Part shown: piece after piece, positions 1-64,000 of the stretch
Position numbering within the stretch: the first letter of the stretch is position 1
How the letters are laid out: every line of letters starts with the position of its first letter
From: Chiloscyllium plagiosum
Lineage: Eukaryota
Length of the DNA stretch: 64,000 nucleotides
Direction of reading: 5' to 3'
Assembly: GCF_004010195.1 (NCBI RefSeq)
Contig: NC_057752.1
Coordinates: forward strand, 1,474,704 to 1,538,703
Made by a program: the position numbers and the translations under genes
The notes under the pieces: generated by a model
What the model was told of the DNA's origin: nothing
The model's database searches: none
Seen by the model: only the letters and a program-made list of their open reading frames with translations

Positions 1-148
1 TTTTTTTTCCAAAGTTCCAAAACAATGCAACAGCATATAAAACAATAATTGCTGCTCCTGGAATTCAAGGAAATCACCTCCAACACCTAAAATACCTCAA
101 AAAAAAAAAGGAGCAGCTCTTACAGCCAGAAATTTTTCCCGTCCTCCA
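1..148 (-). mobile_element. Possible 5' UTR end of a CR1-type LINE, truncated by the window edge
   Basis: Resembles a recurrent shark repeat terminus (reverse complement begins GGAGGACGGGAAAAATTTCTGGCTGTAAGAGCTGCTCC). Recognition only; no ORF in the window. Confidence 0.3.
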
Positions 149-204
149 ATATCAACATTGTAATGATCAGCAGATCCTACTCTGATTATTCCTCAGTAAG
201 ATAG

Positions 205-432
205 CATAATAACTCCTCGCCAACATTATTCCCTCAACTAACATTATCAGAATGCATTAACTAGTCAATTAGCTCTCTGCTGTTCGTGCGACCCTACCAC
301 ATACAAACTGACAGTGACATTTGCTTACAAATAGCATGGACTACACTTTTCAACCGGTCTGTTAACTGTGAAACACTTTGGGGTATCCTGAGGATATGAG
401 AGGTGCAACAAGGAATACAAATTCTGTTTTTT
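205..432 (+). mobile_element. Ancient DeuSINE (SacSINE1/AmnSINE1-like), 3' half
   Basis: Motifs gccaacattattccctcaac, gactacacttttcaa, tgtgaaacactttggg, tcctgagg match the DeuSINE body and tail; related copies at 6280, 16370, 37622 and 54765. Confidence 0.6.
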
Positions 433-2282
433 TCTAACTGCTAGCTACAATGAGACTGATGCCTTTGATTATCTATTCGGTGACTTGCGGTCTTCCTCTT
501 CCTTTTTATCTCGCTCATACTTGGAACCCTCAACCACTCCATTATATCTCTTCCTGTCCACTAGAAACTCTGGATCATTGCACTGCCTGTCCTTTGATAC
601 ATGACTAATTCATATGTACCCTGGGGTATTCACCCTTTGATTCACAGGAGGAAACTTTCACAGGTTACAATTAGTGATAACACAAAGCCAGCCTTCATGT
701 ACAAGGTAACAACTAGCCTGAGATTCTTCTAATCCTCTGAAAGGCTGTTGTTAATACTCTCAGAATAACTGCTGACATTAAGAACTCAATACAGTAAATC
801 TTTTCCCAGTTTACCATTAGCAAAACCAACATTTTTTTTCCCAGTTCTTAACAACAATTCTGCACTGCCTGCTTGCTTTGGCTTTATTAACTTCCTTGGC
901 TCTTGAACTCGGTGAAAAGCTCGGTGAATACTTGACCTTAAAATGGAGTTACTTCCCTCCATTACCACAACATTTTCAAACATTTATATTACTGCTGAAT
1001 CCACAATCTACAGCTTCATCACCTTAAATTGAGTCTTCTCTAAGTGTCAGCTAACCCCTATTTCAAAAACAAGACACAGACACTCCCCATCAGCCATGTT
1101 GCTTCAAAGTTTCCGATTCCCATTGACCTTGCCAAGATCCTCGTCTTTGTTGAGTTAAACATACATCATCAATCTTCTCCACCTTAAGTCCTCGTAATAG
1201 TGTCTGTTCCTCTGATATCACATCAGTCCTTGTCCCAGGGACTACCAATGGCAGCTCCACCCAAACTCCCTACCTTTGTCCTTATGCTTTGCCACCTCCT
1301 TCTATTTTCAAACTCTCCTTTTCCGATTATGCCATAATGCCTCCTCCGTTCCTCAAGGTTTCTCTTTCTCCACCATGCATGCAATCCAGTTTCATCTTCA
1401 CAAAGTAAAAGGTGATTTGAGACACCTTCCTCTGTGCAGGAAGCGTGATGGAGATGTGAGTTGATGCTGCTGTGAATAAGGTTGCCAATTGTAATGAGTG
1501 CCTAAAATTGCCTGCAACAAATGAAGGGGAAAGTGTGCAAAGACCACTAATACTTCAGTCCTTAATCATTATAAAACATTATACGATATTACCTACATGT
1601 CAGTAGAAATGTGAAGTTTAGAAGGCAATTACACACACAATCTGATTGTACAGCTTTATAATGGTGGCCGTTGGACAAAGTTTTCTACAACTTGTCAAGC
1701 CATCATGATTAATTACCAGGTCATGGAGGTGGAAACATTGCTTGGAAAAAAAAAAACACCCTGCTGTTCTTGAAAATTGCTCTATAAAGCCAGCTAGTTT
1801 TAAGAAGCACTTCCTCTATAATGAAGTGTTTGGCAAATCTTATTAGATCTATTTGCAAACATTGCACTGAAACATATAATTCACGCACTTGCCAATGTTA
1901 TTAGTCAGAAATTGTTCCTCTGCCTTGTTATTGTGAAGAAAGATTTGTACAACACCGTGGAATCAAAGACGGTGAGCATCACAACTTAGATCTTCGCCAG
2001 ACACATTTTTACATATCTAGGGAAAAGGACCTCTTTCCAAAAAAAAAAAAGCCCAAACTTCCAGTGATCCACAATTTGTTCTTATATAAAGTCATCTGGG
2101 ACAGGGCTGCAGAGTGAACAAGTAGCATTCTGTGTCAATCTTCAAAATGTAATGGAGCTCATTTAAAATTTGTCATGATACAATTAATGGGCAATTTTCC
2201 ATAAAAGAAACATTAGGTAGAATTACATAGAATACATTACACAGAAAAAGACCATTCAGTCCAACCAGTCAAGCCTCTTAGA

Positions 2283-2610
2283 CATAAGACACAGAAACAG
2301 AAATTAGGCCATTCAGCCCATCGAGTCTGCTCTGCCATTCAATCATGGTGGATTGGTTTTTTTAAATCCCATTCTCCTCATAACCTTCTATCCCCTTGGC
2401 AATCAAGAACTTATCTATCTCAGGCTTAAATCTACTCAAAGACCTGGCCTCCACAGCCTTCTGTGGCAATGAATTCCACAGGTTCACCACTCTCTGGTTC
2501 AAGAGGTTTCTCCTTATCTCCATTCTAAAAAGGGTCTTCCCTTTACTCTAAGGTTGTGCCCTTGGGTCCTCGTCTCTCCTGCCAATGGAAACACCTTCCC
2601 AACGCCCACT
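2283..2610 (-). mobile_element. CR1 LINE 3' end
   Basis: ORF 2514..2702 contains FPLAGETRTQGHNLRVKGRPF (CR1 ORF2 C-terminus); CR1-type 3' tail. Confidence 0.85.
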
Positions 2611-2804
2611 CTTCCTTTCTTCCCTTCTTCAACTGCATAACCCTCTATTCCAATCTCCCAAATATAATTGCGCAGCCTTTCCTCAAGATGCATTTGTACC
2701 ATTCAACTCAGCTCAGCTTGCTAGACAACAAGCATGTAGCTCAGATTAGTGCTAACAGCTTGGACTTTGATTAATGTTCCAACTAAGGTAGGTTTGATAC
2801 CTGC

Positions 2805-3029
2805 TGAAAATGTGTTGCTGGAAAAGCGCAGCAGGTCAGGTAGCATCCAAGGAGCAGGAGAATTGACGTTTCGAGCATGAGCCCTTCTTCAGGAATGGCC
2901 CTTCCTGAAGAAGGGTTCATACCCAAAACGTCGATTCTCCTGTTCCTTGGATGCTGCCTGACCTGCTGCACTTTTCCAGCAACACATTTTCAGCTCTGAT
3001 CTCCAGCATCTGCAGTCCTCACTTTCTCC
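2805..3029. mobile_element. Fold-back Penelope-like terminal fragment with 16-bp flanking duplication
   Basis: Inverted arms centred near 2895; flanked by taggtttgatacctgc (2789-2804) and taggtttgatatctgc (3030-3045). Confidence 0.8.
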
Positions 3030-3329
3030 TAGGTTTGATATCTGCCTATCTGTGGCAAACATCATGGCACTACACTCTGATTCAATGAAGAACCATGACC
3101 TGCCATTTGCTGAGGAGATGACAGGGTAGGAGTGGTCTAGTTTTGCCTTTTCTTGGCATTCTATCATTTTTCACCAATGGTCTACAAAGTTTGTGAATAT
3201 GTTCTATTTCCTTGTTAAACAAATGTTGGTATATCATTAGCTATCTGCCAGGTCTCTGGCATTGTGGCAGTCTCTACTGAATCTTTCAAAAATGCATGCA
3301 ATTGCTTCTCAGCTGTCTCTTCTTCAGAC

Positions 3330-3440
3330 TCCAACCAGATCAGGAGTTCTGAAGAAGGGTCACTGGACTCGAACGGTTTTCTCTCCACAGATGCTGCCAG
3401 ACCTGCTGAGTTTCTCCAGCAATAACTGTTTCTTTTTCAG
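3330..3440 (+). mobile_element. Penelope-like terminal fragment with degenerate hammerhead
   Basis: gttctgaagaagggtcactggactcgaa followed by ctctccacagatgctgccagacctgctgag; same family at 6800-7295, 36035-36319 and 63370-63700. Confidence 0.6.
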
Positions 3441-3475
3441 GAGTTTTATTAGTTTATTTAGCAACTCTCCTCAGT

Positions 3476-3776
3476 CGCTCAGTGGACAGCACTGCTGCCT
3501 CACAGTGCCAGGGACCCGGGTTCAATTCCACCCTTGGGTGATTGTCTGTGTGGAGTTTGCACATTCTCCCCGCGTCTGTGCGGGTTTCTTCCCACAGTCC
3601 AAAGATGTGCAGGTTAGGTGGATTTGTTGTGCTACATTGCCCCATTGTATGCAGGCTAGATGGGTTAACTATGGTAAATGTGGGGTTACGGGATAGGGTG
3701 AGATGCACTTTGGAGGGCCATTGCAGACTTGATGGGTTGAATGGCCTCTATCTGCATTGGAGGGATTCTATGATTC
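3476..3776 (+). mobile_element. HE1/V-type tRNA-derived SINE
   Basis: A/B-box head (gctcagtgg...gggttcaattcc) and central tgtgtggagtttgcacattctcccc domain. Confidence 0.85.
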
Positions 3777-4384
3777 AGAATCTACAGTACTTAGCTTTCA
3801 GGCTGCAGTCAACAGGAATCCTTCAGTTTTCATATTAAAACATTCTGGTTAATTAATGACTGAAAGTAATTTTGTCACATAATTCAGTTGATCAAGTGGT
3901 TTGTAACCGCCATCTGAACCTTGGAATTAGCTTTCAAAATCTACATAACCAACTTAGCAAGGCCAGTAAAAACTCAGCAGCAGCTTCAAAAGCAATGATA
4001 TAGTACTTGGAAAACGAACCAACTTAAAACCAGCTCTGGATCTAGGCCAATGACAGTAGTTACATTAAAACTACAGGAGAACATGGACATCTCTAGCAAT
4101 AAGATGCAGGTTTACTGAACGTTTTTTCACTTGTTTGGTTGAGGATGGTGGGCAAAGTTACAAAGATTTTCTCCATCTTCTTCGAAAAATTCTGAGCTAT
4201 TGTGGATTCGTCTTGATATTCTGTTAATAATTACAAAATGGTACTTCAGGGTTGCTTCTATGGTGTGATTTGATGAAAGTCCCCACCCCAGAATCACACT
4301 GACATACTTTGCCACTCCAGGTTGACCTTGGCATTCTTCTTCCCTCTGCTGAGAGCTGATAATACACAGACCAGAAATTTTTAA

Positions 4385-6210
4385 AAATTCACTGAAGGGA
4401 TGTGGGTGCTGTTGACTGGCCAGCATTTATTGCCTAGTTCTCCCTTTTAGAAGGTGAGGGTGAGCTGCCTTCTTGAACTGCTGCAGTCCACCTGCTGTAG
4501 GTGTTAGGTTCCTCTTCTTGAGACTCTTACACACTTGATGCAACTGCAATATGCCAATTTCTGTGAACAGCCAAAATTTATTAAGCAAGTACAAGCTGCA
4601 AAGGAACCCTTAACACTCTTTGCAATGCTTGCGAAGCCATGTCAAGGGATCTCTCTGAACAAAGGGACAGTTGTACTGTATAAAGGAACAAGAGTTTCAC
4701 ATTATAGTCAGTAACACCCAGAAGACGACCCCCCCACCATTCCCCCACAGTCACATGCCACTCAAGCCACAATGTAGTGATCACATCATTTCCAGAAACA
4801 ATATAATGTAAATCATTCCTTAATGGCCAGATCTGTTGTGAATCGTTTTTTTTACCTGCAGGGAACAGTCAGAATTTTAATTGCAATGTTCTTATTGATT
4901 TCTGAATAGAGGATGAGAATGTGATTCTTTTACTCCAAATAACTAGGACATGGCCACGCAAATGGCTCTGAATAACGAGGTATGAGAATGTAAATTCCTT
5001 ACATTCTACCTGTAAGACAGAAACATACCATCATGAGACAGAGACATCCCACCCTCGCCTTGGGACATCCAATTTCCTGCAGGTCAGCAGTGCAAATTAA
5101 CTCTTTAGTACCTCATAGGTAGGTCCACAATGCCCTCAGGGAGGGAATTCCAGGATTTTTGACCCAGCGACAAGTAACGGTCTTATATTCCCAAGTCAGG
5201 ATGGTGGGTGGCTTGGAAGAGAATGTGTTCCCATGTATCAGCTGCCCTTGTCCTTCTAGATGGAAGTGGTTGTGGGTTTTGAAGGCGCTGCCTAAGGACC
5301 TTTGGTGAATTTCTGCAGTGCATCGTATAGATGGTACACTCTCCTGCTACCGAGTGTCGGTGGTGGAGGGAGTGGATGCTGTACCAATCAACCGGGGGTG
5401 CTTTGTCCTGGATGGTGTCAAGCTTCTTCAGTGTTGTTGGGGCGGCACTCGTTCAGGCAAGTGGGGAGTATTCCATTACACTCCTGACTTGTGCCTTGTA
5501 GATGGTGGACAGGCTGTCAGGAGTGAGGAAGTGAGATATTCACTGCAGTATTCCTGGCCTCTGACCTGCTCTTGGAGCCACCGTGTGTACGTGAAAAGTC
5601 CAGTTGAGTTTCTGGTCAATGCTAACCCCCAGGATGTGGAGATAGTGGGGGATTCAGTGATGCTAACACCATTGAATGTCAAAGAATGGTGGTTAATTAT
5701 CTTTTATTGGAGAGGTCATTGCGTGGCATTTGTCTAGCATATTTATTTGCTACTTGTCAGCTCTAGCATGGATAGCATGTCCAGATCTTGTTGCTTTTGA
5801 ACATTAGATTAGATTAGATTAGATTACTTACAGTGTGGAAACAGGCCCTTCGGCCCAACAAGTCCACACCGCCCCGCCGAAGCGCAACCCACCCACACCC
5901 CTACATTTACCCCTTACCTAACATTACAGGCAATTTAGCATGGCCAATTCACCTGACCTGCACATCTTTGGACTGTGGGAGGAAACCGGAGCACCCGGAG
6001 GAAACCCATGCAGTCATGGGGAGAACGTGCAAACTCCACACAGTCAGTCGCCTGAGGCTGGAATTGAACCCGGGTCTCTGGCGCTGTGAGGCAGCAGTGC
6101 TAACCACTGTGCCACCGTGCCGCCCACAACATGGACTGCTTCAGTGTCTGAGACACCGCGAATGCTGCTGAACATTGTGCAATCAGAAGCAAATATCCCC
6201 ACTTCGACTT
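4385..6210 (-). mobile_element. CR1-Zenon-like LINE 3' portion, fragmented (4385-4502, 5115-5803, 6126-6210)
   Basis: 3' tail (reverse complement gcaataaatgctggccagtc) and RT C-terminal remnants matching copies at 26797-27797 and 44900-45620; interrupted by other sequence and an HE1 SINE. Confidence 0.7.
5805..6125 (-). mobile_element. HE1 SINE, full length
   Basis: (TTAGA)n tail at 5805-5825; head reverse complement gggcggcacggtggcacagtggttagc; near-identical to 16685-16996. Confidence 0.92.
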
Positions 6211-6279
6211 TGCTGCAGTTCTTTGTACAAATTTGAATGATAGATTATACCAAAACATGTAAACCTGGCTTGTTAGTGA

Positions 6280-6660
6280 CATGCTCACCGCCGAATAAGA
6301 ATGCCATGAGTTAAAATCCACTTCAGGACTTTAACACTTAATCCAGGCATCTATTTCAGTGCAGTACTGAGTGGAACATTGCCAGAGGTGCTGTCTTTCA
6401 GTTGAGATGTAAGTGAGATCCCATCTGCACTGTTGGATGGATGTTAAATACCCCACAACACTGCGCTGCTCAAACCGCAGTGTTCTTCTCATCAACTCGC
6501 CAACATTTATCGCTCAACCAACGCCATGTTATAAAAAAATCAACTAGCTATTAAACTAGTACATTTCGCTAGACTTTTGCTGGGTACAGCAGTTACCTAC
6601 AAAATAGTGAGCACAATTCAACATATTCAGTACTATACAATGGGATATTGAAAGAAACAA
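6280..6660 (+). mobile_element. DeuSINE (SacSINE1-like)
   Basis: cagtgcagtactgag, gaggtgctgtctttcag, gccaacatttatcgctcaaccaac. Confidence 0.65.
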
Positions 6661-6799
6661 AAAAGCTTAATTTTTTCTTATTTGTCTGCTCAGGGGGACA
6701 TAGTAAAATCCCATGACACTAGATGAGGAGCAGGTATTCTTCCAGCGTGTTAGCCAACATGCCTCCTTCACCACAAGAAACATTAACTGGTCCTCAATA

Positions 6800-7295
6800 G
6801 CACCTCTTCTTTCTCCCCGGCTTACCATTTCGCATCCCTTTGTCTGCCTAACTGTTCTCCTCTCCCTCTGGGCTCCATCTCCACCTACCGTTTACTCCTT
6901 TACCCCCCCCCCCCCCTAATAATCTTATATCTTATCTTCAGCATATATACCAGCATTCCCTAGCTACTATCAGTTCTAAAGAAGGGTAACTGGACCCAAA
7001 ACATGAAAAATAGGTACAGAAATAGGCCATTCAGCTCTTTGAGCCTGCACCACCATTCAATATGATCATGGTTGACCATGTAATTTTAGTATCCCACTCC
7101 CGCTTTGTCCCCATACCCCTTGATCCCTTTAGCCACAAGAGCCATGTTCAGCTCCTTCTTGAATATATCTAACAAACCGGCCCCAACAGCTTTCTCTTAA
7201 CTCTGTTTTCCCTCCACAAATGCTGCCAAACCCGCATTCTCCGGCAATGTCTGTTTTTGTTTCAGATTTCCAGCATCCATTTTCTTTGTTTTATT
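6800..7295 (+). mobile_element. Penelope-like terminal fragment interrupted by a minus-strand CR1 3' tail (7006-7196)
   Basis: cagttctaaagaagggtaactggacccaaaac resumes after the insert as taactctgttttccctccacaaatgctgcc. Confidence 0.6.
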
Positions 7296-7314
7296 AACTG
7301 GCCATTTATTGTTT

Positions 7315-8068
7315 AATCAGAACAGGCTTTATACACTTAATGATAAGGTCCTGGGGAGTGTTGCTGAACAAAGAGACCTTGGAGTGCAGGTTCATAGGTC
7401 CTTGAAAGTAGAGTCGCAGATAGATAGGATAATGAAGAAGGCATTTGGTATGCTTTCCTTTATTGGTCACAGCATGAGTTGGGAGGTCATGTTGCGGCTG
7501 TACAGGACATTGGTTAGGCCACTGTTGGAATATTGCGTGCAATTCTGGTCTCCTGCTTATTGGAAGGATGTTGTGAAACTTGAAAGGGTTCAGAAAAGAT
7601 TTACAAGGATGTTGCCAGGGTTGGAGGCTTTGAGCTATAGGGAGAGGCTGAATAGGCTGGGGCTGTTTTCCCTGGAGCGTTGGAGGCTGAGGGGTGACCT
7701 TATCGAGGTTTATAAAATCATGAGGGGCTTTGATAGGATAAATAGACAAGGTCTTTTCCCTGGGGTGGGGGAGTCCAGAATTAGAGGACATAGGTTTAGG
7801 GTGAGAGGGGAAAGATATAAAAGGGACCAAGGGACAACATTTTCAGACAGAGGGTGGTGCATGTAAGGAATGAGCTGCCAGAGGAAGTGGTGGAGGCTGG
7901 TACAATTACAGCATTTAAAAGGCAGATGGATGAATATATGAATAGGAAGGGTTTAGAGGGATATCGGTCAAGTGCTGGCAAATGGGACAACATTAGGTTA
8001 GGATTTCTAGTCGGTAAAGAGGACTTGGACCAAAGGGTCTGTTTCCATGCTATACACCTCTATTATTC
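7315..8068 (+). mobile_element. CR1 LINE, 5'-truncated (ORF2 C-terminus and 3' UTR)
   Basis: ORF 7309..7866: EQRDLGVQVH, LYRTLVRPLLEYCVQFWSP, LERVQKRFTRMLPGL, RLRGDLIEVYKI. Confidence 0.95.
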
Positions 8069-8401
8069 TAACATCTGCAAGTTGGATGTCCTGATTGCAT
8101 ATATTATAGTGACAACACAGTAAAATCATTAATCAAATAGTTAATTGCGAAACACTTTTAAAACCGTAAAGAAAAACAAAATGCACAATTTTTGCCCCTT
8201 CAACACAGACAAGTAATAATGAATCCAAAATGTTCACCGTTGTTGTAGAAACATAACTCATTGCCACATAAACCTCATCAATTTCATGCTCATGATGGCC
8301 CTGAAGAGCTGTCAATGCAAAATAATGGAGAATATTAATGGTAGGAGAATTTTAATAGTGGGAACATGGAGCAATTTTTTAGCTTAAACACAATTATATT
8401 G

Positions 8402-9088
8402 TGTGGTGTTGGAAAAGCACAGAAGGTCAGGCAGTATTCGAGGAGTAGGAGAGTCGATGTTTTGTAGGAGGGTGGGAAGGCAGCTGGGAACATGATAGGT
8501 AAATGCAGATTATAGTGATAGTTTGGAGGGGAAAGTGGAGCAGATTGGTGGAAAGGAAGATGGACAGGTAGGACAATTCAAGAAGGTGGTGCTGAGTTGA
8601 AAGGTTGATTCTGAGATGAGGTGGGAGGTGGGGAAATGTGGAAACTAGTGAAGTCAATGTTGATGCCATGTGGTTGAAGGGTCCCAAGGCGGAAGATGAG
8701 TCACTCTTCCTCCAGTTATTGGGTGGCTTGCATTTGGTGGTGGAGGTACCCAAGCCAGATCCAACCCTCCAACTCAGCACCGCCTTCTTGAACTATCCTA
8801 CCTATCCACCTTCCTTCCCACCTATCCGTTCCACCCTCCCCTTCGATCTATCACCACCACCCCCCACCTGCATCTACCTACAGCTTTCCCAGTTACCTTC
8901 CCCCTCATTCCCACCCACAGCCTCCTATTTATCACTCAGCCCCCTTCTCCCCCAAATATTCCTGATGAAGGGCTTATGCCCGAGACATCGACTCTCCTGC
9001 TCCTTGGATACTGCCTGGCCTGCTGTGCTTTTCCAACACCACACTTTTCGACTCTGATTTGTCCAGCATCTACAGTCCTCACTTTCTC
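8402..9088. mobile_element. Fold-back Penelope-like fragment with flanking duplication
   Basis: Inverted arms (8402-8750 vs 8750-9088); hammerhead-like cctgatgaagggcttatgcccgagac at ~8961; flanks acaattatattgtg and acaattatgttgtg. Confidence 0.8.
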
Positions 9089-9289
9089 ACAATTATGTTG
9101 TGATTGATCAAGCTGCAGTTTACGATTTGTGATAGATGAGGTGAACATTAGGCACGACTGTAGTTAAATTTCATCAAGTATAATTTTGCTCTTACACCAA
9201 CTGTTAAACAATCCAACAGCTTTATTGATTGTGTTTTTATCGTTAAAGTAGAAAAAACGAAAACCTCGGCTTGCATTATTATTGACAGC

Positions 9290-9700
9290 TCAATGTACCA
9301 ATCAGGAAAGCGGGTTGAGAGCTGCGCTCCACATTTGGGCAGACATTCCGCTTCTCGGAACCAATCGGCAGAGTAGGGTAGGTCCGTCACCATGGAGATT
9401 TGGGCCTTGCTCAGGCCGTACGCAGAACCCACACACTTGAACGGGTAATGATTGCTCGGGCTCTTGGACGTCAAAGGGAAGTTAGGCTCCGGTGGTGAGA
9501 ACACAATGTTTGGACTCACCTTGTATTTCTTTGCGTTCGTTTTGCTTGGCCTGATGATCTTTGAGTAAACGAGACAACATGACGCCGGAGAAGTTCCTGT
9601 AGAGCGAAACGCAGCGCAGATAACGAGCATGGAATTCAGACCCAGATCTCGCGCGAGGAGACAGAACGGTTCTGATCATGTGAGCAGTTTAATAACCGCC
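9290..9700. promoter_or_regulatory. CpG-rich BLOC1S1 promoter and first-exon island
   Basis: Locally high CpG density in a CpG-depleted window; CCAAT at 9298 and 9361; TCTCGCGCGAG at ~9647 (TCTCGCGAGA-like); ETS-like AGTTCCTGT at ~9592. Confidence 0.65.
9520..9580 (-). CDS. BLOC1S1: BLOC-1 subunit 1 (GCN5L1), first coding exon
   Basis: Encodes MLSRLLKDHQAKQNERKEIQ plus 1 nt (human MLSRLLKEHQAKQNERKELQE); ends at donor CAAG|GTGAGT. Exon 2 was not found in 1-9519 and probably lies outside the window. Confidence 0.96.
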
Positions 9701-9809
9701 TTGGCTGCTCTTTTAAAGAGAGCTGTCAAGGCACTGGGAAAGTATAATCAGTGTTAGTGAGTTGAGAGCTTTGCACATTCAAAATGTATTTAAACACATG
9801 GATGCTGGG

Positions 9810-9965
9810 CATAAGGTCATGTTTCTCCAGCTCACCTGTGAGATTCCACTTGAGCACATTAGTCAAGACAGTACAGAGACATTGCTGTACTGTCAGGAGC
9901 CATCTGCCCTATTGGGTAGATGTAAAAGATTCCATGCTATTATTTTAAAAAGGGCATAGGAGCCT
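9810..9965 (+). mobile_element. DeuSINE 5' half (continues at 16370-16555)
   Basis: cacttgagcac, gctgtactgtcaggag, gtagatgtaaaagattccatg. Confidence 0.55.
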
Positions 9966-10532
9966 TTTCTTCATCTGTTAACAGGATATGGGCATTGATG
10001 GCTGGGATAGTATTTATTGCCCATCCCTGGTTGCCTTTGAGAAGGTCATGGTGAATTGCCTTCTTGAATCACTGGTCCATTTGGTGTAGCTACACCCACA
10101 ATGCTGTTAGGGAGGGACCTTCAGGAGTTTGACCCAGGAACACTGAAGAAACAGTGTATTTCCAAATCAGGATGGTGAGTGGCTTGGAGATGAATGTTCT
10201 CATGTATCTGCTGTCCTCATCCTCGTGGATGGTAGTGGCCATGGCTTTGGAATTTCTTGTCAAAGGAAGTTTGGGGAATTTCTGCAGTGCATCTTGTTAA
10301 TGGTACACTTGCTGCTGTTGTGGTGCCAATCAAGTGGATTGTGTTGTCCTGGATGGGGTTAAGCTTGAGTTGTAGTTAGCCAGGAAAGTGATGAGCATTC
10401 CATCATGTTTCTGACATGTGCCTTGTCAATGTTGAAGAGGTTTTGGTGAGTCAGGAGATGAATTGCTTGATGCAAAACCAAGGCTGGAATGAAGTCAGGA
10501 GCTGAGTGTTCTGATGGAATCCAAGTTGAGTG
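9966..10532 (-). mobile_element. CR1-Zenon-like LINE, 3' part of an internally deleted copy (continues 15976-16365)
   Basis: Tail tatttattgcccatcc; sequence reads ...ggaatccaagttgag | gtatcagtgaacagtttattg... across the LTR insertion. Confidence 0.75.
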
Positions 10533-10630
10533 TGTAGTGATTGGAACAAGTGCCAGGTGGATGTCATTGAGTATGAGATCCTTGATGGGCCCAGGTTAAC
10601 AGCCCCTATCAGGGAGCCCTGGCTGACATA

Positions 10631-12560
10631 TAAACAGGAGATTGAGTCCCCTCAATTTAGGGGACTGACTCTCTGTTGCCTGGTACTATAGTCAGTGTCT
10701 TACTGTTAGTTTCTGCTTTTTTTGGGAGGGGGAAAACATGATTCCAGAACTGGCTGAATTATTTAGCCAGTTTGTTAACTGGTATTCCTCTTAGTGAGGA
10801 CTGATTGTTAAACTCCTGATGCACATAATGTGTTTCAGGTGTAACTCAGTTCTCATTAGGGGATTGTTGTTTCACTGGCTGGTTGCAGCCTCTGTGTTTC
10901 TCTTTTTGAGAAAAGGACAATGTTAATTTTATGGTAGGGCTTAGCCCTTGGACTCTAGTTTTCTTTGCTTTTTGTATGTGTCTTCACTTTTGGTGGTTGG
11001 ACTGAGCCTTTGTGGAAGACATACATTTTACCAGAAGAGCTGTTCCTGTGGGGAGGCCTAGCCCTGGGATTGGGCCTCTGAAGATTGAATACCTGTGTGT
11101 GTGCTGGGAGGTGAGCAGTTGCTGTAGCCTGGAGTTTGGGCGAAGACTTTCCTTTGGGAGTGGACCAAACGCCTGTGAGTTAACTGCACCTGTACAATGT
11201 ACTGAGTCCCTGTGAGTTGGCCCGGCTCTCCAAGGCTGGACCAGGACTCCATCGAGACTGAACACCTGTGTGCTGTCGGGTGTGCATTTGCTGCCTCCAG
11301 GAGTGGACTCTGCCCTTGGTTGTGGACTGTTTTTAGCAACGGACTCTGCAGTTTGGAGCGGACTCTATTTCTGACATTGCACATTGTATACTGGAGTAGA
11401 CTCCTCCTGGAAATGGATTCCATATCTTGAAGGCTGTATAGATTTGGACAGTGTACCAGAAAAGACTGTTTTTTGGTAACTAACTGTATTGTGGTGTTTC
11501 CTGGGTCTATCACCTGCACTGTCTTGCGTGTCCCTGGGTCTGGCAGGCCTTGCTATGAGCTGGGAGGCTCATGGGTCGTCCTGAAAGCTGTCACCCTGAG
11601 AGCCGGAGGGTGGGTAGGCTATCCTGTGAACCTGAAGGTTGGTAGGCTGTCCTGAAAGCCAGAGGGTGGGTAGGCCACCCTGATGCCAGTCGCCCCGAGA
11701 GCCAGATGGTGGGTAGGTTGTTCTGAGCACTGTTGTCCCGAGAAGGGGTAATCGGGACAAGGTACCCTAGAGGTGGTCGAAAGGTGTGTCAGGGCAGCTG
11801 AGCACCAGAAGGTGCGTAGGGGCGGGCTGAGATCTGGAAGGCTTGTGGGCTACCCTGCATGCTGTCATCCCAGGGAAGGATACGGGCTGTCCTAGAGGTG
11901 GCCGGAAGGTGTGCCAGGATAGCCCACTGGCCAGATGGCGCATCGGGGTGGGTGAGAGCCCAATGGTACATGGGGGCAGACAGAGAGCCAGAAGGCGGGT
12001 AGCCGTCCTCAGCGCTGTCACCCCAGGCAGGTACCGAGGCGGGCTGTCCCAGAGGTGGTCGGAAGGTGCTGAGGGTGGTTAGTGAAGCCGGAAGGTGGGT
12101 GGGCCGTCCTGACCACTGTCACCCTGGGCGGGTACTGGGGTGGGCTGTCCCAGAGGTGGTCGGAAGGTGCTGAGGGTGGTTAGTGAAGCCGGAAGGTGGG
12201 TGGGCCATTCTGACCACTGTCACCCTGGGCGGGTACTGGGGTGGGCTGTCCCAGAGGTGGTCGAAAGGTGTGTAGGGGTGGATTGCCTTAGAGTGGCTGG
12301 AAGGTGGGAGGGATGGGGGCTTGCTGGGTCTGTATTGTATGCACCGTTTATGTAACTTATGTACAAAAGTCATTGTCACTGTCTTTTATATGTGAAACTG
12401 GGATTTGAAGTTTGTCCTCCTCTCCCTGTAAACTGGTTGAACAGTAGGGTTTGGGGCCTGACTTTGCAGCTCCTCTCCCTTGTAAAATTGCTGTTGTATA
12501 CAGCTGTAAATGTTAACTGTTTCTTGTAAACTGTTTTGTAATTTGTTTAATAAAATATTA
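10631..12560 (+). repeat. Unclassified tandem unit 1 (1930 bp)
   Basis: Begins taaacaggag; hairpin-rich 5' part, GGACTCT cluster, GC-rich subrepeats, T-rich 3' region, AATAAA 12549-12554. Confidence 0.9.
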
Positions 12561-14390
12561 TAAACAGGAGATTGAATCCCCTCAATTTAGAGGACTGACT
12601 CTATGCTGACTGTGCCACAGTCAGTGTGTTACTGTTGTAGTTGGGTTCTGCTTTTTTGCGGGGAGGGGGGGGAACCTGATTTCTGAACTGGTTGAATTAT
12701 TTAGCCAGTTTGTTAACTGGTATTCCTTTTAGCGAGGATTGTATGCATCAGGTAGTTTAGAAATCAGTGTTTCGGGTGTAACTCCATTGTCATTCGGGGA
12801 TTGTTTCACTGGCTGGTTACAGCCTGTGTTACTCTTTTTTTTTTTGTCCTTTTCTCAAAAGTAAAAAAGAGAAATGTGGATTTTATGGTAGGGCTTAGCC
12901 CTTGGACTCTAGTTTTTTGTTTTTTGTATGTGTCTTCACTTTTTTTTGGTGTTTGAACTGAGCCCTTGTGGAAGACATACATTCTACCAGAGGAGCTGTT
13001 CCTGTGGGGAGGCCTAGCCCTGGGACTGGGCCTCTGAAGATTGAACATCTATGTGTGAGCTGGGAGGTAAGTACTTGCTGTATCCTGGAGTTTGGGAGAA
13101 GACCTTGCCTTCAAGAGTGGACCAAAACCCCTGTGAGTTAACTGCTCCTTTAAAATGTACTGTGTTCCTGTGAGTGGCCCTGGCTCTGAGGATGGGCCAG
13201 GGCTCCATGGAGACTGAACACCTGTGTGCTGCTGTTTGGAGTGGGCTCCACTTCTGACAATGCATGTTGTAAACTGGAGTAGACTCTGTGTTCCTGAGAA
13301 TGGACTCTATATTTTTGAAGACTCTATATCTGGACTCTCTGTGTACCAGAAAGGACTCTTGTTTGTTTGTTTGTTTGTTGATGATTAACTGTCATGTTGT
13401 TTGTTGGGTCTATCATCTGCACTGTCCTGTGTATCCCTGGATCTGGCAGGCCTTACTGTGAGCTGGGAGGCTCATGGGTCGTCCTGAAAGCTGTCACCCT
13501 GAGAGCCGGAGGGTGGGTAGACCACCCTGATGCCAATCATCCTGAGAGCCAGATGGTGGATAGACCTTTCTGAGCGCTGTCATCCCAAGAAGGGGTGATC
13601 AGGACGGGCTGTCCTAGAGGTGGTTGGAAGGTGCGTCAGAGCAGCCAAGAGCCAGAAGGTGCGTAGGGGCAGGCTGGGATCTGAAAGGCTTGTGGGCTAC
13701 CCTGCACACTGCCCTCCCTGGGGAGGGGGATGGGCTGTCCTATAGGCGGCCAGAAAGTGTGTCAAGGGAGCCCACTGGCCGGATGGTGCATCGGGGTGGG
13801 TGAGACCCCAATGGTACGCTGGGGCAGACAGAGCTGGAAGGCAGATAGCCATCCAATCTGTCACCCCGGGCAGGTTCCGGGGTGGGTTTTCCTAGAGGTG
13901 GTCGAAAGGTGCTGAGGGTGGTTAGTGAAGCCGGAAGGTGGATAGGCCGTCCTGACCGCTGTCACCCCGAGCGGGTACCGGGGTGGGCTGTCCTCGAGGT
14001 GGTTGGAAGGTGTGTCAGGGCGGACCGAGAACTGGAAGGGGCATGGGGTGGACCAAGAGCCGGAAGGTACGTAGGGGTGGGCTGCCTTAGAGCGGCTGGA
14101 AGGTGGGAGGGGTGGGGGCTTGCTGGTCTGTATTGTCTGCACTGTTTTTATGTAACTGGATTGGCTTTTTATGCACAAATGTCATTGATGTCTTTTCATG
14201 TTTGAAATTGGGATTTGAGGTTTGTCCTCATTTCCCTGTAAACTGGTTGAGTGGTAGGGTTTGGGCTGGGTTTTGCTGCTCCTGCCCATTGTAAAATTGC
14301 TGTTGTATACAGCCGTAAATGTTAACTGTTTTTTGTAAACTGTGTTTTGTAATTGCTTAATAAAATAAATAAACAAGGGGAAAAAAAAAA
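12561..14390 (+). repeat. Unclassified tandem unit 2 (1830 bp)
   Basis: Collinear with unit 1; AATAAA 14359-14364 and A10 run 14381-14390. Confidence 0.9.
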
Positions 14391-15844
14391 TAAACAGGAG
14401 ATTCAGAGTCCCCTCAGTTTAGGGACTGACTCTATGCTGGCTGGGCCACAAGTCAGTGTGTTACTGTTACTGTTGGTTTCTGGTTTTTTTTGGCGGTGGG
14501 GACCTGATTTCTGAATTGGCTGAATTATTTAGCCAGTTTATTAACTGTTATTCCGTTGGAGCGGACGGATTTCTAAACTGCCTGATGCACGCAATGTGTT
14601 TCAGGTGTAACTCCATTCTCATTAGGGGATTGTTGTTTCACTGGCTAGTTATAGCCTGTGTGTGACTCTCCTTTTCTCAAAAGTAAAAGGAGAGAAAAAA
14701 AATGTTAATATTGTGGTAGGGCTTAGCCCTTGGACTGTAGTTTTTTTTTAGTCTTTTTTCATATGTGTCCTCACTGTTTTTTGGTGTTTGGACTGAGCAC
14801 TTATGAGAAATTACAACCTTCCAGCGGAGCTGTTCCTGTGGGGAGGCCTAGCCCTGGGACTGGGCCTCTGAAGATTGAACACGTGTGTGTTGGGAGGTGA
14901 GCACTTGCTGTGTCCTGGAGTTTGGGAGAAGACCTTGCCTTCAGGAGTGGACCAAACCCCTGTGAGTAAACTGCAACTTTACAATATACTGTGTTCCTGT
15001 GAGTGGGCCTGGTTCACCAAGGATAGGCCAGGACTCCATGGAGATTGAATGAATACCTGTGGGGTGTGCATTTGCTGCCTTTGGGGGTGGGCTCTGCCCT
15101 CTGCTAAAAACTCTGCAGTTTGGAGAGGACTCTATTCTTGACAATGCACTTTGTATACTGGAGTGGACTCTGCTCCTGGGAAAGGACTCTACATCTTGAA
15201 GAAAACTTTATGGTAATGGACTCTGTGTGTACCAGAAAGGACTCTGTTTGTTTGTTGATGATTAATTGTCATGTTGTTTGTTGGGTCTATCACCTGCACT
15301 GTCCTGTGTATCCCTGGGTCTGGCAGGCCTTACTGTGAGCTGGGAGGCTCATGGGTCGTCCTGAAAGCTGTCACTCTGAGAGGCGGAGGGTGGGTAGACC
15401 ACCCTGATGCCAGTCATCCTGAGAGCCAGATGGTGGGTGGGCTGTTCTGAGCGCTGTCATCCCAAGAAGGGGTGATCAGGATGGGCTGTCCTAGGGGTGG
15501 TTGGAAGGTGTGTCAGGGCGGACCGAGAACTGGAAGGTACGTTGGGGTAAGTTGCTTTTGACTAGCTGGAAGATGGGAGGGATGGGGGCTTGCTGGGTCT
15601 GTATTGTATGCACTTTTTAATGTAATTGGATTGCCTTTTTATGTACAAATGTCATTGTTGCTGTTTGTAATGTTTGAAACTGGGATTTGAGGCTTGTCCT
15701 CATTTTCCCGGTAAACTGGTTGAACGGTTGGGTTTGGGGCCTGGCTTTGTTGCTCCTTTCCCTTGTGAAATTGCTGTTTCTTTGTATACAGCTGTTAATG
15801 TTAACTTTTTTTTTGTAAACTTTTTTTATTTTATTAAACAATTA
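14391..15844 (+). repeat. Unclassified tandem unit 3 (1454 bp)
   Basis: Collinear, with fewer GC subrepeats; ATTAAA 15833-15838; LTR resumes at taaaacagaag. Confidence 0.9.
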
Positions 15845-15975
15845 TAAAACAGAAGAGGTCAGTCTCCTAACTCGAGGGACTAGCTCTGAGCTGGCTGATC
15901 AGAGCCCACTTACTGTGCACAAGTAACTAAAGGATGACTTGGTTATGTGATCGTATCTTCTGTGTAGTTATTTCA

Positions 15976-16365
15976 GTATCAGTGAACAGTTTATTGCGAA
16001 GCAAATGCTGCTTGATAGCACTATTGATGACCCCCTTCCATCACCTTTTTTTTTTCTGATAGGGTGGTAATTGACTGGGTTGGATTTTTTTCTGCCTTTT
16101 GACATACCTGGACAGTGTTTTTGTGTCGTTGGGAGGATTCCAGTGTTGTAGTTACACTGGAACAATTTCAGAGGGCACTTGAGCCAACCACTTCGCTGGG
16201 ACTGGACTGACACATTGGCCAGGCCAAGTAAAGACAGCATGTTTCCTTCTGTAAAGGAATGACTAGGAAGGTTTTAGTGACAATGGTTTCATGGTCATCT
16301 TTCAGCTTTTAATTCCACATTTTTTTTTATTGTATTCAAATTCCACTATCTGCTGTGTTGGCATT
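15976..16365 (-). mobile_element. CR1-Zenon-like LINE, 5' part including tRNA-like head remnant
   Basis: tgctgcttgatagcact; tattgtattcaaattccactatctgc is the reverse complement of the head seen at 23015-23042. Confidence 0.65.
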
Positions 16366-16369
16366 CATG

Positions 16370-16555
16370 TGTCTTAACCAATGTTTGCCACTCAACAAAT
16401 ATTTCAAACACATTACCTGGTTATTGTCGCAATGATTCTGTGCACAACTTGGCTACTATGTTTCCCTAATTGCAGTAGTGCCCACACTTCTGAAGCACTT
16501 TATTGACTATAAAGCACTTTGAGATGGACTATTGATTGCAAAATATCTATAATTG
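16370..16555 (+). mobile_element. DeuSINE 3' half
   Basis: ttacctggttattgtc, cacacttctgaagcactttattgactataaagcactttgag. Confidence 0.6.
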
Positions 16556-16613
16556 TACCACTGTTGTAGCTGAGAATAATCTAACCTACGGTTAACGTAA
16601 GCTACATGAAAAT

Positions 16614-17039
16614 GATTTGGAGATGTTGGTGTTGGACTGGGGTTTACAAAGTTAAGTCACACAACACCAGGTTATAGTCCAACAGGCGGCACGGTGGCAC
16701 AGCAGTTAGCACTGCTGCCTCACAGCGCCTGAGACCCGGGTTCAATTCCCGCCTCAGGCGACTGACTGTGTGGAGTTTGCACGTTCTCCCCGTGTCTGCG
16801 TGGGTTTCCTCCGGGTGCTCCGGTTTCCTCCCACAGTCCAAAGATGTGCAGGTCAGGTGAATTGGCCATGCTAAATTGCCCCTAGTGTTAGGTAAGGGGT
16901 AAATGTAGGGGAATGGGTGGGTTACGCTTCGGCGGGTCGGTGTGGACTTGTTGGGCCAAAGGGCCTGTTTCCACACTGTAATGTAATCTAATCTAAGGTC
17001 CTGTTGGAGTATAACCTGGTGTTGTGACTTTTAACTTTG
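16614..17039. mobile_element. Fold-back Penelope-like terminal fragment with 11-bp flanking duplication
   Basis: Arms acaaagttaagtcacacaacaccaggttatagtccaacag and ctgttggagtataacctggtgttgtgacttttaactttgt; tacatgaaaat at 16603-16613 and 17040-17050. Confidence 0.8.
16685..16996 (+). mobile_element. HE1 SINE, full length, at the fold-back centre
   Basis: Canonical head, body and (ATCTA)n tail. Confidence 0.92.
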
Positions 17040-17914
17040 TACATGAAAATAGGTCTGTTTTATAAACCTGGAAGAATAGAATTGTCGAAGCAGATTGGGC
17101 TGGTGGCATTTACCCAGTGACTTGATTAGCCCCTGGCTTGTTTATTTAACAGCTCACATGGGATCAGGGTTTTTTCCCCATAGATTAGAGAGAGGCCTCA
17201 AATACCAAAACTTAAGGGTAATAAGTCAAAACTGGGAAATCCCAGGCCTGTTAGCTTTTCTGATTGTAGGCAAGTTGCCAGAAGGATAATTAAAGATATT
17301 GCATGATTTTCTGGACAGGGAAGAGTTGATTTGGAGTTTTTATATGTCTTTAGAGAAAAGATCTTTTTGTTAACATCATAGTTTAATTTTTTTTTTGCAA
17401 AGAGGTTGCTAAATAGATGATGGTCCTTGACAAACCGTGACTTCAGGTTGCTCAATAAGGTACAGTTCTATGGAATTGGTCTTGAGTTGGATAACCAATT
17501 TGTGGCAGACTCCTAACCAGTCTGTTTTCTTGAAAATTATTAGTGGACTCCTGCAAGGATCAATATTGGAACTATTGCTCTTTGCAAGTATTTAATATTC
17601 TGGATGCAAACATTGAGGGAGCTATCAGCAAGTGTGAGTGCGCAGAGCTGGATTTTGTGATGAGAAAGTAATGCAGTAAAACTGGCATAATCCAGACACC
17701 ACAATGCTCCATCTCCCCTCTTTAACTGAAAAAGATCAGATGGTGAAGGTTTAAGCCTCTGCAAGTTGTAGTTTATGCAACATATATTTTTGTTTGCCAT
17801 TGCCATTGACTGTAATGGGTTAGCCAGTATTGTTAAAGTTACTGGCACCAATTGATCCTGGTGCATGCTGGATTATGCAAATTTCACTGCACTATATCTT
17901 CTGCCAAAAGGTTG

Positions 17915-19155
17915 TCGATGCTGGACTATAGCAAGGCCTTTGACAAGGTTCCACATACAATCAGGATTAGAAGGTTGGAGCACATGGGATCCAGGGAGAG
18001 CTAGCCGATTGGATACAAAATTGGCTTGATGGTAGGAGAGAATGGTGGTGGAGGGTTGTTGTTCAGTCTGGACGTCAGTGGTGTGCTGTAAGGATCCTGC
18101 TGAGTCCACTGTTGTACGTCACTTTTATATAAAATGATTTGGATGAGAATACAGAAGGCACAGTTCGTAAGTTTGGAGATTACACCGAAATTGGTGGTGT
18201 GGTGCAGTGAAAGAAGGTTACCTCTGAGTACAACTGATCTTGATCAACTGGGTCAGTGGGCTGAGGAATAGCAAATGGAGTTTAATTCAGATAAATGCCA
18301 GGTATTGCATTTTGGTAAGACAAACCAGGGCCAGACTTGCACAATTCATGGTGGGATCCTATGGAATATTATTGAACAGAAGGACCTGGGAATGCAGGTG
18401 CCTCGTTCAAAAAGTGGAATTTAATACTGATTGTGAGGTGATGCACTTTGGAAGAAGGAACATGAGAAGGGAGTACTTGATGAATAGCAGGACACTAGGA
18501 AGCTCAGAGGGATCTTGGGGTGTATATCCACAGATCCCTGAAGAAGGTATAGCTTAATAGAGCAGTTAAGGAAAGCATACATTGCACTTACAATCTAGGC
18601 CACAACTGATAAAAGGTAAGAGCAGGGAGGTTACATTGGAGATGTACAGAACTTTGGTTAGGCCACAGCTAGAGTACTGTGTGTGGTTCTGGACACTGCA
18701 ATAGGAAGGATGTGATTGCACTGAAGGGTGTGCAGAGGAGATTCACCAGGATGTTGCCTGGGATCAGCAATTTTGTGATGGAGAAGCTGAATAATATCGG
18801 GCTCTTATCTTTCAAGCAGAAAAGACTGAGGGGCCTGATTGGGGTCTATAAGATTGAGGGGTACGGACAGGGTGGATAGGAAGCAGCTGTTCCCCTTAAG
18901 TTACAGGGACAAGATTTTAAAGTGAAAGGTAGGACTTTTTTCTAACTTGAGGGTGGTGAGAATCTGCAATGCAGTGTTTCAGGCAGGAAACCTCAACCTT
19001 TTTTAAAAGTACTTGGATGAGCACTTGAAATGTCATAACATTCAACACTTTGGGACAAATGCTGGAAAGTGCAATTTGTGCTGATTTTAGAGGTTTTTTT
19101 TTGAGTCTTCACCAATGGGCTGAAGGGTCTCTTCTATACTGTATGGTTCTATGAA
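17915..19155 (+). mobile_element. Degenerate CR1 ORF2 fragments (probably two copies)
   Basis: caaggcctttgacaaggttcc (KAFDKV), CEVMHFGRRN, GVQRRFTRMLPG with frameshifts. Confidence 0.85.
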
Positions 19156-19511
19156 TCTTGTGAAGGCCGTGACCAATGCTGAGAGACAATAACAAAATAA
19201 AGTATTGGAATGTGTTGTGTTTTAATTATACTTTGGTGATGGGCATGAACTAAGGATTTAGTTGTGTCCCTATAACTAACTAGACTCCAGATGGCAGAAT
19301 CTTTTATATGAGCCTAAATAATGTAGGCCATGGTGAGGAATGTGTCAATTGCACGAGAAGTCCAGCAAGGCATACCTCAATGTCAAGAATGACTTGCTGC
19401 ATCTTTTAACTAGGCTCTGGGTGTTGAAGCTTGATTCTCATGAGGCAATGGTGATTTACCTATTAAGGGGGTTATTGCTTGTTAATGCCCTTCTTTTGGC
19501 ACTTCTCACGT

Positions 19512-20685
19512 CGATAGGAAGGAGACCAGAATTGCACGCAATATTCCAACCGTGGCCTAACCAATGTCCTGTACAGCTGTAACATGACCTCCCGACTCCT
19601 GTACTCGATACTCTGACCAATAAAGGAAAGCATACCATACGCCGCCTTCACTATCCTATCTACCTGCGACTCCACTTTCAAGGAGCTATGAACCTGTACT
19701 CCAAGGTCCCTTTGTTCAGCAACACTCCCTAGGACCTTACCATTAAGTGTATATGTCTTGCTAAGATTTGCTTTCCCGAAATGCAGCACCTCTTCTTTAT
19801 CTAAATTTAAACTCTATCTGCCACATCTCAGCCCATTGGGCCCGTCAGTTCAAGATCCTTTTGTAATCTGAGAGAACCTTCTTCACTGTCCACTACACTG
19901 TCCAATTTTGGTGTCATCTGCAAACTTACTAACTATACTACTTATGCTCCCATCCAAGTCCTTTTATATAAATAAGTAGTGGATCCAGCACCAATCCCTG
20001 TGGCACTCCACTGGTCACAGGCCTCCACCCTGAAAACCAACCCTCCACCACCACCCTCTGTCTTCTACCTTTGAGCCAGTTCTGTATCCAAATGGCTAGT
20101 TCTCCCTGTATTCCGTGAGATCTAACCTTGCTAACCTGTCTCCCATGGGGAACCTTGTCGAACGCCTTACTGAAGTCTATATAGATCACATCTACCACTC
20201 TGCCCTCATCGATCCTCTTTGTTACTTCGTCAAAAAACTCAGTCAAGTTTGTGAGACATGATTTCCCACGCACAAAGCCATGTTGATTATCCCTAATCAG
20301 TCCTTGCCTTTCCAAATACATGTGCATCCTGTCCCTCCGGATTCCCTCCAATAACTTGCCAACCACCGAGGTCAGGCTCACCGGTCCTTACCGCCCTTCT
20401 TAAACAGTGGCACCATGTTAGCCATCCTCCAGTCTTCTGGCACCTCACCTGTGACTATCGATGATACAAATATCTCAGCAAGGGGCCCAACAATCACTTC
20501 CCTAGCTTCCCACAGAGTTCTCGGGTACACCTGATTAGGTCCTGGGGATTTATCCACCTTTTTATGCATTTCAAGACCACATTTCAAGACTTCCTCCTCT
20601 GTAATATGGATATTTTTCAAGATGTCACCACCTATTTCCCTATATTCTATATCTTCTACGTCCTTTTCTGCAGTAAATACTGATT
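19512..20685 (-). mobile_element. CR1 LINE ORF2 RT fragment
   Basis: ORFs with DKSPGP, QHGFVRGKSCLTNL, YIDFSKAFDKVPH, SGVPQG, LYRTLVRPRLEYCVQFW. Confidence 0.95.
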
Positions 20686-20739
20686 CACCGAATGAATGTC
20701 TTGAAGATGGTAGAAAATGTGTAAAAGTTTACCAGGGTA

Positions 20740-21500
20740 TGAAAACCCTTAGAGTTTGAGCCGTTTGACCAGTGGAAGAATGCAATGGATATGGATTATA
20801 TCCTGACCAGCAAGGAATCAAGATCTGATCTTGACGTTGTTACTGCCTTCAGAAGTAAAAGAACTAAATCTCTTGTGAGCTGGATGCCTGTTAGTTGGAT
20901 AGAGATGCAGGTTTAGGCCTTGTACTTGAGAGTTCTTGGGTAAAATTTGTAAAATGTTTGTTTGATTTATTCGCTGTCAATGAGGCATGGTCAGAATTTC
21001 ATAGATTTTGGATCACTGTTTTCATGAAGAAATATATTGTGGGCTGTAAGATGTTGTATGAAAGATGATGAAATTCAATTTGGGAATCCATGGATCTGTA
21101 ATGGTGTTCAAATGGCAGGATTCCATGAGGGTCAGGCTATTGGTTCAAACTGATGTTTGAAGGAGAATCTAGCTGTCTTCTGCCTTGCAGGGGCAGGGGG
21201 TTGGAGAAGTACGTGCTGCACAACGGTTACTTGCTTCAGCAGAACAGGTGGAACATTTTGTGGTGACACAAGGAATAGGAGACACGATGGTTAAATTTTT
21301 GGAAGAGCCCATTTATTAGATGCAGGTATTAATTATTTCAAGGGTTCAAGACTGGCGGGCTGAGGATGAAAGCATTTTTAGCAGATCTGATGATTGCAGA
21401 AGATAGCACCTGAAACAAGAATCATCGATGCATAAATCCAAGGAATAATGAATAAATGCTTCAGGTGAGACTCTAAGTATCATTACTTCATGCACTGCTG
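20740..21500 (+). mobile_element. Degenerate LTR-retrotransposon gag remnant
   Basis: Conceptual translation gives EAWSEFHRF, KFNLGIHGSVMVFK and C-F-R-*-D-S-K-Y-H-Y-F-M-H-C at 21457-21498 (CX2CX4HX4C knuckle with the second Cys mutated to stop). Confidence 0.5.
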
Positions 21501-22519
21501 AAGCAGCGAGGCAGAGTCCCCCTGATGCAAAGAATTCTGAGGAAAAGGATGAAAATAACAATCATTCTGAAGGACTGTGCATTTCCTGGGAGTATTCAAA
21601 TAGAGGAAGCTGATCAATTTTCTTAATGTAGTTGATTTGACACACGGTTCAAATGATGTCTTGCAGTCGCTAATTTTCTGGAACTTGTGTTGAGCACTTT
21701 TGGGGTTGGAGAGTTTTTTTTTTGAATTTTATTTTTTCCTTGATTTGCTTCAAAGCTTTTTTGTTTTGTTTCCTTTTTTTAAACGTTGTGGTTACTGGAG
21801 TGTGAGGGGGAAACTGAGCATTATGATTCTCGGTGAATCACTGAGATTCAGTGAGAATCATAATACTCAGTTTCAGCATGACCATAGACTGGTTTTTGAG
21901 ATCAGCTGCTACGTTCTAGCCCTTTTGTTTGGTGTTCCTATGTACAAAGCCAAATATTGCACACAAGTAGAATAGTGAAACTTTTATTTTAATCCTAGAT
22001 ATTTGATATGCGAGTACTTTACTTTATCAACAGATATTTACTGAAGTAGTGCAAGGCAATGTATATCATGTGCTGTACATTTTTTTTTTTTAAATAAGAA
22101 AATGTATCAAGATTTTGGACATTCATAGGTATTGAGATGAGCCTTTCCGTAACTTCTGTAAGGGCAGAATCCAAAGTATACCAGAAGAGGGAGGTATGTA
22201 ACATACTGTTACAATTTGGCATTGCAACAGTATTAATTAACTAACTGTAATTACAAGCCATTCTCTGATAGAGAAGCAGTTCATACTAACCTTAACTTTT
22301 AAAAGTTATTGTCAAGTGTTGAGCATGTGTTTAGAAACTTACAGGAATGGGAGCTACACAACAATTGAAGGTGACCTTGGTAGTGCTATTAAGGCCAAGG
22401 ACATGAGTGGTACCAGATTCTTGCATGGAGCACTCAGTAGTATGCACATCTTTCTCCCTCTTAACCTTTTAAAGTTTTTTTTATTAACTTAATTACAAAT
22501 ATTATTTACTGACCTCTTC

Positions 22520-22858
22520 TAGAGGTTTACAAAATTTGAGGGGCATGGAGCAGGTAAATAGACTCCCCTGGGCTGGGGGAGTCCAGAACGACAGGGCATA
22601 GGTCTCTTTTATATCTTTCCCCCTAAACCTAAGGGGGAACCTCCTCACACCAGAGGGTGGTACGTGTATGGAATGAGCTGCCAGAGGATGTGGTGGAGGC
22701 TGGTACAATTGCAACATTTAAGAGGCATTAGGAAGGGTTTGGAGGGATATGGGCCGGGTGCTGGCAGGTGGGACTAGATTGGGTTGGGATATCTGGTTAG
22801 CAGGGACAGGTTAGACCGAAGGATTGTACAGCATGGAAACAGACCCTATGACTCTATG
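22520..22858 (+). mobile_element. CR1 3' end carrying micro-inversions
   Basis: Matches the CR1 3' ends at 47800-48170 and 61935-62247 except for inverted blocks. Confidence 0.9.
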
Positions 22859-25235
22859 CTGTCCTTGTCACACCCTCCACCTTGATCGGTGCTCGTGCAC
22901 GTGCATACATACATCCGCACAGAAGGGAAGGCAAGGGCCTAGTGGTATTATCGTTAGACTATTAGAACATTAGCAGAGCTTCTGGATTGAGGACCTAGGT
23001 TCAAATCCCACTATGGCAGATGGTGGAATTTGAATTCAATAAAAGATATTTGGAATTAAGAATCTCCTGATGATCAGGAAACCATTGTCAATTGTTAGCT
23101 CACTTAATTTCAGGGAAGGAAATTTGCCATCCTCACCCAGTTTGGCCTACCTGTGACTTCAGACCTACAGCAATATGTTTGACTCCCCATTGCCCTCCGA
23201 AATAGCTTAACAAGCCACTTAATTATATCAATCGCTGCAAAGTCTCAAAGAAATGAAACTGATCAGGCCACTTGGTATCAACCTAGGCTCAAGAAAAGAC
23301 AATGGCAGACACCACCCTGGTGAACCTGCAAAGTCCTCCTTACTAAGGTCTGGGAGCTATTGCAAAAATTCGGAGAGCTGTCTCTCAGACTGGTCAAGCA
23401 GCAGTCCGACCTAGGCATACTCAGCGAATCATACCTTACAGGCAATATCCCAGACACCACCATCACCATCCCTGGTTACGTCCTGTTGCACTGGCAGGAC
23501 AGACCCAGCAGCGGTGGTGGCACAGTGGGATACAATTGAGAGGGAATTGCCCTGGGAATCCTCAATATTGACTCTGGATCCTATGAAGTCCCATGTCTTC
23601 AGGTTAAACATGGGCAAGGAAGCTTCCTGCTGATTACCATGTGCCATCCTCTCTCGGCTGATGAATCAGTACTCCTCCATGTTGAATAACGCTGATAAGA
23701 AGCACCTAGGGCAGCAAGGGTGTAAAATAAACTTTCTGTTGCGAGATTTCAATGTCCACCAGCAAGAGTGGCTTGGTAGCAGCACTACTGATTGAGCTGG
23801 TCGGGTCCTAAAGGACATAGCTGCTAGACAGGTTCTGGTGAGGAAACCAACAAGGGGGAAAAACATACTTGACCTCATCCTTACCAAGTTGCCAACTGCA
23901 GATGTAACTGTCCACGACAGTATCAGTAAGAGTGACAACTGCACAGTCCTTGTGGAGATGAAGCCTCCCCTTCACATTGAGCAAATCCCCCATTGTGTTG
24001 CGTGGCACTATCACTGTCCTAAATAGGACAGACTTTGAATAAATCTAGCAACTCAAGACTGGGCATCACTGTGGACAGCATTCTAGCAATAGTACAAAGA
24101 ACTTGGGCTCCAGACTTTGCTGCTTCCCCCAGCCAAGCTGTTCCAGGACTGTTACAAAACTTGCATCTTACACGACAATATGGAAAATTGCTGAGGAATG
24201 TCCTGTACATAAAAAGCAGGCCAAATCCAACCTGGCCAATTACCACCTCATCGATCTACTGTCGACCATCAATAAAGCGATGGAAGATGTCATCAACCGT
24301 GTTATCAAGCAGCACCTGCTCAGCGATGCCCCCTTTGGATTCCGCCAGGGCCACACCGCTCCTGACCTCCTTACAGCCTTGGTTCAAACATAGAAAAAAG
24401 AGCTGAATTCTATAGGTGAGATAAGAGTGACTGCCCTTGACATCAAGGCTGCTTTTGACTGGGTGTGGCATCATTGATTCCAGTTTTGCTAGGGCTCTGT
24501 GGGTATCTGAGCAAACTCTCTGCTAATTTGGAGTCATACCTGGCATATACCATATGCACGAGTAAAAGTTGATCTTATGTAGAAATCGAACCCTACTTTT
24601 ATCCAAAAAAATCTGGAATCTTTTTAAACATCTTTCATGTAAAAGTCAATCCTAGTTCTTCACAGATAATAACAGATCAGTATTTGTGAGTCAGGGTATT
24701 ATCCTGTATGTGAATGTTACGATGACGAAATGACATTTTTAAAAAATGTGTTTTGATATACGATTCACACCAATTTGGCGCAAACATTCAAGCCGTGTCA
24801 GGTCAGAGTCAGGTGATAACCTCCCTTTTGTGTGCTGGTCAGCTGAGCTCAGTTCACGTGTAGCACTCATGGAATACAGTCATATACCTAGTTGAGGTTT
24901 GAAATTTCTTCATTTTAAGAAATGTCCTCCAGAGAAAACCAAAATAATATAGAGCAGCCTTTTAAACTGAAAGTTATTGAAGTTGCTGAGAAGACAATTG
25001 GTGTGTAATGGCAGGCAAATTTTGTTTCAGAGAAACTTGAGACCGGAGAAAGGTATCGAACTTTCGTTTTTGGCATTGTCTGAACTTGGTAACGCCAACA
25101 GAGGTAAACCTAGCATGTGGCCACAATTGGAGAAAAATATTGCCAAGTGGGTGCTTGAAAATCATCAAAACGTTGTGAAGCCATCTGAATGCAAAAGCGA
25201 ATCAAAGAAGGATGAAACGTTGGATTTTTAATCGA

Positions 25236-25880
25236 GGTTGAAAAGTGTGGCGCTGGAAAAGCACAGCTGGTCAGGCAGCATCTGAGGAGCAGGAGAGTCA
25301 ACATTTTGGGCATAGGCCCTCCATCAGGAATGGGGTGGGGATAGCAGGGAAAGGGCACAGAGATAAATGGGAAGGTAGCTGGGAAGGTGATGGTGAGAGG
25401 ATGGAAGGGAGGGTGGAGCGGATATGTGGGATGGAAGATGGACAGGTCATGAGGGCGGTGCCAAGTTGGAGGGTTGGGTCTTGGATGAAGTGGGGGGATA
25501 GGAAGTAAGGAAACTGGTGAAATCAACGTCGATGCCATATGGTTGGAGGGTCCCAAGGCGGAAGATTAGGCATTCTTCCTCCAGGCGTCAGGTGATTTGG
25601 ATTTGGCGGTGGAGGCGGCCCAGAACTTGCATGGCCTTGGCGGAGGGGGAGTTAAAGTGGTTGGCCACAGAGTAGTGGGATTGTTTGGTGTGTGTGTCCC
25701 ACAGATGTTCCCTGAAACGCTCTGCGAGTTGGCGTCCTGCCTCCCCAGTGTAGAGGAGACCACAGCAAGAGCAACAGACCCAATAGGTGAGGTGTTTGAA
25801 TGTGAAAGGACCTGGTGTGCTTTTCCAGTGCCCCACTTTTCGACTCTGATCTCCAGCATCTGCAGTCCTCACTTTCTCCA
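25236..25880 (-). mobile_element. Penelope-like element, GIY-YIG endonuclease remnant plus terminal repeat
   Basis: ORF 25588..25881: CCGLLYTGEAGRQLAERFREH...SVANHFNSP; short inverted terminal piece at 25815-25880. Confidence 0.85.
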
Positions 25881-25999
25881 TATTGCGTTTTCAGGCCAGT
25901 GCTGGGTGGTGCACACGGTTCATGAGAAGGCATGACTTAGTACTTTTGGCAGAGAGCAAAGATTACCCAAAAGCTGCTTGCTGAACTAGAAGCCACTGT

Positions 26000-26600
26000 G
26001 GGGCGGCACGGTGGCTTAGTTGGTTAGTAGATTAGATTCCCTACAGTGTGGAACCAGGCCCCTATGCCCAACGGGACCACACCGACCCTCCAAAGAGTAA
26101 CCCACCCAAACCCTTTTTCTCTCTGACTAATGCACCTCATTGGCAATTTAAGCATGGCCAATTCACCTAACCTGCGCAGCTTTGGATTGTGGGAGGAAAC
26201 CGAAGCACCCAGGAAAACTCCACACAGACAGTCGCCTGAGGTTGGAATCGAACCTAGGACCCTGGTGCTGTGAGGCAGCAGTGCTAATCACTGAGCCACC
26301 ATGCCGTCCCAGTACTGTAGTCTCACAGCACCCGTGACCCGGGTTCGATTCCAGCCTTGGGTGACTGTCTCTGTGTGGAGTTTGCACTTTCTCCTTGTGT
26401 CTGTGTGGATTTCCATCGGGTGCTCCGGTTTCCTCCCACCGGTTAGGTGGATTAGCTGTGCTAAATTGCCCACAGTGTTCAGGGATGTATAAGTTAGGTG
26501 CATTAGTCAGGGAAATGGGTCTGGGTGGGATGCTCTTCGGGGGGGGGGGGTCTGTGTGGACTTGTTAGGCTGAATGACATGTTTCTACACTGTAGGGATT
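26000..26600. mobile_element. Two nested HE1 SINEs: plus copy (26000-26029 and 26311-26600) interrupted by a minus copy (26030-26310)
   Basis: Head gggcggcacggtggcttagttggttagta breaks and resumes at agtactgtagtctcacagc. Confidence 0.85.
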
Positions 26601-29549
26601 GTATATAATAAACTATTACTGTTTCACCAGTTTGTAATCAGAAATTGGCAGAAGGAATGCTTCTGTATTCAGTATTTTGGACTGTAGCATGAATTTCAGC
26701 CCCTCTAAAGTCGTAGTATCCATGTTGTAGTCAACCCCATAAATTTAACCTCAAAAAAAGCCTAAAAAAATTTGACATTTACACAAGTATACAAGCTGGT
26801 TGTGGTTGTTGGAGGTCAGTCATCTCAGCTCCAGGACACCTTTGCAGGACTCCCTCAGGGTAGTGTCCTAGGCCCAACCACCTTCAGCTGCTTCATCAAT
26901 GATCTTCCCTCCATCATAAGGTCAGAAGTGGGGATGTCCAATCAATGTTCAGCACCATTCATGACACCTCAGAAGCAGTCCATGCTCAAATGCAACAAGA
27001 TCTGGGCAATATCCAGGCTTGAGCTGACAAGTGGCAAGTAACATTCATGCCACAAGTGCCAGGCAATGGCCATCTCCAATAGGAGGCAATCTAATCACCA
27101 CCCCTTGTCATTCAATGGTGTTACCATCACTGAATTCCTGTTGTCAGAATCCTGGGGGTTACCATTGACCAGAAACTGAACTGGACTCTCCACATAAATA
27201 CAGTGGCTGCAAGAGCTGGTCGGAGGCTAGGAATACTGCAGCAAGTAACTCACCTCCTGACTCTCCAAAGCCTGTCCACCATCTGCAAGGCTGGCGGGGG
27301 ATGGCATACTCCCACTTGCCTGACTGAATGTTGTTGGAGCTGCATCCAAAGCTTGATACCATCCAGGGTAAAGCAGCCCCCGATTGATTGGCGCCACATC
27401 CACAAATATCCGCTCCCTCCACCACTGACACTCAGCAGCAGTGTGTACTATTAACAACATGCACTGCAGAAATATACCCAAGATCCTTTGACAGTACTTT
27501 CCAAACTTCCATCTAGAAGGACAAGGGTAGCAGATATGTGGGAACAGCACCACCCGCAAGTTCCCTTCCAAGCCACTCACCATCCTGACTGGGAAATGTA
27601 TCACTGTTCCTTCAGTGTAGCTGGGTCAAACCCCTGCAGCTTCCCTCCCCAAAAGCATTGAGAGTCCATCTACAGCAGGTGGACTACAGCAGTTGAAGAA
27701 GGCAGCTCGCCACCATCTTCTCCAGGGCAACTAGGAACAGACAATAAATGCTGGCCCTGCCAGTGACGCCCACATCCCTGGAATAAAGGAAAAAAGTGCA
27801 CACATTCTCTCTCGTGACAACTTCTGCTGGGCTGTGTTTCCTTCAGCATCTGCCACCCTTTTATATCTGGCCCATGTGCCTAACAGTGATTAGACAAGCA
27901 GCTATTTGATATGTGGAGGATATGAAAACACTGTCGATTTTTGTTTAATTCCCCATGCTGAGATCTGAAACTGATATCCTCCAGCTGAGCAGTTTCCTAG
28001 CTGTACAGCTCAGCACCATAGAATGGTAAATATATTCCTTTTTTTTTTTTAAATTCACTCTCCTGTCTCCTCTCTTCCCCCACATCCCTCCAGATCAAAA
28101 CAATTTAGGCACAATGGGAGATGGCAATTATTTTCAAAAATTGAACTAATGGAGGTTATATTTAAGAGCAAGGTATTCTGATTTTAACCTGTCATGTGAA
28201 AGGTCTCTTTTGACATGACTATCTAATTAAAGTTCAATTTTTCTTTTGGCTTTTAATCCTCTAAATTGTGAACAAATTTGTTAGAGTGTGAAAAGAACCA
28301 GTGTGTTTTTTTTTTTTTCCTCTTGTTCCTGTAAATATTATTTTATATTCTTTGCTTTTGTATTGTAACTAAAGGGGATTTGTTACTCCTGTGGCATACT
28401 ACATCATCCATGGGATACAAAAAGGTATGGATTTTGGGTTTGGAAGAATTTTTCTCTGCTTATGGAACCCGCAACAATCACTCACTGGGAAGAATCCATA
28501 TTATGTACTACTCTTCTCGAGTCATCAAGAGGTCTGGGTCAAATACTGATCAGGCCAGCGAGAAGTCTTTATCCTGTTAATGGTGTGTAGTTATAGTTAT
28601 TGTGACACATTGAATTGTAATGGCTGCTGCACCAGGGAAAAACAAGTAATGCATTGGCCACTTTTTCTTATTGGTGTGCTAGAAAATGTTCCCATTCAGA
28701 AACTCAGTGGCAAATGGTGTTTTGAATTAATCCTCCATTAGGACAGTAGCGTTGCCACTAATATAAATTCCAGCAACCAAAGAATTAGACTTTTTTTCAC
28801 TCGGAGGGAAAGAAAACCCAATTTACATACTCTTTGGCCACATCATTTGTGATGTGATGTATTTTGGTGGACCAAATATTTTTCAGGCTGAAATGTTCAG
28901 CTGTTTTTATTGTAAACGGATATAGTAATACTTATGGGAGCACTCCAACTCTCAATCTTCATTTTCTTCTGCGTTTTAAGTTTTACACGCTGGTTGACAA
29001 GCGAGCTGAAATCTGACAAGTTCTGAAACAGCTGGTGCTCTGAGATAAAAGCCAAATGTAATGAGACAATTATCGAGAAAAATGCTGTCCATCAAACCAT
29101 TACTTCTCAACCATTTTCAATTTCCCAAGGTTCTTTTTTTTGTTTTTAAACTCAGTAACAAACTTCCTTTTGTAAAAAGAAATGACTTTTATTTGACTGC
29201 GGTAAAGTTTTCCTGATGGGTCGGTGGTTAAAGTCAATGTTGCCTTGTCATACAGGCAAAACAATCCCTAAAGACTGTTCCCAATCTGTTCTGCCTTCCT
29301 TTTTGATTTGGCTGGCACAGCAGGACAATTACTCTAATTGTCCTCTGTATACTTGGACCAAGGGCAATAAAGTCACCAAAGGCTTCACTTCTGATGCCAT
29401 CTCATGACTAGCACCATAGATGTGCGGAATTGGATGTTGGAGGGCAACTACACATCTGGGCAGCATCCATTGTGCAGATTTCCAATTGAAAAACAGTTAG
29501 TTGGATGAGGTACTGGAGAGTGGTGGCACCTGTGAAACCCTACTCCAAT

Positions 29550-29740
29550 GAGATATGGCGTCTTTAGGAAAGATTGGCTGCAGAAATAGCAGATTAATTG
29601 GATGTACATCTTCTCCAGTTCGCTGTACAAGATTTGGAAAGGGAAGGAAGAATATAAAGCAATCACTATCACCAGGCAAGAGGTGCTGGAAAAGCTGTTT
29701 GATCAAAAGGCTGACAAATCCCCATACCCTAATGGCTGGT
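29550..29740 (+). mobile_element. CR1 ORF2 fragment
   Basis: Translates to KAITITRQEVLEKL...KADKSP, like the copy at 59765..60037. Confidence 0.6.
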
Positions 29741-30299
29741 TATAATCTTCGAAAATACCTTAGATTCTGGAGGGTCTCGGGTCGTGTTTCTGCACCTGTG
29801 TGCCCAATGCACCACCTTGCATTGGTGTTCCTACGACATGCAGCCTTTGCACGATGTACATTTTGTCTGATCAGGTGGAAAAAGTAACAGTACATTTTAA
29901 AAGATAAACAAGAATTCAAAACTGTACAATTTCTCTGGAATAATATCCTCCTTGGGAATGTTCTGAATGTTATGTTGATATTTTTACTGTTTTGGGAGAA
30001 ATCGAATGTGGGTCTTGTTAGTTTTGGTACCCAGTCAGTGTTAATTCCCTCACTGCCAGGAGATTTAAAAATTTCAATTAGTCTTCTGTGTAAAGAAAGT
30101 AGCAATCCTAGTGGCAGTATCTTGTCCAAATTATGACTTTCTTGAGTCTGGGTCCAGCCAGTCAGTGTTAGCAAACAGAATGTGAGAGACCAAGTCCATG
30201 TCCATTCAGTTTTCTTTTCATGATTTTGGTGGGTTTTTTTGTGTCCATAACAAACTGCTTCCGTATGCCACCTTGTGAAAAATATATTGATCTTTGAGG

Positions 30300-30499
30300 G
30301 GGAGCAGCATCGATTCACAAGAATTATGAAGGCATTGAGGAAAAAAATGCATTAATTTGGTTTGTGTTCTCTTGGGTATGCAGTGAGGGACAATCTGGAT
30401 TGAGGTGTTTTAAAAGGTTTGATCAGGGAGATGCAGAGAAACTATTTCTTGTGGGGAAATCAAGGACAAGAGAACAGAATCTTAAAATTAGAGCTAGAC
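30300..30499 (+). mobile_element. Old CR1 3' fragment
   Basis: FLVGKSRTREQNLKIRAR in ORF 30364..30600. Confidence 0.6.
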
Positions 30500-31476
30500 T
30501 GTTGCTGAAAAGAGGCATGTTGCATATGTTAAAACACTTGCAGATTTTTCATTACTTTTATTCTTTTTATCAATTTAGATTTGGAGCAATGAACTGGTGA
30601 GCTGAAAATGACTTTACTTTGGGAAACAACTTGTGGTAAAAAGAAAAAAACAGACCAAACAAGCTTTTGTTTGTTTGAGAGGCCAGGCCTGGAGGTTCAT
30701 TGCAGGCTGATCCTTGATTTTAAAAGGGCTCCAATTGATACAGTGAGACTAGGAAGAGTATTGTGTTTAAACAGATTGCAGAAGTTGGTCAGTACCTGGG
30801 AATTGGTTCCGGCAAGCCTGGAAAAGACCCGATGTTTGAGCAGATGATCAATGTTGACTGAGGCCTTGGGAGGAGATGGCCAGTTTTTTTTTGTTGAACT
30901 GTGTTTTCTGAGGAGAAGAGTTTGACTGCTGGTGACCCAGCATGAAGATTTGAAAGCTCCCTGCCTAACCTCCCTCAACAGCTTTTGGAAGCCCAAGGAG
31001 TAGAAAGCTGAGTCCGAAGCAATAATACCTTTGATCTGAGTGAACTGAAAAGGTGATCCTGATCGACATCTCCAGAAAAGCAACCAAGGAGTCCACATCA
31101 ATGCCTTTGAAACAATGTGTCGTGCAATCCATTTAAATAATATGGCCAATTTTGTTATTATTTATCCTTATTAACTGTTTCTGTCCTTTTGTGTGAATGG
31201 GGGCTGAAAACAATTGTCTGTATGTTAAAACTGAAACATTAGATTACCTTGTTGTTTAGTTGTTTTCTCTGCAATTGTTATTGTATTTTTAATAAATTAA
31301 GCGTTTTTTTTTTAAAGATACAAAACCAGTGTTTGGAATTAATTCTTCACAAAGTCTGGGATTGATTTATTCAAAAGTCTGTTTAGGAGCCATTGGAGTA
31401 ACTAATTCTACTGAATTGTGAATGCAGAGGTAGAAAGGCTGGTTTTGGTTTGGCTGTCTGTCTCTGTGTTGTAACA
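30500..31476 (+). mobile_element. Possible solo LTR
   Basis: Starts TGTTGC where the CR1 fragment breaks; ends GTAACA; internal TTTAAAA and AATAAA (31291). No TSD seen. Confidence 0.35.
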
Positions 31477-33429
31477 CTGATTACATTCAGCAATATTTGA
31501 CTTCTGTGCTATCAAGCATTTTTTAGTTTGAGCTTGACCTACTGCTTAACTTAAAGCAAGGCCATCAAGTGAATGTTTTGCTCTAACAAGTCAAGCAACA
31601 TACAAACAACTCGAAATGAAGTGCCAGTGTCAGACATACTTAATAGTACCTTCGCCAGTCTCACACCTAAGAAAGTATCAATCGACTGACTGGATCTTGT
31701 CCTAATTATGTTTTTTTTAAATCAGTCCAGCCAGTGAAGTTGGCAACCAGTGTGTGAGATCAAGTCCACATCCATCTCGTTGCTGGTTTCAGATCACTAG
31801 ATATCAACCACAAGCTTGGCAGATTTAATCTTTTTCTCTCCCCTCCCATTCCCGGAGCTTGGATATATTGCGGAAAATTACTGCAACCCTTTCTGATCTG
31901 CTGGCTGACATGGGCTGCTGTACAGATGTGAAACGTGAGCTGAGAGCTTCTTGTCGTTTAGCTTCAAACAGTGTTCGCCAATTGAACCTCTGGTGGAACG
32001 CGTCACCTTACAATATATTGGAGCAAGCAGGATTGAAAATGGTGAATACGGTTAGCTGTTACTGCAGATGAAAAAGTAGCGAGGCTGAAGAGGGTAAAGT
32101 GAAGGAAGGAGGAATTTAGATAGAAAGCAGGTTTACTGGGAATGTACAATGCATAAAAAAAATTCCAAACTCTCCATTCTCTGAGTGCTGATGTATATTC
32201 AATTTATACAAGCCATGTTTCAATACGATATAAATGTGTGTCTAACAAAGTAACTGAAGCATCTCCAATGATAATGGATTGTTTGTGCTGCAAATATAAT
32301 CCCTTCAGTTCTTCTGCCTCATGAAATTATTGTGCTGGCCAAAACTTCCATGGAAGCTTCGAATGATATGGCAAAACGTAAAATGATCATCAATCTCCCA
32401 TACTTTTGCAGGGTGTGAAGAGAGAGAGAGGGGACTAGGTTGTGATGGCAATTTAATTTTCTTAACATCTTAAAAATTAATGCTCAATTTGCATCCTGTG
32501 GGAGATCAACTGAGGAAAAGGGGGCCACCTCTAGCTGATGCTCAGTAGTGTATAGGTAAGCATGCATTTGTAATTACCCATTTGAGAAAGCAATGATGAA
32601 CACTTTTTTTTTAAAAAAAAACTTGAAATGGGATCCTTGCAAGAATTCATCTTGGCTACCTAAGGTATCCAAGAAAGTAACAAATCTCTGCAAAATTTAG
32701 TATGTACACAATGCAGTGATTTACATTTATTTTGTCGTGCAAATGTTGAACATACACTCTTATTAAGGCTCCTTGTCCTAAAAGATATTTGCTGCCAAAC
32801 AATCATTGAGATCTAACCCTGATGGCTAATCTTGGATTGTGTTCTCCCACGTTGAAGCTAATGGAGTTTGATGTCCATGAAAAGGCACATTGCCTGTGGA
32901 ACCCATGGAAACAAAATATTACGTCGGCATGTATGGTGGGAGCCTGCTTTGTACGGATGGAAATTTTGGTAAGAGGGTTGTTCAGTTCTCCCTTTTACAT
33001 GCCGACCCTCTGCTGCAACCTGGTTGATATGTTAACTGTATGTAAATTGTGGAAATTAACTGCCGATTCACTCGAGCCCCAATAAGTAGACGCATGCCAA
33101 GATAGCTATTAACTGGTCCAGGTTGTGGATAGTAGAGGGTGCATTCGACTGGACTGCCTGCCTCTCCTCCACAGTTGTCTGTACCTGGGTGTCCCTAGAG
33201 AGGGAGCACCTAGTTGTATGCTAAAGGCTTTTGGCAGTTAGGGGGAGCTGAAGTGCATTATCAGCCCTAAGAATGCCATTTTAATTTGAGTATTTACATT
33301 TCGCTTAAAGCTTTGGCATTAGTCAGGTTATTATTGTATCCCCTCAACAAAACCTAGTGTTTCTCAGTAATAGACAAAATCAGGGTGAAATGGATTTGGA
33401 TCGGACTTGGGGCCTCCATTAAGTTTTGG

Positions 33430-33822
33430 ATGGGTCTGGAACGAGAGGGCATAGGTTTGGGGTGAAAGGGGAAAAATTTAAAAGGGACCTAACAGGCAGC
33501 TTTTTTCACGCAAAGGGTGGTGTGTGTGTATGGAATCAACTGCCAGAGGAACAACAAACAAAGGAAATTTCAGCCCAGGAACTGGCCCTTTGGCCCTCCA
33601 AGCCTGCACCGATTCCGATCCTCTTTTTAAACCTATCGCCTATTTTCTGTGAGGCTGGTACAATGACAACATTTAAAAGGCATCTGGATGGGTAAATGAA
33701 TAGGAAGGGTTTGGAGGGATATGGGCCGGGTGCTGGCAAATGGGACTAGATTGAGTTAGGATAGCTGGTCAGCATGGACAAGTTGGACCGAAGGGCTGTT
33801 TCCGTTCTGTACAGCTGTATGA
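33430..33822 (+). mobile_element. CR1 3' end interrupted by a ~95-bp antisense 3' tail of another element (33552-33648)
   Basis: TRGHRFGVKG, WNQLPEE, EAGTMTTFKRHLDG. Confidence 0.85.
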
Positions 33823-34214
33823 CGAAGTGTGAAACATGAATATTATAGTCATGAATACTGTAACTGAATGTGGTCATGTGGTAATCAATTAAATGTTGCA
33901 TAATGTTTTTTTTAGTTGATCAGCTGTAATGCGGTTTGACGATTGCTCTGTATGGGCAGCTCTTGCAAAGAATTCACTCCAGGTGGTTGGAGGGTCTGGT
34001 CCTTTGGATTTCTCTCTGAGACTAATTAATATGTTGCTTTCTGTGTTGTGTGATGGCCATTCTGCTCTGAAAGATTCTACGATTTAATACACATTTTTTG
34101 TACTTGCTGGCAGGAAGACTTTCATCAAAGCTGAGATCAGAAAATGTGAGACCACTGAGATATCATGCAAGACTCTCAAACGTCAAATAATGCTGATCTT
34201 GATTAATGTTAGTC

Positions 34215-34385
34215 TTGCCTAGCACACACCCTGCCCGGTGTAACCTCTCTGCCTCTGGCCTAGCTTTGCTTTTTCACCCTATGACCTGTATGTCCTGGCT
34301 TACTGTGATCTACCTGTCCTGCTCATGAACAAAGCTGTCCACTCTACTCAGGTACATGTGACAATAAGTCAAATCAATCAATCAG
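34215..34385 (+). mobile_element. Rex1/Babar-like LINE 3' end
   Basis: aacaaagctgtccactctactcaggtacatgtgacaataa followed by an (AATC)n tail. Confidence 0.5.
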
Positions 34386-36034
34386 GCCACCCAAGATCAA
34401 ATTTAATTTGTGAGGTTAAATGCGTTATAAAAGGCAGCCCAAAAGGAATGGAAAAGGCCTGGTAAGGTAATAGGTTATTATGGTATGACCATGCTTACCA
34501 AACATGGCAATCAAACGTAGTGTTCATTCCTCACCATAAATCAGAATAGAATGTAAAATCTTGGATTCTGAGTAGCTGATAGAAGTAAATGAGACACATG
34601 TGCTCGTGTTTTATTATCAAAAGATGGAAGCGTGCAAAAGACTTTAACAGTGCTGACAACAAGCCTTATGTTTGGAAAGCTGATTTCAGGATTGTAGTAT
34701 GTTGCAAGACATTCATATTCTGTGATATGACTTTGTCGGCAGACCTCTAGTATAAAAACTCCTGGCATACGCAGGGCGATAAACAGATAAGTGTGCCATG
34801 GTTTTCGAAGTGTTTGTGTTTGCAGATACCAGTTTGATGTAAAGTCCAGTCTCAATTTTTTTTTTGCTTTTGTTGCAGTAAAGAAGCCAACTATCTAATG
34901 ACTTGCAATGTAGCAGTTGGCACGAAAGAATGATCTATCAGAGAATTTGAATTAAGAGTGTGTGTGTTTGGGATATCCAAATGAAGGAGCTTCAAGCCAG
35001 TCAGATAGCCTGGTGTGCTTTCCAGAGTGAAGTCTAGGCCTCGAGGCAACCAATAATCCAATAAAGGGACAGATGATGCCTGTAGCTAGGATTAGTAATA
35101 TGGGAGTTCTGCATGTATTCCCTGGTGGCTGAAGAAGCCTTCACTTGCACTGATTTTTAGCTTCACTGAGCTGTCAATTTATTTTCATACTGAAATTAAG
35201 GGATAGCAAATGCTGTACCTGAGGTGACTTCATCCAGCTATTAAGGTTATCCTGCAAATGTACTTACTTTGGCACTACATATGTATGTGGAACCCACAAC
35301 TTAAACCAGCAAAATTATAGATTGCTTCAGGCTACTTAATTGGGACATTTTACAGAATAATTAATGAATAACTAGAAGGAAGTTGAAAAATGGATAACAG
35401 AATTCTTTATCAGGTACTGGCAAGCTGTGCAAGCAGCATTGTGCAAAGCTACATGGAAAAATACTACTTGTTTTGTCTCCGACCCCATTTTAAAATCTAT
35501 GCCACCTGCAGCATATCAGCATGGTTGAACAGTGTGGATGGCTATTTGGCATATAATAAAATAAACCTGCTGTGAGCTGATCAGTGCCGCTTCTTGAAGG
35601 CGAACAAAATGGTCAGGTAATAAAGATGAGCACGCTGAAGTAACCAGAAAGCTTGACCAATCGCGTCAGAATTGGGATCCTTGGGGTACCATGCCCTAAT
35701 CTACAGTGGATACATTTATTGGGCAAACTTGACTTCTATAGAGTTTGCCAGGGAACAGATTTTACTCTAAATTTAAAGCAGCTCATCCTTTTCTATGTGG
35801 GGGGGAAATGCCAATGGAGGAAAAGGAAACTGCATCATAATATATTCTGTATGGAGCAACCAAGGTTAAAAGTGGGTTGAGGAAACTCTAAGATGAGCCA
35901 TCTCAGGTTTGCTTTCTTCAGAAAAGGATCGTGCAGAACAACAGGGATATTGCAAGAAAACTGAGTCCCAATAGCAGGAACTTCTTGGAAATGTATGCAA
36001 ATTTAATTTCTGATATTAAATATGACTTTAAGGG

Positions 36035-36319
36035 AATAAAACCAAGAACAGTGGATGCTGGAAATCTGAAACAAACATAAAATGCTGGAGAACCTCAGCA
36101 GGTTTGTCAGCAACTGTGGAGAGAATGCAGTTAACTTTTTGAGTCTGGTGACTCCTCTTCCGAACTGATAGTAGCTAGGACAAGGTGGGAAATATGCTGA
36201 AGTAAGAATGGAGGGGAGAGGTGTGAGCGGATAGGCAGAGATGCAACCCTGAGAGAGAGAGTGTGAGAATAACAGGCAGACAAACGGTTGGCTGATCGCA
36301 TGCCAGAGAGAAGGGCAGC
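36035..36319 (-). mobile_element. Penelope-like terminal fragment
   Basis: gatgctggaaatctgaaac, cagcagg, gtggagag; reverse complement of the family at 7200-7290. Confidence 0.65.
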
Positions 36320-36986
36320 AACAACATTGAAGATTTTAAGAAAAACATTTTGATTTTGACCAACTCCATTGCTAAGTTTGGAGAAGTTGGGACCCGGGTT
36401 CGATTTCAGCCTCGGGCGACTGTCTGTGTGGAGTTTCCACATTCTTCCCGTGTCCGCGCGGGTTTCCTCCGGGTGCTCCGGTTTCCGCCCACAGTCCAAA
36501 TATGTGCAGGTCAGGTGAATTGGCCAAGCTAAATTGCCCATAGTGTTAGGTGCATTAGTCAGAGGGAAATGGGTCTGGGTGGGTTACTCTTCGGAGGGTC
36601 AGTGTGGACTTGTTGGGCCGAAGAGCCTGTTTCCATACTGTAGGGAATCTAATCTAATCTAATCAGAAGGAAAAGCTGATAATGGGGACTTTAAGGGAGT
36701 TTGCCCTTCAATTTATAAGACAAATTAGTTCAACACGTGATGTAAGATGATGGTATCACCAAGTAGGGAAAGCTGTCTTGGAAGACTTTGTAGCTCTTAG
36801 CTCGTAACACAAACCTGATTCTTCCAATGGTGTTTGTGAATGATGGTTAGTTTCCTGGTTGTGTTCCGAGGGTTTTCAGAGTCTAAAAAGGTGACGCAGA
36901 TAACTTAAGATGATCCCAACTTCTCCAAACTTAGCAATGGAGTTGGTCAAAATCAAAATGTTTTTCTTAAAATCTTCAATGTTGTT
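36320..36986. repeat. Perfect 73-bp inverted repeat (arms 36320-36392 and 36914-36986)
   Basis: aacaacattg...gagaagttggga is the exact reverse complement of tcccaacttctc...caatgttgtt. Confidence 0.95.
36389..36664 (+). mobile_element. HE1 SINE, 5'-truncated
   Basis: Starts at gggacccgggttcgat; (ATCTA)n tail. Confidence 0.9.
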
Positions 36987-37621
36987 CACAGGCTGTGGCT
37001 GCAGCAATGACCCTGATATTAAACTCACTGACAGACGTGGTGCAGCTGTCTTCATCCACCTGTGGATCCAATGCAGTTAAGCAAGCTTCCATGGAGGAAC
37101 TCAACAGACATGCCCACAATAATTGCAAAGGTCAAGCAGCTGAAAGCAAAGGTTAGCTCCTTCTCACAAGATATTTATATGTTTCTAAGGCACGGTAAAA
37201 GATGACTCAACGACATTGTGGAGTGACTCCCCACATATGGTGAGCAGCTCTGAACTGGAAGCCGCACCAGATGGCCCAGTAACTGATATGGCAATTGTCA
37301 TCACCCAGTCAGCTTTCTAGAACGTACCTGAGAGAGATGCTAGGCATACTCCATCATCTTAAGAGTCAGGTTTGCTTGCAATGTCTATCACCACTGCAGA
37401 AGCTCTGAATCTAGAAATAAAATTGCTTGTAAGATGTTGATTTGAGGAAACGCTCAGTATTTTTAACATTCTCCTTTTGGGATGGGGGAAGAAAGGAGAG
37501 GTATAGGGGGAGGTGGGGTGAACTCCTAGGAATTAAATCTGCATTCAAAAAAAACTAGTTAATTGTCAGTGTAGTAACTGCATTATTTTATGCCAGAGGA
37601 AAGTTACATATTTTAATAAAA

Positions 37622-38300
37622 ATAAAGACTTGCATTTATGTAATGCTTTTCTCAACCATTTGATGTCCCAAAGTATTTTGCAGTCAGTGAAGTACTCACG
37701 AAGTGTAGTGACTGTTGTAATGTAGAAAACGCAGCACCCAATCTGGGCACAGCAAGCTCCCATAAACAGGAGTGGCACAGTGGCTCATTGGTTAGCACTG
37801 CAGCCTCGGGCAACTGCCTGTGTGGAGTTTGCACATTCTCCTCGTGTCTGTGTGGGTTTCTTCCGGTTGCTCTTGTTTCCTCCCACAGTCCAAAGACGTG
37901 CAGGTCAGGTGAATTGGCCATGCTAAATTGCCCATAGTATTAGGTGTATTAGTCAGAGGGAAATGGGTCTGGGTGGGTTACTCGTCGGAGGGTCGGTGTG
38001 GACTTGTTGGGCCAAAAGGCCTGTTTCCACACTGTAGCTAATCTAAGCAGCACAACAGTAACCCAGGTAATCTATTTTTGTCGTGGTGCTTGGGAGAGAA
38101 ATTTTGGCCAGAACATCAAAGAGAAAAATCCCTGTTCTACATCAAAATAATGCCTTAGTTGAATGTCTCATCTCATTTGAAATACCGCACTCCTGTGGGT
38201 TTTTCACTTTGAGTTTTGTGTTCAATTCCTGGACCAGGTCCCAAACCTTGTGAATCAGAACCAAGAACGTGACCAACTGAGCCACAACTGACACTGTGTT
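37622..38300 (-). mobile_element. DeuSINE interrupted by a plus-strand HE1 SINE (37770-38046)
   Basis: aaagacttgcatttat, gaagtgtagtgactgttgtaatgtag, cacagcaagctcccataaacag, resuming cagcacaacagtaacccaggtaatc after the SINE. Confidence 0.75.
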
Positions 38301-38689
38301 GTAGATATGAGGAGAGAGCTGAACTTTTCAGAAACTGGATATTTTTGCAACTCCACTGATAGACTGGTTTTACCAATTGAGCTATGTCTTAGTTACCAAG
38401 AAGTTGTCTTGGATTCAATTTGCCATCTGCATTGGGATGAGTCAACATTGTTAAGAGTAGGGCCACTATGGTTGGCCTCTGCTGGAGAAGGGAATGTTAG
38501 TCTGAATACCTCTTTCTGCTGCCTCAGTAAATGATGCGAGTAGATATGCATACGGAGATTGAGAATGATCTGAAGTATAGTTGATTAGAAGGCATCAAAG
38601 AGACCTGGAAGCAGACTCCAACAGAAGTGTATATTTGCAGGAAAGGAGTATGATCCGGAATTCACAAATGTATAGGGATGTATCACTTA

Positions 38690-39140
38690 GACCATATCGG
38701 AACAGAAGTAGGCCATTCAGTCCATCGAGTCTGCTCTGCCATTTCGTGGGAACATGGCTGATCTGATCATCCTCAACTCCACTTTCCTTCCTTTTCCCCA
38801 TAACCCTTAAATCCCGTACTGATTTAAAATCTGTCTATCCTAGCCTTGAATACCTTAATGACCCAGCCTCTACAGCCCTCTGTGGTAAAGAATTCCACAG
38901 ATTCACTCCCCTCTGAGAGAAGAAATTCCTCCTCATCTCTGTCCCCTTATATGTGTCCCCTTATTTTGGGATGATGCCCTCTGGTTCTAGACTCTCCCAC
39001 AAGGGGAAACAACTTCTCCCCATCTCCCCTGTCAAGCTCCCTCAGAATCTTATGACTTTAAATGAGGTTTTCTCTCATTCTTCTAAGCTCCAGTGAGTAC
39101 AACCTCTCCTCGTAAAAAAGTCCATCCATACCTGGTCTAA
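38690..39140 (-). mobile_element. CR1 3' end
   Basis: gaagtaggccattcagtccatcgagtctgc tail; aattccacagattcac; ctagactctcccacaagggg. Confidence 0.85.
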
Positions 39141-39729
39141 GATTCTTGTTTAGATTCTTTACCTCCACAACCCAACACCTCCCTCTGCCTCCTACTTCTC
39201 CATGAAGATGGTACCTACTGCTGGATTACAACTCCATCACTGGGGAGCATCAGCAGCCCTCTTGTACATTACTCAAGTGGTCATTCTTCACATATGATTC
39301 ACTGACTCAATGATTCAATTCAACCCTGGGAACCTGAGCATTGAGCCTGATATGGTCCTCACCTTGCCCCTTCACATACATTATCCAGGATGCGTCCCAC
39401 AAAAAAATGGTGTTCAATAGCAGGGAAAATAGCTGAGCAGCAGTTGCCAAATAGCCCACACAACCTCCAAACAGCTGACCCCTCCAGAACTGCTTTAATG
39501 TTAAAGCTGCTTCACATGTTCAAGTTTGAGTTCCTTGCGTAGAAAACTGTGCAGTTGTCCTGTGTTGGTTAGTTTTGTGAACGACAAACCCTTATTTTAG
39601 ATCAGTCATATGTTTCTTTGGACCAGGCTGTAATTTTTACCAAAAGCTGATTTTGTAAGGTTCAAGAAATTATTGTTTGATTTGCAACCAAATAAGTAAG
39701 AAAATGGAGTGTTATCTTCACCAGAAGTT

Positions 39730-40925
39730 CTGAAGTGGGGATGTTCATTGATGGTTGCATAGTCTTCGTTCTATCCCCAGAAGCAGTCTGAGCCTGCAAG
39801 TAGCAAGACTGAGGCAACATTCAAGCTTGGGCTGATAAAAGGCACCTAACAGTTGTGCTAGGAAAGTGCCAGATAGTGACTACTTCCAACAGGAGTGTCT
39901 ATGTTTCAATGGGATAACCATCGTTGAATTCCCACCATTGACATGTTAATATTACCGTGGACCAGGTACGTAATCAAACGAGCGACATGAATATTGTGAC
40001 TACAAAAGCAGCTCAGAGCCTGGGTATTGTGCAGCAAGTAATTAATTTCCTGACTCTCCAAAGCATGTCTGCCATCTACAAAACACAAATCATGAATGTG
40101 AAGGAAAACTCCCCACTTGTCGAGATGAGTGCAGCTTTAATAACACTCAAGCTGGGTACCATTTAAGGATAAAGTGGCCTGCTTCAGTGGCAAGCCATGT
40201 ATTCATTTCCTCCATCGCTAGTGCATAGCGGCTGCAGTGTATGTCATCTATAAGATGCACCATAGACATTGTTAAGACCAGCATCTTCCAAACGCTCAAC
40301 CACGACGTTCTAGGAGGACAAGGGCAGCAGATACGTGGTGGTGGTATGTGGCTCAGTGGTTAGCACTGTTGCCTCACAGCGCTAGGGACCTGAGTTTGAT
40401 TTCACCCTTGCATCACTGTCTGTGGAATTTGTGCATTCTCCCTGTGTCTGCATGGGTTTCCTCTGGGCACTCCAGTTGCCTCCCACAATCCAAAGGTTAG
40501 GTGGATTGGCCATGCTAAATTGCACATAGTGTCCAGGGATATACAAAAGTTAAGTGGATTAGCCATGGGAAATGCAGGGTTACAGGGATAGGATAAGGAT
40601 CTGGGTCTGGGTGGGATGCTTTTCGGAGGGTCAGTGTGGACTTGATGGGCTGAATGGCCTGCTTCCACACTGTTGGGCTCTCTATGATTCTGTGATCACC
40701 CCTTGAAAGTTCCCCTCCAAGCCACACACCATCCTGACTTGGAAATATATCACTGCTTCACTATTGCCAGGTTAAAATCCTGGAGCACCCTCCTAAATGG
40801 CACTGTGGGTTGCTCTGCAGCAGTTCAAGATGGCAGCTTGCCACCACCTTTTCAACAGCAATGAGGGATGGGCAATGAATGCTGGCCCAGCCAGTGACGC
40901 CCATATCCCATGAATGAATTTCAAA
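39730..40925 (+). mobile_element. CR1-Zenon-like LINE 3' part, with an HE1 SINE at 40336-40692
   Basis: LTLQSMSAIYKTQI; tail gggcaatgaatgctggcccagccagtgacgccc. Confidence 0.8.
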
Positions 40926-40964
40926 AGACAACTCACCAAGGCTTACTTAACAAAACCTTTGAAA

Positions 40965-42140
40965 CAGAGCATAGAACAGTACAGCACAGTACAGGCCTTT
41001 TGCCCTTGACGTTGTGCTGACCTTTTATCCTACACCAAGATCAGATTAACCTACATACTCTTCATTTTACTATCATTCATGTGCCTACAAGAGTCGCTTA
41101 AATGTCCCAAATGGATCTGACTCTTCTACCACTGCTGGCAGTGCATTCCATGCACCTACCACTCTCTGTGTAAAGAACGTACCTCTGATATCTCCCCTAA
41201 ACCTTCCTCCAATCACCTTAAAATTATGCCCCATCGTGATAGACATTTCTGCCCTGGGAAAAATTCTCTGGTTATGTCCTCTATCTCTGCCTCTTGACAT
41301 CTTGTACACCTCTATCAAGTCACCTCTCGTCCTTCTTCGATCCAATGAGAAAAGCCCTAGCTCCCTTGTCCTCTCTTCATAAGATAGGCCCTCCAGTCCA
41401 GGCAGCATCCTGGTAAATCTTCTCTGCACCCTCTCTAAAGCTTCCACATCCTTCGTATTATGAGGCGCCCAGAACTGAACACAATATTCCAAATGTGGTT
41501 TAACCAGGGCTCTATCAAGCTGCAGCATAACCTCGCGGCTGTTAAACTCAATCCTCCTGTTCATGAAAGCCAACATACCATACGCCTTCTTAACAATCCT
41601 ATCAACTTGGGTGGCAGCTTTGAGGGATCTATGGACATGGAGCCCAAGATCCCTCTGTTCCTCCACACTGCCAAGAATCCTGTCTTTAACCCTGTATTCT
41701 GCATTCAAATTTGACGTTCCAAAGTGAATGACTTCACACTTTTCCAGGGTGAACTCCATCTGCCACTTATCAGCCCAGTTCTGCATCCTGTCAATGTCCT
41801 GTTGCAACCTACAACAGCTCTCCACACTATCCACAACGCCAACAACCTTCATGTCATTGATAAACTTACTAACCCACCCTTCCACTTTCTCATCCAAGTC
41901 ATTTATAAAAATTACAAAGAGCAGGCTGAATAGTTTCCATCTACCACCACCCTCTGTCTTCTATGGGCCAGCCAATTCTGTATCCAGACAGTCAGATTTC
42001 CCTGGATCCCATGCCTCCTTACTTTCTGAATGAGCCTACCATGGGGAACCTTATCAAACGCCTTACTAAAATCCATGTACACCACATCAGCCGCTCTACC
42101 TTCATCAATGTGTTTTGTCACATCCTCAAATTCAATAAGG
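40965..42140 (-). mobile_element. CR1 LINE, 5'-truncated RT and C-terminus
   Basis: ORFs 41912..42121 (YMDFSKAFDKVPH) and 41085..41897 (270 aa; WADKWQMEF, LVKPHLEYCVQFW). Confidence 0.95.
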
Positions 42141-42154
42141 GGTTTGTGAAATGA

Positions 42155-42440
42155 TCAACCTCTACTGGCTAGAAGGATAAGGGCAATAGATGTGTGGGAA
42201 CACTCCAGTTGCAAGTTTATTTCCAAATCATATACCATCCTGGCTTGCAGATTTATCATCATTCCTTGTTTGCTACTGGGACAAAATCTTGGAGTTCCAT
42301 GCTTAACACGATTGTAGGTGGACCCACATTGCATTGACAAAGTAGTTCAAGAAGGTAGCTCACCAACGCCTCTTGGACAGTTAGGGATGGGCAATAAATG
42401 CTGTCCTTGCGATCAATGCCCACATTCCAGAAATAAACTC
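42155..42440 (+). mobile_element. CR1-Zenon-like 3' end
   Basis: ttagggatgggcaataaatgctg tail. Confidence 0.7.
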
Positions 42441-42715
42441 ATGTAAAATAAAAGAATTTAAAGGCTTGTAAATCCCAAATTTAATGTGTCTTGCAAAGAA
42501 CTATGGTGGTGGTTTCTGACTTATGAATTTCCTACGATGCAAGGGGCAGGCAATGGTATTGGCACTAGACTAGTAATCCAGAGACCCAGATCATGTTCTC
42601 AGTAGCAGGGTTCAAATCCTGCTACAGCGGCTGGTGGAATGTTAATTTAATAAAAATCTGGAATTAAAATGTTGAATGGTGACTATAGAACCATTGTCCA
42701 TGTCTTAAAGACCCA

Positions 42716-43175
42716 CAGAGTCATTGAGATGTACAGCACGGAAATAGACCCTTCAGGCCAACTCGTCTAAGCTGACCAGGCATCCTAACCTAATCTAGTC
42801 CCGTTTGCCAGCACTTGGTCCATATCCCTCTAAACCCTTCCTATGCATATACCCATCAGATGCCTTTTAAAAGTTATAATTGTACCAGCCTCCACCACTT
42901 CCTCTAGCAGCTCATTTCATACACGCCCCACCTTCTGCATGCAAAAGTTGCCCCTTAGGTCCCTTTTAAAGCTTTCTCCTCCCACCTTAAACCGATGCCC
43001 TCTAGTTCTGGACTTCCCCACCCCAGGGAAAAGACCTTGTCTACTTTTCCTATCCTTGCTCCTCATGATTTTATAAACCTCTATAAGGTCACCTCTCAGC
43101 CTTCAACACTCCAGGGAAAACAGCCCCAGCCTATCCAGCCTCTCCCTATAGCTCAAATCCTCCAACCCTGGCAAA
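42716..43175 (-). mobile_element. CR1 3' end nested in the Zenon-like LINE
   Basis: Reverse complement of the CR1 3' end at 7620-8068. Confidence 0.9.
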
Positions 43176-43625
43176 TATTCTTTTAAATCTGGTTCACTCA
43201 TGCCCTTAATGATGATGGTTTTCCTTCTCCATGGTCTAGTCTATGTGTGACTTCAGACTGCCTCTGAAATGGCCTTTCAGGTTTATCAACTGCTAGAAAC
43301 CAAATGGACTACCTGGCATTGACTACGGTATCCGAAAGCACAATGGAAGACACAGCACTGTTGAACCTACAGAGTCCTCTTTGCCAACATCTGGCAGCCA
43401 GTGCTCTAGATGGGAGAGCTGTATCACAGATTATTCAAGCTACATCTTGACCTAGTCATACTTACCTTAAACACAATATCCCAGATAACACCATTACCAT
43501 CCCTGTCCCACCTGCAGGACAGACCCAGCAATGGTGAGGCTCAGTAGCGTACAGATGGAAGGGAGTTGTGCGAAGAGACTTCAACATCATCTGTGGACCC
43601 CATGACATCTAATGGCATCAGGCGA

Positions 43626-43826
43626 AAGTGAGGATTGCAGATGCTGGAGATTAGAGTCAAGATTGTGATGCTGGAAAAACACAGCAGGTCAGACAGCATC
43701 CAAAGGGCAGGAGAATCGATGTTTCGGGCAAAAACCCTTCATCAGGAAGGGCCTTCACCTGAAACGTCGATTCTCCTGCCCCTCGGAAGCTGCTTGACCT
43801 GCTGTGCTTTTCCAGCCCCACACTCA
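43626..43826. mobile_element. Fold-back Penelope-like terminal fragment
   Basis: Inverted arms around 43745; imperfect flanking duplication acatctaatggcatcagg and acatctcatgcaatcagg. Confidence 0.8.
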
Positions 43827-45767
43827 CATCTCATGCAATCAGGTCAAACATGGGCAAGGAAACCTCTTGCTGATTTCCATGGACCACTCTCCTCGGCTGA
43901 TGAAGCCATGCTCTTCCGTGATGAACAGTATTTTGTGGCAAGGACATGGGATGTATTCCGAGTAGGGGGCTTCAGTGTCCATCACCAAAGGTGGCTTGGC
44001 TGCACCACTATTGACTGAGATGGTTAGGTCCTAAAGGAGAGAGCTGCTAGTCTGTGTCTGTGGTAGGTGGTGAGGGAATCAACGAGGGAAGAAAAATATA
44101 GTTGACTTTATGCTCAACAGTCTGTCTGCTGCAAATGAATCTTTCCAAGGCAGCACCAGTAAGAGTGCCCACTGCACTGCCCTTGTAGAGAATTCCACAT
44201 TGAGAATACCCTCCATTACGTTGTGTGGTAGGACAAATCTAACATTAATCATTCCTGCCTCATCAGTCTGTTCTCGATCATCAGTAAAATGATGGAAGTA
44301 TCATCAAACATACTGTCAAGCAGCAAATGCTGAGCAATAATCTACTCACCAATGCTCAATGTGGAGTTCCACTAGGGTCACTCAGCTCCTGATCCCATTA
44401 CACCCTTGGCTCAAACATGGACAAAAGAGCTGAATTCCAGAGGTGACGAGACAGTAACAGGCCTTGACATCAAGGCTGCATTTGACCGAGTGTGACATCA
44501 AGAAGCCTGAGCAAAACTGGAATCAGTGGGAACTGGGCGTGGGGAAGGGGGGAGTTCCATGTTGGATGGAGTCAATATCTGGCATAAAGGGAGATAGTTG
44601 TGGTTGTTAGTGGTCAGTCATTTCTTCTCCAGGACATCTTTGCAGGAGTTCCTCAGGGTAGTGTCTTAGACTCCATCATCATCTTCATCTATTTCATAAA
44701 TGACCTTGCCTCTATCATAAGGTCAGAAGTGAAGACGTTCATCAGTGATTGATCGAACAATGTTCAGCACCAGTCACGACTCCTCAGATACTGAAGCAGT
44801 CCATGTTCAAACGCAGCAAGCTCTGGACAATATCTAGGCTTGGGCTGACAGTGACAAGTAACATGAATGCCACACAAGTGTCAGATGATGGACGTCTCAA
44901 ACAAGGGAGAATTTAACCATTATCCCTTGGCATTCAGTGGCATCACCATCACTGAATTCCCTGCGATCAACATCCTTGGGAATACCTTTGACCAGAAACG
45001 GAACATTGGCTACAAGAACAGATGAGAGACTAGGAATCCTGCAGTGGGTAACCCACCTCCTGACTCCCCAGACTCTGTCCACCATCTACAAGGCGCAAGT
45101 CAGGAATGTGATGGAATACTCCCCACTTGCCTGGATGAGTGCAGTTCCAACAACACTCGAGAAGCTTGACACCATCCAGAACAAAGCAGCCTGTTTGATT
45201 GGCCCCACATCCACAAGCATCTATTCCCCCCACCATTGTTGCTCAGTAGCAGCAGTGTGTACTGTTTACAGGATGCACTGCAGAAATTCACCAAACCTCT
45301 TTTAGACAACATCTTCCAAACCCACAAACTACCATCCAGAAGGACAAGCACAAGAGCAACAGATACTCTACCACCTGAAGTTCCTCTTCCAAGCGACTTA
45401 CCATTCAGATTTGGAAAAATATCATGATTCCTTTCGTGTCACTGGGTCAAAATCCAGGAATTTCCTCCCTAATGCCATTGTGTGTCCACCTAAACCAAAT
45501 GGGCTGCAGCGGTTGAAGATAACAGTTCACTGTCAACTTATCAAAGGCAGCTAGAAATGGGCAATCAATGCTGACCTAGCCAGCCTTGCCCACGTCCCAT
45601 GAATGAATAAAGAAAAAAAGGTCCCAAGTCGTACTAGTGATGCGACAGCAGATGGAGCAATGAATAGTTGAGTGTATCGCACATTGCTACCATTTTTTCT
45701 GGGCCCTGGGCTTTATCCAGGTTATATTAAATTCCCCAACTACTTTCTAAATATCTCTATCAGGTTC

Positions 45768-45985
45768 CATTTTTTTTCTCCAAAAATAATATACTTTAGT
45801 CCTAAATGTATGAACATATGTTACAGTTCAAAGGCATCGTTACATAAAGTGTAAAACATATCAGTTTCTTTCCATACATTGTGGCACTCTGAGGTATCTC
45901 ACAACTTACAAATACTAGTTCTATTTGCAATATTCATTTCATGTCAGACATACGGCCCTAGGGGTTTTACAGTTTCCAGCCCTGA
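45768..45985 (-). mobile_element. Possible L1/Tx1-type 3' end
   Basis: Reverse complement reads gggctggaaactgtaaaacccc...taaagtatattatttttggagaaaaaaaa; recognition only. Confidence 0.35.
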
Positions 45986-47472
45986 TCATGTTCCAATTCA
46001 TAGCATATACAATGCTGCCACATGGAACAATCAAATGCTCACAAAGTTATTACAGCATTGGTTTAACTGCTGCACCTAACACTTCGACTGACCATTAGCT
46101 TTAAATTCACCTTTTCTGGTCCTGTATCTTCCCACATTCCTCGGCACCTTTTGGAAGATTGACCTTAATAGTTGATGTTATGATTTCTATCCAGAGTACC
46201 TGATCCCCTCAGATTTATATGATTTTAAGGAATTATAAACAAAAGATGGATTATGTGCCTTGTGCAGTCTTCATTATTTAAATGATAATGAATCTTCCAC
46301 ACCACATGATCTTCCCCAATTGTCCCTGCAGGCCCTAAGAGGTATGGTTATGCCAGGGGTGGGGTGCGGGATTATTGTTTTGTGGATAGTTTTATTTTAT
46401 ATTTGTGGCAGATTGAATTGGTGCAGCAGCCCTAATCCCAGGTTTTATAAGGTTTTATAAGAAACAGGCATAGGAGATCATGGTGGCACTCCAGTTTGCG
46501 GAGTCATGCTTTAAGCACATGATTTCCCTATGTGAGTGTCTACAGTGAGTGGACGCGAAATAAGTGAAGATGACCCCTGCCAGTCATATAATCTATCTTT
46601 GTAATGATAAAAGGCAATTCATTGTAGAGCATGAGTCTAAATTACAGTAATGCTTCAGTTACTTTTTCAGTAACTGAGCACGATTGCTATAATTCATTTA
46701 TAATTGATGGAATAATGGATGAACACAAGATTTCAACTCACAGCGCAGATGAGATCATGAGAACTTTTGCCAACTTTTTTTTTGCTTTTTACTTCTCTGT
46801 ACTAAAGGCAATGGCCTGTACTTGGGTGTGATTTAACAGTCCGTAGCATGTAGCCTTTCTTCACATGAGTACATGTAGAAAGATACTGAAATGTGAAAGA
46901 TGCTGCACCTGAGTCCAATCCTATTCTAGCTCAATCTGCTCACATGCAAACTTTCCAACAATGGGGACTGAATAACCTGGTTACTGTTTGGATTACCTCA
47001 CCTCAGAGCATAGAGGCTTATTGTAGCACCCTGACTGCTGTTTTCCCAGAAATCCCAGACGCGGCACAAATTGTCGGTGGAGTTGGAATTTTCTTTGCTA
47101 AGTGGAGAAGCTCTCTCTCTGTTATGCTAGAAAGTTGCCTTAACCCCCTTGGTAATGCCAAACTGGGCAGGACTAGATAATCCCATGAAAATCCATCTTT
47201 CAGGTAGTCAGTGAGCAGAACTGATAGCTGTTGTAGAGAAGTTCATGATGAAACTTACCTCCCTTTCAAATGGGAGGGTAATGTGAGCCTAAAAAGGATT
47301 TTACTTTCAGAATTACTTATTTGTATCCAAAAAAATCAGCAGTGCAAGCACCATAGCAACGTTTATAGACTCGAAGGGTTATCGAGACAATGACGCATCT
47401 TACACTTAGCATTCAGTGTACCTGTTTTCATTCAGGGAGGCAATGGTGTAGTGGCAATGTCACTGGGCTAGG

Positions 47473-48180
47473 CACCTTGGAGTGCAGGTTCATAGCTCCT
47501 TGAAAGTGGAGTTGCAGGTAGATAGGATAGTGAAGAAGGCATTTAGTGTACTTTCCTTTATTGGTCAGTGTATTGAGTACAGGATTTGGGAGGTCATGTT
47601 GCGGCTGTACAGGACATTGGTTAGGCCACTGTTGGAATATTGCATGCAATTCTGGTCTCCTTCCTATCGGAAAGATGTTGTGAAACTTGAAAGGGTTTAG
47701 AAAAGATTCACGAGGATGTTGCCAGGGTTGGAGGATTTGAGCTATAGGGAGAGGCTGAAAAGGCTGGGGCTGTTTTCCCTGGAGCGTCAGAGGCTGAGGG
47801 GTGACCTTATAGACGTTTACAAAATCATGAGGGGCATGGATAGGGTTAATAGACAAGGTCTTTTCCCTGGGGTGGGGGAGTCCAGAACTAGAGGGCATAG
47901 GTTTAGGGTGAGAGGGGAAAGATGTAAAAGATACCTAAGGAGCAAGTTTTTCATGCAGAGGGTGGTATGTGTCTGGAATGAGCTGCCAGAGAATGTGGTG
48001 GAGGCTGGTACAATGGCAACATTTAAAAGGCATTTGGATGGGTATATGAATAGGAAGGGTTTGGAGCGCTATGGGGCGGGTGCTGGCAGATTGGGTTGGG
48101 ATATCTGGTCGGCATGGACGAGTTGGATCGAAGGGTCTGTTTCCATGCTGAACATCTTTATGACTCTGTGACTGTATGAC
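47473..48180 (+). mobile_element. CR1 3' part inserted in a Zenon-like tRNA head (47438-47472 and 48181-48390)
   Basis: ORFs 47482..47700 and 47716..48171 (CR1 C-terminus); head resumes with ggttcaactcccatcatggcatctggtg. Confidence 0.9.
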
Positions 48181-48399
48181 CTGCAGGCCAAGGCTAAAGG
48201 TATGGGTTCAACTCCCATCATGGCATCTGGTGCAATTCAATTAATACATGTGGAATGTGAAGTTATTTGTGATCACAGCAATTAAAATGCATTTTGTTCA
48301 CTAATATGTTAATGTTTTATCAGAGGAAATATGCTGTCTTTACCCCTGTCTATCTTAGATGCAACAGCAATGTTGCTGGCTCTTGAAAGGCCTTTTTTA

Positions 48400-49425
48400 A
48401 AAAATTCATTTTGTTTTGATGTAGGCATCGCTGGCTGGGCCAGCACGTTTTGCCCGTCCCTACTGGTGAACTGCCTTCTTAAACCACTGTAGTCCACCAG
48501 CTGTGGGTTGACCCACAATGCCAATAGGGAGGGAATTCCAGGACTTTGACCCAGTGACAGTGAAGGAACAGCAATATATTTCCAAGTCAGGATGGTGAGT
48601 GGCTTGGAGGGGAATTTGAATGGTTGGTGTTCCCATGTATCTGCTGCCCTTGGCCTTCTAGTTGGAAGTGGTTGTGGGTTTAGAAGGTGCTGTCTGAGGA
48701 TCGATGGTGATTTCTGCAGTGCATCTTGTAAATGGTGCAGTCTGTGTCAGTGATGGAAAGAGTGGATGCTTGTAGATGTGGTGCCAATCAAGTGGGGGTG
48801 CTTTGTCCTGGCTGGTGTCAAGCTTCTCGAGTGTTGTTGGAGCTGCACCCATCCAGGCAAGTGGGGAGTATTCCATCACATTCCTGACTTGTGCCTTGTA
48901 GATGGTGGACAGGCTGTGGGGAGTCAGGAGGGGAGTTACTCATCAGAGTATTCCTCGCCTCTGACCTGCTCTGTGTTTATGTGACAAGTCTAGTTAAGTT
49001 TCTGGTCAATGGTAAACCCCAGGATGTTAATAGTAGGGGATTCAGTGATGTTAGCACCATTGAATGTGAAGGGGCGATGGTTAGATTGTCTCTTATTAGT
49101 GATGGTCATTGCCTGGCAATTGTGTAGCATGAATGTTACTTGTCACTTATCAGTCCAAGCCTGGATATTGTCCAGATCTTGTTGCATTTGGACATGGATT
49201 ACTTCAGTGTCTGAAGAGTTGCAAAATGGTGCTGAACATTGTGTAATCATCAGTAAGCCTCCCAACTTCTGACCTTAAGATGGAGGGAAGTCATTGATGA
49301 AACAGTTGAAGATGGTTGGGCCCAGGACATTATCCTCAGGAACTCCTGCAGAGAAGACCTCGAGCTGGAGATGACTCACCGCCAACAATTATGGCCATCT
49401 TCTTGTGTCCAGGTATGACTCCAAC
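48400..49425 (-). mobile_element. CR1-Zenon-like LINE 3' part
   Basis: ORF 48658..48879: MEYSPLAWMGAAPTTLEKLDT. Confidence 0.85.
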
Positions 49426-49799
49426 TCTTCAATGGCCAATTAGTCACTTAGTGTAATTGGGAGTGGATAGCAAGAGCTGGCCTTGCCAGTGATGTCCATA
49501 ACCCACTTAAAAAAAAACATGACCATGGGAACTGAATGTTTCCAAGTTTATGCTATTATTGGAAGTGATTAAATAATGAATGGGTAAGAATTAAATCTTG
49601 AATTACTTGATTATCCTTACTTCCCGCAACAGCCCCATTAAATGTCTCTGAGGCATGGTTCCCAGAAAAGAAAGTCATACTCTAAATGAAAGTAGTAGTT
49701 AACCAAGGCTGCAGAAGAACTGAAGCATCATCCCTTTTCTATTCTAGCTCCCTCAGATTCCATGGACTGTTTTGTGATCACTTTTTGCACTTGTGCTTT

Positions 49800-50284
49800 C
49801 TAGTGATTTGTATATTTATGACATTTAAATCCCTGTGCTTCTCCACAGCTTTGAGGCTCTCCATTATTAAGAAAATCTTCCAATTTGACTTTCTCAGATC
49901 CAAGGTGGATTATCTCACATTGAATTACAGCTTTCTGAGTTTTGCCCACTCATTTAGTCTGACTGTGTCCCTTTTGTAATTTTTTTGCTCCGGTCAGCAC
50001 AATTTACCATGTTTGCTAACTTTTATCATCTGCCAACTTGGATACAGAACTCTCCATTCTTTTAGGCAAGTTATCAATACATATTCTGAAAAGCTGAGAC
50101 CTCTGTACAGACATCTAGGGAGTGCCACTGCTAATCAGGTTGAATCATTTCTCTGGTCTCCTACTTCCCCAACTAAGTACCAACACTTGTCACAATGTTA
50201 TCTGCAGTTCTGTGTGCTTGCATTTTATGGTAATTTTTTGAGAAGAGCCTTGTCCAGTACCTTCTGGAAGTCCATCTCGGCAGC
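49800..50284 (-). mobile_element. Old degenerate CR1 RT fragment
   Basis: Reverse-strand similarity to CR1 RT (ttttgcccactc, ccttgtccagtaccttctggaagtcca). Confidence 0.5.
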
Positions 50285-50458
50285 ATTCATTTGTCCTTTA
50301 GGGAAGGAAATCTGTCATTGTTTTACCCGGTCTAGCCTACATGCAACTCCAGATCCACAGCAATGTGGTGACTCTCAACCGCCCTCTGGGCAATTAGGGA
50401 TGGGCATTAAATACTGGCCTAGCCAGCAACGTCCATCTCCTACGAATGAATTAATTCA
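50285..50458 (+). mobile_element. SINE-like derivative of the Zenon-like LINE (5' UTR block joined directly to 3' tail)
   Basis: tttagggaaggaaatctg...cagcaatgtgg...ccctctg joined to ggcaattagggatgggcattaaatactggcctagccagc. Confidence 0.75.
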
Positions 50459-50492
50459 CTGTTGCCTGTCCATCATGCTAGTGATCCTATCA

Positions 50493-51048
50493 AACAAAGT
50501 TAAAAATCACACAACACCAGGTTATAGTCCAACAGGTTTATTTGGAAGCACTAGGTTTCCAGGCGTTTATAGGGTGAATTTGTATTTGCAGAATTATATT
50601 TTATTTTGCTCAAACATTGCATACATCCATGTAAGATTCTGTTAGTCCGACTTCAGAAATAGAACCAGTCTGACTCAGCATTGGGACACAAACAGATTTT
50701 AACCTCACACCTTTACTGCATTGTCTGAGCTGAGATGGTACCTATTGTTAGAAAAGCTGAAACTATCTTGAGGATGTAACTTAAAAGGAGATCTGGGATT
50801 TACATATTAAAGGACCAAAGCTAGCATATCCCATTCTAAAAGATTTAAGACTTAATCTAAATTTGTTTAAAATATCATTCCAGCTCCATGACACTGTAAC
50901 CCTTTTGCTATAAATTCTGTGTCATATGGTCCTGTGCCACAACCACCTGATGAACAGGCAGCGCCTTGAAAGCTAGCGCTTCCAAATAAACCTGTTGGAC
51001 TATAACATGGTGTTGTGTGATTTTTAACTTTGTCCACCCCAGTCCATC
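50493..51048 (+). mobile_element. Penelope-like terminal repeat with inverted 5' piece
   Basis: 50493-50553 is the reverse complement of ~50972-51033; degenerate hammerhead at ~50944-50978. Confidence 0.75.
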
Positions 51049-52984
51049 CTGACTGGCAAATTAAAACCAACGAGATTAGTTCGCCATACTTGCCCTTCAG
51101 AAATCCAGGTCATATTGTAGCAGTCACTCTTTTTTTGTATGAATGTCCCATTTCTGTCCGTGTTGTTGAGGTTTGTGTTTATTTTGGCAGATATGTGAAG
51201 GTGGGTCTGTCACAAGGCACCAAAATCAAAGGACGGCAATAACTAAAGCAACATAAACACTCGAAGCAAGAATACAACAACAGTGGAAAGCAAATCTTTT
51301 TTTAAAAAATTGCACCTAAGCATTAACAGAGAGAATTTTAAAAAATGAACACCTATTCAGATCAGGACTCAAAAGAAAAATCAGAATTAAGAAGTTCATC
51401 TTTGATTTTCCTCCTCTCTCTAACTCTATCTTGCATTCCCTCTCCCCCCACCCCCACCCCCAACCTACCAACCTCTTTGCTTCCGCATTCTCAAATTTTC
51501 AGTCTGTTTCCTCGCAATGGGTAATCATGCTTTCAGTTTTTATAAAGTGCTTATTTTGTACTTGAAATTGACTTATCTGTACCCTGGGTACAGCTTCTCT
51601 TGTTAGCTGAACCCAACTTTCCTCTAATCTTGCTTTGCACACACCATTCCACCTTCCTTTTCAACCCTCCTGCTTCTCCATCACCCGATTTCTTCACTTA
51701 TCCCTCCTGGCATAATGTTTAAAAAAAACAAAAGAGCATTCCCAGCGGTGTGCCCCTGGTGTGAGAAAAGTCGTTGTTATTTGTCCTTGAACTTTCTTCA
51801 GTTCATTTGTAAAAACAAGCAAATGGCTGTGTACAGTCAGAGGCAAAAGGGAAACATCCAAACCATTGCAAACACATCCTGTGATTAAGAACACTGCACA
51901 CGCTCACACTATGGGGTCTCCCTTCAGCCTGAGGAGTCAGAGCTTTAGTGAAAAACAGAGTCCAAACCCTACCTTTTTTCAGAGTCTGACTACAATGCGA
52001 CTCAAACAAACCAAACATTATTTCTTAGACTTGATGCTTTATGAAGTATCTAGAATTTTCTTTGCCGTTATCACAGTGAAACTGTTTTTCAGCAACTTGA
52101 CTGGATTTCTCTTCCTTCTGGAAATATTACTGTGCAATTTAATTGCTTTACATCTTGCAGCTATTAGAGATTTGAACAGAATTTTAATAAATCTGCACAC
52201 CAGTCAAGACAAAGTTGCATCCAGCGACAGATTACAATGGAAAGACTAATAGAACAAGTTTGCATTTGAGAAGGATGTCTGAAGAAGGATTATTCCACAG
52301 TTCAATGCCTTTGAGATACAAGGTTACACAAAGACCATTCTTTAGAATTTTAAACTTGAGAACTTCCCCTGAAATGTCACAATCTGCCCATGTCCTTGTG
52401 TACACTTGTAAGTCTGTTTCCATTGGTGGTATTTTTTCCTCTGAATCTGAAGGCGAATCAGAAGGTTGTGGATTCAAGCTGCATACCAGAAGAGAGGCGA
52501 GATTTACTGCTGCCTCAGCAAACATTTCTACTTCAATCAATCCCACCAGAAACCAGAATAATTGGCTAGTTGTGGATCTGGTATGTGGTGTTGAGAAATG
52601 TATGAGATCACACCACTAACAGTGTGTTAAGTGATTATTTAATGAAAAATTGGCAAATATTATGGACTGGCAGAATAAGGACATCTTTCTGATTAATTGA
52701 ACGCAAGGCAGTAAGCCATAGGTAACCTGCAGATTTCGCATGAGGAGGGGGAAGCCTAGGTATTATTGCTGCACTGTTACTCAAGGCAATGCATTTTTGC
52801 CCACAACAGACTCTTCGAAAATTAACTCTTGACCAAATGGTATTTAAAAACAAGATTTTCTGAGATTCATGACATTGGTTTTGCCTGTCCAATCAGTAAT
52901 TCATTGTAAAATGGGTAGCTATTGCCTCCTCCTAATAACGAACGGCTTCAAACTTGTTAATATATTCATTTCTTGAAATGCCCA

Positions 52985-53327
52985 AGGTCTGCATTAGCCT
53001 CAGACACATATTTCAGCTACAAATGACTGTGCCACACAATGGGGGCCAACACCTTCAACTTATTGTCTAGCTATCACCATTGTTAACAGCTAACCCGAGA
53101 ATGCAATTTTTTTAAGAAAAGGTTTTGTGATTTACACATGAAAGAAGTGAAACTATCACTGTATTCTAACAGATGAAAGGCTTAACAGACAATCAATTTT
53201 TCAATGTATAATTTCAGTTACATCACACTGTAAATTTTTGCTATAAATTCTGTGTGTTAGGATTGAGCCCTCCACTACCACCTGATGAAGGAGTGTCGCT
53301 CCGAAAGCGAGTGTGCTTCCAATTAAA
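52985..53327 (+). mobile_element. Penelope-like terminal repeat
   Basis: 53117-53327 is nearly identical to 62920-63128; hammerhead with a core mutation (gaaagcga). Confidence 0.8.
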
Positions 53328-53745
53328 TAGAGATGTACAGCACGGAAACAGACCCTTCGGTCCAACTTGTCCACGCCGACCAGATATCCCAACCCAATCT
53401 AGTCCCACCTGCCAGCACTTGGCCCATATCCCTCCAAACCCTTCTTATTCATATACCTATCCAAATGCCTCTTAAATGTTGCAATTGTATCAGTCTCCAC
53501 CACTTCCTCTGGCAGCTCATTCCATACACGTACCACCCTCTGTGGGAAAAAGTTGCCCCTTAGGTCTCTTTTATATCTTTCCCCTCTCACCCTAAACCTA
53601 TGCCCTCTAGTTCTGGACTCCCCCACTCCAGGGAAAAGACTTTGTCTATTTATCCTATCCATGCCCCTCATGATTTTATAAACCTCTATAAGGTCACCTC
53701 TCAGCCTCGGGAAAACAGCCCCAGCCTATCCAACCTCTCCCAATT
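53328..53745 (-). mobile_element. CR1 3' end
   Basis: ORF 53399..53671: TRGHRFRVRG, WNELPEEVV. Confidence 0.92.
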
Positions 53746-54260
53746 GCTGGAGGAATGATGCTGAGTATTATTTAAACAGAGAAAGACTGCAGAAAACTAC
53801 AGAACAGGGGGATTTTGGGAATCCCTGTCCTTATTGAAGAATACTGGAGGCAAGCCAGAGAATGTTGCCTGGGCTGATGAGCAGAGGTTGAGTAAGGTGG
53901 GCCTATACTCACTGGAATGAAGAAGAATGAGAGGTGACCACTTTGAAATGTACAAGATTCCTAGAGAACATTTTTCCTTGTGGGAGAGTCGAGGACCAGA
54001 GGCATAATCTTAGAATAAGGGGTCACACACTTCAAGCAGCTGAGGCGGACTTTCTTCTGGTAGTGCATCTGTGGAATTCTTTACCACAGAGGGCTGTCGA
54101 GGCTGGGGCGTTTACCATATTCAAGGTTGATTTTTCATCAGGAAGGGAGTCAAAGGTAAATGGAAGGAAGTGGAGTTGAGGACTATCAGATCAGCCATGG
54201 TTTCAATCAATAATGGCTCAGGCTTGATGGGCTGAATGGCCTTCTGCTCCTATGTCTTAG
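53746..54260 (+). mobile_element. Older CR1 3' part
   Basis: HNLRIRG, HLWNSLPQRAVEA; tail gctgaatggccttctgctcctatgtctt. Confidence 0.8.
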
Positions 54261-54764
54261 GTTGGCTGTGTGGCAGAGCAGGCTCTGTGCAGTGCCAGCA
54301 GAGTTCCGTGGCTCAATCAGTCAGTGTTTGAACAAGGTTACCTCGCTTGATGTTGGTGGTATTGTTGAGAACACTGGATATTCTCCCAAATGCATGACCA
54401 TCAGGAGGTGCAGAGATTCCCTCTCCCAAGCTCAGACATGCTTGATCCAGTTGTGACCAACTGACTCACCATTGATCAACAACTGAGCCAGCACCTTGTC
54501 TGTGTAGCTTCATAGTATTGGGAGTTGCTTTTTTTCCGCCCAACTAGGCCATCAAGGCATCTTCTGTCACAATTGTCAGCCATTTGCTGTAGCTTTCATC
54601 ATGCATCAACAACTTAGCGTGTTCTGATAGCTGCCACAATACCTGCCACTAGCAAAAGAAACTAGTGTTTCATCGGCAATAACTTCTGTTTCAGTTGTTT
54701 TCCAGCTTAGAAGATAAATTAGATTTTTATGTTGAGAAGCCCTGAAAACTTTCTGTCACAGCTC

Positions 54765-55070
54765 ACTGTGATTCAATGGGCACCAGTCTTGCCTCTGAGG
54801 TGGAAGACTGTGGATTCAAGCCCCCTTTCCAGAGATTTAAATGTTGAAGTCCTGGCTGACACAAGGGTAACGCTCTCCCAGTGTTGCTTTGTTGCAGGTG
54901 TTGCCTTTTTCTGGAGACATTACACAGCAGCAGCAGCACCCAGCACTACTTTAAATAAGAGCAGGAGATGTGCTGGTGTAGTTGGCCAATGCTGATCCCT
55001 CAACCCCTGAAAGTGGTTTTGTCATTGTCATGCTGCTGATTCTGGGACCTTGTTTGGTGTTGCGTAATAG
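54765..55070 (+). mobile_element. DeuSINE (degenerate)
   Basis: cttgcctctgag, gtggattcaagccc, ggccaatgctgatccctcaacc. Confidence 0.55.
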
Positions 55071-55899
55071 CAAAAAAAAAGTAATTGTCAATATTTTGAG
55101 ACATTCTGAGATTGAGGTCTTTTTTTAAAGAAAAGCTTTTAATATATATATATATATGTGAATTACTAAAGAATCTTTTCAGCCTAGTTCTAATAATCAG
55201 CCTGATCTTGTCTTTAAATTTAAATTGCTGGGATCTGGGCTCCATTCCTGTTTCACTCAACAAGCCCTTCCCTTCCGCTACTGAGTGTCCTTGCTGTTTG
55301 GTGACAACCTCGCAAAGTGTAGACCCCCTTCAACTGTTTACCTAAAGTTTTTTTTTTACAATCCTTCAATAGCGAGGGCAGCATAACAGCTGTGCCCAGT
55401 CGTAACCACACACGAGCATTTTCCAGCAGAGGTCATTGACATGTGTTCAGGGACCTTGGTTGCTTTTAACCCTATTTATTCAGGACAGGGGTGGCGAGGG
55501 TAATCGGAGTTCCCAATGAATACCCCCGCCCAGATCAGCTCACCAAGCACAGGGCAAGGATTGAGATCTTAACACATTTTGTGTATAAAAGCCTTCACCA
55601 AGGTCTCGGTTTGTCGCGTGATAGTGATTTGAGGTCAATTGTCCATTTTCCTTTTAAAAGAACCGCATTGTTATTGCAAAGGTCACGGATTGAAATTAAC
55701 ACCACGACATTCATTCATAATTTTCTTTCAAACAGGCGAGCTTCATTTTATCATTGATTCCGCGTTTGGGTGATCCGGATTCCAGTGAAGTCCTGTTCAA
55801 CACTTAAGTAACTCTGTAGGAAACTATTTATTTTTAAAACTGTCAATAAATACAATTAATTCGCACTTTCCCATTAGGTAAACTATGCATTAACTCCAA

Positions 55900-56284
55900 C
55901 ATCAACAGCAGTGTAAGGCATGTCAGTTTTCTCGAGTTCAGTGTGTTTATAAATAGAGATCCATGTCCTAATAGTTTATAATAATACCTTGTGTATTACT
56001 GTACTTGGTGTTAATTTGATAAGCATGTCTGTTCGTGGGCTTTCAAGTACAAAATAATCTCGTGAGGTGTGAAAGGGTTACTGGAAGGCTGTCTGACTTC
56101 TGGGAGAGACTGTGTGTTTGCGAGAGAGGGAAGAGGGAGTGTTTCACCAACACTTGCAGTGTTCAATAAAGTGGTAGCGGTGCATTTCGCCTCCTGTAAA
56201 CACGAGGTCGCACCGAGATTCAGTCAGTTCCTCTCTGTCAGGCTGGGAAAGCGCTTCTGCGGCACCAGAGGTGTGCCCTCAGAA
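55900..56284 (+). promoter_or_regulatory. Putative ITGA7 proximal promoter and 5' UTR
   Basis: Non-repeat, CpG-retaining sequence directly upstream of the ATG; TTATAAATAG at 55947-55956 fits both TATA and MEF2 consensus. Confidence 0.5.
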
Positions 56285-56445
56285 ATGTCACCTCTGCTGT
56301 GCGTGTGCTGTCTGCTCCTGGCAACCCGGAGCTCGGCTTTTAATCTGGAGACAACCAACACGATCGCCAAGGAAGGAGAAACAGGCAGTTTGTTTGGATT
56401 TTCCGTGGCGTTACACAAGCAGACGACCCCGAACGTACAGAGCTG
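56285..56445 (+). CDS. ITGA7: Integrin alpha-7, first coding exon (signal peptide and start of beta-propeller)
   Basis: MSPLLCVCCLLLATRSSA|FNLETTNTIAKEGETGSLFGFSVALHKQTTPNVQSW vs human FNLDVMGALRKEGEPGSLFGFSVALHRQLQPRPQSW; phase-2 donor TG|GTGAGT; adjacency to BLOC1S1 favours ITGA7 over ITGA3/ITGA6. Confidence 0.93.
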
Positions 56446-57375
56446 GTGAGTTGGAAGTATACTGTATTGACTTTGCAGTGTCTGTTATCCGCGCCAGTGT
56501 CTCCTATTGCTGGTTCAGGCAAGAGCAAAATTGCAGATTGACCACCCCATTGTTTGTTGTATCACTAGGAAGAATATTTAAAATCAGGAAAGTAGAATAT
56601 TTCCAGGAGACACCTCTGCCAGAGCCAGATGAACGGTTCAAATGTTTGTCAACAACTCTGTCTTAATATCAACTTCCTTTTGAATTCAAAAAATGTATCT
56701 CTGCGAGTTTCCAAAAAAGGCAATGCTTGCACTTCTCGACACGTCCCAACTCATTTTGTATCCAGAATGAAAAGTCGTTCTCATATGTTGACTGTTAATG
56801 TGTGCAAAATATTAGTCAATGATCGTGTTCTATTTTGTTGCGCATGTAACTGTGAGACTTGCAAAGTGCCAGAAGGGGATATAGTGTTTAGTAATTTTAC
56901 TGCATCGTTAAAGTTGGAGCTGGGCAGCACACACACTTAGAAGGTTGATTTATTCATTGCACTTGATATATGAGTGCGTGGGATCTTACAGATTGCACGA
57001 AGTGGACAAAGCATTGCTTTATCCCGCGTTAAAAGGTCGGCACAGTGACGGAGGGGGCTGTCTGGCCCATTGACTGCCTCCAGCCCTCCTCCCCAATTCG
57101 CTTCATGATCCCAAAATCTGGGCGTCTTGGTGGGACCAGCTCATGAATTATTTAAGGCGTGCTTGACACACATCCACACACACAGCAGGCCAACAATTCC
57201 ACAACTCACCAGCCAAGCCAGGGCTGAGATCCCTCCAAACTGAGTGGGGACGCAGGAGGAAGCCGTTCACTGTATTTATTGTCATGCTAATAAATCAAAT
57301 ACTGCACCCACTTCGTGGGGGAATCTGAACTCAAGTTGGCCATCCAGACTTTAACATCTCAACACCGGACCTTTT

Positions 57376-57890
57376 ATAACAGCAGCTTGCATTTATAGAA
57401 CGCCTCTGGTTCCAATAAAATATTCCAAGACGCTTCCCAGCAATGTTCTCCAACAGAATTTGATACAGAGCCACATAAGAGGCTGTTAGAGCAGGTGAGG
57501 GAGGTTTTATAGGAAGAGCCAGAAAGGCTCTTGTGGCACAGTGGTAGTGCTCCTACCTTTGACCCAGGAGGCCCGGGTTCAAGTAGCACCTTCTCCAGAG
57601 GTGTGGCACATCCTCTCTGAACTGGTTGGTTAAAAGTACCGAAGGCAGAGTGGTGGGATTTTTCACGAGAGGGATTGGGAAGAATTCCAGCATTTAGAAA
57701 GCACCGTTGCCACTGGTGGAGTGATAATGTTGGGGGTGAGCAAGAGGCCAAATCTGGAGCATTTTACGGCTGAAGGCAGGGTGGGGGCAAGGGCCATGGA
57801 GTGCTTTTACAGCCAGAATAGACATTTTAAGAATAAGGCGTTGTCAGATGAGGAGGCAATGTAGGTCAGTAAGCAGAAAGATGATGGACC
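57376..57890 (-). mobile_element. L2-type LINE 3' end
   Basis: gcttgcatttatagaacgcc tail; gggaagaattccagc; ggccatggag...ttttaa; caatgtaggtcag. Confidence 0.55.
57528..57636 (+). mobile_element. Short tRNA-derived SINE
   Basis: A box gtggcacagtggt, B box gggttcaagt, A-rich end. Confidence 0.55.
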
Positions 57891-58728
57891 CTGGATCCCT
57901 GGCACTGTGAGGCAGCAGTACTAACCACTGAGCCACTGTGGAAGATTTAAGAAAAATAGAAACATAGGACTTGGGAGTAGGAGTCGGCTGTTCAACCCTT
58001 GGAGGCTGTGCTGTTATTCAATGAGATCATGGCCAACTGGTGTGGTCTCAACTCTACTTTCCTTTCTGCCCCATAACCCTCGGCACCTTTATCTATCAAC
58101 AATCTAACGAACTCAGCCTTGAATAAATGGAATGACACAGGGCCCTGTCTGGGGAAGAGCATTCCACAGCTAACAAACCTCTGAGAGAAAAATATTGTCT
58201 TTAAAAAAGGGAGATCTCTTATTCTTAAACTGTATCCTCTAATTCTAGTCTCTCCCACAAGAGGAAACACTTCCCCACTATCCACCCTGTCAAGTCCCCT
58301 CCAGATCTTGTATATTTCAGTAGGGTCACCTCTCATCGTTCTAAAAGGTAATGGGTATAGGGCCAGCCTGACCAAGCTTCCTTGTAAAAGAAGCCCTGCA
58401 TCCTAGGACTGCTTCGATTGCAATGACATCTTTTTTCAAATAAGGAAACCAAAACTGTATCCAGTTCTCCAGATGTGGTCTCAATTAGGCCCCGAACAGC
58501 TGTGGTAAAACATCCCTATATTCTGTTTCCCTTATGATCGGTGTCAACAATTTAATTGCTTTCCAATCACTTGCTGTATCTGCACACTAAGTTCATGTGA
58601 TATATGTATCAAAACTCCTGGATCCCTCTGTACCACTGAGTTCTGCAATCTACAGCTTTCCCTTATGCTTGTTTATTTTTCCAAAGAACTTTAATAAATT
58701 TGTTCAAAACAAATCTCTTTCACAAAAC

Positions 58729-59048
58729 GGGGCGGCATTGTGACTCAGTGGTTAGCACTGCTGCCTCACAGCACCAGGGACGATTCTGGCCTCAGGTGAC
58801 TGTCTGTGTGGAGTTTGCACATTCTCCCCGTGTCTGCCTGGGTTTCCTCCAGGTGCTCCGGTTTCCTCCCACAGTCCAAAAATGTGCAGGTTAGGTGAAT
58901 TGGCCATGCTAAATTGCCCATAGTGTTAGGTGCATTAGTCAGGGATAAATGTCAGGTCAGGGAATGGGTCTGGGTGGGTTATTCTTTGGAGGGTCGATGT
59001 GGACTTGTTGGGCCGAAGGGCCTGTTTCCATACTGTAGGGAATCTAAT
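58729..59048 (+). mobile_element. HE1 SINE
   Basis: Canonical head, body and tail. Confidence 0.9.
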
Positions 59049-59144
59049 TTTTAAAAAAACCGTGTTGACTTTGCCTGACTCCATAATGATTGGCTAAGTT
59101 TTCAGTTATATTGCCCTTAATAGATTCTAGCAAATCATGTTGAT

Positions 59145-59700
59145 GTTATATGAGATGTTAGTGTTGGTTTTCTGGAATACTGTGTCCAGTTCTGGTTACC
59201 CTACTGTAGGATGGATATCATTAAATTGGAGAGGGTTCAGAAAAGATTTACCAGGATGTTGTTGGGAATGGAGCCTTTACATTATAAAAATAAGCTGAAT
59301 AGACTGGCACTTTTTTGACTGGAACTTAGGAGTCTGAGGGATGATCTTATAGAGGTTTATGAAATCATGAGGGGCATAGATAAGGTGAATAGCAAAGGTT
59401 CTTTCCCTAGGGTGCAGGAGTTCAAAACTAAGGGCCATATTTTTAAGGCGAGAGGAGAAATGTTTAAGGACATGAGGGGCAACTCTTTTTTTGCACCGAG
59501 TGGTTCGTGTGTGGAATGAACTGCCAGAGGAAGTGGTGGATGCAGGTACAGTTAGAATATTTAATAGGCACTTGGATAAGGCCATGAATAGGAAAGGTTT
59601 AGAGAGACATGGACCAAATGCAGGCAAGTTGGACTCATTTAATTTGGGAACATGGTCAGCACCTGTTTCTATGCTGTATGACTCTTTGCCAATGACTCTA
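59145..59700 (+). mobile_element. CR1 3' part
   Basis: ctggaatactgtgtccagttctgg (LEYCVQFW); RVWNELPEEVV. Confidence 0.9.
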
Positions 59701-60287
59701 GATGTGGGGAAAACTGGGCTCCAATTTCCTGCTTTCTGTTTCCCCCCTTTCTTGAATAAGGGTGTTACACTTTCTCTTTTCTAATCTGCTGTGGTATTCC
59801 AGAGTCGAAGGAAATTGAATTGGTTATAGCCAATGCCTCGACCATCTCTGCAGCCATTTCTTTTAAGACTCGAGGATGCAAGCCATTTAGGCCTGGGGAT
59901 TTATCAACCTTTAGATCAAATATTTTTCCTGGCACTTTGATGGTGATAATTGTATTATGTTCCTCCTTTCCTTTCATGTCTTGGTTTTCAATCATCTTCG
60001 GAAAGTTTTGTAAGTCTTCTACAGTGAAGACATACATAAAATGTGCAGCATTTCTATTGTTTTCTTGTTTTCCATTATTAATTTCCCGCTCTCTTTCTCA
60101 GAGAACTGGCACTCACTTATTCATTTCTTATTTAAGAACTCTTACTCAGTTTTTATTTTGCTGGCTAGCTTGCTCTCTAACTCTATTTACTCCCTCTGGA
60201 TGGGTCTTAAAATCTGCTCAATGTTCGGACCTGGTGGAATGGAAATCAATGCAATCTGAACAGGAAGAGGCCATTCAGCCCCTTTGA

Positions 60288-60445
60288 AGGAGGAGAAAGT
60301 GAGGACTGCAGGTCAGAGTGGAGGGTGTGGTGCTGGAAAAGCACAGCAGGTCGGGCAGCATCCGAAGAGCAGGAGAATCGACATTTCAGGCATAAGCCCT
60401 TCATCAGGAATTCAAACGTTGATCCTCCTGCCCCTCGTATGCTGC
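60288..60445 (-). mobile_element. Penelope-like terminal fragment (partial fold-back)
   Basis: ggagaaagtgaggactgcag, gctggaaaagcacagcagg, gcccttcatcagg. Confidence 0.8.
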
Positions 60446-61687
60446 TATTCAGTCCCTTGGGCCTGTTCTACCATGGTGCGTTAGCAAGCCTATGCTGTCA
60501 CCTAGAAGATGGATAATGTTCCATGGGAGAGGAGTTCTGTTGGTGTGAGAAATCTCGAGATCAGTGTGTTTCTCAGAAGCAAGCAACATAAAACACATCA
60601 TTAGGTTTCTGTATTCACTAATAGCTCATCATGTCTGTTGGCCATTTGAAAAAGACAGCTGGCAGTTCCTTTCGGAAGCTCGCCCAAGCGGTCCCCAGGA
60701 ACGTCTTGTTTCTTCGAGGGCTGTGGGAAAATATCTGTGTGGGCGTGGGGCTGTTCGATCCGAAGAAAGCACATTACGAACCGCTCCAGTGTAAGCACTG
60801 AGTACTGCTGCGTGGATTAATGGCTGAAGGAAAGCAGACATTTGTCTCCGCTGGTGGTGCAAAACGGATTCAATCACGAATAGTAGGGAAATCAATAAGG
60901 GAACATGAATATTCATAAATACTGTAATGAGCACACACCCAGAGTCGAGAGTATGCATCTGCTCTCGAACACTCCCCGTCTCCGCTTGCTCGCTGTTACG
61001 GGAGGTAATCATTACCAAAGGGAGACCCTGGAGGGAGATATTCAAGGACACTCCCCACACCCACTGGAAAGTGGTTTCGAGCGAAGCAGGGGCGATAGCA
61101 GGGTTGCACAGTGCATGAACACGGGCCAGCCGCTCTCCAGCTCAAACCACTGGGAGCCCCTACCGTTAATACACTGGCGAATGAATGGGACAGCCCTGAC
61201 CTTTTTTGGTAATAGCGCGCTCATTGCGATTGCTGGTGGCCGGGCAGAGTTATTTGAAGATTGCATGGCTTATTTATTTTTGACTGAGCCCAGGAACACG
61301 TGTCACTCACGTTATTAACTCCCATTAGGAAATACTGCAAAAAATATCCCCGGGACAGTTAGACTGCGTCCAATTATATATCATTTAAGAATGCAGGGTG
61401 TGCATTGTGAATCATTCCTTCAGCGATAAACGTTTCCTTATTTACTCCCTTTTTCCATCTTATTTCATTTCAGTTGACGAATTTTTATTTCCGCTGCTTT
61501 TTTTTTGCTGTCTTTTTACAAATATATCCTCCCCCCCTCCCTTTCCACATTTCGCCTTCCCAAAGGTGCGGCTTTTGCTGCAGTTACAGTTCGGAATGCT
61601 AGAGAAACTCAGCAGGTCTGGCATCATCTGTGGAGAGAGACAGAATTAGCGTTTTGAGTCCTGTAGCCCTGCCTCAGCAAGGTGGCT

Positions 61688-62247
61688 GCTTATACACATA
61701 ATGGTAAGGTCCTAGGGAGTGTTGCTGAACAAAGAGACCTTGGAGTGCAGGTTCATAGTTCCTTGAAAGTGGAGTCACAGGTAGATAGGATAGTGAAGAA
61801 GGCGTTTGGTATGTTTTCCTTTACTGGTCAGATCAGAATATTGAGTACATGAGTTGGGAGGTCATGTTGCGGCTGTACAGGACATTGGTTAGGCCACTGT
61901 TGGAATATTGTGTGCAATTCTGGTCTCCTTCTTATGGGTGGGGGAGTCCAGAACTAGAGGGCATAGGTTTAGCGTGAGAGGGGAAAGATATAAAAGAGAC
62001 CTCAGGGGCAACGTTTTCACACAGAGAGTGGTACGTGTATGGAATGAGCTGCCAGAGGAAGTGGTGGAGGCTGGTACAGTTGCAACATTTTAAGAGGCAT
62101 TTGGATGGGTATATGAATAGTAAGGGTTTGGAGGGATACGGGCCGGGTGCTGACAGGTGGGACTAGATTGGGTTGGGATATCTGATCAGCATGGACAGGT
62201 TGGACCGAAGGGTCTGTTTCAATGCTGTACATCTCTATGACTCTATG
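61688..62247 (+). mobile_element. CR1 3' part with internal deletion
   Basis: Jumps from ttctggtctccttctt to gggtgggggagtccagaac; CR1 tail ctctatgactctatg. Confidence 0.9.
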
Positions 62248-62739
62248 GCTCAGTGGTTAGCACTGCTGCCTCACAGCGCCAGGGCCTCAGGCTGTCTGTG
62301 TGGGGTTTGCACATAACCCCCCCACCCCCCACCCGTGTCTGCGTGGGTTTCCTCCCACAGTCCAAAGATGTGCAGGTGAGGGTGGATTGGGCACGCTAAA
62401 CTGCCCAGAGGGTTGGGTGCATTCATCAGGGTAGGGGAATGGGGCTGGGTGGATTACTCCTCAGAGGATTGGTATGGACCTTGTGGGCCTGTTTCCACAC
62501 TGTGGTCCAGAGTGTGGTGCTGGAAAAGCACAGCCAGTCAGGCAGCATTCGAGGAGCAGGAGAACCAATGTTTGGGCAAAAGCCCTTCATGTGATGAAGG
62601 GCTTTTGACCGAAACGTCAACTCTCCTGCTCCTCGGATGCTGCCTGACCTGCTGTGCTTTTCCAGCACCACACTCTCGACTCTAATCTCCAGCATCTGCG
62701 GTCCTCACTGTTTCCACACTGTAGGTAATCTAATCTAAT
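62247..62739 (+). mobile_element. HE1 SINE interrupted by a fold-back PLE fragment (62504-62707) with a 15-bp duplication
   Basis: ctgtttccacactgt at 62489-62503 and 62708-62722. Confidence 0.85.
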
Positions 62740-62921
62740 ATTTAACCCTGGTTGAGGAGGTGGTGTTGGGTGAGAGGAGAGATGGAGATGGAGCCCAGAG
62801 AGAGGCAGAAAAGGAGCTGGCAGACAAAGGGATTGTAGATAGTAGGTCAGGAAAGAAAAATAACTTAGGTGGAAATGGGGACTGTGAGTGGGTGAAAATG
62901 GGTTGGCTGTGCTAAAAGCAA

Positions 62922-63204
62922 AAGGTTTTGTGATTTACACATGAAAGAAGTGAAACTATCACTGTATTCTAACAGATGAAAGGCTTAACAGACAATCAAT
63001 TTTTCAATGTATAATTTCAGTTACATCACACTGCAAATTTTTGCTATAAATCCTGTGTTACAATTGAGCCCTCCACTATCACCTGATGAAGGAGCATCGC
63101 TCCGAAAGCTAGTGCGCTTCCAATTAAACCTGTTGGACTATAACCTGGTGTTGTGTGATTTTAAACTTTGTACACTCCAGTCCAACACTGGCATCTCCAA
63201 ATCA
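62922..63204 (+). mobile_element. Penelope-like terminal repeat insertion with 9-bp duplication, inside an older minus-strand PLE remnant
   Basis: taaaagcaa at 62913-62921 and 63205-63213. Confidence 0.85.
63080..63114 (+). ncRNA. Minimal type I hammerhead ribozyme motif (PLE-associated)
   Basis: CAC-CUGAUGA-A-GGAGC-AUC-GCUCC-GAA-AGCU-A-GUG: stem I CAC/GUG, stem II GGAGC/GCUCC, palindromic AGCU stem III; predicted cleavage after 63111. Confidence 0.75.
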
Positions 63205-63369
63205 TAAAAGCAACTCATGGCACTGACAGGGCCTGGGGCTATAGGGTAGGTAATAGACACGGAAGGGGTTAGTCAGTCTCAAATGGTTAAACTTGCTGTC
63301 AAGTCCTGAAGGCTGGAAGGTGCCCCAATAGTCCCTGTCATCACCAATCTAATTTGTCGTCTTCCTTGG

Positions 63370-63700
63370 CTTATGGTCAACAATCCCTTTGTGTGCTGAG
63401 CCCTTTTTTCTCTTTCTGTGGGCTCTGTCTCCACCTATCCGTTCACTCCCGCCCCTTCCACAGCCCCCATCATCAGCATCAATATGACCTTTTCACAGCT
63501 GCTTCTAGTTCTGGACTCGACTGGACCTGAAACAATGACTCTCCCCCCCCTGCCCTCCAGTCCCCATCATCAGCATTAATACGCCCTTTTCACAGCTGCT
63601 TCTAGTTCTGGACCTTTTCTCTCTCTGCTGAGCTTCTTCAGCAATTTCTGGTTTTGCTCCTTTCAGATTTCCAGCATCCCTCAGTTCTTTGTTTTATTCT
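63370..63700 (+). mobile_element. Penelope-like terminal fragment with a ~50-bp internal direct duplication
   Basis: ccccatcatcagcat...cttttcacagctgcttctagttctggac at ~63465-63515 and 63563-63613. Confidence 0.6.
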
Positions 63701-64000
63701 GCGTCAGCAGGACCTCTGCCCAAGCTGCTGTCTTTCTTAAACAAGCCAAAGTCAGGGAGTATTGCCAGGCTATTCGGCCATGGGGGTAGCACAGCCCAAA
63801 CCTCTCCCTCCCTCACATTCATGATTTACATGTATTATTTAACCCCTGCTGTTTTCTCCTCCACCTCCTTCCTTGGCCTTTAGACACTGAGACAAATCCA
63901 TGTCCGCATTTCCCCTTTCCCTGCTGTTGGTTAACCCCCCGGACCCACCCCCAGCCCTTTCAAATAATCGCACTCCCTTTGTTTTGGCATTTCTTTCAGC

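What the first reader, a model, noticed from the sequence alone, without database searches (positions are those of the whole stretch)
10533..15975. Candidate LTR-targeting retroposon: three polyA-ended units stacked at the TATA box of a solo LTR
Seen: a ~230-bp TG...CA solo LTR is split at TATAAACAGGAG. Three collinear units (1930, 1830, 1454 bp) each end in a T-rich 3'-UTR-like tract with AATAAA/ATTAAA and an A-rich tail (A10 in unit 2), and each tail abuts TAAACAGGAG or TAAAACAGAAG. Each unit's first ~75 bp is homologous to the LTR segment downstream of the TATA box, but the three heads resemble each other far more than the host LTR segment at 15845-15915. No recognisable protein is encoded. 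Established: Tx1-clade non-LTR elements are target-specific (Xenopus Tx1L inserts into the Tx1D element), and elements carrying their own target can build head-to-tail arrays. Inference: a non-autonomous retroposon that inserts just after an LTR TATA box, borrows the LTR promoter and regenerates its target for the next insertion. Alternative: one insertion followed by tandem duplication.
Basis: partly seen in the sequence, partly recalled or inferred. Interest (0 to 1): 0.8.

Follow-up and report, generated by a model that had tools for sequence, protein, structure and literature searches.

The report
Retroposons stacked at LTR TATA box
Three separately inserted copies of a 1.5-1.9 kb non-coding, poly(A)-type retroposon lie head to tail at one exact spot in the TATA box of an old solo LTR, the same spot hit over and over by an abundant Tx1-like LINE that likely supplies the copying machinery: a known kind of target-specific retrotransposition with an unusual, SVA-like passenger.

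Summary
A ~230-bp LTR (10533-10629 plus 15844-15975) is split inside its TATA box by three collinear units (10630-12559, 12560-14389, 14390-15843).

The units belong to a dispersed family (1634-2451 first-look candidates). Each window unit is closer to copies elsewhere than to its neighbours, so local tandem duplication is rejected for this locus.

Elsewhere the unit shows the marks of LINE-mediated retroposition: 5' truncation at many points, A-rich or seamless 3' ends, and clean 11-17 bp target-site duplications, also at off-target sites. Of 23 sampled unit tails, 16 abut ATAAACAGGAG.

A very abundant LINE uses the same site (14 of 24 sampled 3' ends; a 14-bp duplication in L032). The end of its ORF2 is 35% identical to an alligator protein named after Xenopus Tx1. 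It is the likely driver. Its RT and endonuclease region is withheld, so clade and nuclease are untested.

Each insertion duplicates the site, which renews the target. Borrowing of the LTR promoter is untested.

LTR-targeting Tx1 families and target-sharing non-autonomous partners are in print (Kojima 2015). This scan noted the LINE stacks before on other DNA of this genome. The new part is the passenger: a long composite with a head taken from its own target LTR.

The parts
10533..10629 (+). 5' part (U3 side) of the host solo LTR, with two CCAAT-type boxes, ending at T|ATAAAC inside the TATA box
   Evidence: 81-89% identical to dispersed LTR copies, which start TGTAGTGATTGG.
10630..12559 (+). 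Unit 1 (1930 bp), the youngest copy. Site copy ATAAACAGGAG plus LTR-derived head to ~10705, unique body, repeat zone ~11560-12300, tail with AATAAA at 12549-12554, joined without an A-run to the next site copy.
   Evidence: Up to 91.8% identical to dispersed copies against 84.4% and 82.2% to its window neighbours.
12560..14389 (+). Unit 2 (1830 bp). Same plan. The tail has AATAAA at 14359-14364, a carried site copy ATAAACAAGGGG at 14369-14380, then an A-run at 14381-14389.
   Evidence: The best dispersed copy is 86.5% identical; the nearest window neighbour ranks 21st of 52.
14390..15843 (+). Unit 3 (1454 bp). Same plan with a short repeat zone. ATTAAA at 15833-15838, joined without an A-run to the LTR's own site copy.
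   Evidence: The best dispersed copy is 84.9% identical; the nearest window neighbour ranks 40th of 52.
15844..15975 (+). 3' part (R-U5 side) of the host solo LTR, starting with its own site copy ATAAAACAGAAG and ending ...GTTATTTCA
   Evidence: 77-85% identical to dispersed copies.
11560..12300 (+). G+C-rich variable repeat zone of unit 1. The matching zones are ~13440-14110 in unit 2 and ~15300-15590 in unit 3.
   Evidence: periods 28, 43 and 101; internal repeats; the length differences between units map here.

Best explanation
The window holds three independent insertions of one non-coding, poly(A)-type retroposon family at a single site inside the TATA box of a solo LTR, and they were likely made by target-primed reverse transcription with the enzymes of an abundant Tx1-like LINE that uses the same site.

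Shown:
- The unit is a dispersed family.
- Its copies are 5'-truncated at many points.
- Its copies carry target-site duplications on and off target.
- Most of its 3' ends abut ATAAACAGGAG.
- The LINE's 3' ends do the same.
- Within one stack, all inserts carry that stack's own variant of the duplicated 14-15 bases.

Inferred mechanism:
1. The LINE endonuclease would nick the bottom strand between T and ATAAAC, and the top strand ~14 nt downstream.
2. The exposed end (...CCTGTTTAT-3') would prime on the poly(A) tail. For the unit it could instead prime on a copy of the site that many unit RNAs carry after their AATAAA. That would give the junctions that lack an A-run.
3. The staggered cuts duplicate the site, so the next insertion finds it again and stacks grow.
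4. The unit itself likely began as an LTR-started transcript. Its first ~70 nt match the R side of one LTR subfamily, and it acquired a repeat zone and its own AATAAA, much as SVA is a composite.

Unit 1 is clearly younger than units 2 and 3 and lies upstream of them. This fits re-use of the upstream site copy, from a single case.
For: Dispersed family:
- 1634, 1638, 1696 and 2451 first-look candidates for four unit queries.

Independence of the window copies (50 dispersed copies plus the 3 window units):
- The nearest window neighbour ranks 51st, 21st and 40th of 52.
- The three units have no exclusive common node.
- Median identity to the family is 88.5, 79.1 and 79.3%.

Target preference of the unit:
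- 23 tails were found in 22 of 29 loci chosen by tail similarity.
- 16 of them are followed within 50 bp by ATAAACAGGAG with at most 2 mismatches. The same stretches shuffled give 2.2%.

Retroposition marks on the unit:
- 5' ends fall at many unit coordinates, giving copy lengths of 253-1718 bp.
- Off-target copies have duplications: L117 14 bp, L120 11 bp, L127 14 bp, L128 15-17 bp, L129 12 bp with one mismatch.
- On-target copies repeat a locus-specific variant on both sides (L106 ATAATCAGGAC, L114).

The unit RNA carries the site. In L127, an off-target copy...AATAAAATATTATAAACAGGA is followed by A9 and then the duplication.

The LINE:
- A 5'-truncated copy in L032 is flanked by the 14-bp duplication ATAAACATGATGCT.
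- There are 18812 first-look candidates.
- 24 3' ends were found in 18 of 29 loci. 14 are followed by the motif within 70 bp, against 1.0% in the rest of the window and 4.4% when shuffled.
- By eye, several of the 10 misses carry a more decayed version of the motif.
- Stack-specific variants appear in L004 (ATAAACAGGGAGAA) and L002 (ATAAACAGGGGATTC).

LINE kinship:
- 35% identity over 578 aa (E 3e-69) to an alligator protein that NCBI names 'transposon TX1 uncharacterized 149 kDa protein'.
- Relatives carry the endonuclease, RT and zf-RVT Pfam domains.
- Human L1 ORF2p reaches only E 0.0014 over 115 aa.

RNA, weak support:
- In a poly(A) single-cell run of the same species label, 208 reads lie on the stretch at 90% or more.
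- Depth peaks over the unit tails (18 and 8.9 in 12310-12691).
- 11 reads run past 12557 into an A-rich stretch.
Against: - The LINE's RT and endonuclease region reads N in every long copy fetched. Its clade by RT tree, its nuclease type and its full 5' end are unseen.
- Unit and LINE share no 3' tail. The link between them rests on the shared site only.
- In the window the outer site copies differ (ATAAACAGGAG against ATAAAACAGAAG), so a duplication cannot be shown here.
- The window LTR's own 5-bp flanks do not match (2 of 5).
- Some arrays elsewhere look locally duplicated. Within-locus identity is 94.8% in L010 and 92.9% in L004, above their identity to the family.
- Full-length units always begin at ATAAACAGGAG. 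The true RNA start cannot be told apart from the duplication, and it does not fit a start ~25-30 nt after the TATA box.
- The RNA run also shows oligo-dT priming on an internal T-run in the opposite direction (loose end at 12913). The tail reads may therefore be internal priming.
Confidence: 0.8

Rival explanations
1. One insertion followed by local tandem duplication (unequal crossing-over) made the three units.
For: The units are head to tail and collinear. Some arrays elsewhere do look duplicated: L010 repeats an 1847-bp period that includes the LTR 5' part, and its two copies are 94.8% identical.
Against: Each window unit is nearer to dispersed copies than to its neighbours: the nearest neighbour ranks 51st, 21st and 40th of 52. 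Pairwise identities of 80.8% and 75.8% are about what independent decay from a common source gives. The three 3' junctions also differ in kind: no A-run, carried site plus A-run, no A-run.
Confidence: 0.04
2. The unit is moved by some other, non-specific LINE. It lands at the LTR site mainly because its RNA ends in a copy of the site and starts with LTR-like sequence, so that homology rather than a site-specific nuclease guides it, or recombination with LTR-like DNA does.
For: Many unit RNAs carry ATATTATAAACAGGA before the tail. Most on-target junctions have no A-run. Unit and LINE share no tail. Odd joints between a head piece and the last ~30 bp of U3 occur in L019, L002, L136 and L155.
Against: The LINE itself has no homology to the site at its 3' end, yet is found there in 14 of 24 cases with 14-bp duplications. 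Tiny unrelated A-tailed snippets also sit at the site. A site-specific cut therefore exists, and it is the simplest source of the unit's preference. Off-target unit copies have duplications of the same length class as the LINE's, 11-17 bp.
Confidence: 0.12
3. The units are internal parts of LTR retrotransposons joined LTR-internal-LTR by recombination, so this is a retrovirus-like array and not retroposition.
For: The head is homologous to the LTR's R side. Arrays of LTR elements that share LTRs are known (recalled, not looked up here).
Against: The U3 part is missing at the inner junctions. The units end in AATAAA and A-runs, are 5'-truncated, and have 11-17 bp duplications at non-LTR sites. 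LTR-element integration makes short fixed duplications, and the LTR family here shows 5-bp ones. No gag or pol signal lies in the units.
Confidence: 0.02

Closest known systems
Tx1-8_Crp and Tx1-4_AMi, crocodilian Tx1-clade LINEs (Kojima 2015, PMC4494074; passages read)
   Same: [quoted passage not shown] Our LINE's best named relative is an alligator protein named after Tx1.
   Different: The passages read give no position within the LTR and no long non-autonomous partner. The paper's supplementary figures, which may show the sites, were not seen. Homology between our LINE and these two families was not tested, because no Repbase sequences are on hand.
SINEU-3 with Tx1-Mar in crocodilians (same paper)
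   Same: A non-autonomous retroposon shares the narrow target of a Tx1 group, and this is taken as evidence of trans-mobilisation. Heads are derived from a multicopy sequence, and inserts are stacked and truncated inside the target. By the paper's criterion a family is target-specific if more than 20% of its flanks carry the target. Here the figures are 58% and 70%.
   Different: SINEU is short with snRNA-derived heads, and its target is a Mariner DNA transposon. Our unit is 1.5-1.9 kb, has a head derived from its own LTR target, a variable repeat zone, and its own AATAAA.
Xenopus Tx1L in Tx1D (cited in PMC4494074)
   Same: A Tx1-clade LINE that inserts into one site of another transposon family.
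   Different: The target there is a piggyBac-type DNA transposon, not an LTR promoter.
SVA and LAVA composite retroposons of apes (recalled; only search listings seen)
   Same: Works alike: non-coding, kilobase-sized, composite, with a part derived from an LTR element, a variable repeat zone, a poly(A) signal, and movement in trans by a LINE without a shared tail.
   Different: No sequence relation. SVA inserts nearly at random by L1. This unit is site-specific, and its LTR-derived part is at the 5' end.
R2 and R1 of rDNA (recalled; R2 co-transcription is mentioned in PMC4494074)
   Same: Target-specific LINEs whose RNA can carry flanking target sequence that helps precise priming and that rely on the target's transcription.
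   Different: Different clades and nucleases. Here the role of the carried site copy is inferred from junction types only.

Membership tests
Non-autonomous LINE-mobilised retroposon (TPRT product) | Many dispersed copies | tested here: met
   1634-2451 first-look candidates. Scored copies lie on many contigs at 80-92% identity.
Non-autonomous LINE-mobilised retroposon (TPRT product) | Variable 5' truncation with a fixed 3' end | tested here: met
   Copy lengths of 253-1718 bp, starting at many unit coordinates, among 18 copies with a readable 5' end out of 23.
Non-autonomous LINE-mobilised retroposon (TPRT product) | Target-site duplications of about 7-20 bp flanking single copies | tested here: met
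   L117 14 bp, L120 11, L127 14, L128 15-17, L129 12 with one mismatch; on target L106 and L114.
Non-autonomous LINE-mobilised retroposon (TPRT product) | A-rich 3' tail after a poly(A) signal | tested here: inconclusive
   A-runs are present in window unit 2 and in L105, L107, L115, L120, L127 and L128. Most on-target copies join the site without an A-run.
Non-autonomous LINE-mobilised retroposon (TPRT product) | No coding capacity of its own | tested here: met
   No frame is conserved between units. 0 Pfam families for the 6 frames scanned.
Non-autonomous LINE-mobilised retroposon (TPRT product) | 3' tail shared with the partner LINE (the stringent type) | tested here: not met
   The best match is 13 bp at E 0.2. 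If the LINE is the driver, it would act on the tail or site copy as L1 does on SVA and Alu.
SINE (pol III head) | Head derived from tRNA, 7SL, 5S or snRNA | tested here: not met
   0 tRNA genes and 0 Rfam matches. The head aligns with the LTR.
Tx1 clade of non-LTR retrotransposons (the LINE) | Placement in an RT-domain tree with Tx1 references | not testable with these tools
   The RT region reads N in all long copies. No labelled reference set is on hand.
Tx1 clade of non-LTR retrotransposons (the LINE) | ORF2 plan of AP-type endonuclease, RT and a C-terminal CCHC zinc knuckle | tested here: inconclusive
   The CCHC part was seen: zf-RVT at E 4e-5 and 24.6 bits, under the 27.5 cut-off. The endonuclease and RT were seen only in relatives (PF03372 and PF00078).
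Tx1 clade of non-LTR retrotransposons (the LINE) | Closest named relatives are Tx1, not L1 | tested here: met
   35% identity over 578 aa to an alligator protein named after Tx1; a catfish protein bears the same name. Human L1 ORF2p reaches E 0.0014 over 115 aa. The names are NCBI's automatic ones.
Tx1 clade of non-LTR retrotransposons (the LINE) | Sequence-specific insertion | tested here: met
   14 of 24 3' ends carry the strict motif against 1-4% expected. Duplications are stack-specific.
Solo LTR of an LTR retrotransposon (the target) | TG...CA ends and short fixed flanking duplications | tested here: met
   For the family: 21 intact copies, of which 10 have 5-bp flanks matching at 4 or more of 5 positions and 3 match perfectly; chance is ~1.6% per copy. 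For the window's copy the flanks match at 2 of 5, so it is not met there.
   Only weak signs: Integrase_H2C2 at E 0.018 next to one copy, and three copies followed by TGGTGA.... The internal stretch fetched has an N run.

The most novel reading that the evidence does not exclude
A three-tier parasite chain. A Tx1-like LINE is dedicated to the transcription-start region of one LTR retrotransposon family. On top of it rides an SVA-like pol II composite retroposon that captured its head from that same LTR. The composite's RNA ends in a copy of the target, so it can prime on the nicked site by homology (junctions without poly(A)). It rebuilds a promoter-plus-target module at each insertion, and so forms self-extending arrays at LTR promoters.
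Probability: 0.4. Interest if true: 0.65.

Novelty: new variant of a known kind. Interest (0 to 1): 0.55.

Why it matters
Target-specific LINEs are models for safe-harbour insertion and for how endonuclease, RNA and target co-operate.

This genome offers thousands of natural insertions at one 14-base site. They come from the LINE, from unrelated snippets and from a long composite passenger. Rules of priming can be read from the junctions: tail against target homology, truncation, and the length of the duplication.

It is also a case of one transposon class disabling or exploiting the promoter of another. An insert at this spot in a 5' LTR would cut U3 off from R.

The passenger shows that SVA-like composites are not peculiar to apes and L1.

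Tried and rejected
- RNA holders: no RNA holder was listed for the stretch.
- RNA lay: reads are mostly 90-95% alike, so they come from other copies. The run is 3'-biased and shows internal priming. It cannot give starts and gives only weak support for ends. X11 laid nothing.
- Stack order against age across other loci: rejected as a test. The loci were chosen by the similarity of their central copy, which is always the upstream one that could be seen.
- Full-length LINE: the copy with the longest apparent frame turned out to be an N run, so the '1773 aa' frame was an artefact. The LINE's 5' end and ORF1 were not seen. The DNA before the N run in L103 holds a unit tail, a decayed site copy and an inverted head-like piece, not a clear LINE start.
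- LTR superfamily: frames next to LTR copies gave no Pfam family above cut-off.
- A second site in the window: an exact ATAAACAGGAGTG at 37762 lies in an unrelated repeat beside a SINE and has no LTR around it. It is taken as chance or unexplained. No other LTR copy or LINE stack lies in the window.
- Print: no paper on Tx1 targets in sharks, and none on such composites in fish, came up in four further searches of the held library. Repbase and Dfam could not be searched.
- One search failed on a frame with stops and was resent without it.

Full report
**What is in the window**

Reading 10200-16300 confirms the finding's anatomy.
- A ~230-bp LTR begins at 10533 and runs to ...GGCTGACAT|ATAAACAGGAG at 10629/10630.
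- The LTR resumes at 15844 (ATAAAACAGAAGAGGTCAG...) and ends ...GTTATTTCA at 15975.
- Between the two halves lie three collinear units: 10630-12559, 12560-14389 and 14390-15843.

Each unit has the same plan:
- It starts ATAAACAGGAGATT...
- It has a ~70-bp head that aligns with the LTR segment after the TATA box.
- It has a unique body and a G+C-rich zone of 28-, 43- and 101-bp repeats. The copy number of these repeats explains most of the length differences.
- It has a T-rich tail with AATAAA or ATTAAA.

The three 3' junctions differ in kind:
- Unit 1 runs AATAAAATATT straight into the next ATAAACAGGAG.
- Unit 2 has AATAAA, a second site-like ATAAACAAGGGG, an A-run, then ATAAACAGGAG.
- Unit 3 runs ATTAAACAATT into the LTR's own ATAAAACAGAAG.

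The units are only 75-81% identical to each other. They hold no conserved frame. The 6 frames scanned gave no Pfam family, and there is no Rfam family and no tRNA.

**The LTR is a real family, and the break is a hot spot**

The two LTR halves have 1091 and 1099 first-look candidates in the 3.56-Gb genome.

I read 29 loci taken by the 5' half. One reads N. My classification of the other 28:
- 18 are unoccupied at the site.
- 8 carry foreign sequence right after ATAAACAGG.
- 2 are otherwise broken.

Intact copies run TGTAGTGATTGG ... CCAAT ... GACAGATATAAACAGGAG ... GTAAATAAAGGGTGACTTGG ... GTTATTTCA. Among 21 intact copies, 10 have 5-bp flanks that match at 4 or more of 5 positions. These are therefore solo LTRs.

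Internal genes were seen only as weak traces, and one internal stretch is withheld.

**What sits at the hot spot elsewhere**

Three kinds of insert are found, all in the LTR's orientation, and all followed by an A-rich end and ATAAACAGG.
1. The unit of this finding, full length or cut at the 5' end.
2. Pieces of ~190 bp up to over 800 bp. These proved to be 3' ends of a LINE.
3. Snippets of 20-60 bp with A-tails.

L032 gives a clean case. A 5'-truncated LINE carries the end of ORF2 (CCHC motif; zf-RVT), a 3' UTR and an A-tail. It is flanked on both sides by ATAAACATGATGCT, a 14-bp target-site duplication that starts at ATAAAC.

In stacks, every insert carries the stack's own variant of these 14-15 bases: ATAAACAGGGAGAA in L004 and ATAAACAGGGGATTC in L002. 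This shows that the repeated motif is duplicated target, not a part of the inserts.

**The LINE is dedicated to this site**

The ORF2 end has 18812 first-look candidates.

In 29 loci chosen by that protein alone, 24 LINE 3' ends could be recognised, in 18 loci.
- 14 are followed within 70 bp by ATAAACAGGAG with at most two mismatches.
- The rate is 1.0% for random 70-bp windows of this window, and 4.4% for the same A-rich stretches shuffled.
- By eye, several of the ten misses carry a more decayed version, or the LTR's R side.

**What kind of LINE**

Every long copy reads N over its RT and endonuclease part. I did not go round that.

The unmasked last 603 aa of ORF2 come from L078.
- They align collinearly, at 35% identity over 578 aa, with an alligator protein that NCBI names 'transposon TX1 uncharacterized 149 kDa protein'.
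- The relatives found carry the AP-endonuclease, RT and zf-RVT Pfam domains.
- Human L1 ORF2p matches only marginally.

A Tx1-like LINE is therefore the best reading. It rests on automatic names and not on an RT tree.

**The unit is a retroposon in its own right**

In 29 loci chosen by tail similarity, 23 tails were recognised, in 22 loci. Of these, 16 abut the site motif within 50 bp, against 2.2% when shuffled.

Walking upstream from the tails gave the following:
- Copies of 253-1718 bp start at many different unit coordinates.
- On target, they are preceded by the LTR's U3 end plus the site, or by an A-tail plus the site.
- Five off-target copies have clean duplications of 11-17 bp: L117, L120, L127, L128 and L129.

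In L127, an off-target copy, the unit ends ...AATAAAATATTATAAACAGGA, then A9, then the duplication. The source RNA therefore carried a copy of the site before its tail.

The same 'site copy, A-run, site' pattern is seen on target in L105, L109, L115 and L110, and in window unit 2.

Most on-target junctions have no A-run at all. I infer that the nicked target end (...CCTGTTTAT-3') can pair with that carried copy instead of the tail.

Unit and LINE share no tail. The LINE would therefore act on the unit as L1 acts on SVA or Alu. The shared site is the only link between them.

**Independent insertions, not duplication**

I compared 50 distinct dispersed copies with the three window units over ~630 bp.
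- Unit 1 is up to 91.8% identical to copies elsewhere, but 84.4% and 82.2% to its neighbours.
- The nearest window neighbour ranks 51st, 21st and 40th of 52.
- No node holds the three units alone.

Median identities to the family are 88.5, 79.1 and 79.3%. Unit 1 is therefore clearly younger, and it lies upstream. This fits re-use of the upstream site copy, but it is one case.

My attempt to test the order in other stacks was biased by how the loci were chosen, and I dropped it.

Local duplication does occur elsewhere: L010 and L004.

**Heads**

I sorted 43 distinct head contexts (my sorting):
- 12 follow the LTR's U3 end.
- 20 follow a unit tail.
- 5 follow a LINE tail.
- 6 follow something else.

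All begin at or within (ATA)AACAGGAGATTCAGAG. No off-target full-length copy was found, so the RNA's true start cannot be told apart from the duplication.

The head matches one LTR subfamily best (L026 type). I infer that the unit began as a transcript started in such an LTR.

A start ~25-30 nt after the TATA box would not include the first ~15 bases that all heads share. 'Borrowing the TATA-driven promoter' is therefore untested and not obviously right.

**RNA**

No RNA holder was listed. I laid a poly(A) single-cell run of the same species label.
- It put 208 reads on the stretch at 90% or more; 167 of them are only 90-95% alike, so they come from sister copies.
- Depth peaks over the unit tails, in the direction expected for sense RNA.
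- 11 reads run past 12557 into AAAAATAAATAGGAC followed by A's.

This fits polyadenylation just after a carried site copy. The same run also shows priming at an internal T-run in the other direction, so I count it as weak evidence.

**Comparison with what is known**

I read passages of Kojima 2015 (PMC4494074). They state that:
- Many Tx1-clade LINEs are target-specific.
- Xenopus Tx1 sits in Tx1D.
- SINEU-3 shares the Mariner target of Tx1-Mar and is taken to be mobilised by it.
- Some Tx1-Mar families carry heads derived from snRNA genes.
- Tx1-8_Crp and Tx1-4_AMi prefer specific groups of LTR retrotransposons.

The kind is therefore known. Not found in print in my searches: the site inside the LTR's TATA box, and a kilobase-sized, SVA-like, site-specific passenger whose head comes from its own target. 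The supplements of that paper, Repbase and Dfam were not seen.

This scan had already noted the LINE stacks at this TATA box on two other pieces of this genome (e1-7789243 and e1-7788809). Neither note mentions the 1.9-kb unit, and look-ups by sequence found nothing.

**Verdict**

It is a new variant of a known kind, of moderate interest.

Noticed in passing
L010 1136-3885 (G000:C24:11967053-11970937): A block of LTR 5' part, ~230-bp unit tail, ~1 kb of unit and ~500 bp of other DNA is repeated with a period of 1847 bp. Its two unit copies are 94.8% identical. This is a local tandem duplication of an already occupied site, unlike the window.
   Followed up: partly
L019 ~1595-1800; L002 1394-1510; L136 and L155 near 1500: A recurring odd joint: a 40-95 bp unit head is followed by the last ~27-38 bp of the LTR's U3 and then by a fresh ATAAACAGGAG plus head or LTR. 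It may be a long duplication, a template switch, or recombination at GTTAAC-like microhomology. It is not explained.
   Followed up: no
L108 (two copies) and L114: Truncated units in two loci start at the same unit coordinate (TACCAGG..., coordinate 1414 of window unit 2). The next insert in L114 starts there as well. This is either a short subfamily or a favoured 5' joining point.
   Followed up: no
window 12549-12570, 14381-14395 and all stacks: An A-tail joined to ATAAAC creates AATAAA at the 3' junction, so every insertion places a poly(A) signal just before the LTR's R side.
   Followed up: no
window 37750-37800: An exact ATAAACAGGAGTG lies at the 5' edge of a tRNA-like SINE inside an unrelated repeat, with no LTR around it. 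A 13-mer match is unlikely by chance in 64 kb, yet no link to the LINE was found.
   Followed up: partly
L103 1040-2570 (G000:C24): A long array of CTG/CAG-rich repeats of roughly 60 bp lies between a decayed site copy with an inverted head-like piece and the masked LINE body. Whether it is the LINE's 5' region is unknown.
   Followed up: no
L131 (G000:C2:146300128-146303385): A unit cut at coordinate 147 abuts an inverted LINE 3' end, which may be a twin-priming type inversion.
   Followed up: no
window 12883-13073 and 10973-11163: The poly(A) single-cell RNA reads here lie in the direction opposite to the units and begin at a T-run (loose end at 12913). This is antisense transcription through the locus with internal oligo-dT priming.
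   Followed up: no
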